Shown here: positions 1 through 64,000 of the stretch, one piece after another
How the letters are laid out: every line of letters begins with the position of its first letter
How positions within the stretch are numbered: the first letter of the stretch is position 1
From: Escherichia coli
GTDB taxonomy: Bacteria; Pseudomonadota; Gammaproteobacteria; Enterobacterales; Enterobacteriaceae
DNA: 64,000 bases
Strand: one strand, 5' to 3'
Assembly: GCF_013315695.1 (NCBI RefSeq)
Contig: NZ_CP054353.1
Program-made: the position numbers and the translations under genes
Notes under the pieces: model-generated
What the model saw: only the letters and a program-made list of their open reading frames with translations
Told to the model about the DNA's origin: nothing
The model's database searches: none

Positions 1-10128: not shown

Positions 10129-11814
10129 ATGTACGATTTTAATCTGGTGTTGCTGCTGCTTCAGCAGATGTGCGTTTTTTTAGTCATTGCGTGGTTAATG
10201 AGTAAAACGCCATTATTCATACCGTTAATGCAGGTCACGGTTCGTCTGCCGCATAAATTTCTCTGCTACATCGTCTTTTCCATCTTCTGCATCATGGGCA
10301 CCTGGTTTGGGTTGCACATTGACGATTCTATTGCCAATACCCGTGCGATAGGCGCGGTAATGGGCGGCTTACTCGGCGGTCCGGTCGTCGGTGGGCTGGT
10401 TGGTCTGACCGGCGGGTTACATCGATATTCGATGGGGGGCATGACCGCGCTAAGTTGCATGATCTCGACCATCGTTGAAGGATTGCTCGGCGGCCTGGTA
10501 CACAGCATCCTGATCCGTCGCGGGCGCACTGATAAAGTCTTTAACCCCATTACCGCCGGTGCCGTCACGTTCGTCGCTGAAATGGTGCAAATGTTGATCA
10601 TCCTGGCGATCGCCCGACCTTATGAAGATGCGGTGCGTCTGGTGAGTAATATTGCTGCGCCAATGATGGTCACCAATACCGTCGGCGCGGCACTGTTTAT
10701 GCGTATATTGCTCGATAAACGCGCGATGTTTGAAAAATACACTTCAGCTTTTTCTGCCACTGCGCTGAAAGTGGCGGCCTCGACGGAAGGCATTTTGCGT
10801 CAGGGGTTTAACGAAGTGAACAGCATGAAAGTGGCACAGGTGCTGTATCAGGAGCTGGATATTGGTGCAGTCGCGATTACCGATCGAGAGAAATTGCTGG
10901 CCTTTACCGGAATTGGTGACGACCACCATTTACCCGGCAAACCGATTTCTTCAACTTATACCTTAAAAGCGATTGAAACCGGTGAAGTGGTCTACGCTGA
11001 TGGCAACGAAGTGCCTTACCGTTGCTCTTTGCATCCGCAATGCAAACTGGGGTCGACGCTGGTCATTCCGTTGCGTGGTGAAAATCAGCGAGTGATGGGT
11101 ACCATCAAATTGTATGAAGCCAAAAACCGTTTATTCAGTTCAATCAACCGCACGCTGGGCGAGGGGATTGCGCAACTGCTTTCGGCGCAGATCCTCGCCG
11201 GGCAATATGAGCGGCAAAAAGCGATGCTCACCCAGTCAGAGATCAAACTGCTTCACGCCCAGGTGAATCCCCATTTTTTGTTTAATGCGCTTAACACCAT
11301 TAAAGCGGTGATCCGCCGCGACAGCGAACAGGCCAGCCAGCTGGTGCAGTATCTTTCCACTTTTTTCCGCAAAAACTTAAAGCGGCCTTCGGAGTTTGTT
11401 ACTCTCGCCGACGAAATTGAACATGTGAACGCTTATCTGCAAATTGAAAAGGCGCGCTTCCAGTCGCGGTTGCAGGTCAACATTGCTATTCCGCAAGAAT
11501 TATCCCAGCAGCAATTGCCCGCGTTTACCCTGCAACCGATAGTGGAAAACGCCATTAAACATGGGACATCACAACTGCTGGATACAGGGCGAGTGGCAAT
11601 CAGCGCCCGACGTGAGGGGCAACATTTGATGCTGGAGATCGAAGACAATGCAGGTTTGTATCAACCGGTAACCAATGCCAGTGGGCTGGGGATGAATCTG
11701 GTGGATAAGCGTTTACGTGAACGGTTTGGCGATGACTATGGGATAAGCGTCGCCTGTGAGCCTGATAGTTACACCCGAATAACGTTACGACTACCATGGA
11801 GGGACGAGGCATGA
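10129..11814 (+). CDS. btsS: Sensor histidine kinase BtsS (YehU), LytS-type
   Basis: ORF 10114..11814; conserved start [13 protein letters not shown]; 5TM-Lyt, GAF and kinase regions. Confidence 0.9.
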
Positions 11815-12530
11815 TTAAAGTCTTAATTGTCGATGATGAACCGTTAGCACGGGAGAACCTGCGCGTATTTTTGCAGGAGCAGAGCGATATTGAAATCGTT
11901 GGAGAGTGTTCAAACGCCGTAGAAGGGATCGGCGCGGTGCATAAACTGCGCCCGGATGTGCTGTTTCTCGATATCCAGATGCCGCGCATCAGTGGTCTGG
12001 AAATGGTGGGGATGCTCGACCCGGAACATCGCCCGTATATTGTTTTTCTCACCGCGTTTGACGAATACGCCATTAAAGCCTTTGAAGAACATGCCTTTGA
12101 TTATCTGCTGAAGCCAATTGATGAAGCGCGACTGGAGAAAACGCTGGCGCGATTGCGTCAGGAGCGCAGCAAGCAGGATGTTTCGCTGTTACCAGAAAAT
12201 CAACAGGCGCTGAAATTTATCCCTTGTACGGGACATAGTCGGATTTATTTGCTGCAAATGAAAGATGTGGCATTTGTCAGCAGTCGGATGAGCGGTGTCT
12301 ACGTGACCAGTCACGAAGGGAAAGAGGGCTTTACCGAACTGACATTACGTACCCTGGAAAGTCGTACACCATTACTGCGCTGCCATCGTCAGTATCTGGT
12401 TAACCTCGCGCATTTACAGGAGATCCGTCTGGAAGATAACGGCCAGGCCGAGTTGATTTTGCGTAATGGCTTAACCGTGCCGGTCAGCCGCCGTTATCTG
12501 AAAAGCTTAAAAGAGGCGATTGGCCTGTAA
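11811..12530 (+). CDS. btsR: Response regulator BtsR (YehT), LytTR family
   Basis: [16 protein letters not shown] receiver start; ATGA start/stop overlap with btsS; 239 aa. Confidence 0.9.
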
Positions 12531-12576
12531 AAGACTGCTAAAATGGCTTTTTGCCTCATCAACACCTGAAGGCCTC

Positions 12577-13047
12577 ATGCTAAGTAATGATATTCTGCGC
12601 AGCGTGCGCTACATTTTGAAAGCCAATAATAATGACCTGGTGCGTATTCTGGCGCTGGGTAATGTCGAAGCCACCGCGGAACAGATCGCCGTCTGGCTAC
12701 GTAAAGAAGACGAAGAGGGTTTTCAGCGTTGTCCGGACATTGTTTTGTCTTCATTCCTCAATGGCCTGATTTATGAAAAACGCGGCAAGGATGAGTCTGC
12801 TCCGGCACTGGAGCCGGAACGTCGCATTAATAACAACATCGTGCTGAAAAAAATACGCATCGCGTTTTCGCTTAAAACCGATGACATTCTGGCAATCCTC
12901 ACCGAACAGCAGTTCCGCGTTTCGATGCCGGAAATTACGGCGATGATGCGTGCACCGGATCATAAAAACTTCCGCGAATGCGGCGATCAATTTTTACGTT
13001 ATTTTCTGCGTGGACTGGCAGCGCGCCAGCATGTGAAGAAAAGCTAA
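12577..13047 (+). CDS. yehS: YehS (DUF1456 family)
   Basis: ORF 12520..13047 with likely start at MLSNDILRS; position after btsR. Confidence 0.8.
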   Translation: MLSNDILRSVRYILKANNNDLVRILALGNVEATAEQIAVWLRKEDEEGFQRCPDIVLSSFLNGLIYEKRGKDESAPALEPERRINNNIVLKKIRIAFSLKTDDILAILTEQQFRVSMPEITAMMRAPDHKNFRECGDQFLRYFLRGLAARQHVKKS

Positions 13048-13054
13048 GACGGGT

Positions 13055-13084
13055 ATGGCGGCCATGCGAAACATGGCCGCCGAC
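13055..13084. terminator. Bidirectional hairpin between convergent yehS and yehR
   Basis: ggcggccatg-cgaaa-catggccgcc perfect stem. Confidence 0.55.
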
Positions 13085-13087
13085 AGA

Positions 13088-13549
13088 TTATTTCACTTCT
13101 TTAAAACCAGCGGCTTTCATCACCAGTTCCATTTGCGCCATAGTGATACCTTTTTTGGCATCTTCAGCAGAAACGTTGATTCCTGAAATACCCTGCAGGG
13201 CTTTAAAATCCACTTTTTCCATATCAATAGTCACGTTTTCCTGCGCGTAGGTATCGGTATAGGTTAATTTTTCTTCAACACCCGCGATGTTTTTGTATTT
13301 GGCGCTTAACGGCTCAAGTGTCCTGGCGGCATCTTCTTTGGTGGTTGCACCAATGGAGGCAAATTGAATTTTGGTTTCAGAAGATTGCTTAAGCACCTTG
13401 TCACCTTTGTAGACATAGGTAATGGCAATTTCAGTGCCGTTCAGATTGGCGCTGAATTTCTTTGATTCTTCTTTGTCACCGCAGCCAGCAAGAGAGAAAA
13501 CCAGAACAGATGCAACAACAAGGGAAAACAGCTTATTGAAAGCCTTCAT
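13088..13549 (-). CDS. yehR: Lipoprotein YehR
   Basis: Signal peptide with lipobox (LAGCG); start at MKAFNKLF. Confidence 0.8.
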   Translation of the reverse strand: MKAFNKLFSLVVASVLVFSLAGCGDKEESKKFSANLNGTEIAITYVYKGDKVLKQSSETKIQFASIGATTKEDAARTLEPLSAKYKNIAGVEEKLTYTDTYAQENVTIDMEKVDFKALQGISGINVSAEDAKKGITMAQMELVMKAAGFKEVK

Positions 13550-13673
13550 GTAAAACTCCATTTTATTTAATCAAGGAACTGGTGACTCTCACCAGGGGCT
13601 ATATAGGATATGCCTAATACTATGGCGTGAGCAGTCCGGAACAGGAGTAGAACTCTTAATAAAAAGCACTATT

Positions 13674-15674
13674 TCATCCTTGTTGCTGAAGCATGGGGAA
13701 TAATTGTTCGCAAAGCAAAACACCGTTATTCATTGCTTCTACCCGTGCCTCGCTTTCTGTATTACGAAATTGTCCCAACACATGTGCCAGCCGATAAAAA
13801 CCCACCGCGGTGAGGTCATTCGCCAGCAACTCTGCCTGACCAATAGCACTCTGTTCCTGATAGCGCCAGCCGTTATGGAGCAGTTGAATAAGTAACGCCT
13901 GGCAGCGCATCAGCAACTGATGAGCGGTAGACGGCACAGGCAGAACGCTGGCAGAAGGTAGCGGTGCCACAGGCGCAGTTTCTGCGTCCAGCGCCCAGGC
14001 GCGGGTTTTTGTCATCATCACCCGTGGTTCCAGTGTCAATTGCCCCTCTACAAAACTGACAAAGCCAGAAACCAGGCTCACGGGGTTGTCTGTTTGTTGC
14101 AAAAGCGCCGCCATGCGTTCAACGGCAAAAGGAGAACAGGCAGATGCCGGAAGGGATAACGTCAGCACATTATCTTCCCCTTCGCCACTGATTACCTGCG
14201 CATCCAGTGTCTGGCGGCTGCTATCCCAACCGAGCGAAATACACTCCGCTACCGGCAGAATAAATAAGTTATCGACCTGGTTGAGTGGTCGTATGCAGGC
14301 GGGGGGACGCTGGCGTAAATATTCCCGCAAAGCCACAATGCCCGGCTGGCGCAACGGCGCGCTCAACATTTGCCAGGCGTCTGGCGACAGTGGAACAACA
14401 CTACTCAAGCGGTTACGGGTCGCTAACAGCAGCTCGCCATCGGCACTGCGTTTTGCTGCTTGTGAAACAATTTGCCCACCAGCCAGTGCGCCAGCCTGAA
14501 AACTAAATAGCCGACGTTTTGTCGCGGGAGCGTTTTCTTGTTCGCTTCTCGGCCAACTACGCGAAAGGTGCAAAATACTGCCGGTGTCGGGATCGGTGAA
14601 CCAGATGCGTAAACCATACTGCTCAATATCCTGCCAGCAACGCATACCTAAAGACACCAGCCGCAGATGATCAAGCTTTGCTTCTCCGGCAATGCCAGAG
14701 CCAACGACCGTGCGCCACGGCACAGGAGGAACTTCACCAACACTGTCGCGCCGCGCCATCTCTTGTGCGCAATTTAATCGACTGTTTAATGCCGCAAGCT
14801 GACGTAAGCATTCTCCGGCATGGTAGTGGCTGGCGCGGGCGTGGAAGGCATCAACGCTGGCGCGCAATTGCCGTAGCGATTCACTCACCCATCGCCAGTT
14901 GCAGCGTTCCGCCGCTTGCTGCGCGCGGCTGAAAGCGGCCTCGTAATGAATAAGCGGCTGGCTGATGCCGCTCAGCCATAATGCCTGGCTTAGTTGCTGA
15001 ACATATTGACGACACGCGTTGCCCTCTTCGCTGGCAAACGGATCGTCAGATGATGTGACGTGTTCGCTGCGCATCTGCCAGATTAAATGGTTAAATTCTG
15101 CTTGCTGCGCTTTGGCCTGGACAAAGGCCTGTACTGCCAGCACAACATGTTCGCAAAGTGTTCCTTCAATACAATCACAGCGTGCGAAACGAATGCTGCT
15201 GCGGGAATAAAAACGTACATCGCTCATCGGTAAGCGGGCAGAGGGAATTTCGCCCGGCGTACAGAACAACTCAATGGTGATGCCTTTAGCGACCAGCGCC
15301 TGCGCGCGTTTGCGGGTGGCATCGGGAAGGGTAGCCAGTTCTTCTAGCCAGATTGCCGGATCCCACTCTTCTTCTTTTTCCGTAGGCTGGGTGGTGGCGC
15401 AAAGTCGCTGATAACTTAAAACCAGCATCACGCGATGGCGGCACATGCCGCTGGCCCCGCAGCTGCATTGAGCCTCTTTCAGTGCCTGACCGTTCGCCAG
15501 CTGGGTACGGACACCGTCACTGAAGGTGGCGATTAAAGCGCCGTTCTTATGGCTGATTTCCGGGACGTTGCCATTTTCCAGTTCCTTAAGACTGCGTTTA
15601 ACAAAACCGGCATTGCTTAACGCCGTCAGGGCCTGCGGCGTCAGTTCTAATAATTCCGGACGTAGTGAATTCAT
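13674..15674 (-). CDS. yehQ: YehQ, SWIM zinc-finger domain protein
   Basis: 666-aa ORF; Cys/His SWIM-like motif near the N-terminus; gene order. Confidence 0.75.
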   Translation of the reverse strand: MNSLRPELLELTPQALTALSNAGFVKRSLKELENGNVPEISHKNGALIATFSDGVRTQLANGQALKEAQCSCGASGMCRHRVMLVLSYQRLCATTQPTEKEEEWDPAIWLEELATLPDATRKRAQALVAKGITIELFCTPGEIPSARLPMSDVRFYSRSSIRFARCDCIEGTLCEHVVLAVQAFVQAKAQQAEFNHLIWQMRSEHVTSSDDPFASEEGNACRQYVQQLSQALWLSGISQPLIHYEAAFSRAQQAAERCNWRWVSESLRQLRASVDAFHARASHYHAGECLRQLAALNSRLNCAQEMARRDSVGEVPPVPWRTVVGSGIAGEAKLDHLRLVSLGMRCWQDIEQYGLRIWFTDPDTGSILHLSRSWPRSEQENAPATKRRLFSFQAGALAGGQIVSQAAKRSADGELLLATRNRLSSVVPLSPDAWQMLSAPLRQPGIVALREYLRQRPPACIRPLNQVDNLFILPVAECISLGWDSSRQTLDAQVISGEGEDNVLTLSLPASACSPFAVERMAALLQQTDNPVSLVSGFVSFVEGQLTLEPRVMMTKTRAWALDAETAPVAPLPSASVLPVPSTAHQLLMRCQALLIQLLHNGWRYQEQSAIGQAELLANDLTAVGFYRLAHVLGQFRNTESEARVEAMNNGVLLCEQLFPMLQQQG

Positions 15675-16737
15675 GACTGAAGATTCTCCGCAAGCCAGGC
15701 CGCCAGCTCGCCCGGTGTCATGGCGGCTATTTGTGCGCCGACATTAACTAGCGCCTGGGCCGTATCGTGGTCATAGCAAGGTGTTGCGGTGCTATCGAGC
15801 GCCGCCAGTCCCAGCACTTTGATGCCGCTCTGGACACACTTTTTCACCTGATGCGTCAGTAATGATGATGAACCCCCTTCGTAAAAATCGCTCACGAGGA
15901 TAATGACGCTTTTCGCTGGTTGTTCAATAAGTTGCCGACCATATTCCATGGCACTGGCGATATTGGTTCCGCCGCCTAATTGCACTTTCATTAATAACTC
16001 TACCGGATCGGCAACGTCTGCCGTGAGATCAACCACGCTGGTGTCAAACGCCACCAGATGGGTACGAATACCGGGTAACTGCCATAAACAGGCCGCCATC
16101 ACCGCTGAGTGGATCACCGAGTCCACCATTGATCCGCTTTGATCAACCAGTAAGACCAGTTGCCATTGTTCGCTTTGGCGTTTAATGCGGCTGTTAAAGC
16201 GGGGGGATTCGATATACAACTTGCCGTGTTGCGGGTGCCAGTGTTGCAGGTTGGCGCGCAGAGTACTTTTGAAATCAAAGTTTCGCGCCAGTGGAATAAA
16301 TGAGCGGCGACGGCGATCGCGGACACCAGAAAAAGCCTGACGAACTTCCTTTGCCAGTCGCGCCATAATTTCTTCCACAACCTGGCGTACTTTTCCGAAG
16401 GCTGCATACGTTCCAGCACGTCGAGATTTGTCACCACATCTTCAATGCCGTAGCGCAGTACGGCATCGCTTTCCAGCCGTTCAATCACCTGTTGCGGAAA
16501 CAGCGTGTGAATACTGTTGATCCACTCAGGGGTGGTGAGATTTGAGCCACCTAATCCACCGGAGCGTTCACCACGCTGGAGCCGTTCAGGATCGCGCCCG
16601 TACAGCCACTCCAGCGCGTGGTCTATCTGCCGGGCGTTGTCATCCAGCCCACAAAGCGTCGTTTCTGCCGCTTCGCCAAGAATTAATCGCCAGCGTTGTA
16701 GCTCACGGGTGGTCAGAAGATCGTTCAGTTCAGACAT
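15671..16737 (-). pseudogene. yehP: yehP (von Willebrand factor A domain), apparently frameshifted
   Basis: Two overlapping minus-strand ORFs in different frames (16114..16737 N-terminal part; 15671..16378 VWA part with DQSGSM motif); 1067-nt span is not a multiple of 3. Confidence 0.6.
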
Positions 16738-19009
16738 GGAAAACTCCCCAGTGTTGCAGCGATGTCAGTGCCTGCTGTTCGAGTTGTTGATGATGTGCAA
16801 TGGCTTGCGGTGGACAATGCAACGGCATTTGCAGCGCTGAAATGGGAAGCTGTGCGAGCTGGTAATGCTCAAGCACCTGATGCGCCAGCGTCCCGCGTTC
16901 TCGTGGTGGTAGCCAGGCCATCGCCGCGCGTAAATTGGGCAGGGCGTTAATAAAATCGTCGTCACTCAGTTGATTTAAATGACTACTGAAACCGGCGATA
17001 AATGCCGGCTGACAGGCCAGTTGATGACGGGCTAATGCCAGCAAACCGTGCAGCGCCTCGCCGGATTGTGCCGGGGATAACTGCGCCAGCATCGTCAGCG
17101 CCGCTTCGGCACTGGCGTTGGGATGTTCCAGACGCATTAGTGCGCCAAGAGCCGCGCCGCGATCCAGCGCCGGGGCATGAATCGCCTGACTGCGGCGCTC
17201 CAGTAAGGCTACCGCCGCAGAAAGCGAAACGCCGGGTAAATTAACGCCGCTATGTAGATCGCGCAGGATATGGCAAAGCGCTTGCCAGCTATGCAGGTGA
17301 GCGTGAAACTCCTTTTCATCCGGTCTGCCGTTGGATTCACACAGCCAGAGTGTGCGATCGATAGCTGCGCATAACGTCGTCTGTAATATCTGCGCGCCTT
17401 GCATACCGCTAATTTCATCCAGCCGCCATAAGGCGTATAGCACTTCCAGCGCCTGGCCCATTTCGGCAAACTGATTTTCCTGGGCGATTAATAATGTAAG
17501 TTGCTCCAGTAATTGTTGACTGAAGGACGCCAGACCCGCTAACGCCGCCTGGCTAAGACATGTGGTGATACTGCCGATTCCACCCGCGTCCAGCATATCG
17601 GCTTCTAATTTATGGCGTGCGGCTTCCTGGAGTGTGGCACCAAAGCAGGCGGCCTCAATTAATGCCGCATGTTGGCTAAGCGGGCGGGTTAATTTCCAGC
17701 GTTCTTCACCGTTGCCTGCAAGTGTCAGTGTACTTCCCTGCTGGCGCACAACCCCTGGGATCTCCAGTATTACCAGCCGATGTAACACCTGACTTTGCGC
17801 CAGTCCATCGGGGGTAAAGCGATTTAAGGTAAGCTCCGCCGGAAAAGAGATTCCGGTACGTTCCAGTTCGCAGGTGACATCTTTTGGCAGAGGTGGCTGT
17901 GGCGTCGAGGGGGCAAGTTTACCGAATCCGTCACCCGCTAATGTGTCTATCAACGTTAGCAGAATCGGATCGGTATCGGGATGAATAACGCCGCGATAGC
18001 TCCACGGCAACGGCGCGTTCAGGGCTTCTTTGATCAGCGAGCCGGCTATAGCATCCAGCCAGTCAGTGCGTAACGGTAGTGTATGACCGCGCAACTGTGC
18101 CAGTGCCATCGCATGCAGATGAGCGGCAGCCATATCCGCTGTTGAAGCAGGCAAGTGGTGCTGGCGCAAACGGGTAAGAACCGTTTTCAGTAGTTGTTCA
18201 CCTGCCTGCTGCAAGCCCCACCGCCAGCACCAGTTTTGCCAGACCGGGGCAGGCATTCCTGAAAGGTATCCTGCCAGCACATCAAGGCGCTTTTCACTGT
18301 ATGGCGTGAGATAGCAACCTGTAACGGCATCTGCCAGCGACGGCAATTCTGGCTTGTTAATTTCTTGCGGGCATTCGCGCCACATTTTTGCCAGTGCCGG
18401 AGCGTGCCAGCCACCGCAGACAACTAACACGTCGCCATTATTTTGCTGCATCGCCCATCCAATCCAGCGGGCCATAAAGGCTTCGCGCTGACGATTGAGA
18501 GCATCTCCGGGGGAGTCGCCCCGCAGTTGGGCAAAATAGTGCGCCAGTGCAGAGGGTAATGCAGTTTGCTGGCTTTCATCTTCGAACAAGTGATCCCACA
18601 GGGTGTCGCTGTTATCCATGCGGGTGGCACGCAGCAGCAAGGCCTGGCTTTCCTCTTGCATATCAGGCGAATCGTCCTCTTCTTCACTTTGTGCCCAGCA
18701 AGGCAAATCGATGAAGTAAGTTTGTGCCTGAATACGACGTGCGGCTTGTAGCGCCTGCCACTCCGGCGAAAATTCAGCAAATGGCGTCCAGGCACCACGC
18801 CCGGGGGCTGCACCGTCCTGATACTGGCAATAACTGTAAATAGCTACCGGAAGCTGGTGGGCTAACAACAGTTCGTCTACCCGGTCATTAAAATCAGCCG
18901 GGCCTTCAATCAACACGTATCGTGGCCGCTGGCTTTCGATTAACGATTTCACCAGCCGGGCGCAGGCCGGACTATGATGCCGGATGCCGACAATTAACGG
19001 CTCGCTCAT
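16730..19009 (-). CDS. yehM: YehM, uncharacterized large protein
   Basis: ORF 16730..19150; likely start at MSEPLIVGIRHH giving 759 aa. Confidence 0.8.
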   Translation of the reverse strand: MSEPLIVGIRHHSPACARLVKSLIESQRPRYVLIEGPADFNDRVDELLLAHQLPVAIYSYCQYQDGAAPGRGAWTPFAEFSPEWQALQAARRIQAQTYFIDLPCWAQSEEEDDSPDMQEESQALLLRATRMDNSDTLWDHLFEDESQQTALPSALAHYFAQLRGDSPGDALNRQREAFMARWIGWAMQQNNGDVLVVCGGWHAPALAKMWRECPQEINKPELPSLADAVTGCYLTPYSEKRLDVLAGYLSGMPAPVWQNWCWRWGLQQAGEQLLKTVLTRLRQHHLPASTADMAAAHLHAMALAQLRGHTLPLRTDWLDAIAGSLIKEALNAPLPWSYRGVIHPDTDPILLTLIDTLAGDGFGKLAPSTPQPPLPKDVTCELERTGISFPAELTLNRFTPDGLAQSQVLHRLVILEIPGVVRQQGSTLTLAGNGEERWKLTRPLSQHAALIEAACFGATLQEAARHKLEADMLDAGGIGSITTCLSQAALAGLASFSQQLLEQLTLLIAQENQFAEMGQALEVLYALWRLDEISGMQGAQILQTTLCAAIDRTLWLCESNGRPDEKEFHAHLHSWQALCHILRDLHSGVNLPGVSLSAAVALLERRSQAIHAPALDRGAALGALMRLEHPNASAEAALTMLAQLSPAQSGEALHGLLALARHQLACQPAFIAGFSSHLNQLSDDDFINALPNLRAAMAWLPPRERGTLAHQVLEHYQLAQLPISALQMPLHCPPQAIAHHQQLEQQALTSLQHWGVFHV

Positions 19010-19019
19010 GCATCTTTCC

Positions 19020-20108
19020 TCACGGCAGGCGGTGGCGAGCTTGATAATAAGCCTGCCAGTGAGCTTCTTTATGTGTAGCGACACGTTGTTCGAAGTAACG
19101 GCGCAGACGTGCGCGATCTTCTTCGTTATCTTTGACGATGGTTCCGGCAATACAGTCCACCAGGTCGGCTGGCTCCCCCGCGCGATTCGCTAAAAACCAG
19201 GCGCGGACACCCACAGCGTGGGCTACGTTCACGGCTTCAGCGGTGGACATAATCGCTGTCAGTGTATCCATTGACGTTTTCTTTTCGCCGTTGGCACGCA
19301 GATCGCGGAAGGTGCGTACCAGTAACTCCAGTACCGCGTCAGGAACTTTATGCGGAATGCCACTATGGGCCAATAAACGCGCCGAAGCACTGGCGACCAG
19401 TTCCAGTTCCTGGGCGAAATCCATAATCGGAAAGACCGTTTCAAAATCGAATCGACGCTTTAGCGCAGCGCTCATTTCATTGACGCCGCGATCGCGGGTA
19501 TTGGCAGTGGCAATAATATTAAAGCCTTCTCGCGCATAGAGCTGACTGGCTTCACCAGTGAGTTCCGGCACCGTCATTACCCTGTCAGAAAGCATACCTA
19601 ACAGACAGTCTTGTACTTCCAGCGGTGTACGCGTTATCTCTTCAAAACGGACGATTTTGCCGTCGCGCATTCCCTGGTAAAGCGGGGCAGGGACCAGTGC
19701 TTCCGTTGACGGACCATGGTTGATAAGCAGGGCGTAGTTCCAGCCGTACTTGATTTGATCTTCGGTGGTAGATGCGCCGCCCTGGATGGTTAACCCGGCA
19801 TCGCCGCTAATAGCGGTTGCCAGTAATTCAGACAGGAGAGATTTTGCGGTGCCAGGTTCCCCCACCAACATCAAACCGCGCCCGGTGGCAAGAGTGACTA
19901 ACATGCGTTCGACAGCGGAGGGACTAATCACCACTTTACGGCTAATATTTTGCGCGCTATCGCCAAGGATAAAAGCACGGGCCGCAGGCAAACTTAACTG
20001 CCAACCGGGCGGGCAAGGTGCGTGATCATTTTGTTTTAATTTTGCCAGTTCATCGGCGTATAACACAGCGGCAGGCGGACGCTGCAGATGATTATTCTGC
20101 GGTGACAT
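19020..20108 (-). CDS. yehL: YehL, MoxR-type AAA+ ATPase
   Basis: Walker A (GEPGTAKS); likely start at MSPQNNHL giving 362 aa. Confidence 0.85.
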   Translation of the reverse strand: MSPQNNHLQRPPAAVLYADELAKLKQNDHAPCPPGWQLSLPAARAFILGDSAQNISRKVVISPSAVERMLVTLATGRGLMLVGEPGTAKSLLSELLATAISGDAGLTIQGGASTTEDQIKYGWNYALLINHGPSTEALVPAPLYQGMRDGKIVRFEEITRTPLEVQDCLLGMLSDRVMTVPELTGEASQLYAREGFNIIATANTRDRGVNEMSAALKRRFDFETVFPIMDFAQELELVASASARLLAHSGIPHKVPDAVLELLVRTFRDLRANGEKKTSMDTLTAIMSTAEAVNVAHAVGVRAWFLANRAGEPADLVDCIAGTIVKDNEEDRARLRRYFEQRVATHKEAHWQAYYQARHRLP

Positions 20109-20224
20109 ATATTCATCCCTGAAATGTATTAATGAAATAAACGATATTTTACGCGCAATAAATGTTTGGCGCATTAGTTGTTTGAGCGGAAAATATCTGG
20201 AAAGCAGATCACAGTAAATAAAAA

Positions 20225-20250
20225 AACCTGCTGGTGAGGCAGGTTCTTTT
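20225..20250. terminator. Bidirectional hairpin upstream of yehL
   Basis: aacctgc-tggtgag-gcaggtt with T-runs on both sides. Confidence 0.5.
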
Positions 20251-20548
20251 ATTTACTACTTTCAGGCCTAACACCACGGCCTGTGCAACATCGTGTTCCA
20301 ACGAACGAATTATAACCATCGGTGGACCCCGTTGCAATTAAGATAATGAGATTTATAATCCTGACTGTTGGGAGGTTGCGCCGGATCGAACCCATTTCAA
20401 GTCCTGGCTACCGGACGGGTGGTGCCGCAGGTAGTGCCCTGATCCGGAGTGCAACATCGTGGTCCAACATACGTAAACCAGTATCGACAGGCAGGTGATG
20501 CTGCCAACTTACTGATTTAGTGTATGATGGTGTTTTTGAGGTGCTCCA

Positions 20549-20824
20549 GTGGCTTCTGTTTCTATCAGCTGTCCCTCCTGTTCAGCTACTGACGGGGTGG
20601 TGCGTAACGGCAAAAGCACCGCCGGACATCAGCGCTATCTCTGCTCTCACTGCCGTAAAACATGGCAACTGCAGTTCACTTACACCGCTTCTCAACCCGG
20701 TACGCACCAGAAAATCATTGATATGGCCATGAATGGCGTTGGATGCCGGGCAACAGCCCGCATTATGGGCGTTGGCCTCAACACGATTTTACGTCACTTA
20801 AAAAACTCAGGCCGCAGTCGGTAA
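20549..20824 (+). CDS. insA: IS1 InsA
   Basis: 91-aa ORF inside IS1 copy A. Confidence 0.9.
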
Positions 20825-21246
20825 CCTCGCGCATACAGCCGGGCAGTGACGTCATCGTCTGCGCGGAAATGGACGAACAGTGGGGCTATGTCGGGGCTAA
20901 ATCGCGCCAGCGCTGGCTGTTTTACGCGTATGACAGGCTCCGGAAGACGGTTGTTGCGCACGTATTCGGTGAACGCACTATGGCGACGCTGGGGCGTCTT
21001 ATGAGCCTGCTGTCACCCTTTGACGTGGTGATATGGATGACGGATGGCTGGCCGCTGTATGAATCCCGCCTGAAGGGAAAGCTGCACGTAATCAGCAAGC
21101 GATATACGCAGCGAATTGAGCGGCATAACCTGAATCTGAGGCAGCACCTGGCACGGCTGGGACGGAAGTCGCTGTCGTTCTCAAAATCGGTGGAGCTGCA
21201 TGACAAAGTCATCGGGCATTATCTGAACATAAAACACTATCAATAA
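20743..21246 (+). CDS. insB: IS1 InsB (expressed as InsAB' fusion by frameshifting)
   Basis: 167-aa ORF overlapping insA inside IS1 copy A. Confidence 0.9.
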
Positions 21247-21256
21247 GTTGGAGTCA

Positions 21257-21967
21257 TTACCCAGTAGCATATTCCAGACCGCCTTCCTGAATAATCTGAT
21301 CCATAACATCCTCACGCTCTTTATATCTCGTGCAGTGCAGTTCAAGTGCCGCGAGTACAGCCATTACCGGTGATGGTAATTTTGTCGTTTTCGGGCTGTT
21401 AATCAGATCGATCGCCTGAGCGATGAAGTTTTGCCACTCTAAAGTACAGGCGCTGAAGTCAAATGTAGCTGTTTTGTTATCCCGTTGCGACACGCCACAG
21501 GCTAAGCGACGTAACTGGGTTAATTTATCTACAGGTGTAACAGGATCTCCGGGAAAGCGGCGATGGCTTAAGGTGGTGGGTACGACTTCAAGCGGAAAAA
21601 CGACAGCAATATCTTTTGCCAGCCACGGTAAAATAACGTCTGTATTTTTGTCAGCCACGTAGATTTCTGGTGTAACTGAGGGCTGTTCCTGAATGATGGT
21701 AGAAAAGTCAGATAATTCGAGAGTTTTCGTTACCGTTCGAGTATGTTTCGATGTAGCATTCTCCGCTTGTTCCACATACCCCTTTTTCGTTTTCTCCGCA
21801 ATCAGCTTGAGTTCCGCTTTTTCCGCCGCCGCAGCATCTGCAAAGCTTTTTACCTGACTTTGCCCGTTGGTGCCGACTTTGCCCCAACTGATATTCAGTT
21901 CGTTTCCCTGCTGCTCCACCGCCCAGAATTTATGTGATTTTTCGTCCTGATAAATATAGGTTTTCAT
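21257..21967 (-). pseudogene. yehI: yehI-like WGR-domain protein, N-terminal 235 codons only, truncated by IS1 copy A
   Basis: ORF begins MKTYIYQDEKSHKFWAV (WGR) and its stop codon lies inside the IS1 terminus. Confidence 0.65.
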
Positions 21968-23658
21968 TGCAAAGTCCTTTTAATCAAAAAGTGATTCGAT
22001 GTCGTTAATGAGTTCGCTGGCGGTGATGTCGTCGAGCATGGAAAAAGTAAGTAAAGGTTGTTTACCGTAGCGATCATCTGGCGAGGTGATTTTTACGCTT
22101 TCAACAGGTAACAGGTCGCCATAACCTGTTTCGCCGTAAATTAATGAAAAATGTTCTGTTTCAAGTTCGAGATCGCCATAAGGGGTAGATTTGCGCATCG
22201 CATAGACGCTGCCGCTTTCTTCCAGGCGTTGCCAGCCTCGGCGCACTAGCCCGACAATGCGCCCTGCCTGGCAAAGACGTCCGCTCCAGCGTGTCAGTTC
22301 ATGAGTATTCTGTTCATTATCAGCAAGACGATAACTACCACGATCGAGCTGTTGGAAGGGGGGAAGCAGTTCGTAATCAGCGTAAATTTGCCTGAATGCA
22401 GCGGCAGATTCAGGGGGGATTTCCAGCATATGCGGAATACCGATGTTTCCTGCTGGTAGCGTGAATAGCTCATCCTGCATATCGCTGTAAGTGCTGTCTT
22501 CTGCGACCCGGAAGCAGGCAATCAGCGTGTTTTCCTCAGTATATACCCCCCATAACAGTCGTCGGGTTAAGTGACGTACCAGTGGGTGCTCCACCATGAA
22601 CAGGCGGAACTGCTCTGTTGTCCAGCGTCTGCGCTGGCACATAGCCTGTTCCAGACGATCAATCTGCTGGCTGGCTATGGCGCGTACATCTTTTTTCAAC
22701 TGTTTGAAGAGGTTAACGGCGTCAGTTGCCAGTGTTTTATCATCGCTCTGGTTTGGTTTGGGTAAGTCTTTCAGGACTTTGCCGTTTGCGTCACGAACCA
22801 TGGGTTTTAAGGTTTCGTCAAAACCAACGGTGAATTGACGTGGGCCGAAATCAAGTGTCAGCGAGCCGTTGATATCAAGCCCCAAATCTGGAGCCAGACG
22901 GTCTTCCAGTTCAGCCATTGTCAGTCCGCGATTTTTGGCGACCATATTGATTTTGTCGCTCGCATGTTCCTGCAATGCGGCGAATTTAATTTTTTGCGCA
23001 ATGCCATTAAGCAACATTAGCGCAATGTCGCTACCGATACTGGCTAACACATCCAGCCCGTAAACCGCGCGTTTATGCTGGGATTCACCCGGCCAGGCGC
23101 GGATAAGCGGGGTTAATTTACGCGCGGTGTCGTCATCGCCTAAAATTCCCAGCGAGGTAAATGCCCAGTTTTCTTTTGCGGGAGCGCCAGCTTCTGTCCA
23201 GGCGGTATACAGATCCCAGCCAAAGTCAGCCAGGGAATCGCGGGTGAAGGTGTCTTTGATGATCTCCAGCCCAGCGTAGGCGGTAATGTCGCGTGAAAAG
23301 CTCAACATAGTGCCGAGGTGGCGCATAGCGTCATCTGGCAGAGGCAGGTTGTTACTTTTAAGCCGTGGTCTGCGCCATAAGGTGAACTGATAAAAGCCGG
23401 GCAGTGGGGCGATTTTTGCGGGATGATCCTCAAGCGGATCGCTATCAAATAATGTTGCCAGCGCTGCTAAAATATCAGGTTGATTATATCCTTGGGCGAT
23501 TTCCTCAATCGTTTCTCGCTGGTTTAATTTCACTAGCAGGAGGAGTGCCTGGCGGGCATATTCCCGATTTTGGCACGGTTTGCCCAGCGCCAAAGGCAGT
23601 AGCCCGGCGGCGGCATGGCGCGGGTTATTTGCCAGCCAATTAACGGCATCCTTGTAAG

Positions 23659-25084
23659 TAATGCCAGTCAGTTAAGCAACTGACTGGCTCTTTTTCGGGG
23701 CTGTGGGGTATTTCCAGGGCCTCTCCTTTACCACTCTCGGGAAGGCCCTTTCCCTTCTTGTCGGTAATTTCACAAGTTGTCCCATACTTGCAAGATCGCG
23801 CATCAGCTCCGGTATACGTCCCGGTGAAGCGCCCTGCAATGTCATCAGCATTCTCATCACCATTCCGCATGATTCTGAGAAACTCAGTTGATTCGGCCAG
23901 TAACCTTTCAGATGTTCCGCCATTTTAATCATCTGATATCTCACCAGATTATAAGCCAGTAAGACACCCCACAGCTCTTGCTCCACAAGCTCCGGTTTTT
24001 TACTTCTCAGCGTCAGCCTGCTCAGTTGCATCGTCTGTTTTATCTCCCTGTATCCCAGTTCGATTTCCCAGCGATGACTGTACAGATCCGCCATTTCTCC
24101 TCCGGGGAAGCGCATGGCGTCCGTCATCGACGTCAGCAGATGGCAGACTTTTCCTTTGCGCGTCACGGTCAGCAGGCGGGCTGTCACTTCATTTCCCAGT
24201 CCCGGCCACTTTTTTCGTGCCTGCGGGCTGGTTTTCAGCTTCACCAGATGATCGCCTTTACCCAGTTTTCTGATCTCTTCATATTGCGCTCCCTTTCTGA
24301 GAGGTATCATCCAGTGGCGGTGTTCTCCCGCCAGGCTCCAGGCATTTAACAGTCCCAGTGAGTAATAACCTTTATCCATTAACGTCAGAGTGTTATCGCC
24401 GGTTTGTTCTATAAGTTGCTCAGCAAGCTCATTTTCGCTGTTCTTCATCGTGCCGAAGGCTGCAGCCGTCAGCAGATGGCTGGTCAGTTCCATCTGGCAG
24501 ACCATTTTGACCTGCGGGTAGAGCGCCGGGTTCCCGGCATGTGTCTGGCGGGGGAAGGCTGCATCGTTCTCTGGTGTATCCGGTGTGCGCCAGAACACAC
24601 CATCGATGGCCAGCAGGGTCAGGCCGCACCAGTGCGGATGCGGCGTGGCGTTATGCCAGAGCTGCGCTGTTTTCGTGAACACGCGGCGGACAGCCTCACT
24701 TCCCAGGCGCTGGCGGGCCTGAATAACGGCACTGGGGGCAACGAAGGGGCGATTGCCCGGCAGCATGATGTCCAGGCGATTCACAATCTGGTGAAGAGGT
24801 TCTTTACGCTCAAGCGCCATGCCAACAATACACCAGACCATCATTTCGAGGGGAAGACGGCGCTTGCGTAGCGTTACAGTACCTGATTCGGCAAGGCAAC
24901 GAGAGATGAGTTCGGGGTCGAGGTAATCCCCCAGAGAAGTCAGTGGGTTACGCAGAGAATCGTAACGGGATACCAGATCAAGAGCCTGTCCAATGTGCAT
25001 AAAAAAATCCGGAAACAAGTGAGCGTTTCCGGATTCTTACACAGCCACTGGATCGGTCAACTGATCCTTAACTGATCGGCATTA
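23659..25084 (-). mobile_element. IS4 (1426 bp) with 12-bp target-site duplication catccttgtaag
   Basis: Termini taatgccagtcagttaag … cttaactgatcggcatta; identical 12-mers at 23647-23658 and 25085-25096. Confidence 0.9.
23672..25000 (-). CDS. insG: IS4 transposase (DDE family)
   Basis: ORF 23672..25018; likely start at [10 protein letters not shown]. Confidence 0.85.
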
Positions 25085-27322
25085 CATCCTTGTAAGCCAT
25101 TTTTTTCTGTAACCGCTGCGCCATTGGTAAGGCTAGTTCACTGGCCCCAATAAAGAGGGTGAATATCCACAGTCGTTGATGATCTCGTTGCAAGCAGGTC
25201 ATAAACGAAGGAATGGCCGTACTGCCAAAAATCCCCAGAATCTCTTTCTCACCTGAATATTGCTCCTCAATGATTATTTGGTTGAGAAATGAAATCGCCT
25301 GTTGTCCCGGTAAGTAACAAAGTGCAGATAGATTCCAGCTCTTGTTGGCATTGTTGTGATATTTCGCAAACTCAGCTTTTAGTGTTGGAAAATCAAAGCG
25401 CAACAAGGCATCAACAGCGCTTTGCGGTATATATTTTTTTTCATGCAAGTCATCCTCGCAATGCCGCCATTCATTAAAACCTAATTGCCAAAGGATTTGT
25501 TGTTCTGGTGTAAAAGGAATGAAAGATGTCTCCCAACTTTCTTTTTCAATTAGTGGCAGATCGGTAAATAAGGTTTGCTGTGATGCCTGATATTGCGCGA
25601 TTTCACTGAATCTGGATATGTCAGTATGACTGATTAACTCTGTAATTCCAGGTGTGATATCCGTCACGGCTGGAACAGGAAGCACAGGTAAATCAAATAC
25701 GGGTATTACATTTTTCTTCTTATTTATTACCCACGGTGGAGCGACAAATAGCTGCGGTAGCATATCCGCAGTAGCGTATTCATATTCTTCAGCGACTGAC
25801 TGAGGACGACATTCAGATAAGATGCCTGCCGCCTTAGCATTAACCCAGGGAATGACGTCGCATACTAACTCTGGCGTGATGGTAATCAATTTGACAAGCG
25901 CTTTATGCCACTCTTTATCTTCATGTATTGCCAGCAAAGTTGCATAAGCGGCAATAGCCGCAGCGGGATGTTTTTGACAGGCTTTGCTTAAGTATTCCAG
26001 GTGCTTTTTCTTGCCAATTACACCGAGGATCAGAATTTGAATCGCATCCGGGTGATTCGTTTTCCATAACCATTTGACAAGATCTTCAGTCTCGCTGATG
26101 CGCTCGAAGAGATAAGTGGGATTGTCAGAATGCTCTTCCACAAACTCAGTAAGTATCCGGCTTACACCGCTCACCCCATTATTTGCCAGCAACATTGCCA
26201 GATAAGCGCGAAAATCACGATATAACGGTGGGAAGTCGTATTTTTCTGCTGCAGTCAGAGCGGCATCATCGGTTACTACCAGTCTTAACCAGGTCATCGC
26301 CGGAACGTTTTGGTCTGCGTAACGTAGAGCCATAGCATTGGCAATATCCGGGCGTTCAGGGAGCAGTAACGCCGCAAAAGGTTGCCGTGCTGGGGATAGC
26401 GTCGGAATAGCAGTAAGCACTTTATTCACACAGCGTTGCCACTCATCTTCTGAAGCGAGTGAAAGATGATGACATAGACGTTGATGCCAACTCGGTAGCG
26501 ATTCTGCTTTGTGACCAGGTGGAATGATGGTGGTGACTGCGCCTTTTACTGGTTTATATTTGAGTTGAAGAGCAAAAAGGGCGATTTCAACGGCACTTTC
26601 CAGACCACAGCGAATGACTAAGTCATCGACCAGTTCATCTGCAGAGTAAGAGTTCCAAAAACTCCAGAGCAATGCCGCATCAGATTGCGCACTCCCTGTT
26701 TGTTGATTGTCCAGAATTCGACTTTGTAACTCGGCAAACGCTTGCTGCCAGTTTTCAGGATAAGAGCGGTAATTATTGTCGGGGTCATATGCCCTGGTGT
26801 TATTCGCAATGCGCTGCCATATTTGACCATCTTTGTGCAGATAATTGATCTCTCTGGGGCGAGAGCGATGTGGAAAAGCAAATCGATTAATATCGTCAGT
26901 GACAGGAATGACTGCATCATCAGCCAGCCATGGGTGTTTATTTTGACTCACAGGGGGAGTTTTAACTTCAGGAGTGGCTTTGGTGACTGGAGGGAGATAT
27001 ACGTTTGCCGAATTGCCTTCCACATACCCCTTTTTCGTTTTCTCCGCAATCAGCTTCAGCTCCGCTTTTTCCGCCGCCGCAGCATCCGCAAAACTTTTTA
27101 CCTGGTTTTGCCCTTTGGTGCCAACTTTTCCCCAACAGATATGCAACTCGTTTCCCTGCTGCTCCACCGCCCAGAATTTATGTGATTTTTCGTCCTGATA
27201 GATAAAGTGTTTCATTCTGCATTCCTGTAATTTTATCCAGTTGAATGCTGATGCTACCAGTATTTATGCGGGTTAGAGAGAGACAAAATCGCAAGAAAAC
27301 AACTTTAGGAATTTATAAAGAA

Positions 27323-27346
27323 AAGGCGCTGTCGATGCAGCGCCTT
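27323..27346. terminator. Bidirectional hairpin between metG end and molR start
   Basis: aaggcgctg-tcgatg-cagcgcctt with T-run on the minus strand. Confidence 0.55.
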
Positions 27347-27355
27347 GAAGGGGGA

Positions 27356-29389
27356 TTATTTCACCTGATGACCCGGTTTAGCACCAGCATCCGGGCTTAG
27401 CAGGAAGATATCTTTCCCGCCAGGACCGGCAGCCATCACCATGCCTTCGGAGATACCGAAGCGCATTTTACGTGGTGCCAGGTTAGCCACCATAATGGTG
27501 TGACGACCAATCAGTGCCTGCGGATCCGGGTAAGCAGAACGAATGCCGGAGAAGACATTGCGTTTTTCACCGCCGAGATCCAGCGTCAGGCGCAGCAGTT
27601 TGTCAGAACCTTCAACAAACTCTGCGTTTTCGATCAGCGCCACGCGCAGGTCAACTTTGGCGAAGTCGTCAAAGGTGATGGTTTCCTGAATCGGATCATC
27701 TGCCAGTGGGCCAGTAATTGGCGCGGCAGCTGCTTTCACTTCTTCTTTAGACGCTTCCACCAGTGCTTCAACCTGCTTCATATCGATGCGGTTATACAGC
27801 GCTTTGAACGGATTCACTTTGTGGCCCAGCAGCGGTTGCTGGATACCATCCCAGGTCAGTTCTGTATTGAGGAATGCTTCTGCGCGCTCGGTCAGTTTCG
27901 GCAGTACCGGCTTCAGGTAAGTCATCAGCACGCGGAACAGGTTTATGCCCATTGAGCAAATTGCCTGCAGGTCGGCATCGCGGCCTTCCTGTTTTGCCAC
28001 CACCCACGGAGCCTGTTCATCGACATAGCGGTTAGCCAGATCAGCCAGCGCCATGATTTCGCGTACTGCTTTACCAAATTCGCGGCTTTCCCACGCTTCA
28101 CCAATCACTTCAGCGGCATCAGTGAAGGTTTTGTACAACTGCGGGTCAGCCAGTTCGCTTGCCAGCACGCCGTCAAAACGCTTGTTGATAAAGCCCGCAT
28201 TACGAGAGGCCAGGTTAACCACTTTGTTAACGATATCGGCATTCACGCGCTGAACGAAATCTTCCAGGTTGAGATCGATATCATCAATGCGCGAAGAGAG
28301 TTTCGCAGTGTAGTAGTAACGCAGGCTGTCGGCGTCAAAATGATTCAGCCAGGTGCTGGCCTTAATAAAGGTACCGCGAGACTTAGACATCTTCGCGCCG
28401 TTCACCGTCACATAGCCATGAACAAACAGGTTGGTCGGCTTGCGGAAGTTGCTGCCTTCCAGCATTGCTGGCCAGAACAGGCTGTGGAAGTAAACAATAT
28501 CTTTACCGATGAAGTGGTACAGCTCGGCGGTGGAGTCTTTCTTCCAGTATTCATCGAAGCTTACGCTGTCGCCGCGCTTGTCGCACAGATTCTTGAAAGA
28601 ACCCATATAGCCAATCGGCGCATCCAGCCAGACGTAGAAATATTTACCCGGCGCGTTCGGAATTTCAAAACCGAAGTACGGCGCGTCGCGGGAGATATCC
28701 CACTGTTGCAGGCCGGATTCAAACCACTCCTGCATTTTATTTGCCACCTGCTCCTGCAACGCACCGCTGCGGGTCCATGCCTGCAACATTTCGCTGAAAG
28801 AGGGCAGATCAAAGAAGAAGTGTTCAGAATCACGCATTACCGGCGTAGCGCCAGAAACCACCGATTTCGGTTCGATCAATTCAGTCGGGCTGTAGGTCGC
28901 GCCGCAGACTTCGCAGTTATCGCCGTATTGATCCGGGGATTTACATTTCGGGCAGGTGCCTTTCACAAAACGGTCCGGCAGGAACATGCCTTTTTCCGGA
29001 TCGTACAGCTGAGAAATAGTGCGGTTTTTAATAAAACCGTTTTCTTTCAGGCGGCTGTATATAAGCTCTGACAGCTGACGGTTCTCTTCGCTGTGCGTAG
29101 AGTGGTAATTGTCGTAGCTAATGTTAAAGCCTGCGAAATCAGTCTGATGCTCCTGACTCATTTCGCCAATCATCTGCTCCGGGGTGATACCGAGCTGCTG
29201 AGCTTTCAGCATGATCGGTGTACCGTGGGCATCGTCGGCGCAGATGAAGTTGACCTCGTGGCCGCGCATTCGCTGGTAACGGACCCAGACATCAGCCTGG
29301 ATGTGCTCCAGCATATGGCCGAGGTGGATTGAGCCGTTAGCGTACGGCAGTGCGCACGTCACCAGAATTTTCTTCGCGACTTGAGTCAT
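27356..29389 (-). CDS. metG: Methionyl-tRNA synthetase
   Basis: ORF 27356..29398; start [26 protein letters not shown] (HIGH motif), KMSKS present; 677 aa. Confidence 0.95.
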
Positions 29390-29520
29390 AGTAGGCATTA
29401 CTTCTTAATAGTGAAAAGGGGTTAGATAGTACCAAATGGGAAAATGTTAAGTAAGTACTTCTCTATATTCTTCAGGTAAACTATCAGCTGATGGTTTATC
29501 TATACAAAAAAGGAGTCGGG

Positions 29521-30630
29521 ATGAACGAACAATCCCAGGCCAAATCACCAGAAGCCTTGCGCGCAATGGTCGCCGGGACACTGGCCAATTTTCAGCACCC
29601 AACCCTGAAGCATAACCTCACCACGCTGAAAGCGTTGCACCATGTCGCCTGGATGGACGACACGTTGCATGTGGAACTGGTTATGCCATTCGTCTGGCAT
29701 AGCGCGTTCGAAGAGTTAAAAGAGCAATGTAGCGCCGAACTGCTGCGTATCACCGGGGCGAAAGCTATCGACTGGAAACTGTCGCACAATATCGCCACCT
29801 TAAAACGCGTGAAGAATCAGCCGGGAATTAACGGCGTGAAGAACATCATTGCGGTCAGCTCCGGTAAAGGCGGCGTGGGTAAATCCTCCACGGCGGTAAA
29901 CCTGGCGCTGGCACTGGCGGCGGAAGGGGCGAAAGTCGGCATTCTGGACGCCGATATCTACGGCCCATCAATCCCCACCATGCTGGGCGCAGAAAATCAG
30001 CGTCCAACTTCGCCGGACGGTACCCACATGGCACCGATTATGTCTCATGGCCTTGCAACCAATTCAATTGGTTATCTGGTCACTGACGACAATGCGATGG
30101 TGTGGCGTGGTCCGATGGCGAGCAAGGCGTTAATGCAAATGTTGCAGGAAACCTTGTGGCCGGATCTCGACTATCTGGTGCTTGATATGCCGCCAGGCAC
30201 CGGTGACATTCAATTGACACTGGCACAAAACATTCCAGTAACTGGCGCGGTAGTGGTCACCACCCCGCAGGACATTGCGTTGATCGATGCGAAAAAAGGC
30301 ATTGTGATGTTCGAGAAAGTCGAGGTTCCGGTGCTCGGTATTGTCGAGAACATGAGTGTGCATATTTGCAGTAACTGTGGTCACCATGAACCGATTTTCG
30401 GTACCGGTGGTGCAGAGAAACTGGCCGAGAAATACCACACGCAGTTGCTGGGGCAGATGCCGTTACACATCTCCTTACGTGAAGATCTCGATAAAGGCAC
30501 GCCAACGGTTATCAGCCGTCCGGAGAGCGAATTTACCGCTATCTACCGCCAGCTGGCTGACCGCGTTGCAGCCCAGCTTTATTGGCAGGGAGAAGTCATT
30601 CCTGGCGAGATTTCCTTCCGCGCGGTCTAA
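29521..30630 (+). CDS. apbC: Fe-S cluster carrier ATPase ApbC (Mrp)
   Basis: ORF 29491..30630; start MNEQSQAKSP; P-loop GKGGVGKS; CxxC motif. Confidence 0.9.
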   Translation: MNEQSQAKSPEALRAMVAGTLANFQHPTLKHNLTTLKALHHVAWMDDTLHVELVMPFVWHSAFEELKEQCSAELLRITGAKAIDWKLSHNIATLKRVKNQPGINGVKNIIAVSSGKGGVGKSSTAVNLALALAAEGAKVGILDADIYGPSIPTMLGAENQRPTSPDGTHMAPIMSHGLATNSIGYLVTDDNAMVWRGPMASKALMQMLQETLWPDLDYLVLDMPPGTGDIQLTLAQNIPVTGAVVVTTPQDIALIDAKKGIVMFEKVEVPVLGIVENMSVHICSNCGHHEPIFGTGGAEKLAEKYHTQLLGQMPLHISLREDLDKGTPTVISRPESEFTAIYRQLADRVAAQLYWQGEVIPGEISFRAV

Positions 30631-30660
30631 CGCGTATTAACCTTTTTGGTTGTTTTTCAT

Positions 30661-30700
30661 ACACCGCAGAGATGTACATTGATGCGGTGTATTTGTTTTT
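30661..30700 (+). terminator. Intrinsic terminator after apbC
   Basis: acaccgca…tgcggtgt hairpin followed by atttgttttt. Confidence 0.55.
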
Positions 30701-30891
30701 GCCGCATTAATGAACACTTATTTAATGCTACGAATATTCTGCGGACCTTCGTCCGAAACTCTATAAAGTCGATTGATCGTACAGGCAATGCTTCATTATC
30801 ATCCTTCGTGGCTGTGTAGTGGATGTACAGCTATAGTTTGTTATGCACTCATTCTATCCAGGCATAACCTTTACTACAGGGATAACGTTCA

Positions 30892-31148
30892 ATGAATAAG
30901 TACTGGCTGTCAGGAATTATTTTTCTTGCCTATGGAATGGCTTCTCCCGCGTTCTCTTCACAGACTGCCACATTAACGATTAATGGCAGGATCAGTCCCC
31001 CAACATGCAGTATGGCTATGGTTAATGGTCAACCTCAACAGCATTGTGGTCAGTTAACGTATGATGTTGATACCCGTCATCAGGTTTCTTCGCCAGTCAA
31101 AGGTGTAACGACAGAAGTGGTTGTTGCAGGTAGCGATAGCAAACGTCG
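30892..31148 (+). pseudogene. yehE: yehE, 3' end truncated by IS1 copy B
   Basis: ORF 30892..31170 has a signal peptide then runs into the IS1 left end, which supplies the last codons and the stop. Confidence 0.65.
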
Positions 31149-31203
31149 GGTGATGCTGCCAACTTACTGATTTAGTGTATGATGGTGTTTTTGAGGTGCT
31201 CCA

Positions 31204-31479
31204 GTGGCTTCTGTTTCTATCAGCTGTCCCTCCTGTTCAGCTACTGACGGGGTGGTGCGTAACGGCAAAAGCACCGCCGGACATCAGCGCTATCTCTGCT
31301 CTCACTGCCGTAAAACATGGCAACTGCAGTTCACTTACACCGCTTCTCAACCCGGTACGCACCAGAAAATCATTGATATGGCCATGAATGGCGTTGGATG
31401 CCGGGCAACAGCCCGCATTATGGGCGTTGGCCTCAACACGATTTTACGTCACTTAAAAAACTCAGGCCGCAGTCGGTAA
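31204..31479 (+). CDS. insA: IS1 InsA
   Basis: Identical to the other copies. Confidence 0.9.
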
Positions 31480-31901
31480 CCTCGCGCATACAGCCGGGCA
31501 GTGACGTCATCGTCTGCGCGGAAATGGACGAACAGTGGGGCTATGTCGGGGCTAAATCGCGCCAGCGCTGGCTGTTTTACGCGTATGACAGGCTCCGGAA
31601 GACGGTTGTTGCGCACGTATTCGGTGAACGCACTATGGCGACGCTGGGGCGTCTTATGAGCCTGCTGTCACCCTTTGACGTGGTGATATGGATGACGGAT
31701 GGCTGGCCGCTGTATGAATCCCGCCTGAAGGGAAAGCTGCACGTAATCAGCAAGCGATATACGCAGCGAATTGAGCGGCATAACCTGAATCTGAGGCAGC
31801 ACCTGGCACGGCTGGGACGGAAGTCGCTGTCGTTCTCAAAATCGGTGGAGCTGCATGACAAAGTCATCGGGCATTATCTGAACATAAAACACTATCAATA
31901 A
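31398..31901 (+). CDS. insB: IS1 InsB
   Basis: Identical to the other copies. Confidence 0.9.
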
Positions 31902-31967
31902 GTTGGAGTCATTACCTAAATAGGCTTGATGAAAGTTCTATTTCTATATTTTTCAATATACAAATTT

Positions 31968-31995
31968 CCCCAAAAACGGCGTGAATATCACGCCG
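31968..31995 (-). terminator. Intrinsic terminator for the 94-aa ORF
   Basis: cggcgtg-atat-cacgccg hairpin followed on the minus strand by ttttt. Confidence 0.55.
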
Positions 31996-32000
31996 ATCAA

Positions 32001-32285
32001 TCATACTTCAGAACACATACTCAATGTGTAAACAGCCATCTCTCCATCGGGATTAGAAGGGCGTAATACAAATATCGGTATACTGCCATTGTCAATGTAT
32101 GTGGCTGCAACCCCTCCGTCAGGTGTAGCATACAAATCAAGTCCTTCACAAAACTCTTTTGCCGTAACCTTTTTAAGATGGTCAGCATATTTGATCATCT
32201 GGAGGTGCATTTCCATCGTTTGGCTATTTCGTGGTGCGCTGCTAATGGCTTGCTTAATGTTCTCGTAGATCTGGGTTTCTGTCAT
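32001..32285 (-). CDS. Hypothetical 94-aa protein of unknown function (orphan gene divergent from thiM)
   Basis: Clean ORF (MTETQIYENIKQ…) with its own terminator and an AT-rich upstream region carrying a perfect palindrome; I do not recognise the family. Confidence 0.5.
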   Translation of the reverse strand: MTETQIYENIKQAISSAPRNSQTMEMHLQMIKYADHLKKVTAKEFCEGLDLYATPDGGVAATYIDNGSIPIFVLRPSNPDGEMAVYTLSMCSEV

Positions 32286-32316
32286 TGTTTATCCCACCTA
32301 TCAAATTTAGAAAAAT

Positions 32317-32338
32317 AATATTAATTAGCTAATTAATA
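32317..32338. promoter_or_regulatory. 22-bp perfect palindrome atattaattagctaattaatat, candidate operator
   Basis: Perfect dyad symmetry read directly; lies about 32 bp upstream of the 94-aa ORF start. Confidence 0.4.
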
Positions 32339-32494
32339 TAATCAATGGTTTTCACCATCTGAATGATAGTCGCTAATTGTTTCTTTTTCATTCCTTCTAT
32401 GGGGTACAAAATGGGGTACACAGAGAAGAAGCAATTAATGGAGGCGAGCTTGCATCTGCAAGCCACTTCCCCTAAGCTGGCACAAAATATAGAG

Positions 32495-32631
32495 ATTCAA
32501 CCAAACGACTCGGGGTGCCCTTCTGCGTGAAGGCTGAGAAATACCCGTATCACCTGATCTGGATAATGCCAGCGTAGGGAAGTCACGGACCACCAGGTCA
32601 TTGCTTCTTCACGTTATGGCAGGAGCAAACT
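32495..32631 (+). promoter_or_regulatory. TPP (THI-box) riboswitch in the thiM leader
   Basis: Contains ggggtgcccttctgcgtgaaggctgagaaatacccgtatcacctgatctggataatgccagcgtagggaa, the classic thiM THI-box, directly upstream of the thiM start. Confidence 0.85.
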
Positions 32632-33420
32632 ATGCAAGTCGACCTGCTGAGTTCCGCGCAATCTGCGCACGCGTTACATCTTTTTCACAAACATTCCCCC
32701 CTTGTGCACTGTATGACCAATGATGTGGTGCAAACCTTTACTGCCAATACCTTACTGGCGCTCGGTGCATCGCCAGCGATGGTCATCGAAACCGAAGAGG
32801 CCAGTCAGTTTGCGGCAATCGCCAGTGCGTTGCTGATTAACGTTGGCACGCTGACGCAGCCACGCGCACAGGCGATGCGTGCCGCCGTTGAACAGGCAAA
32901 ACGCTCTCAAACACCCTGGACGCTTGATCCAGTAGCGGTGGGTGCACTCGATTATCGCCGCCGTTTTTGTCTGGAACTTCTGTCTCATAAGCCAACCGCC
33001 ATACGTGGTAATGCTTCGGAAATCATGGCATTAGCTGGCGTTGCTAATGGCGGACGGGGAGTGGATACCACTGATGCCGCAGCTAACGCGATACCTGCTG
33101 CACAAACACTGGCACGGGAAACTGGCGCAATCGTCGTGGTCACTGGCGAGGTGGATTATGTTACCGATGGACATCGTATCGTTGGCATTCACGGTGGCGA
33201 TCCGCTAATGACCAAAGTGGTAGGAACTGGCTGTGCATTATCGGCGGTTGTCGCTGCCTGTTGTGCGCTACCAGGCGATACGCTGGAAAATATCGCATCT
33301 GCCTGTCACTGGATGAAACAAGCCGGAGAACGCGCAGTTGCCAGAAGCGAGGGGCCAGGCAGTTTTGTTCCACATTTCCTTGATGCGCTCTGGCAATTGA
33401 CGCAGGAGGTGCAGGCATGA
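32632..33420 (+). CDS. thiM: Hydroxyethylthiazole kinase
   Basis: 262-aa ORF downstream of the TPP riboswitch. Confidence 0.95.
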
Positions 33421-34217
33421 AACGAATTAACGCTCTGACGATTGCCGGTACTGATCCGAGTGGTGGTGCGGGGATTCAGGCCGATCTTAAAACCTTCTCG
33501 GCACTTGGCGCTTATGGTTGCTCAGTTATTACTGCACTGGTGGCGCAAAATACCCGTGGCGTACAGTCGGTGTATCGCATTGAGCCTGATTTTGTCGCCG
33601 CCCAGCTCGATTCGGTGTTCAGTGATGTGCGAATCGACACCACTAAAATCGGTATGTTGGCGGAAACCGATATTGTTGAAGCGGTGGCAGAACGGTTGCA
33701 ACGTTATCAGATCCAAAACGTGGTACTCGACACCGTTATGCTGGCAAAAAGCGGCGACCCGCTGCTTTCACCTTCGGCGGTTGCTACGCTGCGCAGTCGA
33801 TTATTGCCACATGTTTCATTAATAACGCCAAACTTGCCCGAAGCAGCCGCCTTGCTCGACGCGCCACACGCGCGCACCGAACAGGAAATGCTGGAACAAG
33901 GGCGATCGCTGTTGGCGATGGGCTGTGGCGCAGTGCTAATGAAAGGTGGTCATCTGGATGATGAGCAAAGCCCGGACTGGCTGTTTACTCGTGAGGGGGA
34001 ACAACGGTTTACCGCACCGCGCATTATGACCAAAAACACTCACGGCACTGGTTGTACGCTCTCTGCGGCGTTGGCTGCACTGCGCCCGCGCCATACAAAC
34101 TGGGCTGACACCGTACAGGAGGCAAAAAGCTGGCTTTCATCGGCGTTAGCCCAGGCCGACACGCTGGAAGTTGGTCACGGTATTGGTCCGGTTCACCACT
34201 TCCACGCCTGGTGGTGA
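33417..34217 (+). CDS. thiD: Hydroxymethylpyrimidine / phosphomethylpyrimidine kinase
   Basis: 266-aa ORF; ATGA overlap with thiM. Confidence 0.95.
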
Positions 34218-34272
34218 GCACCGTACTATAGCTGCTTTGGTGATTGTCAGCCTTTGGCGCTGACATTCAGGG

Positions 34273-35100
34273 ATGAAACCAATGCAGCTGAGAATCACCA
34301 GTCGAAAAAAATTCACCGCTTTATTATGCGCTCTTGGGCTAATTTCCATCGTTGCAATTTATCCGCGTCAGACGGTGAATTTTTTCTATTCGACAGCAAT
34401 TCAGATTAAAGACTACATCCACTTCTACGGTTATCGCCCGGTCAAATCTTTTGCTATTCGCATTCCTGCCAGTTACACCATTCATGGTATTGATGTTTCA
34501 CGCTGGCAGGAGCGAATCGACTGGCAGCGGGTGGCAAAAATGCGCGATAACGGTATTCGCTTACAATTTGCCTTTATTAAGGCGACGGAAGGCGAAAAGC
34601 TGGTGGACCCCTATTTTTCGCGTAACTGGCAACTAAGCCGCGAAAATGGCCTGCTGCGCGGGGCGTATCATTATTTTTCCCCGTCGGTATCCGCTTCAGT
34701 TCAGGCGAGATTATTTCTGCAAACGGTGGATTTCTCACAAGGCGATTTCCCTGCCGTGCTGGACGTAGAAGAACGGGGAAAATTATCGGCAAAAGAATTA
34801 CGCAAGCGGGTAAGTCAGTGGCTAAAAATGGTCGAAAAAAGTACGGGGAAAAAGCCGATTATTTACTCAGGAGCCGTTTTTTATCACACGAATCTGGCGG
34901 GCTATTTCAATGAATATCCGTGGTGGGTGGCTCACTACTATCAACGTCGTCCGGACAATGACGGCATGGCCTGGCGCTTCTGGCAGCATTCCGACCGTGG
35001 ACAGGTCGATGGCATTAATGGTCCGGTGGATTTTAATGTGTTTAATGGCACAGAGGAGGAGTTGCAGGGATTCGTTGATGGGATTAAAGAAACGCCTTAA
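34273..35100 (+). CDS. yegX: YegX, glycoside hydrolase family 25 (lysozyme-like)
   Basis: 275-aa ORF with N-terminal signal/anchor; start may be at 34282 (MQLRITS). Confidence 0.75.
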   Translation: MKPMQLRITSRKKFTALLCALGLISIVAIYPRQTVNFFYSTAIQIKDYIHFYGYRPVKSFAIRIPASYTIHGIDVSRWQERIDWQRVAKMRDNGIRLQFAFIKATEGEKLVDPYFSRNWQLSRENGLLRGAYHYFSPSVSASVQARLFLQTVDFSQGDFPAVLDVEERGKLSAKELRKRVSQWLKMVEKSTGKKPIIYSGAVFYHTNLAGYFNEYPWWVAHYYQRRPDNDGMAWRFWQHSDRGQVDGINGPVDFNVFNGTEEELQGFVDGIKETP

Positions 35101-35151
35101 ATAAGAAGCAGTGATATACTCCCACCAGACTCCCCGGCAGGAAAAAGACAA

Positions 35152-35898
35152 ATGGAACAAGCGCATACCCAGCTGATTGCCCAACTGAACGAACGTATTT
35201 TAGCGGCGGATAACACGCCGCTTTATATTAAGTTTGCCGAAACGGTAAAAAATGCCGTGCGCAGCGGGGTGCTGGAGCATGGCAATATTTTGCCCGGTGA
35301 GCGTGATTTAAGTCAGTTAACCGGCGTTTCGCGCATTACGGTGCGCAAGGCGATGCAGGCGCTGGAAGAAGAGGGCGTGGTGACGCGTTCGCGTGGTTAC
35401 GGCACGCAGATCAACAACATCTTCGAATACTCGCTGAAAGAAGCGCGGGGGTTTTCTCAGCAGGTGGTATTGCGCGGGAAAAAGCCCGATACGCTATGGG
35501 TTAACAAGCGTGTCGTGAAATGTCCCGAAGAAGTCGCGCAACAGCTGGCGGTCGAAGCGGGAAGTGATGTCTTTTTGCTTAAGCGTATTCGCTATGTCGA
35601 TGAAGAGGCGGTATCGATTGAGGAATCGTGGGTTCCGGCGCATTTAATTCATGATGTTGATGCCATCGGAATTTCTCTTTATGACTACTTCCGCAGCCAG
35701 CACATTTACCCACAACGTACGCGTTCCCGCGTTAGCGCCCGGATGCCGGATGCCGAGTTTCAGTCACATATTCAGTTAGATAGCAAAATACCGGTGCTGG
35801 TGATCAAGCAAGTGGCGCTTGACCAACAGCAACGGCCTATTGAGTACAGCATCAGCTACTGTCGCAGCGATCTATACGTTTTTGTGTGCGAGGAGTAG
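35152..35898 (+). CDS. yegW: GntR-family transcriptional regulator YegW
   Basis: 248-aa ORF; N-terminal winged HTH, C-terminal effector domain. Confidence 0.85.
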   Translation: MEQAHTQLIAQLNERILAADNTPLYIKFAETVKNAVRSGVLEHGNILPGERDLSQLTGVSRITVRKAMQALEEEGVVTRSRGYGTQINNIFEYSLKEARGFSQQVVLRGKKPDTLWVNKRVVKCPEEVAQQLAVEAGSDVFLLKRIRYVDEEAVSIEESWVPAHLIHDVDAIGISLYDYFRSQHIYPQRTRSRVSARMPDAEFQSHIQLDSKIPVLVIKQVALDQQQRPIEYSISYCRSDLYVFVCEE

Positions 35899-36837
35899 TT
35901 CCTCGCGCGTTGGCGCACAATCACCGCCCCGATGCCCGACAACCCACGACGCCACTGCATTGCCCAGTAATACGGCATCCGCCAGTGGCAGACCAGAGGC
36001 CAGCCCGGCAAGTACGCCGCCGGCATGACTGTCGCCCGCCCCAATGGTGTCTACAACTTGCGTTGGAAATGCCGGAATGCAGCCAGAAGCGTCGTTGCTG
36101 AAATACCATGCGCCCTCTTTATCGAGACGAATGATCAACGGCGCGGCAAATTTCTCCTGCCATTGCTTGCCTAGTGTTGTTATCTCTGCGGATAGAGCAA
36201 AACGTTCGGCGGCAATCTCAGCCTCCTGACGATTGAGTGACACTAAAGGTCGACAGGCCATGATCCGCGCCAGTAATACATCCGGGATATCGCCAATACG
36301 TGGGCCAAAATCGATAAACGGCGTCACGTCTTGCAGCTTTTCCAGCCATTCCACTAACAATTCGCCGCAGGGCGAGGCCAGTTGATAACCGGAAAAATAG
36401 AGCAGGCTGCCAGGCGCAACGGTTAATCGCGCCAGCCACTGGCGATTCCACTGATTTTCCACACCGCTGAATGACATAAAAGTGCGTTCGCCATCCGGCT
36501 CAACCAGCGCCAGACACCAGCCGTTATCACCTTCGGCGTTATCGATCAGGCTGATTAAGTCCTCTTTTGCCATCCGGTTGCGAATAATCTCCGCCCACAC
36601 CCCCTGACCGAGCGGCAAGGCATTACCCGCTTCGATGCCGAGGCGCTTTAATGCCACGGCAATATTCAGTGCACAGCCGCCAACGTTAACGCTCTGCTGT
36701 TTCAGTTCGATATCGCACCCACGCCAGGGGAGGGCATAAGCGTCGGCGATCACATCAATGACCGCCGCGCCGACGACCATCACCGGCTGACGCGTGGCTA
36801 ATTCAGGCAGCAGCGTGTGTAATCGAGCGCCGCTCAT
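35872..36837 (-). CDS. yegV: PfkB-family sugar/nucleoside kinase YegV
   Basis: 321-aa ORF with PfkB-type motifs (GAGD). Confidence 0.85.
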   Translation of the reverse strand: MSGARLHTLLPELATRQPVMVVGAAVIDVIADAYALPWRGCDIELKQQSVNVGGCALNIAVALKRLGIEAGNALPLGQGVWAEIIRNRMAKEDLISLIDNAEGDNGWCLALVEPDGERTFMSFSGVENQWNRQWLARLTVAPGSLLYFSGYQLASPCGELLVEWLEKLQDVTPFIDFGPRIGDIPDVLLARIMACRPLVSLNRQEAEIAAERFALSAEITTLGKQWQEKFAAPLIIRLDKEGAWYFSNDASGCIPAFPTQVVDTIGAGDSHAGGVLAGLASGLPLADAVLLGNAVASWVVGHRGGDCAPTREELLLAHKNV

Positions 36838-37838
36838 ATCGCCTCCCGTTGTTGGCGATACTTCGCCAGCGCCGTGGCATAGCGGTTGAAATCAAGCTGA
36901 TTTACTGCATCCAGTTCCGCCTTTAACGCAGGATCGATAGCGTTAACGCCATGCAACGCGCCGCAAATTGCCGTCGCCATAGCACCGATGGTGTCTGTGT
37001 CGCCGCCAAGGTTAGCGCACAGGACGGCGCAACGGTTCGGGTCGGTTTGTGCCAGTTCAACCAGCGCAATGGCGCACGGAACGGACTCAATAGTGCTGGT
37101 ACCTGCGCCAACGACCTGGTAAAGCTGTTCGCTGGCGGATTCGGTGCCATCGGCATTGCGCACAATTTTCAGCGCAATCTCCAGACGTGCTGCCAGTGAG
37201 GCGCTGAAGGTAGTGATGCGTTTTTGTTGAGCATGTCGCGCAATTGAAGGCAGTGAATCAACAATCGCTGACCAGCTTTCTCCGTCAATGGCACGAGAAA
37301 TCGCCCATGCGATGACTACCGCCCCCGCAACCGCCAGATCGGATTTATGTGTCGGGCTGGAGGCCAGCGCCACATCATCAATAAAAGAGTCAATATCGCG
37401 CGCCGGAAGCAAACAACCTAATGGCGAGACGCGCATCGCTGCGCCGTTGGTCACGCCGTTATTTTCCAGTTCAGCAACGGGTTTACCGTCGCGAATGGCG
37501 TTAAGCGCAATCTTCGAGGTCGGACCTAGTACGTTTTTGTTAAAGGCGTCGAAACGCAGCGCCCAGTCGAGAATATTACGCCCAATCAGATCCGGATCGA
37601 TCTTGCCTTCACGTTCCAGTAACGCATCCGCCAGACACAGCGCCATCGAGGTATCGTCGGTGAATTCGGCGCGGTTAAAATAACAGGCTGCGTTATTCTC
37701 CTTTGGCCCAGGCAGAAAACGGTCAATCCAGCCAAAGTGTGCTTTGACGCGACTGCGCGGCCAAAGCTCGGAGGGCATCCCCATCGCATCCCCTAACGCC
37801 TGCCCATAAAGAGCACCGAGAATACGTTCTGTTTTCAT
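36834..37838 (-). CDS. yegU: ADP-ribosylglycohydrolase-family protein YegU
   Basis: 334-aa ORF; 4-nt overlap with yegV. Confidence 0.85.
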   Translation of the reverse strand: MKTERILGALYGQALGDAMGMPSELWPRSRVKAHFGWIDRFLPGPKENNAACYFNRAEFTDDTSMALCLADALLEREGKIDPDLIGRNILDWALRFDAFNKNVLGPTSKIALNAIRDGKPVAELENNGVTNGAAMRVSPLGCLLPARDIDSFIDDVALASSPTHKSDLAVAGAVVIAWAISRAIDGESWSAIVDSLPSIARHAQQKRITTFSASLAARLEIALKIVRNADGTESASEQLYQVVGAGTSTIESVPCAIALVELAQTDPNRCAVLCANLGGDTDTIGAMATAICGALHGVNAIDPALKAELDAVNQLDFNRYATALAKYRQQREAI

Positions 37839-39112
37839 TTAACTTCCCCTTGTGTCAACGCAATATCGCGATCATCGACCTTGATAGCCGTAATTTCGTT
37901 GTCGGATTCGCGGAAAAAAATCATGAACAGCACGGCGATAATGGCAATCATCACCGCGCCGAAAGTCCACATCCCGGCCCAGTTGAAAGTCAGTCCGTTT
38001 ACCGGTTCCTGATAAGCGAACATCTTTTCCATCATCACACCGCCAAGACGATAGCCGAGCAAACTGCCGAAGCCCTGGCAGCAGAGCGTGATCAGCCCCT
38101 GCGCGGCGGTACGCATATGCACGGGAGCTTTTTTATCGACATAGATGTAAGCGGTAACGTAGTAAAAATCGTAACTTACGCCGTGCAGCAAAATACCGAG
38201 GAACAGTAACGCGTAGGTGAAATATTCATCCGCACTACCGTAAATAAAGAAGCCATAGCGGATCGCAGCGGTGACCAGACCAAGTAATAATACCTTTTTG
38301 ATACCAAAGCGTTTGGTAAAAAACGGTAATGCCAGCATAAAGAAGATTTCAGAGAACTGGCCGAGCGTCATCCAGCCAGTGGCGTTTTTCATGCCAACTT
38401 CGGTCAGATAACCGTTGGCAAAGATGTAATAGAACGCCAGTGGCATCGCAAACAGGAATGAACAGAAGAAAAAGACGAGGAAGTTCTTATCGCGCAGCAG
38501 GATCAGCGCATCCAGGCCGAGCATGACTTTAATATCCATTTTGCCGGTGCTTTTTGGTGGCGTGTCGGGCAGGAAAAACGCAAACACACCAAGCAGAGCA
38601 GAACTTCCGGCGGTAATCAGCAGCGGGATGTTCGTCGGTGAGATATCGGCATAACCCAGCATTTGCGGCAAGAATCCACATGCCAGACCAGAGGCAATCC
38701 AGCCGATAGTGCCCATCACACGAATGCGCGGGAAATCACGCTCCACATCCGGCACGTTGGCAAAAGCGATACTGTTAGTCAGCGCAATGGTCGGCATATA
38801 GGTTAGCGAGTAGGCCAGCAGTAACGGGAAGAAGCCGGCAAAAGTGGTCTGTTGCGCAGCGAAATACATCAGCACCGCACCAGCGAACATCAATACCGCC
38901 AGCACTTTCTGTGCCGAGAAAAAGCGGTCAGTGATGGAGCCAACCAGAATCGGCGACAGGATCGCCGCAATGGCGGTACAGGCATACGACCAGCCAATTT
39001 CTCCGGCACTAAAACCGCTTTTACTTAACCACAACCACAATGGCACAAACCACGCGCCCCAGATAAACCATTCAACAAACATCATGAACGACAGCTTTGC
39101 TGTTGTTTTCAT
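37835..39112 (-). CDS. yegT: MFS nucleoside transporter YegT
   Basis: 425-aa polytopic membrane ORF; overlaps yegU start. Confidence 0.85.
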   Translation of the reverse strand: MKTTAKLSFMMFVEWFIWGAWFVPLWLWLSKSGFSAGEIGWSYACTAIAAILSPILVGSITDRFFSAQKVLAVLMFAGAVLMYFAAQQTTFAGFFPLLLAYSLTYMPTIALTNSIAFANVPDVERDFPRIRVMGTIGWIASGLACGFLPQMLGYADISPTNIPLLITAGSSALLGVFAFFLPDTPPKSTGKMDIKVMLGLDALILLRDKNFLVFFFCSFLFAMPLAFYYIFANGYLTEVGMKNATGWMTLGQFSEIFFMLALPFFTKRFGIKKVLLLGLVTAAIRYGFFIYGSADEYFTYALLFLGILLHGVSYDFYYVTAYIYVDKKAPVHMRTAAQGLITLCCQGFGSLLGYRLGGVMMEKMFAYQEPVNGLTFNWAGMWTFGAVMIAIIAVLFMIFFRESDNEITAIKVDDRDIALTQGEVK

Positions 39113-39170
39113 CTTTTAATTCCTTCATGACAGGTAATGTAAGGTACGCGATGACGGTAATGACTCCAAC

Positions 39171-39674
39171 TTATTGATAGTGTTTTATGTTCAGATAATG
39201 CCCGATGACTTTGTCATGCAGCTCCACCGATTTTGAGAACGACAGCGACTTCCGTCCCAGCCGTGCCAGGTGCTGCCTCAGATTCAGGTTATGCCGCTCA
39301 ATTCGCTGCGTATATCGCTTGCTGATTACGTGCAGCTTTCCCTTCAGGCGGGATTCATACAGCGGCCAGCCATCCGTCATCCATATCACCACGTCAAAGG
39401 GTGACAGCAGGCTCATAAGACGCCCCAGCGTCGCCATAGTGCGTTCACCGAATACGTGCGCAACAACCGTCTTCCGGAGCCTGTCATACGCGTAAAACAG
39501 CCAGCGCTGGCGCGATTTAGCCCCGACATAGCCCCACTGTTCGTCCATTTCCGCGCAGACGATGACGTCACTGCCCGGCTGTATGCGCGAGGTTACCGAC
39601 TGCGGCCTGAGTTTTTTAAGTGACGTAAAATCGTGTTGAGGCCAACGCCCATAATGCGGGCTGTTGCCCGGCAT
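39171..39674 (-). CDS. insB: IS1 InsB
   Basis: Identical to the other copies. Confidence 0.9.
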
Positions 39675-39868
39675 CCAACGCCATTCATGGCCATATCAAT
39701 GATTTTCTGGTGCGTACCGGGTTGAGAAGCGGTGTAAGTGAACTGCAGTTGCCATGTTTTACGGCAGTGAGAGCAGAGATAGCGCTGATGTCCGGCGGTG
39801 CTTTTGCCGTTACGCACCACCCCGTCAGTAGCTGAACAGGAGGGACAGCTGATAGAAACAGAAGCCAC
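39593..39868 (-). CDS. insA: IS1 InsA
   Basis: Identical to the other copies. Confidence 0.9.
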
Positions 39869-40145
39869 TGGAGCACCTCAAAAACACCATCATACACTAA
39901 ATCAGTAAGTTGGCAGCATCACCCGCGATGACAATACCACTTAATAATACCTTTTAAATACCTTTGCGGTGAAAACTTGACCGCTGTAACATTTTTTCTG
40001 ATGAATCGAGCCAACAGAAAACGCTGAAAAAACATCCAAAAGATGGAAAAACTCGCCCGTAACGACCAGGATTATGATTGCCCGCAAAAGGCGGGCCAGG
40101 ACAATCCATAGCCGATATCCAATCGGAATTTACGGGAGCATAGTA

Positions 40146-41198
40146 ATGACAGATATTGCGCAGTTGCTTGGCAAAGACGCCGACAACCTTTTACAGCACC
40201 GTTGTATGACTATTCCTTCTGACCAGCTTTATCTCCCCGGACATGACTACGTAGACCGCGTGATGATTGACAATAATCGCCCGCCAGCGGTGTTACGTAA
40301 TATGCAGACGTTGTACAACACCGGGCGTCTGGCTGGCACAGGATATCTTTCTATTCTGCCGGTTGACCAGGGCGTTGAGCACTCTGCCGGAGCTTCATTT
40401 GCCGCTAACCCGCTCTACTTTGACCCGAAAAACATTGTTGAACTGGCGATCGAAGCGGGCTGTAACTGCGTGGCGTCAACTTACGGCGTGCTGGCATCGG
40501 TATCTCGGCGTTACGCGCATCGCATTCCATTCCTCGTCAAACTTAATCACAACGAGACGCTAAGTTACCCGAATACCTACGATCAAACGCTGTATGCCAG
40601 CGTGGAGCAGGCGTTCAATATGGGCGCGGTGGCGGTTGGGGCGACTATCTATTTTGGCTCGGAAGAGTCACGTCGCCAGATTGAAGAAATTTCTGCGGCT
40701 TTTGAACGTGCGCACGAGCTGGGCATGGTGACAGTGCTGTGGGCCTATTTGCGTAACTCCGCCTTTAAGAAAGATGGCGTTGATTACCATGTTTCCGCCG
40801 ACCTGACTGGTCAGGCGAACCATCTGGCGGCAACCATAGGTGCAGATATCGTCAAACAAAAAATGGCGGAAAATAACGGCGGCTATAAAGCGATTAATTA
40901 CGGTTATACCGACGATCGTGTTTACAGCAAATTGACCAGCGAAAACCCGATTGATCTGGTGCGTTATCAGTTAGCTAACTGCTATATGGGCCGGGCTGGG
41001 TTGATAAACTCCGGCGGTGCTGCGGGCGGTGAAACTGACCTCAGCGATGCAGTGCGTACTGCGGTTATCAACAAACGCGCTGGCGGAATGGGGCTGATTC
41101 TTGGACGTAAGGCGTTCAAGAAATCGATGGCTGACGGCGTGAAACTGATTAACGCCGTGCAGGACGTTTATCTCGATAGCAAAATTACTATCGCCTGA
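40146..41198 (+). CDS. fbaB: Fructose-bisphosphate aldolase class I
   Basis: ORF 40074..41198; start [18 protein letters not shown]; 350 aa. Confidence 0.9.
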
Positions 41199-41238
41199 TA
41201 CGCCTTATACGAACAGCACTACCCCGTATGACGGAAAA

Positions 41239-41260
41239 GGCGTTTACGTCGCATCCGGCA
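41239..41260. repeat. REP-like palindromic unit
   Basis: ggcgtttacgtcgcatccggca motif. Confidence 0.4.
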
Positions 41261-41283
41261 TAAAAACACGCGCACTTTGCTAC

Positions 41284-41311
41284 GGCTTCCCTATCGGGAG
41301 GCCGTTTTTTT
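41284..41311 (+). terminator. Intrinsic terminator after fbaB
   Basis: ggcttccc-tatc-gggaggcc hairpin followed by gttttttt. Confidence 0.55.
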
Positions 41312-41371
41312 GCCTGTCATTCTGATTAATTTTCGAATTGTCGTTTTTGTGATCGTTATCTCGACATTTGA

Positions 41372-43571
<2,200 letters not shown>

Positions 43572-43854
43572 GGACGGTATATGACTAACCTGTTTGTTCG
43601 TAGCGGAATTTCTTTTGTCGATCGTAGCGAAGTTTTAGCCCATATCGGTAATGAGATGCTCGCGAAAGGTGTGGTTCATGATACCTGGCCACAGGCATTA
43701 ATTGCCAGAGAAGCAGAATTCCCTACCGGGATAATGCTTGAGCAGCACGCCATTGCAATACCGCATTGTGAGGCGATTCATGCTAAGTCGTCAGCCATTG
43801 GTGATGCTGCCAACTTACTGATTTAGTGTATGATGGTGTTTTTGAGGTGCTCCA

Positions 43855-44130
43855 GTGGCTTCTGTTTCTATCAGCTGTCCCTCCTGTTCAGCTACTGACG
43901 GGGTGGTGCGTAACGGCAAAAGCACCGCCGGACATCAGCGCTATCTCTGCTCTCACTGCCGTAAAACATGGCAACTGCAGTTCACTTACACCGCTTCTCA
44001 ACCCGGTACGCACCAGAAAATCATTGATATGGCCATGAATGGCGTTGGATGCCGGGCAACAGCCCGCATTATGGGCGTTGGCCTCAACACGATTTTACGT
44101 CACTTAAAAAACTCAGGCCGCAGTCGGTAA
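43855..44130 (+). CDS. insA: IS1 InsA
   Basis: Identical to the other copies. Confidence 0.9.
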
Positions 44131-44552
44131 CCTCGCGCATACAGCCGGGCAGTGACGTCATCGTCTGCGCGGAAATGGACGAACAGTGGGGCTATGTCGG
44201 GGCTAAATCGCGCCAGCGCTGGCTGTTTTACGCGTATGACAGGCTCCGGAAGACGGTTGTTGCGCACGTATTCGGTGAACGCACTATGGCGACGCTGGGG
44301 CGTCTTATGAGCCTGCTGTCACCCTTTGACGTGGTGATATGGATGACGGATGGCTGGCCGCTGTATGAATCCCGCCTGAAGGGAAAGCTGCACGTAATCA
44401 GCAAGCGATATACGCAGCGAATTGAGCGGCATAACCTGAATCTGAGGCAGCACCTGGCACGGCTGGGACGGAAGTCGCTGTCGTTCTCAAAATCGGTGGA
44501 GCTGCATGACAAAGTCATCGGGCATTATCTGAACATAAAACACTATCAATAA
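44049..44552 (+). CDS. insB: IS1 InsB
   Basis: Identical to the other copies. Confidence 0.9.
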
Positions 44553-44840
44553 GTTGGAGTCATTACCTCAGCCATTTATCTGTTAAGGCCAACAAATAAA
44601 GTTCATTTTCAGCAAGCGGATGATGATAACGACGTGGCGGTATCGTTGGTTATTGCGTTGATTGTGGAAAATCCGCAGCAGCAATTGAAACTTTTACGCT
44701 GTTTATTTGGCAAGTTACAACAGCCCGATATCGTCGAGACACTAATTACTCTTCCTGAAACTCAGTTAAAGGAATACTTCACAAAGTATGTTTTAGATTC
44801 AGACGAATAAATCCCTCTGTAACAATAAAAAGGACTGTTT

Positions 44841-45125
44841 ATGAAACGCAAGATTATTGTCGCTTGCGGAGGCGCGGTTGCGACCTCCACGATGGCGGCG
44901 GAAGAAATTAAAGAGTTGTGTCAGAGTCATAATATTCCTGTTGAATTAATCCAGTGTCGGGTTAATGAAATAGAAACCTATATGGATGGCGTGCATTTGA
45001 TATGCACCACGGCCAAAGTGGATCGTAGTTTTGGCGATATTCCGTTAGTTCACGGCATGCCTTTTGTTTCTGGTGTCGGTATCGAAGCATTACAAAATAA
45101 AATTCTGACTATCTTACAGGGGTGA
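44841..45125 (+). CDS. gatB: Galactitol PTS EIIB
   Basis: 94-aa ORF with active-site Cys near the N-terminus ([11 protein letters not shown]). Confidence 0.9.
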
Positions 45126-45128
45126 CCT

Positions 45129-46484
45129 ATGTTTTCAGAAGTCATGCGTTATATTCTCGACCTCGGCCCTACGGTGATGCTGCCGATTGTCATCATTATT
45201 TTTTCTAAAATATTAGGCATGAAGGCAGGCGATTGCTTTAAAGCGGGTCTGCATATCGGGATTGGCTTTGTTGGCATTGGCCTTGTGATTGGCTTAATGC
45301 TGGATTCCATTGGTCCGGCGGCGAAAGCGATGGCGGAAAATTTCGACCTGAATCTGCATGTGGTCGATGTCGGCTGGCCGGGCTCTTCACCCATGACCTG
45401 GGCGTCGCAAATTGCGCTGGTGGCGATTCCGATTGCGATTCTGGTTAACGTGGCGATGTTACTGACCCGTATGACGCGGGTGGTAAATGTTGATATCTGG
45501 AATATCTGGCATATGACCTTCACCGGCGCGTTGCTGCATCTGGCAACCGGTTCATGGATGATAGGGATGGCGGGTGTGGTAATTCACGCGGCGTTTGTTT
45601 ATAAGCTCGGCGACTGGTTTGCCCGCGATACCCGAAATTTCTTTGAGCTGGAAGGCATTGCCATCCCGCACGGTACGTCGGCGTATATGGGGCCAATTGC
45701 GGTGCTGGTGGATGCTATCATCGAGAAAATCCCAGGCGTTAACCGAATTAAATTTAGTGCCGACGATATTCAGCGCAAATTTGGTCCGTTTGGCGAGCCT
45801 GTCACCGTGGGTTTTGTGATGGGGCTGATTATCGGCATCCTCGCGGGTTACGATGTCAAAGGTGTATTGCAGCTGGCGGTAAAAACGGCGGCGGTTATGC
45901 TGCTGATGCCACGGGTGATTAAACCCATCATGGATGGTTTAACGCCCATCGCTAAGCAGGCCCGTAGTCGTTTACAGGCGAAGTTCGGCGGTCAGGAGTT
46001 CCTGATTGGCCTGGATCCCGCATTACTGCTGGGGCATACGGCGGTGGTATCGGCAAGCCTGATTTTTATCCCGCTCACCATTTTAATTGCTGTTTGTGTG
46101 CCGGGTAATCAGGTGCTGCCGTTTGGCGACCTTGCCACCATCGGCTTCTTTGTGGCGATGGCGGTCGCGGTGCATCGTGGAAATCTGTTCCGCACCTTAA
46201 TCTCGGGTGTCATCATTATGAGCATCACCCTGTGGATCGCGACGCAAACTATTGGTTTGCACACCCAACTGGCGGCTAATGCGGGCGCGTTAAAAGCCGG
46301 GGGTATGGTGGCTTCAATGGATCAGGGCGGTTCTCCCATTACCTGGTTACTGATTCAGGTTTTCTCCCCGCAAAATATTCCCGGTTTCATTATTATCGGC
46401 GCAATTTATCTGACCGGTATTTTCATGACCTGGCGTAGAGCGCGTGGTTTTATTAAACAAGAGAAAGCCGTTCTCGCAGAATAA
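45129..46484 (+). CDS. gatC: Galactitol PTS EIIC permease
   Basis: 451-aa polytopic membrane ORF. Confidence 0.9.
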   Translation: MFSEVMRYILDLGPTVMLPIVIIIFSKILGMKAGDCFKAGLHIGIGFVGIGLVIGLMLDSIGPAAKAMAENFDLNLHVVDVGWPGSSPMTWASQIALVAIPIAILVNVAMLLTRMTRVVNVDIWNIWHMTFTGALLHLATGSWMIGMAGVVIHAAFVYKLGDWFARDTRNFFELEGIAIPHGTSAYMGPIAVLVDAIIEKIPGVNRIKFSADDIQRKFGPFGEPVTVGFVMGLIIGILAGYDVKGVLQLAVKTAAVMLLMPRVIKPIMDGLTPIAKQARSRLQAKFGGQEFLIGLDPALLLGHTAVVSASLIFIPLTILIAVCVPGNQVLPFGDLATIGFFVAMAVAVHRGNLFRTLISGVIIMSITLWIATQTIGLHTQLAANAGALKAGGMVASMDQGGSPITWLLIQVFSPQNIPGFIIIGAIYLTGIFMTWRRARGFIKQEKAVLAE

Positions 46485-46531
46485 TTTTTACCTGAGGGGG
46501 AGGTTATCCCCCTTAACAATCAGGAGTTTTT

Positions 46532-47572
46532 ATGAAATCAGTGGTGAATGATACTGATGGTATCGTGCGCGTAGCAGAAAGCGTCATTCCTGAAATTAAA
46601 CATCAGGATGAGGTGCGGGTAAAAATTGCCAGCTCGGGCTTATGTGGTTCCGATTTACCCAGGATATTTAAAAATGGTGCACATTATTATCCAATAACGT
46701 TAGGCCATGAATTTAGCGGCTATATTGATGCGGTGGGATCCGGTATTGATGATTTACATCCCGGCGATGCGGTTGCCTGTGTGCCGTTATTACCCTGTTT
46801 TACTTGTCCAGAGTGTCTGAAAGGGTTTTATTCCCAGTGCGCAAAATATGATTTTATTGGCTCACGGCGTGATGGTGGATTTGCCGAATATATTGTCGTT
46901 AAGCGAAACAATGTCTTTGCACTACCTGCGGATATGCCTATTGAGGATGGCGCTTTTATTGAACCGATTACCGTTGGCCTGCATGCGTTCCATTTAGCGC
47001 AAGGATGTGAGAATAAAAACGTTATTATTATTGGTGCCGGAACCATTGGCCTGCTGGCAATTCAGTGCGCTGTCGCGCTGGGAGCAAAGAGTGTGACGGC
47101 TATCGACATTAGCTCAGAAAAACTGGCACTGGCAAAATCTTTCGGTGCGATGCAAACATTTAACAGCCGTGAAATGAGCGCGCCGCAAATACAGGGCGTT
47201 TTACGCGAGCTGCGCTTTAATCAGCTTATCCTCGAGACGGCTGGCGTCCCGCAAACCGTCGAACTGGCGGTAGAGATTGCCGGTCCTCATGCCCAACTGG
47301 CGCTGGTGGGCACGTTGCATCAGGATCTGCATTTAACATCGGCAACGTTTGGCAAAATATTGCGTAAAGAGCTGACGGTGATTGGCAGTTGGATGAACTA
47401 CTCCAGCCCTTGGCCGGGGCAGGAGTGGGAAACGGCGAGCCGGTTGCTGACAGAACGTAAGTTAAGCCTGGAGCCATTAATCGCTCACCGTGGAAGCTTT
47501 GAAAGCTTCGCCCAGGCGGTGCGTGACATCGCTCGTAATGCTATGCCGGGCAAAGTGTTGCTCATTCCCTGA
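46532..47572 (+). CDS. gatD: Galactitol-1-phosphate 5-dehydrogenase (zinc-dependent MDR family)
   Basis: 346-aa ORF with zinc-ligand Cys/His and GxGxxG motifs. Confidence 0.9.
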   Translation: MKSVVNDTDGIVRVAESVIPEIKHQDEVRVKIASSGLCGSDLPRIFKNGAHYYPITLGHEFSGYIDAVGSGIDDLHPGDAVACVPLLPCFTCPECLKGFYSQCAKYDFIGSRRDGGFAEYIVVKRNNVFALPADMPIEDGAFIEPITVGLHAFHLAQGCENKNVIIIGAGTIGLLAIQCAVALGAKSVTAIDISSEKLALAKSFGAMQTFNSREMSAPQIQGVLRELRFNQLILETAGVPQTVELAVEIAGPHAQLALVGTLHQDLHLTSATFGKILRKELTVIGSWMNYSSPWPGQEWETASRLLTERKLSLEPLIAHRGSFESFAQAVRDIARNAMPGKVLLIP

Positions 47573-47671
47573 AACCGCGGGCCAGCGTGATGCTGGCCCG
47601 GTATTGTGCAAAACAGATCATTCACCAATGGTCCCCCTTCGTTTACACTAGCCACAATTGAATATGGGTAA

Positions 47672-48451
47672 ATGACGATGAATTCATTCGAGCGAAGGAA
47701 TAAGATCATCCAATTAGTGAATGAACAGGGAACCGTGCTTGTTCAGGATCTGGCGGGAGTATTTGCTGCCTCGGAAGCGACAATCCGTGCCGATTTGCGC
47801 TTTCTCGAACAAAAAGGCGTGGTTACGCGCTTTCATGGCGGTGCGGCGAAAATAATGTCCGGTAATAGTGAAACCGAGACCCAGGAAGTCGGGTTTAAAG
47901 AGCGATTTCAGCTCGCCAGCGCGCCAAAAAACAGAATAGCGCAGGCGGCAGTCAAAATGATCCACGAAGGGATGACCGTTATTCTCGACAGCGGAAGTAC
48001 GACAATGCTTATCGCCGAAGGATTAATGACCGCCAAAAATATCACGGTGATTACCAACAGTCTCCCGGCAGCATTTGCCCTTTCCGAAAATAAAGACATT
48101 ACTCTGGTCGTCTGCGGTGGCACGGTCCGCCATAAAACGCGCTCGATGCATGGCTCCATTGCTGAGCGTTCATTGCAGGATATTAATGCCGATTTAATGT
48201 TTGTCGGTGCTGATGGTATTGATGCGGTTAATGGTATTACGACCTTTAATGAAGGCTATTCGATTAGCGGGGCGATGGTCACAGCCGCAAATAAAGTGAT
48301 TGCCGTTCTCGATTCATCGAAATTTAATCGTCGCGGTTTTAATCAGGTACTGCCAATCGAAAAAATTGACATTATTATTACCGATGATGCTGTGTCTGAG
48401 GTGGATAAACTGGCATTGCAGAAGACACGGGTAAAATTAATTACGGTGTAG
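47672..48451 (+). CDS. gatR: DeoR-family repressor GatR, apparently intact
   Basis: 259-aa uninterrupted ORF with N-terminal HTH and C-terminal sugar-phosphate binding domain. Confidence 0.85.
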   Translation: MTMNSFERRNKIIQLVNEQGTVLVQDLAGVFAASEATIRADLRFLEQKGVVTRFHGGAAKIMSGNSETETQEVGFKERFQLASAPKNRIAQAAVKMIHEGMTVILDSGSTTMLIAEGLMTAKNITVITNSLPAAFALSENKDITLVVCGGTVRHKTRSMHGSIAERSLQDINADLMFVGADGIDAVNGITTFNEGYSISGAMVTAANKVIAVLDSSKFNRRGFNQVLPIEKIDIIITDDAVSEVDKLALQKTRVKLITV

Positions 48452-48462
48452 TATTGTTCTGT

Positions 48463-48496
48463 ATGCCGGATAAGGTGTTTACACCGCATCCGGCAT
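48463..48496. repeat. REP-like palindromic unit between gatR and yegS
   Basis: tgccggataaggtgtttacaccgcatccggca. Confidence 0.45.
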
Positions 48497-48532
48497 TACG
48501 GATTCTCCCTGGTTCAACAGAGAATAGTTTGA

Positions 48533-49432
48533 TTAACGCAATAATGGACAATCTGGTGGTAATCGACAACGCAACGCCGCCGGAAGTATTTCAATATGGA
48601 AGTTTTGCCCACTCAACGGTTCGCCATCAAGATTAAAAGTGATTTCGTGTGGGGCTTGTATATCAAACCACGACGAAGCGCCTTCGATAATATTCGGGTT
48701 ATCTTCGTCAGATTTTAAGGTTGATACGAGAGCCGGAAGAATTTCATCGCCGGTAAAAATGCGCAGTTGCAGCAAGCCATCGTTAATTAACGCGTTCGGG
48801 CACAATTGCTGACCGCCACCGGCCTGACGCCCGTTACCAATACCAATGACCAGGGCGTCACCTTGCCAGTGAAAGTTTTCACCGCGGATTTCACAACGGT
48901 CCGGTTGCAGAGTATCCATGCGCATTAAGCCATGAATGATGTAAGAGACGCCACCCAGCGCGGCTTTTAATTTTTCCGGCGTTTCTGTGGTAATACGCGT
49001 CCCAAATCCGCCTGTCGCCATATTAATAAAACAGGTTTGTTTGTTGACCTGCGCTATATCTATCGCAATGGCGTTACCGGCAATTGCCAGTTTCAGCGCC
49101 TTATCCAGTGCCTCAGGAATCCCTACACTGGTGGCAAAATCATTGGCGGTTCCTAATGGCAAAATTCCCAGCGCGGGTATGTCATCCCCCTCACACTGAA
49201 TCAACGCCGTAGAAACTTCATTAATGGTGCCATCGCCACCACCGGCAATCACCGTTGCGACGCCCAACTTCCGGGCCTCCTCTACATATCGTGCGGCATC
49301 GCCTTTCTCCCAGGTGACCCGCACATGGATCGTCATTCCTTCCTCACGCAACAGCATAATTGCTTCGCGCAGGGGTAGATTGTCAGTACTTTTGCCATTA
49401 AGAATCAGTAAGCTGGCGGGAAATTCTGCCAT
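48533..49432 (-). CDS. yegS: Lipid kinase YegS (diacylglycerol-kinase-like fold)
   Basis: 299-aa ORF with GGDGT motif. Confidence 0.9.
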
Positions 49433-49846
49433 GATCGTATGTGCCTTTATGATTGGTCTGTAGATAGTGTAGAGCAGAAAAGAAAAGGTAGAGTCAGAAC
49501 AGGATGAAAGTCGGAGGATAAAAAGTCAGTTCAAGTATGGAAGATTCAGTGGTTACCACCAGGAGCTTGCAATGGGGACAGCGAATACTAACGGCAGCCA
49601 CCGATAAATTTCAAAAAAGAGCATATACCTAATATTCAACTAAACAGTGGCATCTTCAATATACTATTAAAAATATATTAACCCCCCCATGGGGTTACCC
49701 GGAAGGGCATCCGTGTCTGTAATTCCTACTTATGTAGGAAATGTTGTACAGAACATTTATTATAATCCTATTCAAATATAATAATCATGCCATTATTATA
49801 TTTAAACACCAGAGCGTGTCGTTGGTATTTAATGGGGGAAGGTAAG

Positions 49847-50164
49847 ATGAAAAAGATAGCTGCTATATCATTAATTAGTGTTTTTCTTATGTCTGGTTGT
49901 GCTGTGCATAATGATGAGACAAGTATCGGTAAATTTGGCCTTGCATATAAAAGTAATATTCAGCGTAAACTCGATAACCAATACTACACCGAAGCCGAAG
50001 CTTCTTTAGCCAGGGGCAGAATTTCTGGTGCAGAAAATATAGTAAAAAATGATGCAGCTCATTTCTGTGTTACTCAGGGAAAAAAAATGCAGATAGTTGA
50101 CCTGAAGACAGAAGGTGCAGGATTACATGGCGTCGCTCGTCTGACATTCAAATGTGGAGAGTGA
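49847..50164 (+). CDS. yegR: Lipoprotein YegR
   Basis: ORF 49787..50164; likely start MKKIAAISLISVFLMSGC (lipobox). Confidence 0.75.
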   Translation: MKKIAAISLISVFLMSGCAVHNDETSIGKFGLAYKSNIQRKLDNQYYTEAEASLARGRISGAENIVKNDAAHFCVTQGKKMQIVDLKTEGAGLHGVARLTFKCGE

Positions 50165-50324
50165 GAATATTTTTTGGTAAGCGTCAAATATGCGCGTTCT
50201 GGCTGTGCGTAGCCGGAACCTGTGGGAGCACGATGCCGATAAGTGAAAGGCATCGTGCTATGAAGGAGGATTCTATCGATGTGGTCAATGGAAGATGGTT
50301 ACCAGGATACGACGGCTTATGCAT

Positions 50325-50411
50325 AAAAAATAAGCCCGTGTAAGGGAGATTACACAGGCTAAGGAGGTGGTTCCTGGTACAGCTAGCATTTTATGGGTTA
50401 TGTTTTTCAGC
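50325..50411 (-). ncRNA. cyaR: CyaR (RyeE) small RNA
   Basis: Minus strand reads gctgaaaaacataacccataaaatgctagctgtaccaggaaccacctccttagcctgtgtaatctcccttacacgggcttatttttt, matching the CyaR sequence as I recall it, with its terminator. Confidence 0.85.
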
Positions 50412-50495
50412 GAAACGGATGATAACCTTAATAAATGCAGCTGTATGTGATCGGTTTCTAAGAATTTTCCATCCGGGAAAAATAATCGAAATTAA

Positions 50496-51857
50496 TCACT
50501 TACCGTGGGGGTTACGCGTGGTTTCCCCGGAGAAATTACGCATCAGCAGCGCGTAATTTAGCTCAAGATCCTGCGGGACCGGGATCCACACAGTATAACC
50601 ATCGCCTGGTGCGACCGGCATTGCTTCGCCTTTGGCGTTTTCCATATGCTCAAGGGTAAAGTTAATGTTCCCTTGCGGCGTCATCAGCTCAAGGCTGTCG
50701 CCAACGGAGAATTTATTTTTCACCGCTACCGCCGCGAGGTCGCCCTTGCGCTCACCGGTAAACTCACCAACAAACTGCTGGCGGTCAGAAACTGAATAAC
50801 CGTATTCGTAGTTCTGATAATCGTCGTGAGTATGACGACGCAGGAAACCTTCGGTATAGCCACGATGCGCCAGACCTTCCAGAGTTTCCAGCAGGCTGGT
50901 ATCGAATGGTTTTCCCGCAGCTGCGTCATCGATAGCTTTACGGTAAACCTGCGCGGTGCGTGCGCAATAGTAGAAAGATTTTGTACGACCTTCGATTTTC
51001 AGCGAATGCACGCCCATTTTGGTCAGGCGTTCAACGTGGGCGATAGCGCGCAGATCTTTCGAGTTCATGATGTAAGTGCCGTGCTCATCTTCAAACGCAG
51101 TCATATACTCGCCCGGACGCTGAGCTTCTTCGATCATAAACACTTTGTCGGTTGGCGCGCCGATACCCAGCGTCGGCTCAACATTTTGCACCGGAATCGG
51201 CTCGTACTTATGTACGATGTTGCCAACATCATCTTCTTTCCCTTCCTGGACGTTGTACTCCCAGCGGCAGGCGTTGGTGCAGGTGCCCTGGTTCGGGTCG
51301 CGCTTGTTGATATAGCCAGAGAGCAGGCAGCGACCGGAGTAGGCCATGCACAGCGCGCCGTGAACGAAGATTTCGATCTCCATATCCGGCACCTGATTGC
51401 GGATCTCTTCAATCTCTTCCAGCGACAGCTCGCGAGAGAGGATCACGCGGGTCAGGCCCATTTGCTGCCAGAATTTCACCGTCGCCCAGTTCACGGCGTT
51501 AGCCTGCACCGAGAGGTGGATCGGCATTTCAGGGAAGTGCTCGCGCACCAGCATAATCAGCCCTGGATCGGACATAATCAGCGCATCCGGCCCCATCTCC
51601 ACCACCGGTTTCAGGTCACGGATAAAGGTTTTCAGCTTGGCGTTGTGCGGTGCAATGTTGACCACGACATAAAACTTTTTCCCCAGCGCGTGGGCTTCAT
51701 TGATGCCGAGCTGAAGATTTTCGTGGTTGAATTCGTTGTTGCGCACACGCAGGGAGTAACGTGGCTGGCCCGCATAAACAGCATCTGCGCCATAAGCGAA
51801 AGCGTAACGCATATTTTTCAGCGTTCCCGCCGGGGAAAGGAGTTCCGGTTTAAACAT
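50496..51857 (-). CDS. yegQ: Peptidase U32 family protein YegQ
   Basis: 453-aa ORF; gene order next to cyaR. Confidence 0.85.
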   Translation of the reverse strand: MFKPELLSPAGTLKNMRYAFAYGADAVYAGQPRYSLRVRNNEFNHENLQLGINEAHALGKKFYVVVNIAPHNAKLKTFIRDLKPVVEMGPDALIMSDPGLIMLVREHFPEMPIHLSVQANAVNWATVKFWQQMGLTRVILSRELSLEEIEEIRNQVPDMEIEIFVHGALCMAYSGRCLLSGYINKRDPNQGTCTNACRWEYNVQEGKEDDVGNIVHKYEPIPVQNVEPTLGIGAPTDKVFMIEEAQRPGEYMTAFEDEHGTYIMNSKDLRAIAHVERLTKMGVHSLKIEGRTKSFYYCARTAQVYRKAIDDAAAGKPFDTSLLETLEGLAHRGYTEGFLRRHTHDDYQNYEYGYSVSDRQQFVGEFTGERKGDLAAVAVKNKFSVGDSLELMTPQGNINFTLEHMENAKGEAMPVAPGDGYTVWIPVPQDLELNYALLMRNFSGETTRNPHGK

Positions 51858-51959
51858 AATTCTCTCGTTCTGATGACAGGTCAGATCCGCTTCACCTGAT
51901 GAAGCGGTTAGGGGAGTGCCCCCACTTTAAGGGCGGGCATTGTAGCGCAATCGGCGGGT

Positions 51960-52256
51960 TTAGCTCCAGTGTAAATGTCTGGAGGCGTCCTGGTTTTGGT
52001 TAAGGATACGAATGACGATAATTTCCTCTGGCGATTGCAGGAAATAAATTACGTGGCGTTCAAAAGGAAGAACAAAAATACCTTCGCCTAATTCAGGTCT
52101 GGGCGTACCTATATTATTGTTACTCAGAATCTGGAGAACGTCTGAAAGATGTTCCACATATCTGTCGGCTTGTGGTTCGCCGAAATGGTGATAGCTGTAA
52201 TACCAGATGCCTTCTAAATCCTCATTGGCTTTTGGCATGAGTTTTATAGTACGCAC
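51960..52256 (-). CDS. ParE/RelE-family toxin (type II toxin-antitoxin)
   Basis: 98-aa ORF; start 1 nt after the upstream antitoxin stop (GTG at 52256, or ATG at 52238). Confidence 0.7.
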   Translation of the reverse strand: MRTIKLMPKANEDLEGIWYYSYHHFGEPQADRYVEHLSDVLQILSNNNIGTPRPELGEGIFVLPFERHVIYFLQSPEEIIVIRILNQNQDASRHLHWS

Positions 52257-52257
52257 A

Positions 52258-52509
52258 TTATTTCCTTATCCCTGCTTTCACCTTCCGTAAAAACGCGTCC
52301 TTTTCCCACGGCTGAGCTTCACCACTACTCAACCCTTCAGCGAGCATGTCACGTAACGCTTGCAGGCGAGACTCTGCTTGCTTTTCTCGAAGTAAGCGCA
52401 GCGACTCACGGATCACTTCGCTTTGGGTGCGATAGTCGCCGGATTCAATTAAGGACTCGATAAATTCACGCAACTCATCGCCGAGATCAACCGTCATCGT
52501 TCTGGCCAT
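52258..52509 (-). CDS. ParD-like ribbon-helix-helix antitoxin
   Basis: ORF 52258..52554; likely start MARTMTVDLGDELREFIESL; 83 aa. Confidence 0.7.
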   Translation of the reverse strand: MARTMTVDLGDELREFIESLIESGDYRTQSEVIRESLRLLREKQAESRLQALRDMLAEGLSSGEAQPWEKDAFLRKVKAGIRK

Positions 52510-52762
52510 TTTACACCCGCCTGTAAGTAAAAATCTTACATCAGTGTATTTCATAAACCGGATAGCGTCACGAAAGTATTAGAAGATATTTTGGCATATG
52601 AACATGTTCAGGAAGATAAGTATGGGATGGTAAACAAAGAAAGCACAACGAGTGCTCGTCAGTGCCCACTATTTTAATGGCGGAGGTTAATCTTAATTAT
52701 CAATAACTAAGAGTTGTTTTGATATAAAGCCGGACGCCAACAACCCACGCCCGGCATCGTAA

Positions 52763-53095
52763 TTACGTATTGTCTTTTACCGTCTGGCTTGTGCCATTGG
52801 CTTTAACGGAGGCAATTCCGGTTTCACGAGATTGCGCGGTGGCGTACATCTGGCTGGAGCCGATAATTTGATGATTGGCGGCTTTCAGATTGAAATAGAA
52901 TTTGCCGTTACTTGCCGTTTTTTTCTCATAGCGTTCTTCTTGCGGGCTGTTGCTACGTACCGACGCGATGCCCTTTTCCGCAGAGGCTTTTGAGGTATAC
53001 AGCTCGCTGGTGAGGATAGTCTCACCATTGCCCGCTTTTAGCACAAACCGGAATTGATTATCACTGCTCTTACTGAGTTCAAACCAACCAGCCAT
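52763..53095 (-). CDS. yegP: YegP (DUF1508 tandem-domain protein)
   Basis: ORF 52763..53134; likely start MAGWFELSKSSDNQFRF; two internal repeats; 110 aa. Confidence 0.8.
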   Translation of the reverse strand: MAGWFELSKSSDNQFRFVLKAGNGETILTSELYTSKASAEKGIASVRSNSPQEERYEKKTASNGKFYFNLKAANHQIIGSSQMYATAQSRETGIASVKANGTSQTVKDNT

Positions 53096-53285
53096 AATGA
53101 CTCCTTGATTGAAATTGCGTATCGAAAACAGCATCTAAAAGGACTGTTTGCCGATTAAAGTATGAGCGATTTTCAGGTGCTTGCCAGGGCGGAGAGATAA
53201 TGTCAGTTTGCTGACCATGCGTGGGATAATGTTGCCGGATCTGGTCTGAATGCCATCTCCGGCTAACAAAGTCATGTCGCTAAAA

Positions 53286-54008
53286 CTAAACGATGCGGCA
53301 AGCGTCGGCTTCCCAGCGATAACCGACACCGTAGACGGCGCGGATAAAAGACTGCTCTTCGTCCAGAGCTTCCAGCTTGCGGCGCAGGTTTTTAATGTGG
53401 CTGTCGATGGTGCGGTCGGTTACTACGCGGTAGTCGTCATAAAGATGGTTCAGCAACTGCTCGCGGGAGAACACTTTTCCTGGTTCATGAGAGAGCGTTT
53501 TCAGCAGACGAAATTCCGCAGGCGTCAGGTCAAGCATTTTTCCGCGCCATGAAGCCTGAAAACGACCTTCGTCGATAATCAACGGGCTTTCAGCATCCTG
53601 TTGCTGCAACTCGCGCTGCGGTTTGCAACGGCGCAAAATGGTTTTGACGCGCGCTACCACTTCCCGTGGGCTGTACGGCTTACAGATATAATCATCTGCG
53701 CCAATCTCCAGTCCGAGCAGGCGGTCGATCTCTTCGATTTTTGCTGTCACCATCACGATCGGAATGTCAGAAAAACGACGAATCTCCCGACACAACGTCA
53801 GGCCATCGGTGCCAGGGAGCATCAGATCCAACAGGATCAGATCCGGTGGTGTCTGGCGCACATATGGCAGTACCTGATCGCCGTGGCTGATAAGCGTCGG
53901 CGCATAGCTCGCAGCACGCAGATAATCAATGAGTAACTGTCCCAGCTTCGGTTCATCTTCCACGATCAAAATACGCGGTGTGTTTTCGTCGATTGGTAAC
54001 TCGGTCAT
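53286..54008 (-). CDS. baeR: Response regulator BaeR (OmpR family)
   Basis: 240-aa ORF; receiver plus winged-helix; overlaps baeS stop. Confidence 0.95.
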
Positions 54009-55408
54009 ACTTCTCTCTGTAAATCCCGTTCCAGCGGTAACTCTACTGTAATGCTTACCCCGCCAAAAGGCGAATGGGCAGCAATAATGCGACCATTATG
54101 TGCTTCAACAATGTTCAGGCAAATCGCCAGCCCCAGCCCGGAACCGCCGCTGGCTCGGTTGCGGGAGCCTTCGGTGCGATAAAAACGTTCAAACAATTTT
54201 TGTAGCTGATCGTCACTGACGCCCGGCGCGCTGTCGGCAAAGGTCAGGCGCACCGTTTTGTCGTGCTGCTCGGCAGAGATTTTCAGGCTACCGCCGCTGT
54301 CAGTGTAGCGCAGGCTGTTTTCCAGTAAGTTATTGAATAACTGCATTAAACGGTCGCGATCGCCAAATACGGTAATACTGTCTGGCAGGGAAAATTGCAG
54401 TTTCAGGCCACGGCTGGCGAATCGTTCGCGAAATGCGCCGCCCGCCACTTCCAGCAGTGGGATCAAATCTACCGGTGCTTTTTGATAGGCGAGAGCGCCT
54501 TCATCAGACATCGACAACTGATGGAGATCGTCAACCAGTTTGGTCAGTGTACCGACCTCCGCCTGTAAAGACGCCACCGTCTCCGGCGTGAATTTACGCA
54601 CGCCATCCTGAATAGCTTCCAGTTCGCCGCGCAGTACCGCTAAAGGCGTGCGCAGCTCGTGGGAGATATCGGCCATAAAATCGCGGCGCATCTGTTGGTT
54701 TTTCTCCAGCGTGCTGGCGAGCTGGTTGAAGTCTTGCGCCAGTTTGCCCAATTCATCTTCACTGGTGGGCGTCACGCGAGTAGTGAAATCGCCCGCTGCC
54801 AGTTTGTGTGTACCGTCCACCAGTCGTTTGACCGGAGCCAGCAAACCGCGCGCCAGTGGGAATGTCGCCAGCGCCGCTAACAAGGTAGATAAAGCGACAA
54901 TCAGCCAACTGGTTTGCCTCTGTTGTCTGTCAAAATTGATATCGGTATTGCGGGTCAGTCGTTCAACAGGGGAGGCGATCACCGCACCCACTTCCGCCCC
55001 ATTGACCATAATGGGCCGCCGTGTGCCGTCTGGTGGAATCGGTGCTCGCGGGCCAACCAGCACTTTGTTGTTTTGATCAACCACCCAGAATTGCGTGCGC
55101 CAGCCGTGTGGCGGCATACCGGGGCCGGGCTTATCTTCGTTGTTATCATGCTCCAGCGAACGTAGGATCTGAAATACAAAGCGATCGTTATTACGCAGGA
55201 AGCGCCAGTTCCCGTGCTGGGCGTACTGCTCACCAAGCGCATCGCCGAGCATTTGCAGCCGTTGTTCATTACCATGCTTGATGTAATCAATAAAGCCACG
55301 CTCAAAACTGATACGCACCGCCCAGTGCATACTGATCAGCAAGACAATGCAGGTGGCGAAAATCGCCAGAAACAGTTTGCCGGTAATACCGGGTCGCCAG
55401 AACTTCAT
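54005..55408 (-). CDS. baeS: Sensor histidine kinase BaeS
   Basis: 467-aa ORF; two TM segments, HAMP, H-box (SHELRTPL), ATPase domain. Confidence 0.95.

Positions 55409-64000: not shown

Follow-up and report, generated by a model that had tools for sequence, protein, structure and literature searches.

The window, by which we mean the whole 64-kb (64,000-nucleotide) stretch of E. coli DNA analysed here, carries gatY-gatZ-gatA-gatB-gatC-gatD in this order between fbaB and yegS, with the same synteny as in K-12. Within this array gatA is interrupted by an insertion sequence, IS1. The features of the locus are listed below; strains MSB1_4I and AF3 are public genomes introduced further on.

41306-41425, + strand: gat promoter/leader region, from the fbaB terminator (41282-41305) to the gatY start
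41426-42280, + strand: gatY, tagatose-bisphosphate aldolase subunit, intact, 284 aa; NCBIfam NF009374/TIGR01858 over the full length
42309-43571, + strand: gatZ, intact, 420 aa, without stops; NCBIfam NF011626 equivalog over 1-420/421, 898 bits
43581-43799, + strand: gatA 5' fragment, codons 1-73, with the gatA start at 43581
43791-43799: target-site duplication, left copy, TCAGCCATT, 9 bp, perfect
43800-44567, + strand: IS1, 768 bp, oriented like the gat operon and interrupting gatA
43855-44130, + strand: insA of this IS1
ending at 44552, + strand: insB' frame of this IS1
44568-44576: target-site duplication, right copy, TCAGCCATT, 9 bp, perfect
44577-44810, + strand: gatA 3' fragment, codons 74-150 and the stop; 'missing N-terminus' according to PGAP in MSB1_4I
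44841-45125, + strand: gatB, EIIB(Gat), downstream of the IS1, intact, 94 aa; NCBIfam NF007643 over 1-94/94
45129-46484, + strand: gatC, EIIC(Gat), intact, 451 aa; TIGR00827, 711 bits
46532-47572, + strand: gatD, galactitol-1-phosphate 5-dehydrogenase, intact, 346 aa; NF007642 equivalog, 726 bits
47672-48451, + strand: gatR, DeoR-family repressor, an uninterrupted 259-codon ORF directly downstream of gatD

The insertion lies exactly after codon 73 of gatA, as 73 codons counted from 43581 end at 43799 and the element begins at the next base. A match of 9 bp at fixed positions, as seen in the flanking repeats, would arise by chance with a probability of about 4e-6, and other IS1 insertions of the gat locus are likewise flanked by 9-bp duplications. 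A preliminary description of this DNA had placed an IS1 after codon 73 with a perfect 9-bp duplication, and both points hold to the base. The length of the element and its terminal inverted repeats agree with those of the IS1 family (about 768 bp, with repeats of about 23 bp); the repeats are imperfect, with 18 matches between the ends GGTGATGCTGCCAACTTACTGAT and GGTAATGACTCCAACTTATTGAT over the first 23 positions. The insA and insB' frames have the family's layout for joining by a programmed -1 frameshift, with the A6C motif TTAAAAAAC starting at 44104, and the IS1 transposase model NCBIfam NF033558 aligns with each of the two, over profile positions 1-81 and 75-199. PGAP labels the identical element in MSB1_4I 'IS1-like element IS1A family transposase, programmed frameshift'. 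In a consensus scan for outward promoters and intrinsic terminators the IS1 contained 3 promoter-like sites against 5.3 expected in shuffled sequence, and 6 terminator-like sites against 5.3 expected; these counts do not exceed the background and say nothing about polarity.

The interrupted gatA frame continues for 8 codons of IS1 and then meets a stop at 43824-43826, which gives an 81-aa product. NCBIfam NF007236 (PTS galactitol IIA) matches the 5' fragment over profile positions 1-73/150 only, and PGAP describes this fragment in MSB1_4I and AF3 as 'incomplete; missing C-terminus'. The fragment keeps His62, which we take to be the phosphorylation site of GatA. The 3' fragment has no usable start, and its longest internal ORF begins with a GTG at 44634 and encodes 58 aa. 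Removing the IS1 and one repeat in silico restores a 453-nt ORF for a 150-aa GatA that matches NF007236 over 1-150/150 and is identical to K-12 GatA at 149 of 150 residues, the sole difference being an A at residue 20 where K-12 has T. GatA residues 10-138 are homologous to the EIIA of the solved structure 1XIZ, so the split after residue 73 removes half of a single EIIA domain.

We found no second gatA in the 64-kb window, where a tblastn search with GatA returned only the halves of the split gene. The preliminary description had named an intact copy elsewhere as a finding that would overturn its prediction of a galactitol-negative strain; none was found in the nearest public genomes, MSB1_4I and AF3, each of which has one gatA place by junction-anchored blastn ('distant', with a reach of about 65-70% DNA identity).

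Integrity of the remaining gat genes and gatR

All six gat genes match NCBIfam equivalog or subfamily models over their full length, gatA after in-silico excision, and the claim that gatYZ and gatBCD are intact is borne out by their full lengths and lack of internal stops. GatY is identical to its K-12 counterpart at 281 of 284 residues, without stops, and the gene is annotated as gatY in MSB1_4I. The gatC frame is free of stops, whereas that of MG1655, where gatC is a frameshifted pseudogene, reads with 8. Among the components of the transporter, IIA is split after residue 73 of 150, whereas IIB and IIC are intact. The promoter/leader region is conserved but for a few SNPs in an alignment with K-12 and two other strains, and a promoter-like site in the leader (41368-41395) is a consensus match only. 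The spacer between fbaB and gatY differs in length from that of K-12 by 80 bp, owing to a repeat-like segment upstream of the fbaB terminator, and the same length difference occurs in other natural strains. A hidden defect elsewhere in the gat operon or its promoter was considered and none was found, the 80-bp difference lying upstream of the fbaB terminator.

The gatR ORF was correctly described as uninterrupted and 259 codons long; PGAP starts the gene at the second Met (47678), which gives 257 aa. When the two K-12 GatR fragments separated by IS3E are joined, the result is identical to this protein at 257 of 257 residues. The protein recurs in several lineages under one accession, WP_001295426.1. 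It matches DeoR-family models over its full length; NCBIfam holds no GatR-specific model, and the PGAP name is only 'DeoR/GlpR family'. From its sequence, GatR would be expected to repress the gat promoter.

The preliminary description had given gatR as disrupted by an insertion sequence in K-12, and IS3E indeed splits the gene in MG1655. Of the 5,109 genomes in which gatR was matched, at most 4,756 have it contiguous (in one place, at least 80% covered), an upper bound because the IS1-split gatR of E. coli B strain C2566 counts as contiguous. At all nine natural loci inspected gatR is uninterrupted, the disrupted copies being seen in K-12 and B laboratory strains. Intact gatR is the usual state in natural isolates, and the contrast with K-12 therefore carries little weight. 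The window shares with the laboratory strains K-12 (gatR::IS3E) and B (gatR::IS1) a gat locus in which one gene is broken by an insertion sequence. There, however, the repressor is hit and expression becomes constitutive, whereas the opposite arrangement is found here, with uptake predicted to be lost and the repressor preserved.

The gatA::IS1 allele in its clone and across E. coli

E. coli MSB1_4I (NZ_LR898874.1, JMX41_RS16495/16485) and AF3 (NZ_OZ547117.1) are close relatives of the strain behind the window. Both carry gatA::IS1 with the same site, orientation, duplication and IS1 sequence, and RefSeq marks gatA as a pseudogene in both. MSB1_4I differs from the window by one nucleotide over 12.4 kb around the gat locus, and both strains share the window's second IS1 upstream of fbaB. 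They also possess a 5.9-kb segment (rcnRAB, an integrase and an HNH endonuclease) that the window lacks; relative to MSB1_4I this loss near the locus is an IS1-IS1 deletion. In AF3, moreover, a frameshift is annotated in gatY and yegT contains a stop, both absent from the window. Three members of the clone, each sampled separately (Australia, UK and the window), carry the allele, and its occurrence in this clone is already known through the annotation of the two public sister genomes.

Three further IS1 copies lie in the window:

20494-21261, + strand: IS1, 100% identical to the gatA copy
31149-31916, + strand: IS1, 100% identical to the gatA copy
39156-39923, - strand: IS1 between yegT and fbaB, opposite in orientation to the gatA copy and flanked by a separate 9-bp duplication, CGCGATGAC

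Sequence comparison across the 64-kb window showed the gatA copy to be 100% identical to all three, and four identical copies within 64 kb suggest recent IS1 activity. Each sister genome contains at least 40 matching pieces, nearly all of them IS1 (median 10).

Across 5,426 complete genomes, which are phylogenetically non-independent, gatA was absent in 423 and fragmented in 61, whereas control pieces of the same length were fragmented in 6 (fbaB) and 2 (yegS). The frequency of natural gat hits, 61 for gatA against 6 and 2, challenges the view of such losses as neutral by-products. Among complete E. coli genomes IS1 has inserted independently at six gatA positions (nt 44, 154, 195, 218, 219 and 370), five of them in natural isolates and that at nt 195 in a K-12 derivative; additional IS1 insertions occur in gatZ, gatB and gatD.

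A parallel is offered by an unrelated lineage, that of strain 98193, with 13 complete genomes (e.g. NZ_CP173591.1), which carries gatA::IS1 in the same orientation with gatR, gatB, gatC and gatD intact. This insertion is an independent event 1 bp upstream of that in the window, with the duplication GTCAGCCAT; its IS1 is a different variant (99.74% identical), the chromosomal background is about 97.4% identical and, unlike the window, the lineage has an internal stop in gatY. Common ancestry or recombination as a source of both sites is ruled out by the 1-bp-shifted duplication and the different IS1 variant. A spacing of only 1 bp between two of the six sites would be expected by chance in about 10% of cases, by a rough estimate, and does not make a significant hot spot. 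A broader proposal is that natural, often multidrug-resistant clinical E. coli repeatedly lose galactitol uptake through IS1 despite a functional GatR, owing to a narrow IS1 hot spot near gatA nt 210-219 or to host-associated selection. We hold this to be doubtful; if true, it would contradict the mouse-gut result on the regulated gat operon discussed below.

Predicted loss of galactitol uptake and its possible origins

The reading we favour, at a probability of roughly 0.9, is a simple transpositional knockout, in which IS1 inserted into gatA as a by-product of IS1 expansion and left a Gat-negative strain with GatR intact. The sequence shows that the element entered an otherwise complete, presumably GatR-regulated gatYZABCD-gatR locus, duplicating 9 bp, and that EIIA(Gat), a single-domain protein of 150 residues, is cut short after residue 73. 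The truncated GatA would probably fail to fold or to relay phosphate from HPr to GatB. Given the established polarity of IS1 elements, this copy would also be expected to lower the expression of the downstream gatB, gatC and gatD. With no uptake and phosphorylation of galactitol, the strain would be Gat-negative (dulcitol-negative), and what remains of the operon would stay repressed, because the uninterrupted GatR does not differ from the allele common in nature. Within the clone, such a by-product of IS1 expansion would be tolerated because galactitol use is dispensable. Non-use of galactitol by the strain is most likely, a prediction soundly drawn from the truncated EIIA and from the finding of no second gatA in the window or the sister genomes.

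It is very unlikely that the strain is still galactitol-positive, through another EIIA of the mannitol/fructose family, a second gat-like cluster, or read-out from the IS1 combined with a gatA fragment. E. coli has several EIIA paralogues, with weak NCBIfam cross-matches for FruA, MngA, MtlA and PtsN, and the gatA search covered the window and two sister genomes, so that a divergent substitute EIIA is conceivable. These paralogues, however, score at most 50 bits against 298 for the GatA equivalog, gatA-like sequence is absent elsewhere in the window, MSB1_4I and AF3, and the IS1 is expected to reduce gatBCD expression too. In K-12, moreover, gatA mutants are Gat-negative (PMC3945185). A misjoin caused by repeats, which could have placed an IS1 in gatA during assembly, is practically ruled out: many identical IS1 copies are a classic source of misassembly, but the target duplication is perfect, the gatA halves rejoin seamlessly, and the identical junction is present in the two independent complete assemblies of MSB1_4I and AF3. 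We also regard as highly improbable a reversible switch, in which IS1 would be excised precisely from between the 9-bp repeats often enough to sustain a Gat+/Gat- polymorphism, although with perfect repeats and an intact remaining operon and regulator excision would regenerate wild-type gatA. Precise IS1 excision is rare, and the three clone members, which were sampled separately, are all fixed for the allele. Gat-negative reversion does maintain a polymorphism in mice, but the published reversions are a 1-bp gatC indel, and the term 'excision' is absent from that report (PMC5850726).

The most substantial rival is that the loss was positively selected, galactitol uptake being harmful or costly in the host and gatA::IS1 adaptive in the clone, which we consider possible but unlikely. 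In its favour are the IS1 insertions at six gatA positions and in gatZ, gatB and gatD, and the 61 genomes with fragmented gatA against the 6 and 2 of the controls. Furthermore, when K-12 MG1655 evolved in the mouse gut, gat inactivation was the first, universal adaptive step, 79% of it by insertion sequences, with gatA included, and galactitol was inhibitory to the ancestor (Barroso-Batista 2014, PMC3945185). In these mouse-evolved clones gat was a frequent target, and insertion sequences, lying as here in gat coding regions, rendered them Gat-negative (PMC3945185, PMC5094792). They carried gatR::IS, however, and expressed gat constitutively, whereas gatR is intact in the natural isolate that yielded the window; the mouse effect hinged on that constitutive expression, and with gatR restored no gat-negative mutants (0) arose in mice over 19 days (PMC5850726). 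The gat locus is also inactivated at a very high rate, about 1e-5 (Lourenco 2016, PMC5094792), and recurrence is therefore explicable by mutation supply and relaxed selection, while the genome counts are phylogenetically non-independent. A 2026 preprint, in addition, finds the gat operon to be required for the fitness of ESBL E. coli against the microbiota. A mild oddity may be recorded beside these studies, in that gat loss occurs here with intact gatR and was not seen in mice when gatR was functional.

IS-mediated loss of gat and natural Gat-negative polymorphism are already published, Gat-negative clones being frequent in healthy human guts (PMC5850726). Taken alone, the knockout of gatA by IS1 is a finding of little weight, real and correctly read but ordinary. 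It predicts a dulcitol-negative biotype for the clone, dulcitol use being a routine and variable diagnostic trait, and adds one more case of genes being eroded by IS1 in a lineage rich in this element. Its interest lies in the pairing of a transporter that is probably dead with a repressor that appears to be live, a combination that the mouse experiments suggested is not favoured. Insertion sequence hits in gatA are many-fold commoner than in the flanking genes across complete genomes, and natural gat loss may be driven by selection or only by mutation supply together with relaxed constraint.

IS1 in gatA and the state of the gat locus

The gatA gene starts at 43581 and its codon 73 ends at 43799, which places the IS1 insertion exactly after that codon. 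The coordinates of the locus are as follows.

Features of the gat locus
41426-42280, gatY
42309-43571, gatZ
43791-43799 and 44568-44576, target-site duplication TCAGCCATT, directly abutting IS1 on both sides
43800-44567, + strand, IS1 in gatA, 768 bp, starting GGTGATGCTGCCAACTTACTG... and ending ...AGTTGGAGTCATTACC
44841-45125, gatB
45129-46484, gatC
46532-47572, gatD
47672-48451, gatR, uninterrupted ORF; PGAP starts the 257-aa product at the second Met (47678)

Both IS1 reading frames matched the NCBIfam IS1 transposase model in a profile search, the frameshift motif TTAAAAAAC lies at 44104, and one public genome annotates the identical element as 'IS1-like element IS1A family transposase, programmed frameshift'. 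Three further copies in the window (20494-21261, +; 31149-31916, +; 39156-39923, -) are 100% identical to it. The broken gatA frame continues for 8 IS1-encoded residues before a stop. Removing IS1 together with one repeat in silico yielded a 150-aa GatA that fits the GatA equivalog model over its full length (298 bits), with residue 20 the only difference from K-12 GatA. The preliminary description had placed the split after codon 73 with a perfect 9-bp duplication, and the boundaries, codon count, restored ORF and flanking repeats all agree with it.

The remaining gatYZ-BCD genes were described as intact, and all five are indeed full length, free of stops and matched by their own NCBIfam models over the whole profile; gatC is intact here whereas it is a pseudogene in MG1655. 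The unbroken gatR reported earlier was likewise recovered, and its 257-aa product is identical at every residue to K-12 GatR rebuilt from two MG1655 fragments. Since these fragments are parted by IS3E, the statement that gatR is IS-disrupted in K-12 is correct. The promoter and leader from the fbaB terminator to gatY are conserved relative to K-12. An 80-bp indel in a repeat-like segment between fbaB and its terminator (41190-41260) lies upstream of the terminator and outside the gat promoter; the longer form occurs in K-12 and strain 98193, the shorter in the window and ZJ3920.

The clone and gat erosion among E. coli genomes

The left IS1-gatA junction was found at 100% identity and in a single piece in 2 of 5,426 complete E. 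coli genomes, MSB1_4I from a rectal swab in Australia and AF3 from a blood culture in the UK, in both of which RefSeq annotates gatA as two pseudogene fragments. Around the gat locus the window differs from MSB1_4I by 1 base in 12,420 bp (position 40577, in fbaB), and a second IS1 ahead of fbaB is common to the two. The window adds a third member to the clone. AF3 also carries an annotated gatY frameshift (17847-18700 of L006, its comparison stretch) and a yegT internal stop (14256-15533), absent from the window and MSB1_4I, which are either further decay in AF3 or sequencing errors.

Matches of 453-bp queries in 5,426 genomes (contiguous, at least 80% of the query in one place)
Restored gatA: matched 5,003; contiguous 4,942; fragmented 61
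fbaB, flanking control: matched 5,420; contiguous 5,414; fragmented 6
yegS, flanking control: matched 5,422; contiguous 5,420; fragmented 2

With gatA absent from 423 of the 5,426 genomes, natural erosion of the gat locus is out of proportion to that of its flanking genes, in counts uncorrected for phylogeny. Independent IS1 insertions were found at six positions in gatA.

IS1 insertions in gatA (nucleotide, genome, flanks)
44, Ecol_517, own 9-bp duplication
154, ST540 group, own 9-bp duplication; deletion through gatB and a second IS1 in gatD
195, ATCC 98082 (K-12 derivative), own 9-bp duplication
218, 98193 lineage (13 genomes), 9-bp duplication GTCAGCCAT
219, window/MSB1_4I/AF3 clone, own 9-bp duplication
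370, EC24, own 9-bp duplication

In the junction search PEC41 gave a two-piece match resembling that of EC24, and further IS1 insertions lie in gatZ and gatB. The counts of insertions are lower bounds, as the junction query detects one IS1 orientation only and as 385 genome records have at least 40 matching pieces each in that search. Disruption of gatA by IS1 is not unusual in E. coli.

The 98193 lineage (NZ_CP173591.1 and 12 related genomes) is an unrelated clinical lineage that includes isolates from Egypt and a dog. It carries IS1 in the same orientation 1 bp upstream of the window's site, in a background about 97.4% identical to the window and with a different IS1 variant, and its insertion is a separate event. 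Its gatY contains an internal stop. By a rough estimate, two of six sites placed at random would lie 1 bp apart with about 10% chance, and nt 210-219 is a possible IS1 target hot spot.

A gatR match was present in 5,109 genomes, and no more than 4,756 of them had it in one place at ≥80% coverage; this number is an upper limit, since a gatR split by IS1 can still be joined into a single place, as happens in E. coli B strain C2566. The gene was uninterrupted in 9 of 9 natural loci inspected, and disrupted copies were seen in the laboratory strains K-12 (IS3) and B (IS1). In the B strains NZ_CP014268.2 (C2566) and NZ_CP084683.1 (BL21(RP)), IS1 apparently interrupts gatR. Both classic laboratory lineages thus appear to have an IS-disrupted gat repressor, and natural isolates mostly not.

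Other IS1 copies and features in the window

The window lacks 5,885 bp (~5.9 kb) that MSB1_4I carries between two directly repeated IS1 copies (compare 880-5996 of L004, its comparison stretch). The missing segment holds rcnR, rcnA, rcnB, a tyrosine integrase, an HNH endonuclease, a duplicated TPP riboswitch and a fimbrial adhesin gene remnant. At its site a single IS1 (31149-31916) lacks a target duplication (CAAACGTCG on its left, TAAATAGGC on its right), which, with the paired copies in MSB1_4I, points to a deletion that probably arose by IS1-IS1 recombination. Loss of the rcn genes predicts loss of Ni/Co efflux.

The IS1 at 20494-21261 is likewise without a target duplication (CGACAGGCA to its left, CAGTAGCAT to its right). 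As in MSB1_4I, it and an IS4 (about 23672-25018, mapped from L004) both break a WGR/DUF4132-domain gene, a second site of IS-driven erosion in the same 64 kb. The minus-strand copy at 39156-39923 has a perfect 9-bp duplication CGCGATGAC and lies 43 bp from the yegT start and 222 bp from fbaB, upstream of both, where it may disturb the divergent promoters. Its orientation is opposite to that of the gatA copy, and since the pair brackets fbaB-gatYZ-gatA', it could mediate inversion of that segment.

Other features of the window
1-6500, prophage tail genes, including a 1,230-aa host-specificity-type ORF (2096-5788) and a Lom-like gene, corresponding to the annotated tail-fibre/Lom region of MSB1_4I
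20220-20295, - strand, OrzO-P type I antitoxin RNA, roughly 200 bp away from the IS1 copy that starts at 20494
32501-32597, + strand, TPP riboswitch ahead of thiM, the sole remaining copy
50328-50413, - strand, CyaR sRNA
The three RNAs are Rfam matches above the gathering score.

Galactitol use and the origin of the loss

The insertion splits a single-domain EIIA. GatA is homologous over residues 10-138 to 1XIZ, a solved EIIA of the mannitol/fructose family, so the 81-residue product keeps only about half of the fold; it retains His62, which we take to be the phosphorylation site. The fragment would be non-functional, and we give a probability of about 0.9 that gatA::IS1 is a null allele. IS1 is polar on downstream genes, and here would probably affect gatBCD. 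Galactitol would then be neither taken up nor phosphorylated, with GatR keeping the gat remnant repressed. A tblastn search of the window recovered only the two halves of the split gene, and a junction-anchored search at blastn sensitivity found one gatA place each in MSB1_4I and AF3; the second intact copy that would have overturned the original prediction was seen in none of the three. The insertion is confirmed and its interpretation supported at sequence level, from which we infer that the strain is very likely Gat-negative.

Inactivation of gat was the universal first adaptive step of K-12 colonising mice, 79% of it by IS insertions with gatA among the targets (PMC3945185), and occurs at about 1e-5 per generation (PMC5094792). 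Among nine healthy humans who were sampled, six had Gat-negative clones at 58% or more (PMC5850726), so that both the event class and the natural polymorphism are known. Positive selection behind the gatA loss is a minority alternative that we consider unlikely. Selection against gat in mice required the constitutive expression that gatR::IS causes: once gatR was restored, 19 days passed without a gat-negative mutant, and the mutants that emerged were constitutive ones with gatR::IS (PMC5850726). The one mildly unexpected feature is the pairing of a dead transporter with an intact repressor, which the mouse work suggested is not favoured. A 2026 preprint places the gat operon among the functions that ESBL E. 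coli requires in competition with the microbiota. Public genomes already carry the allele and annotate it, and its mechanism is textbook; we read gatA::IS1 as the product of relaxed selection in a clone rich in IS1, where new insertions of the element are in high supply.

Follow-up and report, generated by a model that had tools for sequence, protein, structure and literature searches.

In the stretch of Escherichia coli DNA analysed here (64,000 nucleotides, hereafter the window), the interval between yegR and yegQ/trhP holds an intact cyaR gene whose 3' end is a predicted and unoccupied attachment site (attB) for phages of the P2 family, and we are highly confident that the lineage of the window did not go through the event that left the prophage remnant PR-X (ogrK-yegZ) at the same place in K-12. 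The remnant stands as a feature of the K-12 lineage, supported as such by the distribution of its junction among complete genomes, and the window shows the majority state. The features on which this reading rests are collected in Table 1.

Table 1. Features of the cyaR region (positions in the window; an empty strand cell means that no strand was assigned)
Feature	Position	Strand	Basis
yegS (lipid kinase), ancestral immediate neighbour of cyaR	48533..49432	-	ORF list; K-12 annotation; outgroup tblastn
yegR island, ~805 bp, GC 40%; putative ancient P2-like prophage remnant	49520..50324		absence in sister lineages
Putative relic of the P2 P' arm end with a degenerate second att core	49520..49575	-	local alignment score 27; 0/2000 shuffles
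yegR, 105-aa predicted lipoprotein (signal sequence MKKIAAISLISVFLMSGC); orphan, convergent with cyaR	49847..50164	+	K-12 b2085 match
63-aa ORF across the spacer, ATG start; judged spurious	50152..50343	+	mechanical ORF list
Spacer hairpin with 11-bp stem (AGCACGATGCC / GGCATCGTGCT), no T tract	50228..50260		read from sequence
Putative decayed relic of the P2 P arm, adjoining the core	50276..50324	-	local alignment score 30; 0/2000 shuffles reach it
Unoccupied P2-family attB core, 27 bp (AATCTCCCTTACACGGGCTTATTTTTT), predicted	50325..50351	-	exact match to P2 attP core
cyaR (ryeE) sRNA gene, 87 nt	50325..50411	-	Rfam RF00112; K-12 b4438 alignment; fold
CyaR intrinsic terminator hairpin, 11 pairs, loop of 6, then TATTTTTTAT	50333..50360	-	terminator scan and RNA fold
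yegQ/trhP, upstream of cyaR	50496..51857	-	ORF list; K-12 and RefSeq annotations

The cyaR gene and its surroundings

The sRNA gene was recovered on the minus strand both by Rfam and by comparison with K-12, the latter giving the very coordinates of the original prediction. In a scan of 45000..56000, the gathering score (47 bits) is exceeded by one match only, CyaR_RyeE (RF00112), which scores 100.7 bits (E=1.1e-19) at 50328..50413 of the minus strand and covers all model positions (1-85 of 85), and in an alignment to the K-12 reference (MG1655 2160000-2176000, locus L001) the annotated cyaR (2167114..2167200) falls exactly on the interval listed in Table 1 with 100% identity. The gene lies downstream of yegQ/trhP, and RNA folding (z = -3.0) yields both the seed hairpin, with CCUCC in its loop, and the intrinsic terminator. 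The intergenic region of 84 bp between yegQ and cyaR aligns to K-12 with zero mismatches and, because the promoter region (50412..50495) is identical to that of K-12, we infer that CRP-cAMP-dependent expression and Hfq-dependent regulation would be the same as there.

On the other side of cyaR, the stop codon of yegR ends at 50164 and the spacer between the two genes is therefore 50165..50324, i.e. exactly 160 bp, which is the distance that had been estimated. A terminator scan of 49700..50600 found no intrinsic terminator on the plus strand between the yegR stop and cyaR, and read-through from yegR is for that reason possible; speculatively, it could produce an RNA antisense to CyaR in most E. 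coli and not in K-12, since PR-X there separates yegR from cyaR.

Two differences from K-12 were observed further out. The gene gatR (DeoR family, 259 aa) is intact in the window (47672..48451, plus strand) and split by IS3E in K-12. Between yegQ/trhP and yegP lies an insertion of ~780 bp (51949..52728) that K-12 does not have and that carries a parDE-type pair, with the ParE toxin at 51960..52256 and the ParD antitoxin at 52258..52509, both on the minus strand; it is present at a coverage of at least 80% in 1,843 of 5,426 complete E. coli genomes.

An unoccupied attachment site in the cyaR terminator

The last 27 nt of cyaR, which comprise the 3' half-stem of the terminator and the U tail, read AATCTCCCTTACACGGGCTTATTTTTT. 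This is the 27-bp attP core annotated in the P2 record AF063097 (24356-24382), and it is matched exactly, and only once, in the window; it is on this exact match that the assignment as a P2-family attachment site, without an occupant in the window, is based. At the genome level the same position is seen to be in use: in occupied E. coli genomes the BLAST pieces on either side of the site overlap by exactly 27 bp, i.e. P2-type prophages are integrated elsewhere at precisely this point of cyaR with the core duplicated, and O157:H7 Z1836 has a complete P2-like prophage there, with int adjoining yegR. In mechanistic terms, the P2 integrase would recombine the attP core with the identical 27-bp sequence at the cyaR 3' end, and cyaR would stay intact in lysogens because the phage supplies its own copy of the core. 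We take this 3' site of cyaR to be the 'locI' site of P2.

The accessory region of the Z1836 prophage (L003 27337..28287) contains a gene of the reverse-transcriptase family and an adjacent HTH gene, which may represent retron-type defence cargo.

The site does not differ in principle from other documented cases of phage integration at sRNA genes, or at the 3' ends of tRNA and tmRNA genes, in which attB overlaps the end of the terminator and the core rebuilds the structured RNA gene; comparable sites are rybB, with P2-like prophages in E. coli W, B and Crooks, ryeB in Salmonella, and ssrA. The cyaR site itself is also documented. Table 2 of the E. coli W genome paper gives 'cyaR RNA' as a P2 insertion site and states as its content Wphi2 (P2) in W, ogr-D' in K-12 and P2*B in B, with Crooks empty (PMC3032704), and Bobay et al. 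refer to ryeE in E. coli as 'previously known to be targeted by phages' (PMC3603311). The table in the E. coli W paper (PMC3032704) covers, across W, K-12, B and Crooks, the same polymorphism of empty site, remnant and full prophage that we encounter at cyaR, and therewith the polymorphism of empty site and ogr-D' is already published; the window has its common state.

The DNA around the core is itself variable. Over the 151 bp that span it (50255..50405) most genomes are 90-97% identical to the window (3,075 of them in the 90-95% band), as compared to 95-99% over a region of 661 bp, and this higher polymorphism is concentrated at 50305..50316, adjoining the core. In the segment that corresponds to 50313..50337, the flank that follows the core in many E. 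coli (K-12 and locus L002 included) is ATGCATAAGCCC, which has an inverted copy of the core's GGGCTTAT; together with the core this copy forms an 8-bp palindrome around TTTTTTATGC, the version in the window being one of 7 bp (GCCG). Among genera, the bases of the cyaR terminator stem vary (e.g. ACGCAGGC in Citrobacter loci versus ACACGGGC in E. coli), and the att core differs among them for that reason.

The K-12 remnant and its distribution

When the yegR-cyaR interval was aligned with its K-12 counterpart, as the original prediction had proposed, a segment of 630 bp proved to be K-12-only (between L001 7195 and 7826, a gap in the window) and the interval turned out to contain no ogrK-like sequence. 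The segment is the annotated cryptic prophage PR-X, which consists of ogrK and the yegZ pseudogene and shares 95-98% identity with ogr-D in P2 and in related phages; the remnant was reportedly described in 1992 by Barreiro and Haggard-Ljungquist. PR-X occupies the same position in the order yegQ-cyaR-yegR, next to a core identical to that of P2 attP, and the window differs in being without the 630 bp. Searches with the K-12 insert, OgrK, P2 gpD and P2 Int (blastn-short, blastn and tblastn) gave no match in the interval or in the whole 64 kb, with as sole exception 15 nt of the P2 P arm at 50276..50290 (see below). Likewise, the window has no Ogr/Delta zinc finger (PF04606, on which K-12 OgrK scores 77 bits), no gpD fragment and no DNA similarity to the 630-bp insert, so that the absence of ogrK/yegZ, first read from the letters only, holds. 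A weak tblastn match of OgrK at 55030-55122 (E=0.002) was rejected as chance, for it lies out of frame in a long ORF and lacks a CxxC pattern, and another 15-nt match between PR-X and the window, at 41379, is attributed to chance as well.

In K-12 the full core is found at the cyaR side of PR-X and a partial copy of 18-19 nt (TACACGGGCTTATTTTTTT) at the yegR side, from which it follows that a P2-like prophage integrated and later suffered a deletion from the interior of gene D to the interior of the distal core. The inferred order of events would then be that a P2-like phage entered at cyaR in the K-12 lineage and that the whole stretch from gene D to the distal core was subsequently lost, which would have left the 630-bp remnant, while in the lineage of the window the integration simply would not have happened.

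The distribution of the different states was determined with junction-specific queries against the 5,426 complete E. coli genomes. The uninterrupted site, i.e. at least 80% coverage of a 151-bp query across the core, is present in 4,206 genomes (~78%). The K-12 junction (yegZ fragment, partial core, host flank) is present in 357, and the junction cyaR-core-P arm-ogr, all types taken together, in 1,167, which leaves, after subtraction of the K-12 type, about 810 genomes with a P2-type prophage or another remnant. The site as such is thus not specific to K-12, as P2-type arm and ogr adjoin it in these ~810 further genomes, and ~15% of the genomes are now occupied. As a check on the counts, 4,206 plus 357 agrees with the 4,562 genomes that cover the 661-bp query when joined pieces are allowed. 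Among the matches listed for the K-12 junction (60 of the 357), all 60 are laboratory derivatives of K-12 (MG1655, W3110-type, C600, DH1, DH5alpha, J53, NCM3722 and others). A second K-12 marker located 2.4 kb away, the gatR::IS3E junction, is found in 345 genomes, and the closeness of this number to the 357 ogrK-yegZ genomes suggests that the two sets are essentially the same.

The same state of the window could in principle have arisen by loss, if its lineage once carried a remnant of the K-12 type or a full P2-like prophage that was removed cleanly, either through Int/Cox excision or through recombination between the flanking core repeats, both of which would restore a clean site. The excision of P2 is precise, as with tyrosine integrases generally, the ~15% occupancy indicates that turnover at cyaR is real, and the remnant in K-12 is indeed flanked by a full and a partial core with the host flank intact. 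Because of that partial second core and those intact flanks, the case for absence rests on distribution and not on structure alone. The distribution, however, is that of an event confined to the K-12 lineage: the junction is limited to the 357 genomes just described and the uninterrupted state is that of the majority. Moreover, PR-X contains neither int nor cox and therefore cannot excise by itself. Taken with these observations, a loss is improbable, and the missing K-12-specific insertion envisaged in the original prediction is the reading that the distribution supports. The precise excision of an unrelated earlier prophage would leave no trace in this sequence.

The open reading frame across the spacer

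The mechanical ORF list places an ORF of 63 codons over the spacer (Table 1). The assertion that this ORF overlaps CyaR and is not of the Ogr type agrees with our searches, in which it showed no BLASTP similarity to K-12 OgrK at E<=100 and no match in Pfam, NCBIfam or PHROG, where OgrK scores 77 bits on Ogr_Delta (PF04606). That it could be a genuine coding gene that takes the place of ogrK outside K-12 is extremely unlikely: the ATG start and the length of 63 codons speak for it, but it lacks any homologue or family match, begins within yegR in a different frame and extends antisense across the CyaR terminator; in other E. coli a 170-bp indel (50168/50169) interrupts it at codon 6, in K-12 the PR-X insert interrupts it, and among the listed genomes with a match across this region RefSeq annotates no feature there. 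Most likely the ORF is spurious. The spacer also has a mini-ORF of 15 aa behind a strong AAGGAGG, the C-terminus of which differs between the window and K-12.

The yegR island as a possible older P2-like relic

The original prediction took the spacer for plain host DNA. This part of it probably has to be revised, since relics of phage arms and cores appear to place the spacer within the scar of an older P2-like integration. A first indication comes from base composition and from sister lineages. The GC content of yegR is 38.7% and that of the ~805-bp segment that contains yegR and the 160-bp spacer (here called the yegR island) is 40%, against 52.0% for the window, and the island abuts the att core to the base. 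Three Escherichia lineages with an uninterrupted site (a record titled E. coli E69, Escherichia sp. E1V33 and E. whittamii; loci L041, L059 and L091) are without the island: in these, the counterpart of the yegS upstream region (window 49513 downward) begins within ~7 nt of cyaR, and yegS comes next. In the record titled E. coli E69, the yegS region reaches only 88% identity to that of the window. Given the absence of the island in these lineages, with yegS next to cyaR, the ~805 bp are to be considered an insertion.

A second indication comes from the two ends of the island, each of which was compared to P2 by local alignment, with 2000 mononucleotide shuffles for significance (scores in Table 1). 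Within the putative P-arm relic at the cyaR side, 15 nt (CATTGACCACATCGA, at 50276..50290) are identical to the Int arm-site region of P2 and have both the orientation and the side of the core that a P arm would have. The far end reads, in the orientation of cyaR, ...CCATTGCAAGCTCCTGGTGGTAACCACTG-AATCTTCCATACTTGAACTGACTTTTT-ATCCTC, after which the ancestral flank begins, and aligns to the P' end and core of P2; the degenerate second core (49520..49546) agrees with the core of P2 at 19 of 27 positions and the P' relic covers 49547..49575. The island is thus flanked by direct repeats of the att core, one intact (50325..50351) and one degenerate (49520..49546), with a P arm by the one and a P' arm by the other, in the order of a prophage.

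A degraded version of the island in Escherichia sp. MOD1-EC7003 (L098), in which yegR is reduced to an inverted piece of 67 nt, is nearer to P2 than the island of the window at both ends. Its P arm is longer and includes the IHF-site region (score 44, 0/2000 shuffles), and its P' arm comes with a complete core that matches at 20 of 27 positions (score 45, 0/2000 shuffles). It also keeps a segment of 170 bp that is missing from the window and from K-12. This AT-rich segment lies between 50168 and 50169 in some E. coli (L002 1830..1999) and, because MOD1-EC7003 has it as well, appears to be ancestral, so that the window and K-12 seem to have lost it by deletion. The length variant itself had been considered as a shorter P2 remnant and was rejected as such, the indel being located directly after the yegR stop.

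No phage genes were found to accompany these ends: blastn and tblastn detected no similarity to Int, Ogr or gpD within the island. A 'distant' blastn of the spacer against the phage collection returned only records with host flank (Phage TP, which equals the K-12 locus, and vB_EcoM-720R8) and did not pick up the short arm homology. The hairpin in the spacer at 50228..50260 has, relative to the P arm, roughly the position of the ogr terminator of P2, and it was not called as a terminator on either strand in the terminator scan.

The homologues of YegR (family PF27694) are almost all from E. coli/Shigella, and the most distant ones (44-51% identity) stand in unrelated contexts that are IS-rich or ordinary chromosomal and not of P2 type. 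No genuine P2-type phage genome was found to encode YegR: both matches in the phage collection are to records with host flank in them, and the same probably holds for the PHROG match. In view of these flank-derived matches and of the non-P2 contexts of the homologues, there is no independent support for a phage origin of YegR.

To place the island in a wider context, the representative genomes of other species were scanned with a cyaR pattern, which gave 120 Enterobacteriaceae loci (L005-L124). In 63 of the 120, the three island-free Escherichia lineages included, yegS starts at most 150 nt after cyaR (tblastn); a P2-type P arm directly follows cyaR in 18, and in 25 other inserts of 0.15-3.4 kb precede yegS. 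The 3' end of cyaR is, in other words, widely used for insertion. In E. albertii NBRC 107761 (L007, about 4957..8420), the order after cyaR is a well-preserved P2-type P arm, cdtA-cdtB-cdtC, which encode the cytolethal distending toxin (identity confirmed by Pfam), and yegS, and the 3.4-kb segment between cyaR and yegS contains no ogr, D, int or phage structural genes. This is the architecture that we propose for the yegR island (cyaR, P arm, cargo, yegS), with the differences that the cargo is a toxin operon instead of yegR and that the P arm is much better preserved.

The resemblance to the P2 arms might also have the reverse origin, in that phages captured host flank by imprecise excision, or be due to chance, in which case the segment with yegR would be an ordinary insertion of non-phage DNA. 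In favour of this one may cite that no phage gene is left in the island, that homologues of YegR elsewhere lie in IS-rich or ordinary chromosomal surroundings, and that one further 15-nt match of PR-X, the one at 41379, does occur by chance. Capture or chance nevertheless seems unlikely to us, as the same arm sequences directly follow cyaR in Citrobacter, Enterobacter, Buttiauxella and other genera, in some of them with ogr and gpD thereafter and in none with yegR, and are present in the genomes of P2-type phages as well; in addition, the island adjoins the core with no base in between and has arm and core relics at both ends in correct order and orientation, and the copy in MOD1-EC7003 is closer to P2 at either end.

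We therefore favour, as the probable explanation of this sequence evidence, that yegR and the 0.8-kb spacer between cyaR and yegS are a domesticated remnant of an ancient P2-like prophage, and that modern P2 phages enter its old attL. An ancient P2-like phage would have integrated at cyaR in the canonical orientation, and its prophage would have shrunk to 0.8 kb and become fixed in E. coli; PR-X in K-12 and the present prophages would then be later, nested integrations. In the literature that could be searched we found no paper that states this nested origin, which is probably new, as a modest evolutionary footnote.

Implications

At cyaR, K-12 is the exception, and the genes ogrK and yegZ are consequently not to be expected in other E. 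coli. The absence of the remnant from the window matters little in itself, as it concerns a documented polymorphism at a documented phage site. The older history of the site would add somewhat more. If the yegR island is indeed of P2-like origin, yegR would be an orphan lipoprotein gene that was delivered by a phage, which would provide an origin for this uncharacterised gene, and a copy of an Int arm-site would have survived at 35 nt from the core, where it might affect integration or excision. For the study of prophage domestication and of orphan genes the locus would be of modest value as a dated and bounded case of the repeated use of an sRNA gene as att site, represented by the putative yegR relic of E. 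coli, the cdtABC remnant of E. albertii, the PR-X of K-12 and the live prophages of ~15% of the genomes.

Follow-up and report, generated by a model that had tools for sequence, protein, structure and literature searches.

The spacer between yegP and trhP (also called yegQ) in a 64,000-nucleotide stretch of Escherichia coli DNA, hereafter the window, carries two short reading frames, which the first-pass annotation had taken for a ParD-ParE-like type II toxin-antitoxin pair forming a small accessory island that K-12 lacks. This raises the question of whether the pair is intact, how it came to occupy this spacer, and what it does for the cell. We find that the pair is real, intact and already annotated in RefSeq, and that it is an ordinary, uncharacterised member of a well-known family; our literature search found no publication on the yegP-trhP parDE pair.

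Organization of the locus and gene boundaries

Two adjacent minus-strand reading frames are indeed present at 51960-52256 and 52258-52554. They are flanked by yegP (52763-53095) and trhP/yegQ (50496-51857), with baeR and baeS lying past yegP, and both genes are annotated in RefSeq for a strain whose sequence is identical. The antitoxin gene lies 5' of the toxin gene and the operon layout described earlier, with the toxin starting one nucleotide past the antitoxin stop, holds to the base: the parD stop codon TAA (52260-52258) is followed by a single base (52257) and then by the GTG start codon of parE (52256-52254), which has a Shine-Dalgarno sequence, AAGGA, 6 nt on its 5' side. The GTG start is also backed by the N-terminus of the product, MRTIKL..., which aligns with those of its homologues.

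The span proposed for the pair, up to 52554, is correct for the longest parD reading frame (52258-52554, 98 aa), and RefSeq/PGAP also starts parD at ATG 52554. As a gene, however, the antitoxin very probably starts at ATG 52509 and is 83 aa long. We argue for this start from the sequence because the Pfam and PDB matches begin only at residue 16 of the 98-aa frame; because the 83-aa frame is intact in E. whittamii and in E. coli PapRG-04-4, in both of which a 1-nt indel shifts the upstream ATG out of frame; because the ParD homologues encoded on plasmids begin with MARTMTV; and because ATG 52554 sits within the spacer of the inferred promoter described below. The same indel accounts for the label 'frameshifted' which PGAP gives to the parD of PapRG-04-4. 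The two genes are therefore delimited as follows.

51960..52256, minus strand: parE (toxin), 98 aa counting the Met from the GTG, stop codon TAA at 51962-51960
52258..52509, minus strand: parD antitoxin gene in its probable true extent, 83 aa from ATG 52509, stop codon TAA at 52260-52258

Family and fold of the antitoxin and the toxin

The antitoxin scored 87.6 bits against the NCBIfam model TIGR02606, which has a curated cutoff of 46.2, and matched the Pfam family ParD_antitoxin (PF03693) with E=8.6e-19 from residue 16 of the 98-aa frame; its match to the Pfam family RHH_1 was weak. It aligned over 77 residues with PrpA (7YCS_D, E=1.9e-27), and VcParD2, CcParD1 and MtParD1 also aligned. [quoted passage not shown]

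The toxin matched the Pfam family ParE_toxin (PF05016) with E=7.7e-14, residues 4-90 covering model positions 1-88 of 89, and matched none of the NCBIfam models. RelE of E. coli and a subcluster of mRNases also fall within PF05016 (PMC11980606), and the Pfam match by itself therefore leaves the target of the toxin unfixed. Sequence matches in the PDB were to ParEs only, namely PrpT (7YCS, 6e-13), MtParE1 (8C24), CcParE1 (3KXE) and VcParE2 (7R5A), and BLASTP of the toxin against E. coli RelE gave no alignment. The AF2 model of the toxin (pLDDT 92) has helices at residues 7-24 and 26-45 and strands at 59-64, 67-73 and 77-85, that is, a sheet of three strands against which a long N-terminal alpha-hairpin packs, which is the ParE-type architecture. 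When this model was searched with Foldseek, the top 22 hits were all ParE-type toxins (TM 0.74-0.87), and the RNases RelE, YoeB and YafQ ranked below them (TM about 0.5-0.66). Sequence and predicted fold thus place the toxin with the gyrase-poisoning ParEs and not with the RelE RNases, and the ParE/RelE-fold label of the first-pass annotation can be narrowed to the ParE type.

Two positions of the toxin deserve mention. Phe25 aligns with Trp25 of VcParE2, in the alpha1-alpha2 loop, and PrpT has Phe there too. In VcParE2, Trp25 is key for the interaction with gyrase; the W25F change lowers toxicity, and Tyr alone keeps it fully (bioRxiv 10.1101/2025.07.24.666505). Across the ParE family the equivalent position is poorly conserved. 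The RVLHQ motif, which is widely conserved in ParEs, reads RILNQ in this toxin and RILSQ in its plasmid relatives.

Both genes look constrained by purifying selection, the antitoxin strongly so. Between the E. coli alleles parD shows 0 amino-acid against 4 silent changes, and against E. whittamii 1 as compared to 10-11; the corresponding figures for parE (amino-acid/silent) are 3/3 between the two E. coli alleles and 6/11 and 4/9 against E. whittamii.

Promoter, operator and terminator elements

Phylogenetic footprinting compared the DNA 5' of parD between the chromosomal, plasmid and Yersinia loci. This DNA is otherwise unalignable, and what the loci have in common is a -10 box followed by the palindrome TGTAAG-N7-CTTACA. 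This palindrome stands at the same position and with the same sequence 5' of parD in E. coli, E. whittamii, a Salmonella plasmid-like contig, Yersinia mollaretii and an IncFIB/FII plasmid of Klebsiella pneumoniae, and it overlaps the expected transcription start of parDE. One exact copy occurs in the 64-kb window, as against 0.06 copies expected even with up to 1 mismatch. Judged by this footprint, TGTAAG-N7-CTTACA is likely the operator bound by ParD. A second palindrome, GAACATGTTC (52609-52600), was considered for the same role; it is kept within Escherichia and absent from the plasmid and Yersinia loci, and TGTAAG-N7-CTTACA was preferred over GAACATGTTC because it is common to all loci compared.

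The promoter came from a relaxed scan and scores below the threshold of the standard scan. Its -10 hexamer, TACACT, aligns with TATAAT, TATACT and TAGACT of the plasmid and Yersinia loci, TATAAT being that of the K. pneumoniae plasmid. We consider it plausible that GTGACG and TACACT form the -35 and -10 boxes of a promoter which has the putative operator lying over its start site, predicted at about 52536. Further upstream, still within the inserted DNA, a terminator-like hairpin, whose stem is kept in E. whittamii, may insulate parDE from read-through out of yegP. An Rfam search of the spacer and leader for structured RNAs gave only a sub-threshold chance match. The elements are listed below.

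52522..52540, palindromic, no strand assigned: candidate ParD operator TGTAAG-N7-CTTACA, 13-31 nt upstream of the parD ATG
52543..52571, minus strand: inferred parDE promoter, -35 GTGACG (52571-52566), 17-nt spacer, -10 TACACT (52548-52543)
52631..52657, minus strand: terminator-like hairpin, GAGCACTCGTTGTGCTT followed by the T-run TCTTTGTTTA, upstream of the parDE promoter

Size and occurrence of the insert

The yegP-trhP spacer measures 905 bp in the window and 146 bp in K-12 MG1655, where it is without parDE genes, in agreement with the first-pass annotation, which described the K-12 interval as short and free of such a pair. Alignments to K-12 and to the empty site of E. albertii delimit the inserted DNA, which takes the place of a variable segment of 21-23 nt.

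51949..52728, minus strand: whole insert relative to the empty site of K-12 and E. albertii, 780 bp, boundaries uncertain by about 6 nt

Its GC content is 43.3%, as against 52.0% for the window, and it consists of parD and parE only, with about 220 nt of non-coding DNA upstream and 11 nt after the parE stop codon. Among 5426 complete E. coli genomes the insert was found in 1843-1845 (34%), always in the chromosome, at this site and in a single copy; none of these genomes carried it on a plasmid or at a second site. The K-12-type empty junction was found in 3173 of the genomes, and a 5.2-kb cassette of four genes sits at the site in another 298. The pair is thus far from universal in the species, being absent from K-12 and carried by about a third of the genomes. 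Two groups of alleles, which differ by about 2.6%, can be told apart among the carriers, and that of the window is the smaller, with 188 genomes at an identity of at least 99%. E. coli ATCC 8739 is one of the strains with the insert. In one strain, HS-01, an apparent independent partial deletion was set aside, as its coding region is low-complexity noise and most likely an assembly artefact.

We found no integrase or transposase among the reading frames of the insert, which are parD and parE only, and no direct repeats or att site at its boundaries. A similarity of 23 nt between 52683-52661 and the trhP leader at 51936-51915 was examined as a possible repeat; it is borderline (16 of 1000 shuffles) and was not reproduced in E. 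whittamii. Since it has no integrase, no transposase and no clear flanking repeat, the insert is a bare toxin-antitoxin insert and not a mobile genomic island. Of the earlier description as a small accessory island, the accessory part stands, and the island is to be read as such a bare insert.

History of the site in Escherichia

The spacer of E. albertii is empty and has the same short segment as K-12, and therefore the empty site is ancestral and the K-12 segment is no deletion scar. The latter possibility had been considered separately: the 21-23-nt segment of the empty site is not significantly similar to the insert, 24-76% of shuffled sequences scoring equally. E. whittamii, on the other hand, has an intact parDE pair at the identical site. 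Its DNA identity to the window is 95.6% in parD and 93.6% in parE, as compared to 85-93% in the flanking genes and 82.5% in the upstream non-coding DNA. In Escherichia sp. E1V33 and related genomes, which belong to the cryptic lineages, what is left is a remnant made up of some 65 nt from the left end of the insert and roughly the final 130 nt of parE. Furthermore, the four-gene cassette of B2 strains such as SF-468, Nissle 1917 and ATCC 11775 has one end of the insert on either side, corresponding to window positions 51949-51978 and 52667-52728, which indicates that the cassette took the place of the middle of a parDE insert that was already there. A cassette of the B2 type is found in cryptic clades too, and its four proteins gave no match when searched against PADLOC.

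The picture which these sequences give is that the insert is old and not a recent arrival, and that it has been kept, deleted or overwritten by lineage. The module would have arrived in the yegP-trhP spacer once E. albertii had branched off, probably from the stock of related parDE modules carried by conjugative plasmids of enterobacteria, and may since have persisted as a self-maintaining accessory locus which some lineages kept and others deleted or overwrote. The closest relatives of the ParE, 64-67% identical to it, are on conjugative plasmids of Klebsiella, Escherichia, Salmonella, Enterobacter and others; 2640 plasmid records matched ParE, 562 of them in the band of 60-80% identity. One relative, in Y. 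mollaretii, adjoins phage lysis genes, and a search of phage records for ParE relatives gave essentially nothing, with one fragmentary match. The ParD is 90-92% identical to ParDs of enterobacterial conjugative plasmids, as against about 66% for ParE; in the pair of a K. pneumoniae IncF plasmid the figures are 92% and 66%, and the 50 N-terminal residues of ParD are identical. From the counts we estimate that up to about 270 E. coli genomes hold the chromosomal pair together with a related plasmid copy. Two E. coli plasmid copies of parDE were inspected, and both are pseudogenes.

One slot in one genus thus offers the ancestral empty site, the intact insert, the deleted remnant and the overwritten version, and makes a tidy natural example of a bare toxin-antitoxin module living in a chromosome.

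Possible effect of the insert on trhP

In K-12 a promoter-like sequence, TTTACC-17-TACAAT, lies upstream of trhP (2 overlapping matches against 0.2 expected). Its -10-like TACAAT and the 91-nt trhP leader are nearly invariant across Escherichia. The ancestral -35, TTTACC in K-12, lies within the segment which the insert replaced.

51858..51948, minus strand: trhP/yegQ leader, flank outside the insert, beginning with the -10-like TACAAT at 51944-51939

A scan of the window between parE and trhP found neither a minus-strand promoter-like site nor a terminator, and the fold of the trhP leader RNA is not unusual (z = -0.88). As the -35 is displaced and no promoter or terminator follows parE, transcription of trhP, the gene of a tRNA U34 hydroxylase, may in carriers depend on read-through from parDE, which we put forward as a hypothesis only. 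The displaced promoter would in that case point to a possible coupling of a tRNA-modification gene to the autoregulation of a toxin-antitoxin pair.

Proposed function of the pair

We argue that parD and parE probably make up an intact type II toxin-antitoxin operon in the chromosome, one that pairs a ParE with a PF03693 ParD and is active, autoregulated and directed at gyrase. Toxicity, target and neutralisation are read across by homology from toxins 28-41% identical to this one. By that homology ParD would dimerise through its N-terminal ribbon-helix-helix domain, and the dimer would bind TGTAAG-N7-CTTACA over the promoter and thereby repress parDE. The C-terminal half of ParD would wrap ParE and neutralise it; upon depletion of ParD, free ParE would be expected to poison DNA gyrase, and the cell should then suffer DNA damage, induce SOS, filament and either stop growing or die. 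In the best-supported reading the module would persist since its loss, or the loss of ParD, is costly. Counting against an active operon are the Phe at the Trp25 position, the RILNQ motif, the missing NCBIfam match of the toxin, the sub-threshold promoter, and the fact that certain chromosomal ParEs, P. aeruginosa ParE1 for one, are only weakly toxic. ParE toxins have some practical interest as gyrase poisons.

An unlikely explanation, and still the strongest of the rivals, is that the toxin is attenuated or inactive and that the locus is kept mainly for the sake of ParD, which would regulate by binding DNA or serve as an anti-addiction antitoxin against plasmid parDE. ParD is far more conserved than ParE with respect to the plasmid pair (92% versus 66%), its DNA-binding 50 residues are identical to those of the plasmid ParD, and chromosomal and plasmid loci have the operator in common; an active toxin, however, would itself enforce strong conservation of its antitoxin. 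The same holds within the species, where the E. coli alleles differ by 0 amino acids in ParD and by 3 in ParE, and here it has to be set against a ParE frame which is intact at 98 aa in both E. coli and E. whittamii, with silent changes outnumbering replacements between the two. Attenuation would fit the Phe at the Trp25-equivalent position and the loss of the His of RVLHQ, yet the lineages that lost the function show outright deletion and not decay of the toxin alone. As for a role against plasmids, plasmid relatives co-occur with the chromosomal pair in the genomes estimated above, and the homologue PrpA also binds plasmid iterons (PMC7848731); however, both E. coli plasmid copies which were inspected are pseudogenes.

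ParD could also be more than an antidote to its own ParE. As it matches the ParDs of large enterobacterial conjugative plasmids residue for residue in the DNA-binding half and the operator is common to both, ParD could cross-repress and cross-neutralise the plasmid modules. We regard it as doubtful, if somewhat less so than the loss of toxin activity, that ParD exerts such an anti-addiction function and that trhP is in addition read through from the autoregulated promoter in carriers. The conserved antitoxin and the shared operator nonetheless point to cross-talk with resistance and virulence plasmids, and, if true, the anti-addiction function of ParD would shape which plasmids a strain can lose.

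That the pair serves mainly in abortive infection, a phage releasing ParE so that the infected cell is killed or arrested, appears quite improbable. A link with defence has been drawn for type II pairs, members of the RelE/ParE superfamily included (PMC11980606); the present pair is an accessory locus which varies across E. coli, and other strains hold an alternative cassette in the same slot. But a search of PADLOC-DB 2.0 returned 0 families for ParD or ParE and none for the cassette proteins, the neighbours are housekeeping genes and form no defence island, phage records gave the one fragmentary match, and our literature search found no experimental link. The stabilisation or phage defence named in the first-pass annotation is thus a general attribution which finds no support at this locus, where the pair lies in the chromosome of every carrier genome. 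Lastly, that the toxin is a RelE-like, ribosome-dependent mRNA endonuclease which scores as 'ParE' in Pfam is hardly credible and was rejected on sequence and fold, for although PF05016 includes RelE and mRNases and the overall fold is common to both, every significant PDB sequence match is a gyrase-type ParE, Foldseek places 22 ParE-type chains ahead of RelE, YoeB and YafQ, RelE itself does not align, the antitoxin is a PF03693 ParD and not a RelB, and the model has the long ParE-specific alpha-hairpin. Thus the active, gyrase-directed operon remains the reading that we prefer.

Comparison with known systems

The closest counterparts are the parDE loci of large enterobacterial conjugative plasmids, such as plasmid p1 of K. 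pneumoniae 544090 (IncFIB/IncFII, toxin WP_086624930.1) and Salmonella plasmids, which have the same ParE/PF03693-ParD pair in the same gene order, the identical 50-residue RHH domain, a -10 box with a GTAAG-N7-CTTAC operator, and the RIL(S/N)Q motif. They differ in that their genes overlap by 14 nt and their ParD is 88 aa long, as compared to a 1-nt gap, a ParD of 83 aa and a GTG start of parE in the window; the chromosomal copy moreover sits at a fixed site, and the upstream DNA is otherwise unalignable. A literature search found no experimental study of this plasmid subgroup.

Among solved structures PrpT/PrpA of the Pseudoalteromonas rubra plasmid pMBL6842 (7YCS; PMC7848731, PMC9731233) is the best match for both proteins, being likewise a ParE/PF03693 pair (ParD E=1.9e-27, 61% identity; ParE E=6e-13, 34% identity), and PrpT, too, has Phe where VcParE2 has Trp25. 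In E. coli PrpT is lethal and makes the cells filament, and PrpA neutralises it. PrpA also gives a footprint on its own promoter, between the -35 and -10 boxes, and controls copy number through a second DNA-binding role at plasmid iterons (PMC7848731). PrpT/PrpA differs from the present pair in its marine host, its plasmid location and the iteron role of PrpA; the present locus lacks a plasmid origin, and its toxin has diverged from PrpT.

VcParDE2 (7R5A), MtParDE1 (8C24) and CcParDE1 (3KXE) have the same toxin fold as our model (TM 0.85, rmsd 1.6-1.8 A) and the same type of partner, an RHH ParD which wraps the toxin, and VcParE2 and MtParE1 inhibit gyrase (PMC3001019, PMC10899793); it is from these systems that gyrase is taken as the probable target in the present case. 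Their toxins are only 26-31% identical to the one in the window, which has Phe for Trp25 and Asn for the His of RVLHQ, and the three systems differ among themselves in the stoichiometry of the complex. RK2 ParDE is like the present locus an antitoxin-toxin operon, and its ParE inhibits E. coli gyrase; RK2 ParD, however, belongs to another antitoxin family, PF09386 (PMC7848731), to which our antitoxin has no significant match. Identity with ParDE-I of the IncI1 plasmid pJIE512b (PMC6614396) was considered and rejected, as that toxin, with 93 aa and 15% identity to CcParE1, looks by its description like a member of another subfamily.

With respect to its place in the chromosome the locus resembles ccdO157, between folA and apaH, and mazEF, between relA and mazG (PMC7167474). 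These too are bare toxin-antitoxin pairs in a conserved intergenic spacer which vary within E. coli, have decayed or been deleted in some lineages, and lie at spots reused by other elements. They belong to other toxin families, and at the yegP-trhP site the insert also displaces the -35 of the putative promoter of the downstream gene. Toxin-antitoxin content is highly variable among E. coli strains and toxin-antitoxin insertion spots are reused by other elements (PMC7167474), a reuse which the yegP-trhP site, with its parDE insert and four-gene cassette, illustrates.

A four-gene cassette in the parDE slot

Of 5426 E. coli genomes, 298, with Nissle 1917 and ATCC 11775 among them, have a 5.2 kb cassette of four genes at the place that parDE takes up between yegP and yegQ (trhP). 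Cryptic Escherichia clades have this cassette too.

Four-gene cassette and its proteins, as in E. coli SF-468
L004:1700-6900 (SF-468 locus), four-gene cassette, in the slot of window 51979-52666
PcfJ-domain protein, 404 aa
DUF1266 protein, 238 aa
DUF4034 protein, 702 aa
hypothetical protein, 201 aa

Both ends of the parDE insert border this cassette, so the cassette has replaced the interior of the insert. None of the four proteins had a match in PADLOC or NCBIfam. In E. coli HS-01 (NZ_CP172817.1) the insert ends are intact on both sides, and between them low-complexity A/G/T-rich noise stands instead of the parDE coding region (L012:690-1240, the HS-01 locus); this is most likely an artefact of assembly or base calling and not a biological deletion.

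As regards the breakpoints, we noticed an imperfect direct repeat of 23 nt (window 52661-52683, CCGCCATTAAAATAGTGGGCACT, versus 51915-51936, CCGCCCTTAAAGTGGGGGCACT) that pairs the left part of the insert with the trhP leader, and its left copy falls at the left breakpoint both of the cassette and of the remnant, the deleted form of the insert in Escherichia sp. E1V33 and related genomes. The significance of this repeat was borderline (16 of 1000 shuffles), and it was not reproduced in E. whittamii.

The trhP leader and the start of ParD

Window 51858-51948, minus strand, 91-nt leader upstream of trhP (yegQ)

This leader is near-invariant among E. coli, E. albertii, E. whittamii and E1V33, and the coding DNA beside it diverges by 8-15% in the same comparison. 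A -10-like TACAAT opens the leader, and a hairpin of 8 perfect base pairs lies further in (window 51887-51907); an Rfam search of the leader gave no match and its folding energy was nothing unusual. The -35 element (TTTACC) that the putative trhP promoter has in K-12 is lost through the parDE insert.

RefSeq/PGAP annotates ParD as a protein of 98 aa starting at ATG 52554, the N-terminal extension of which (window 52510-52554) is not conserved and lies within the putative parDE promoter. In strain PapRG-04-4 an 83-aa ParD ORF is intact despite its 'frameshifted' pseudogene flag, which is spurious and arises because ParD is annotated with the extension of the 98-aa form. The palindrome TGTAAG-N7-CTTACA, the putative ParD operator, has only one other near-match in the window (26148-26166, AGTAAG-N7-CTTACA, 1 mismatch), lying inside a minus-strand ORF of 715 aa (25068-27215) whose N-terminus we take, by eye, to resemble a WGR domain; this match is probably due to chance.

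Strain 2016C-3878, identical to the window, has yegR and yegQ annotated as neighbours (window ~49787-50496), and its annotation from yegR to yegQ lacks the P2-like remnant that lies beside cyaR in K-12 (ogrK, yegZ; cryptic prophage PR-X). In SF-468 this place is occupied by ogrK together with a phage late control D gene.

Related parDE copies

parDE copies and relatives elsewhere
L031:1534-2057, parDE copy, E. coli plasmid pJJ1887-4
L032:1534-2078, parDE copy, E. coli plasmid p1LS4
L006:3700-4300, parE relative (69% identical), Pluralibacter gergoviae, intergenic between alr and tyrB

Across the complete genomes of E. coli, this parDE module has matches at about 590 places on plasmids, intact and decayed matches being counted alike. 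Both listed plasmid copies, which adjoin a replication gene of the RepB type and a tyrosine recombinase, are decayed, with parD frameshifted past its ribbon-helix-helix domain and stops within parE. The P. gergoviae relative occupies a different intergenic site from the E. coli insert, no intact parD was seen upstream of it at that locus, and with its parE cut down to a 43-aa ORF it is another chromosomal copy in decay.
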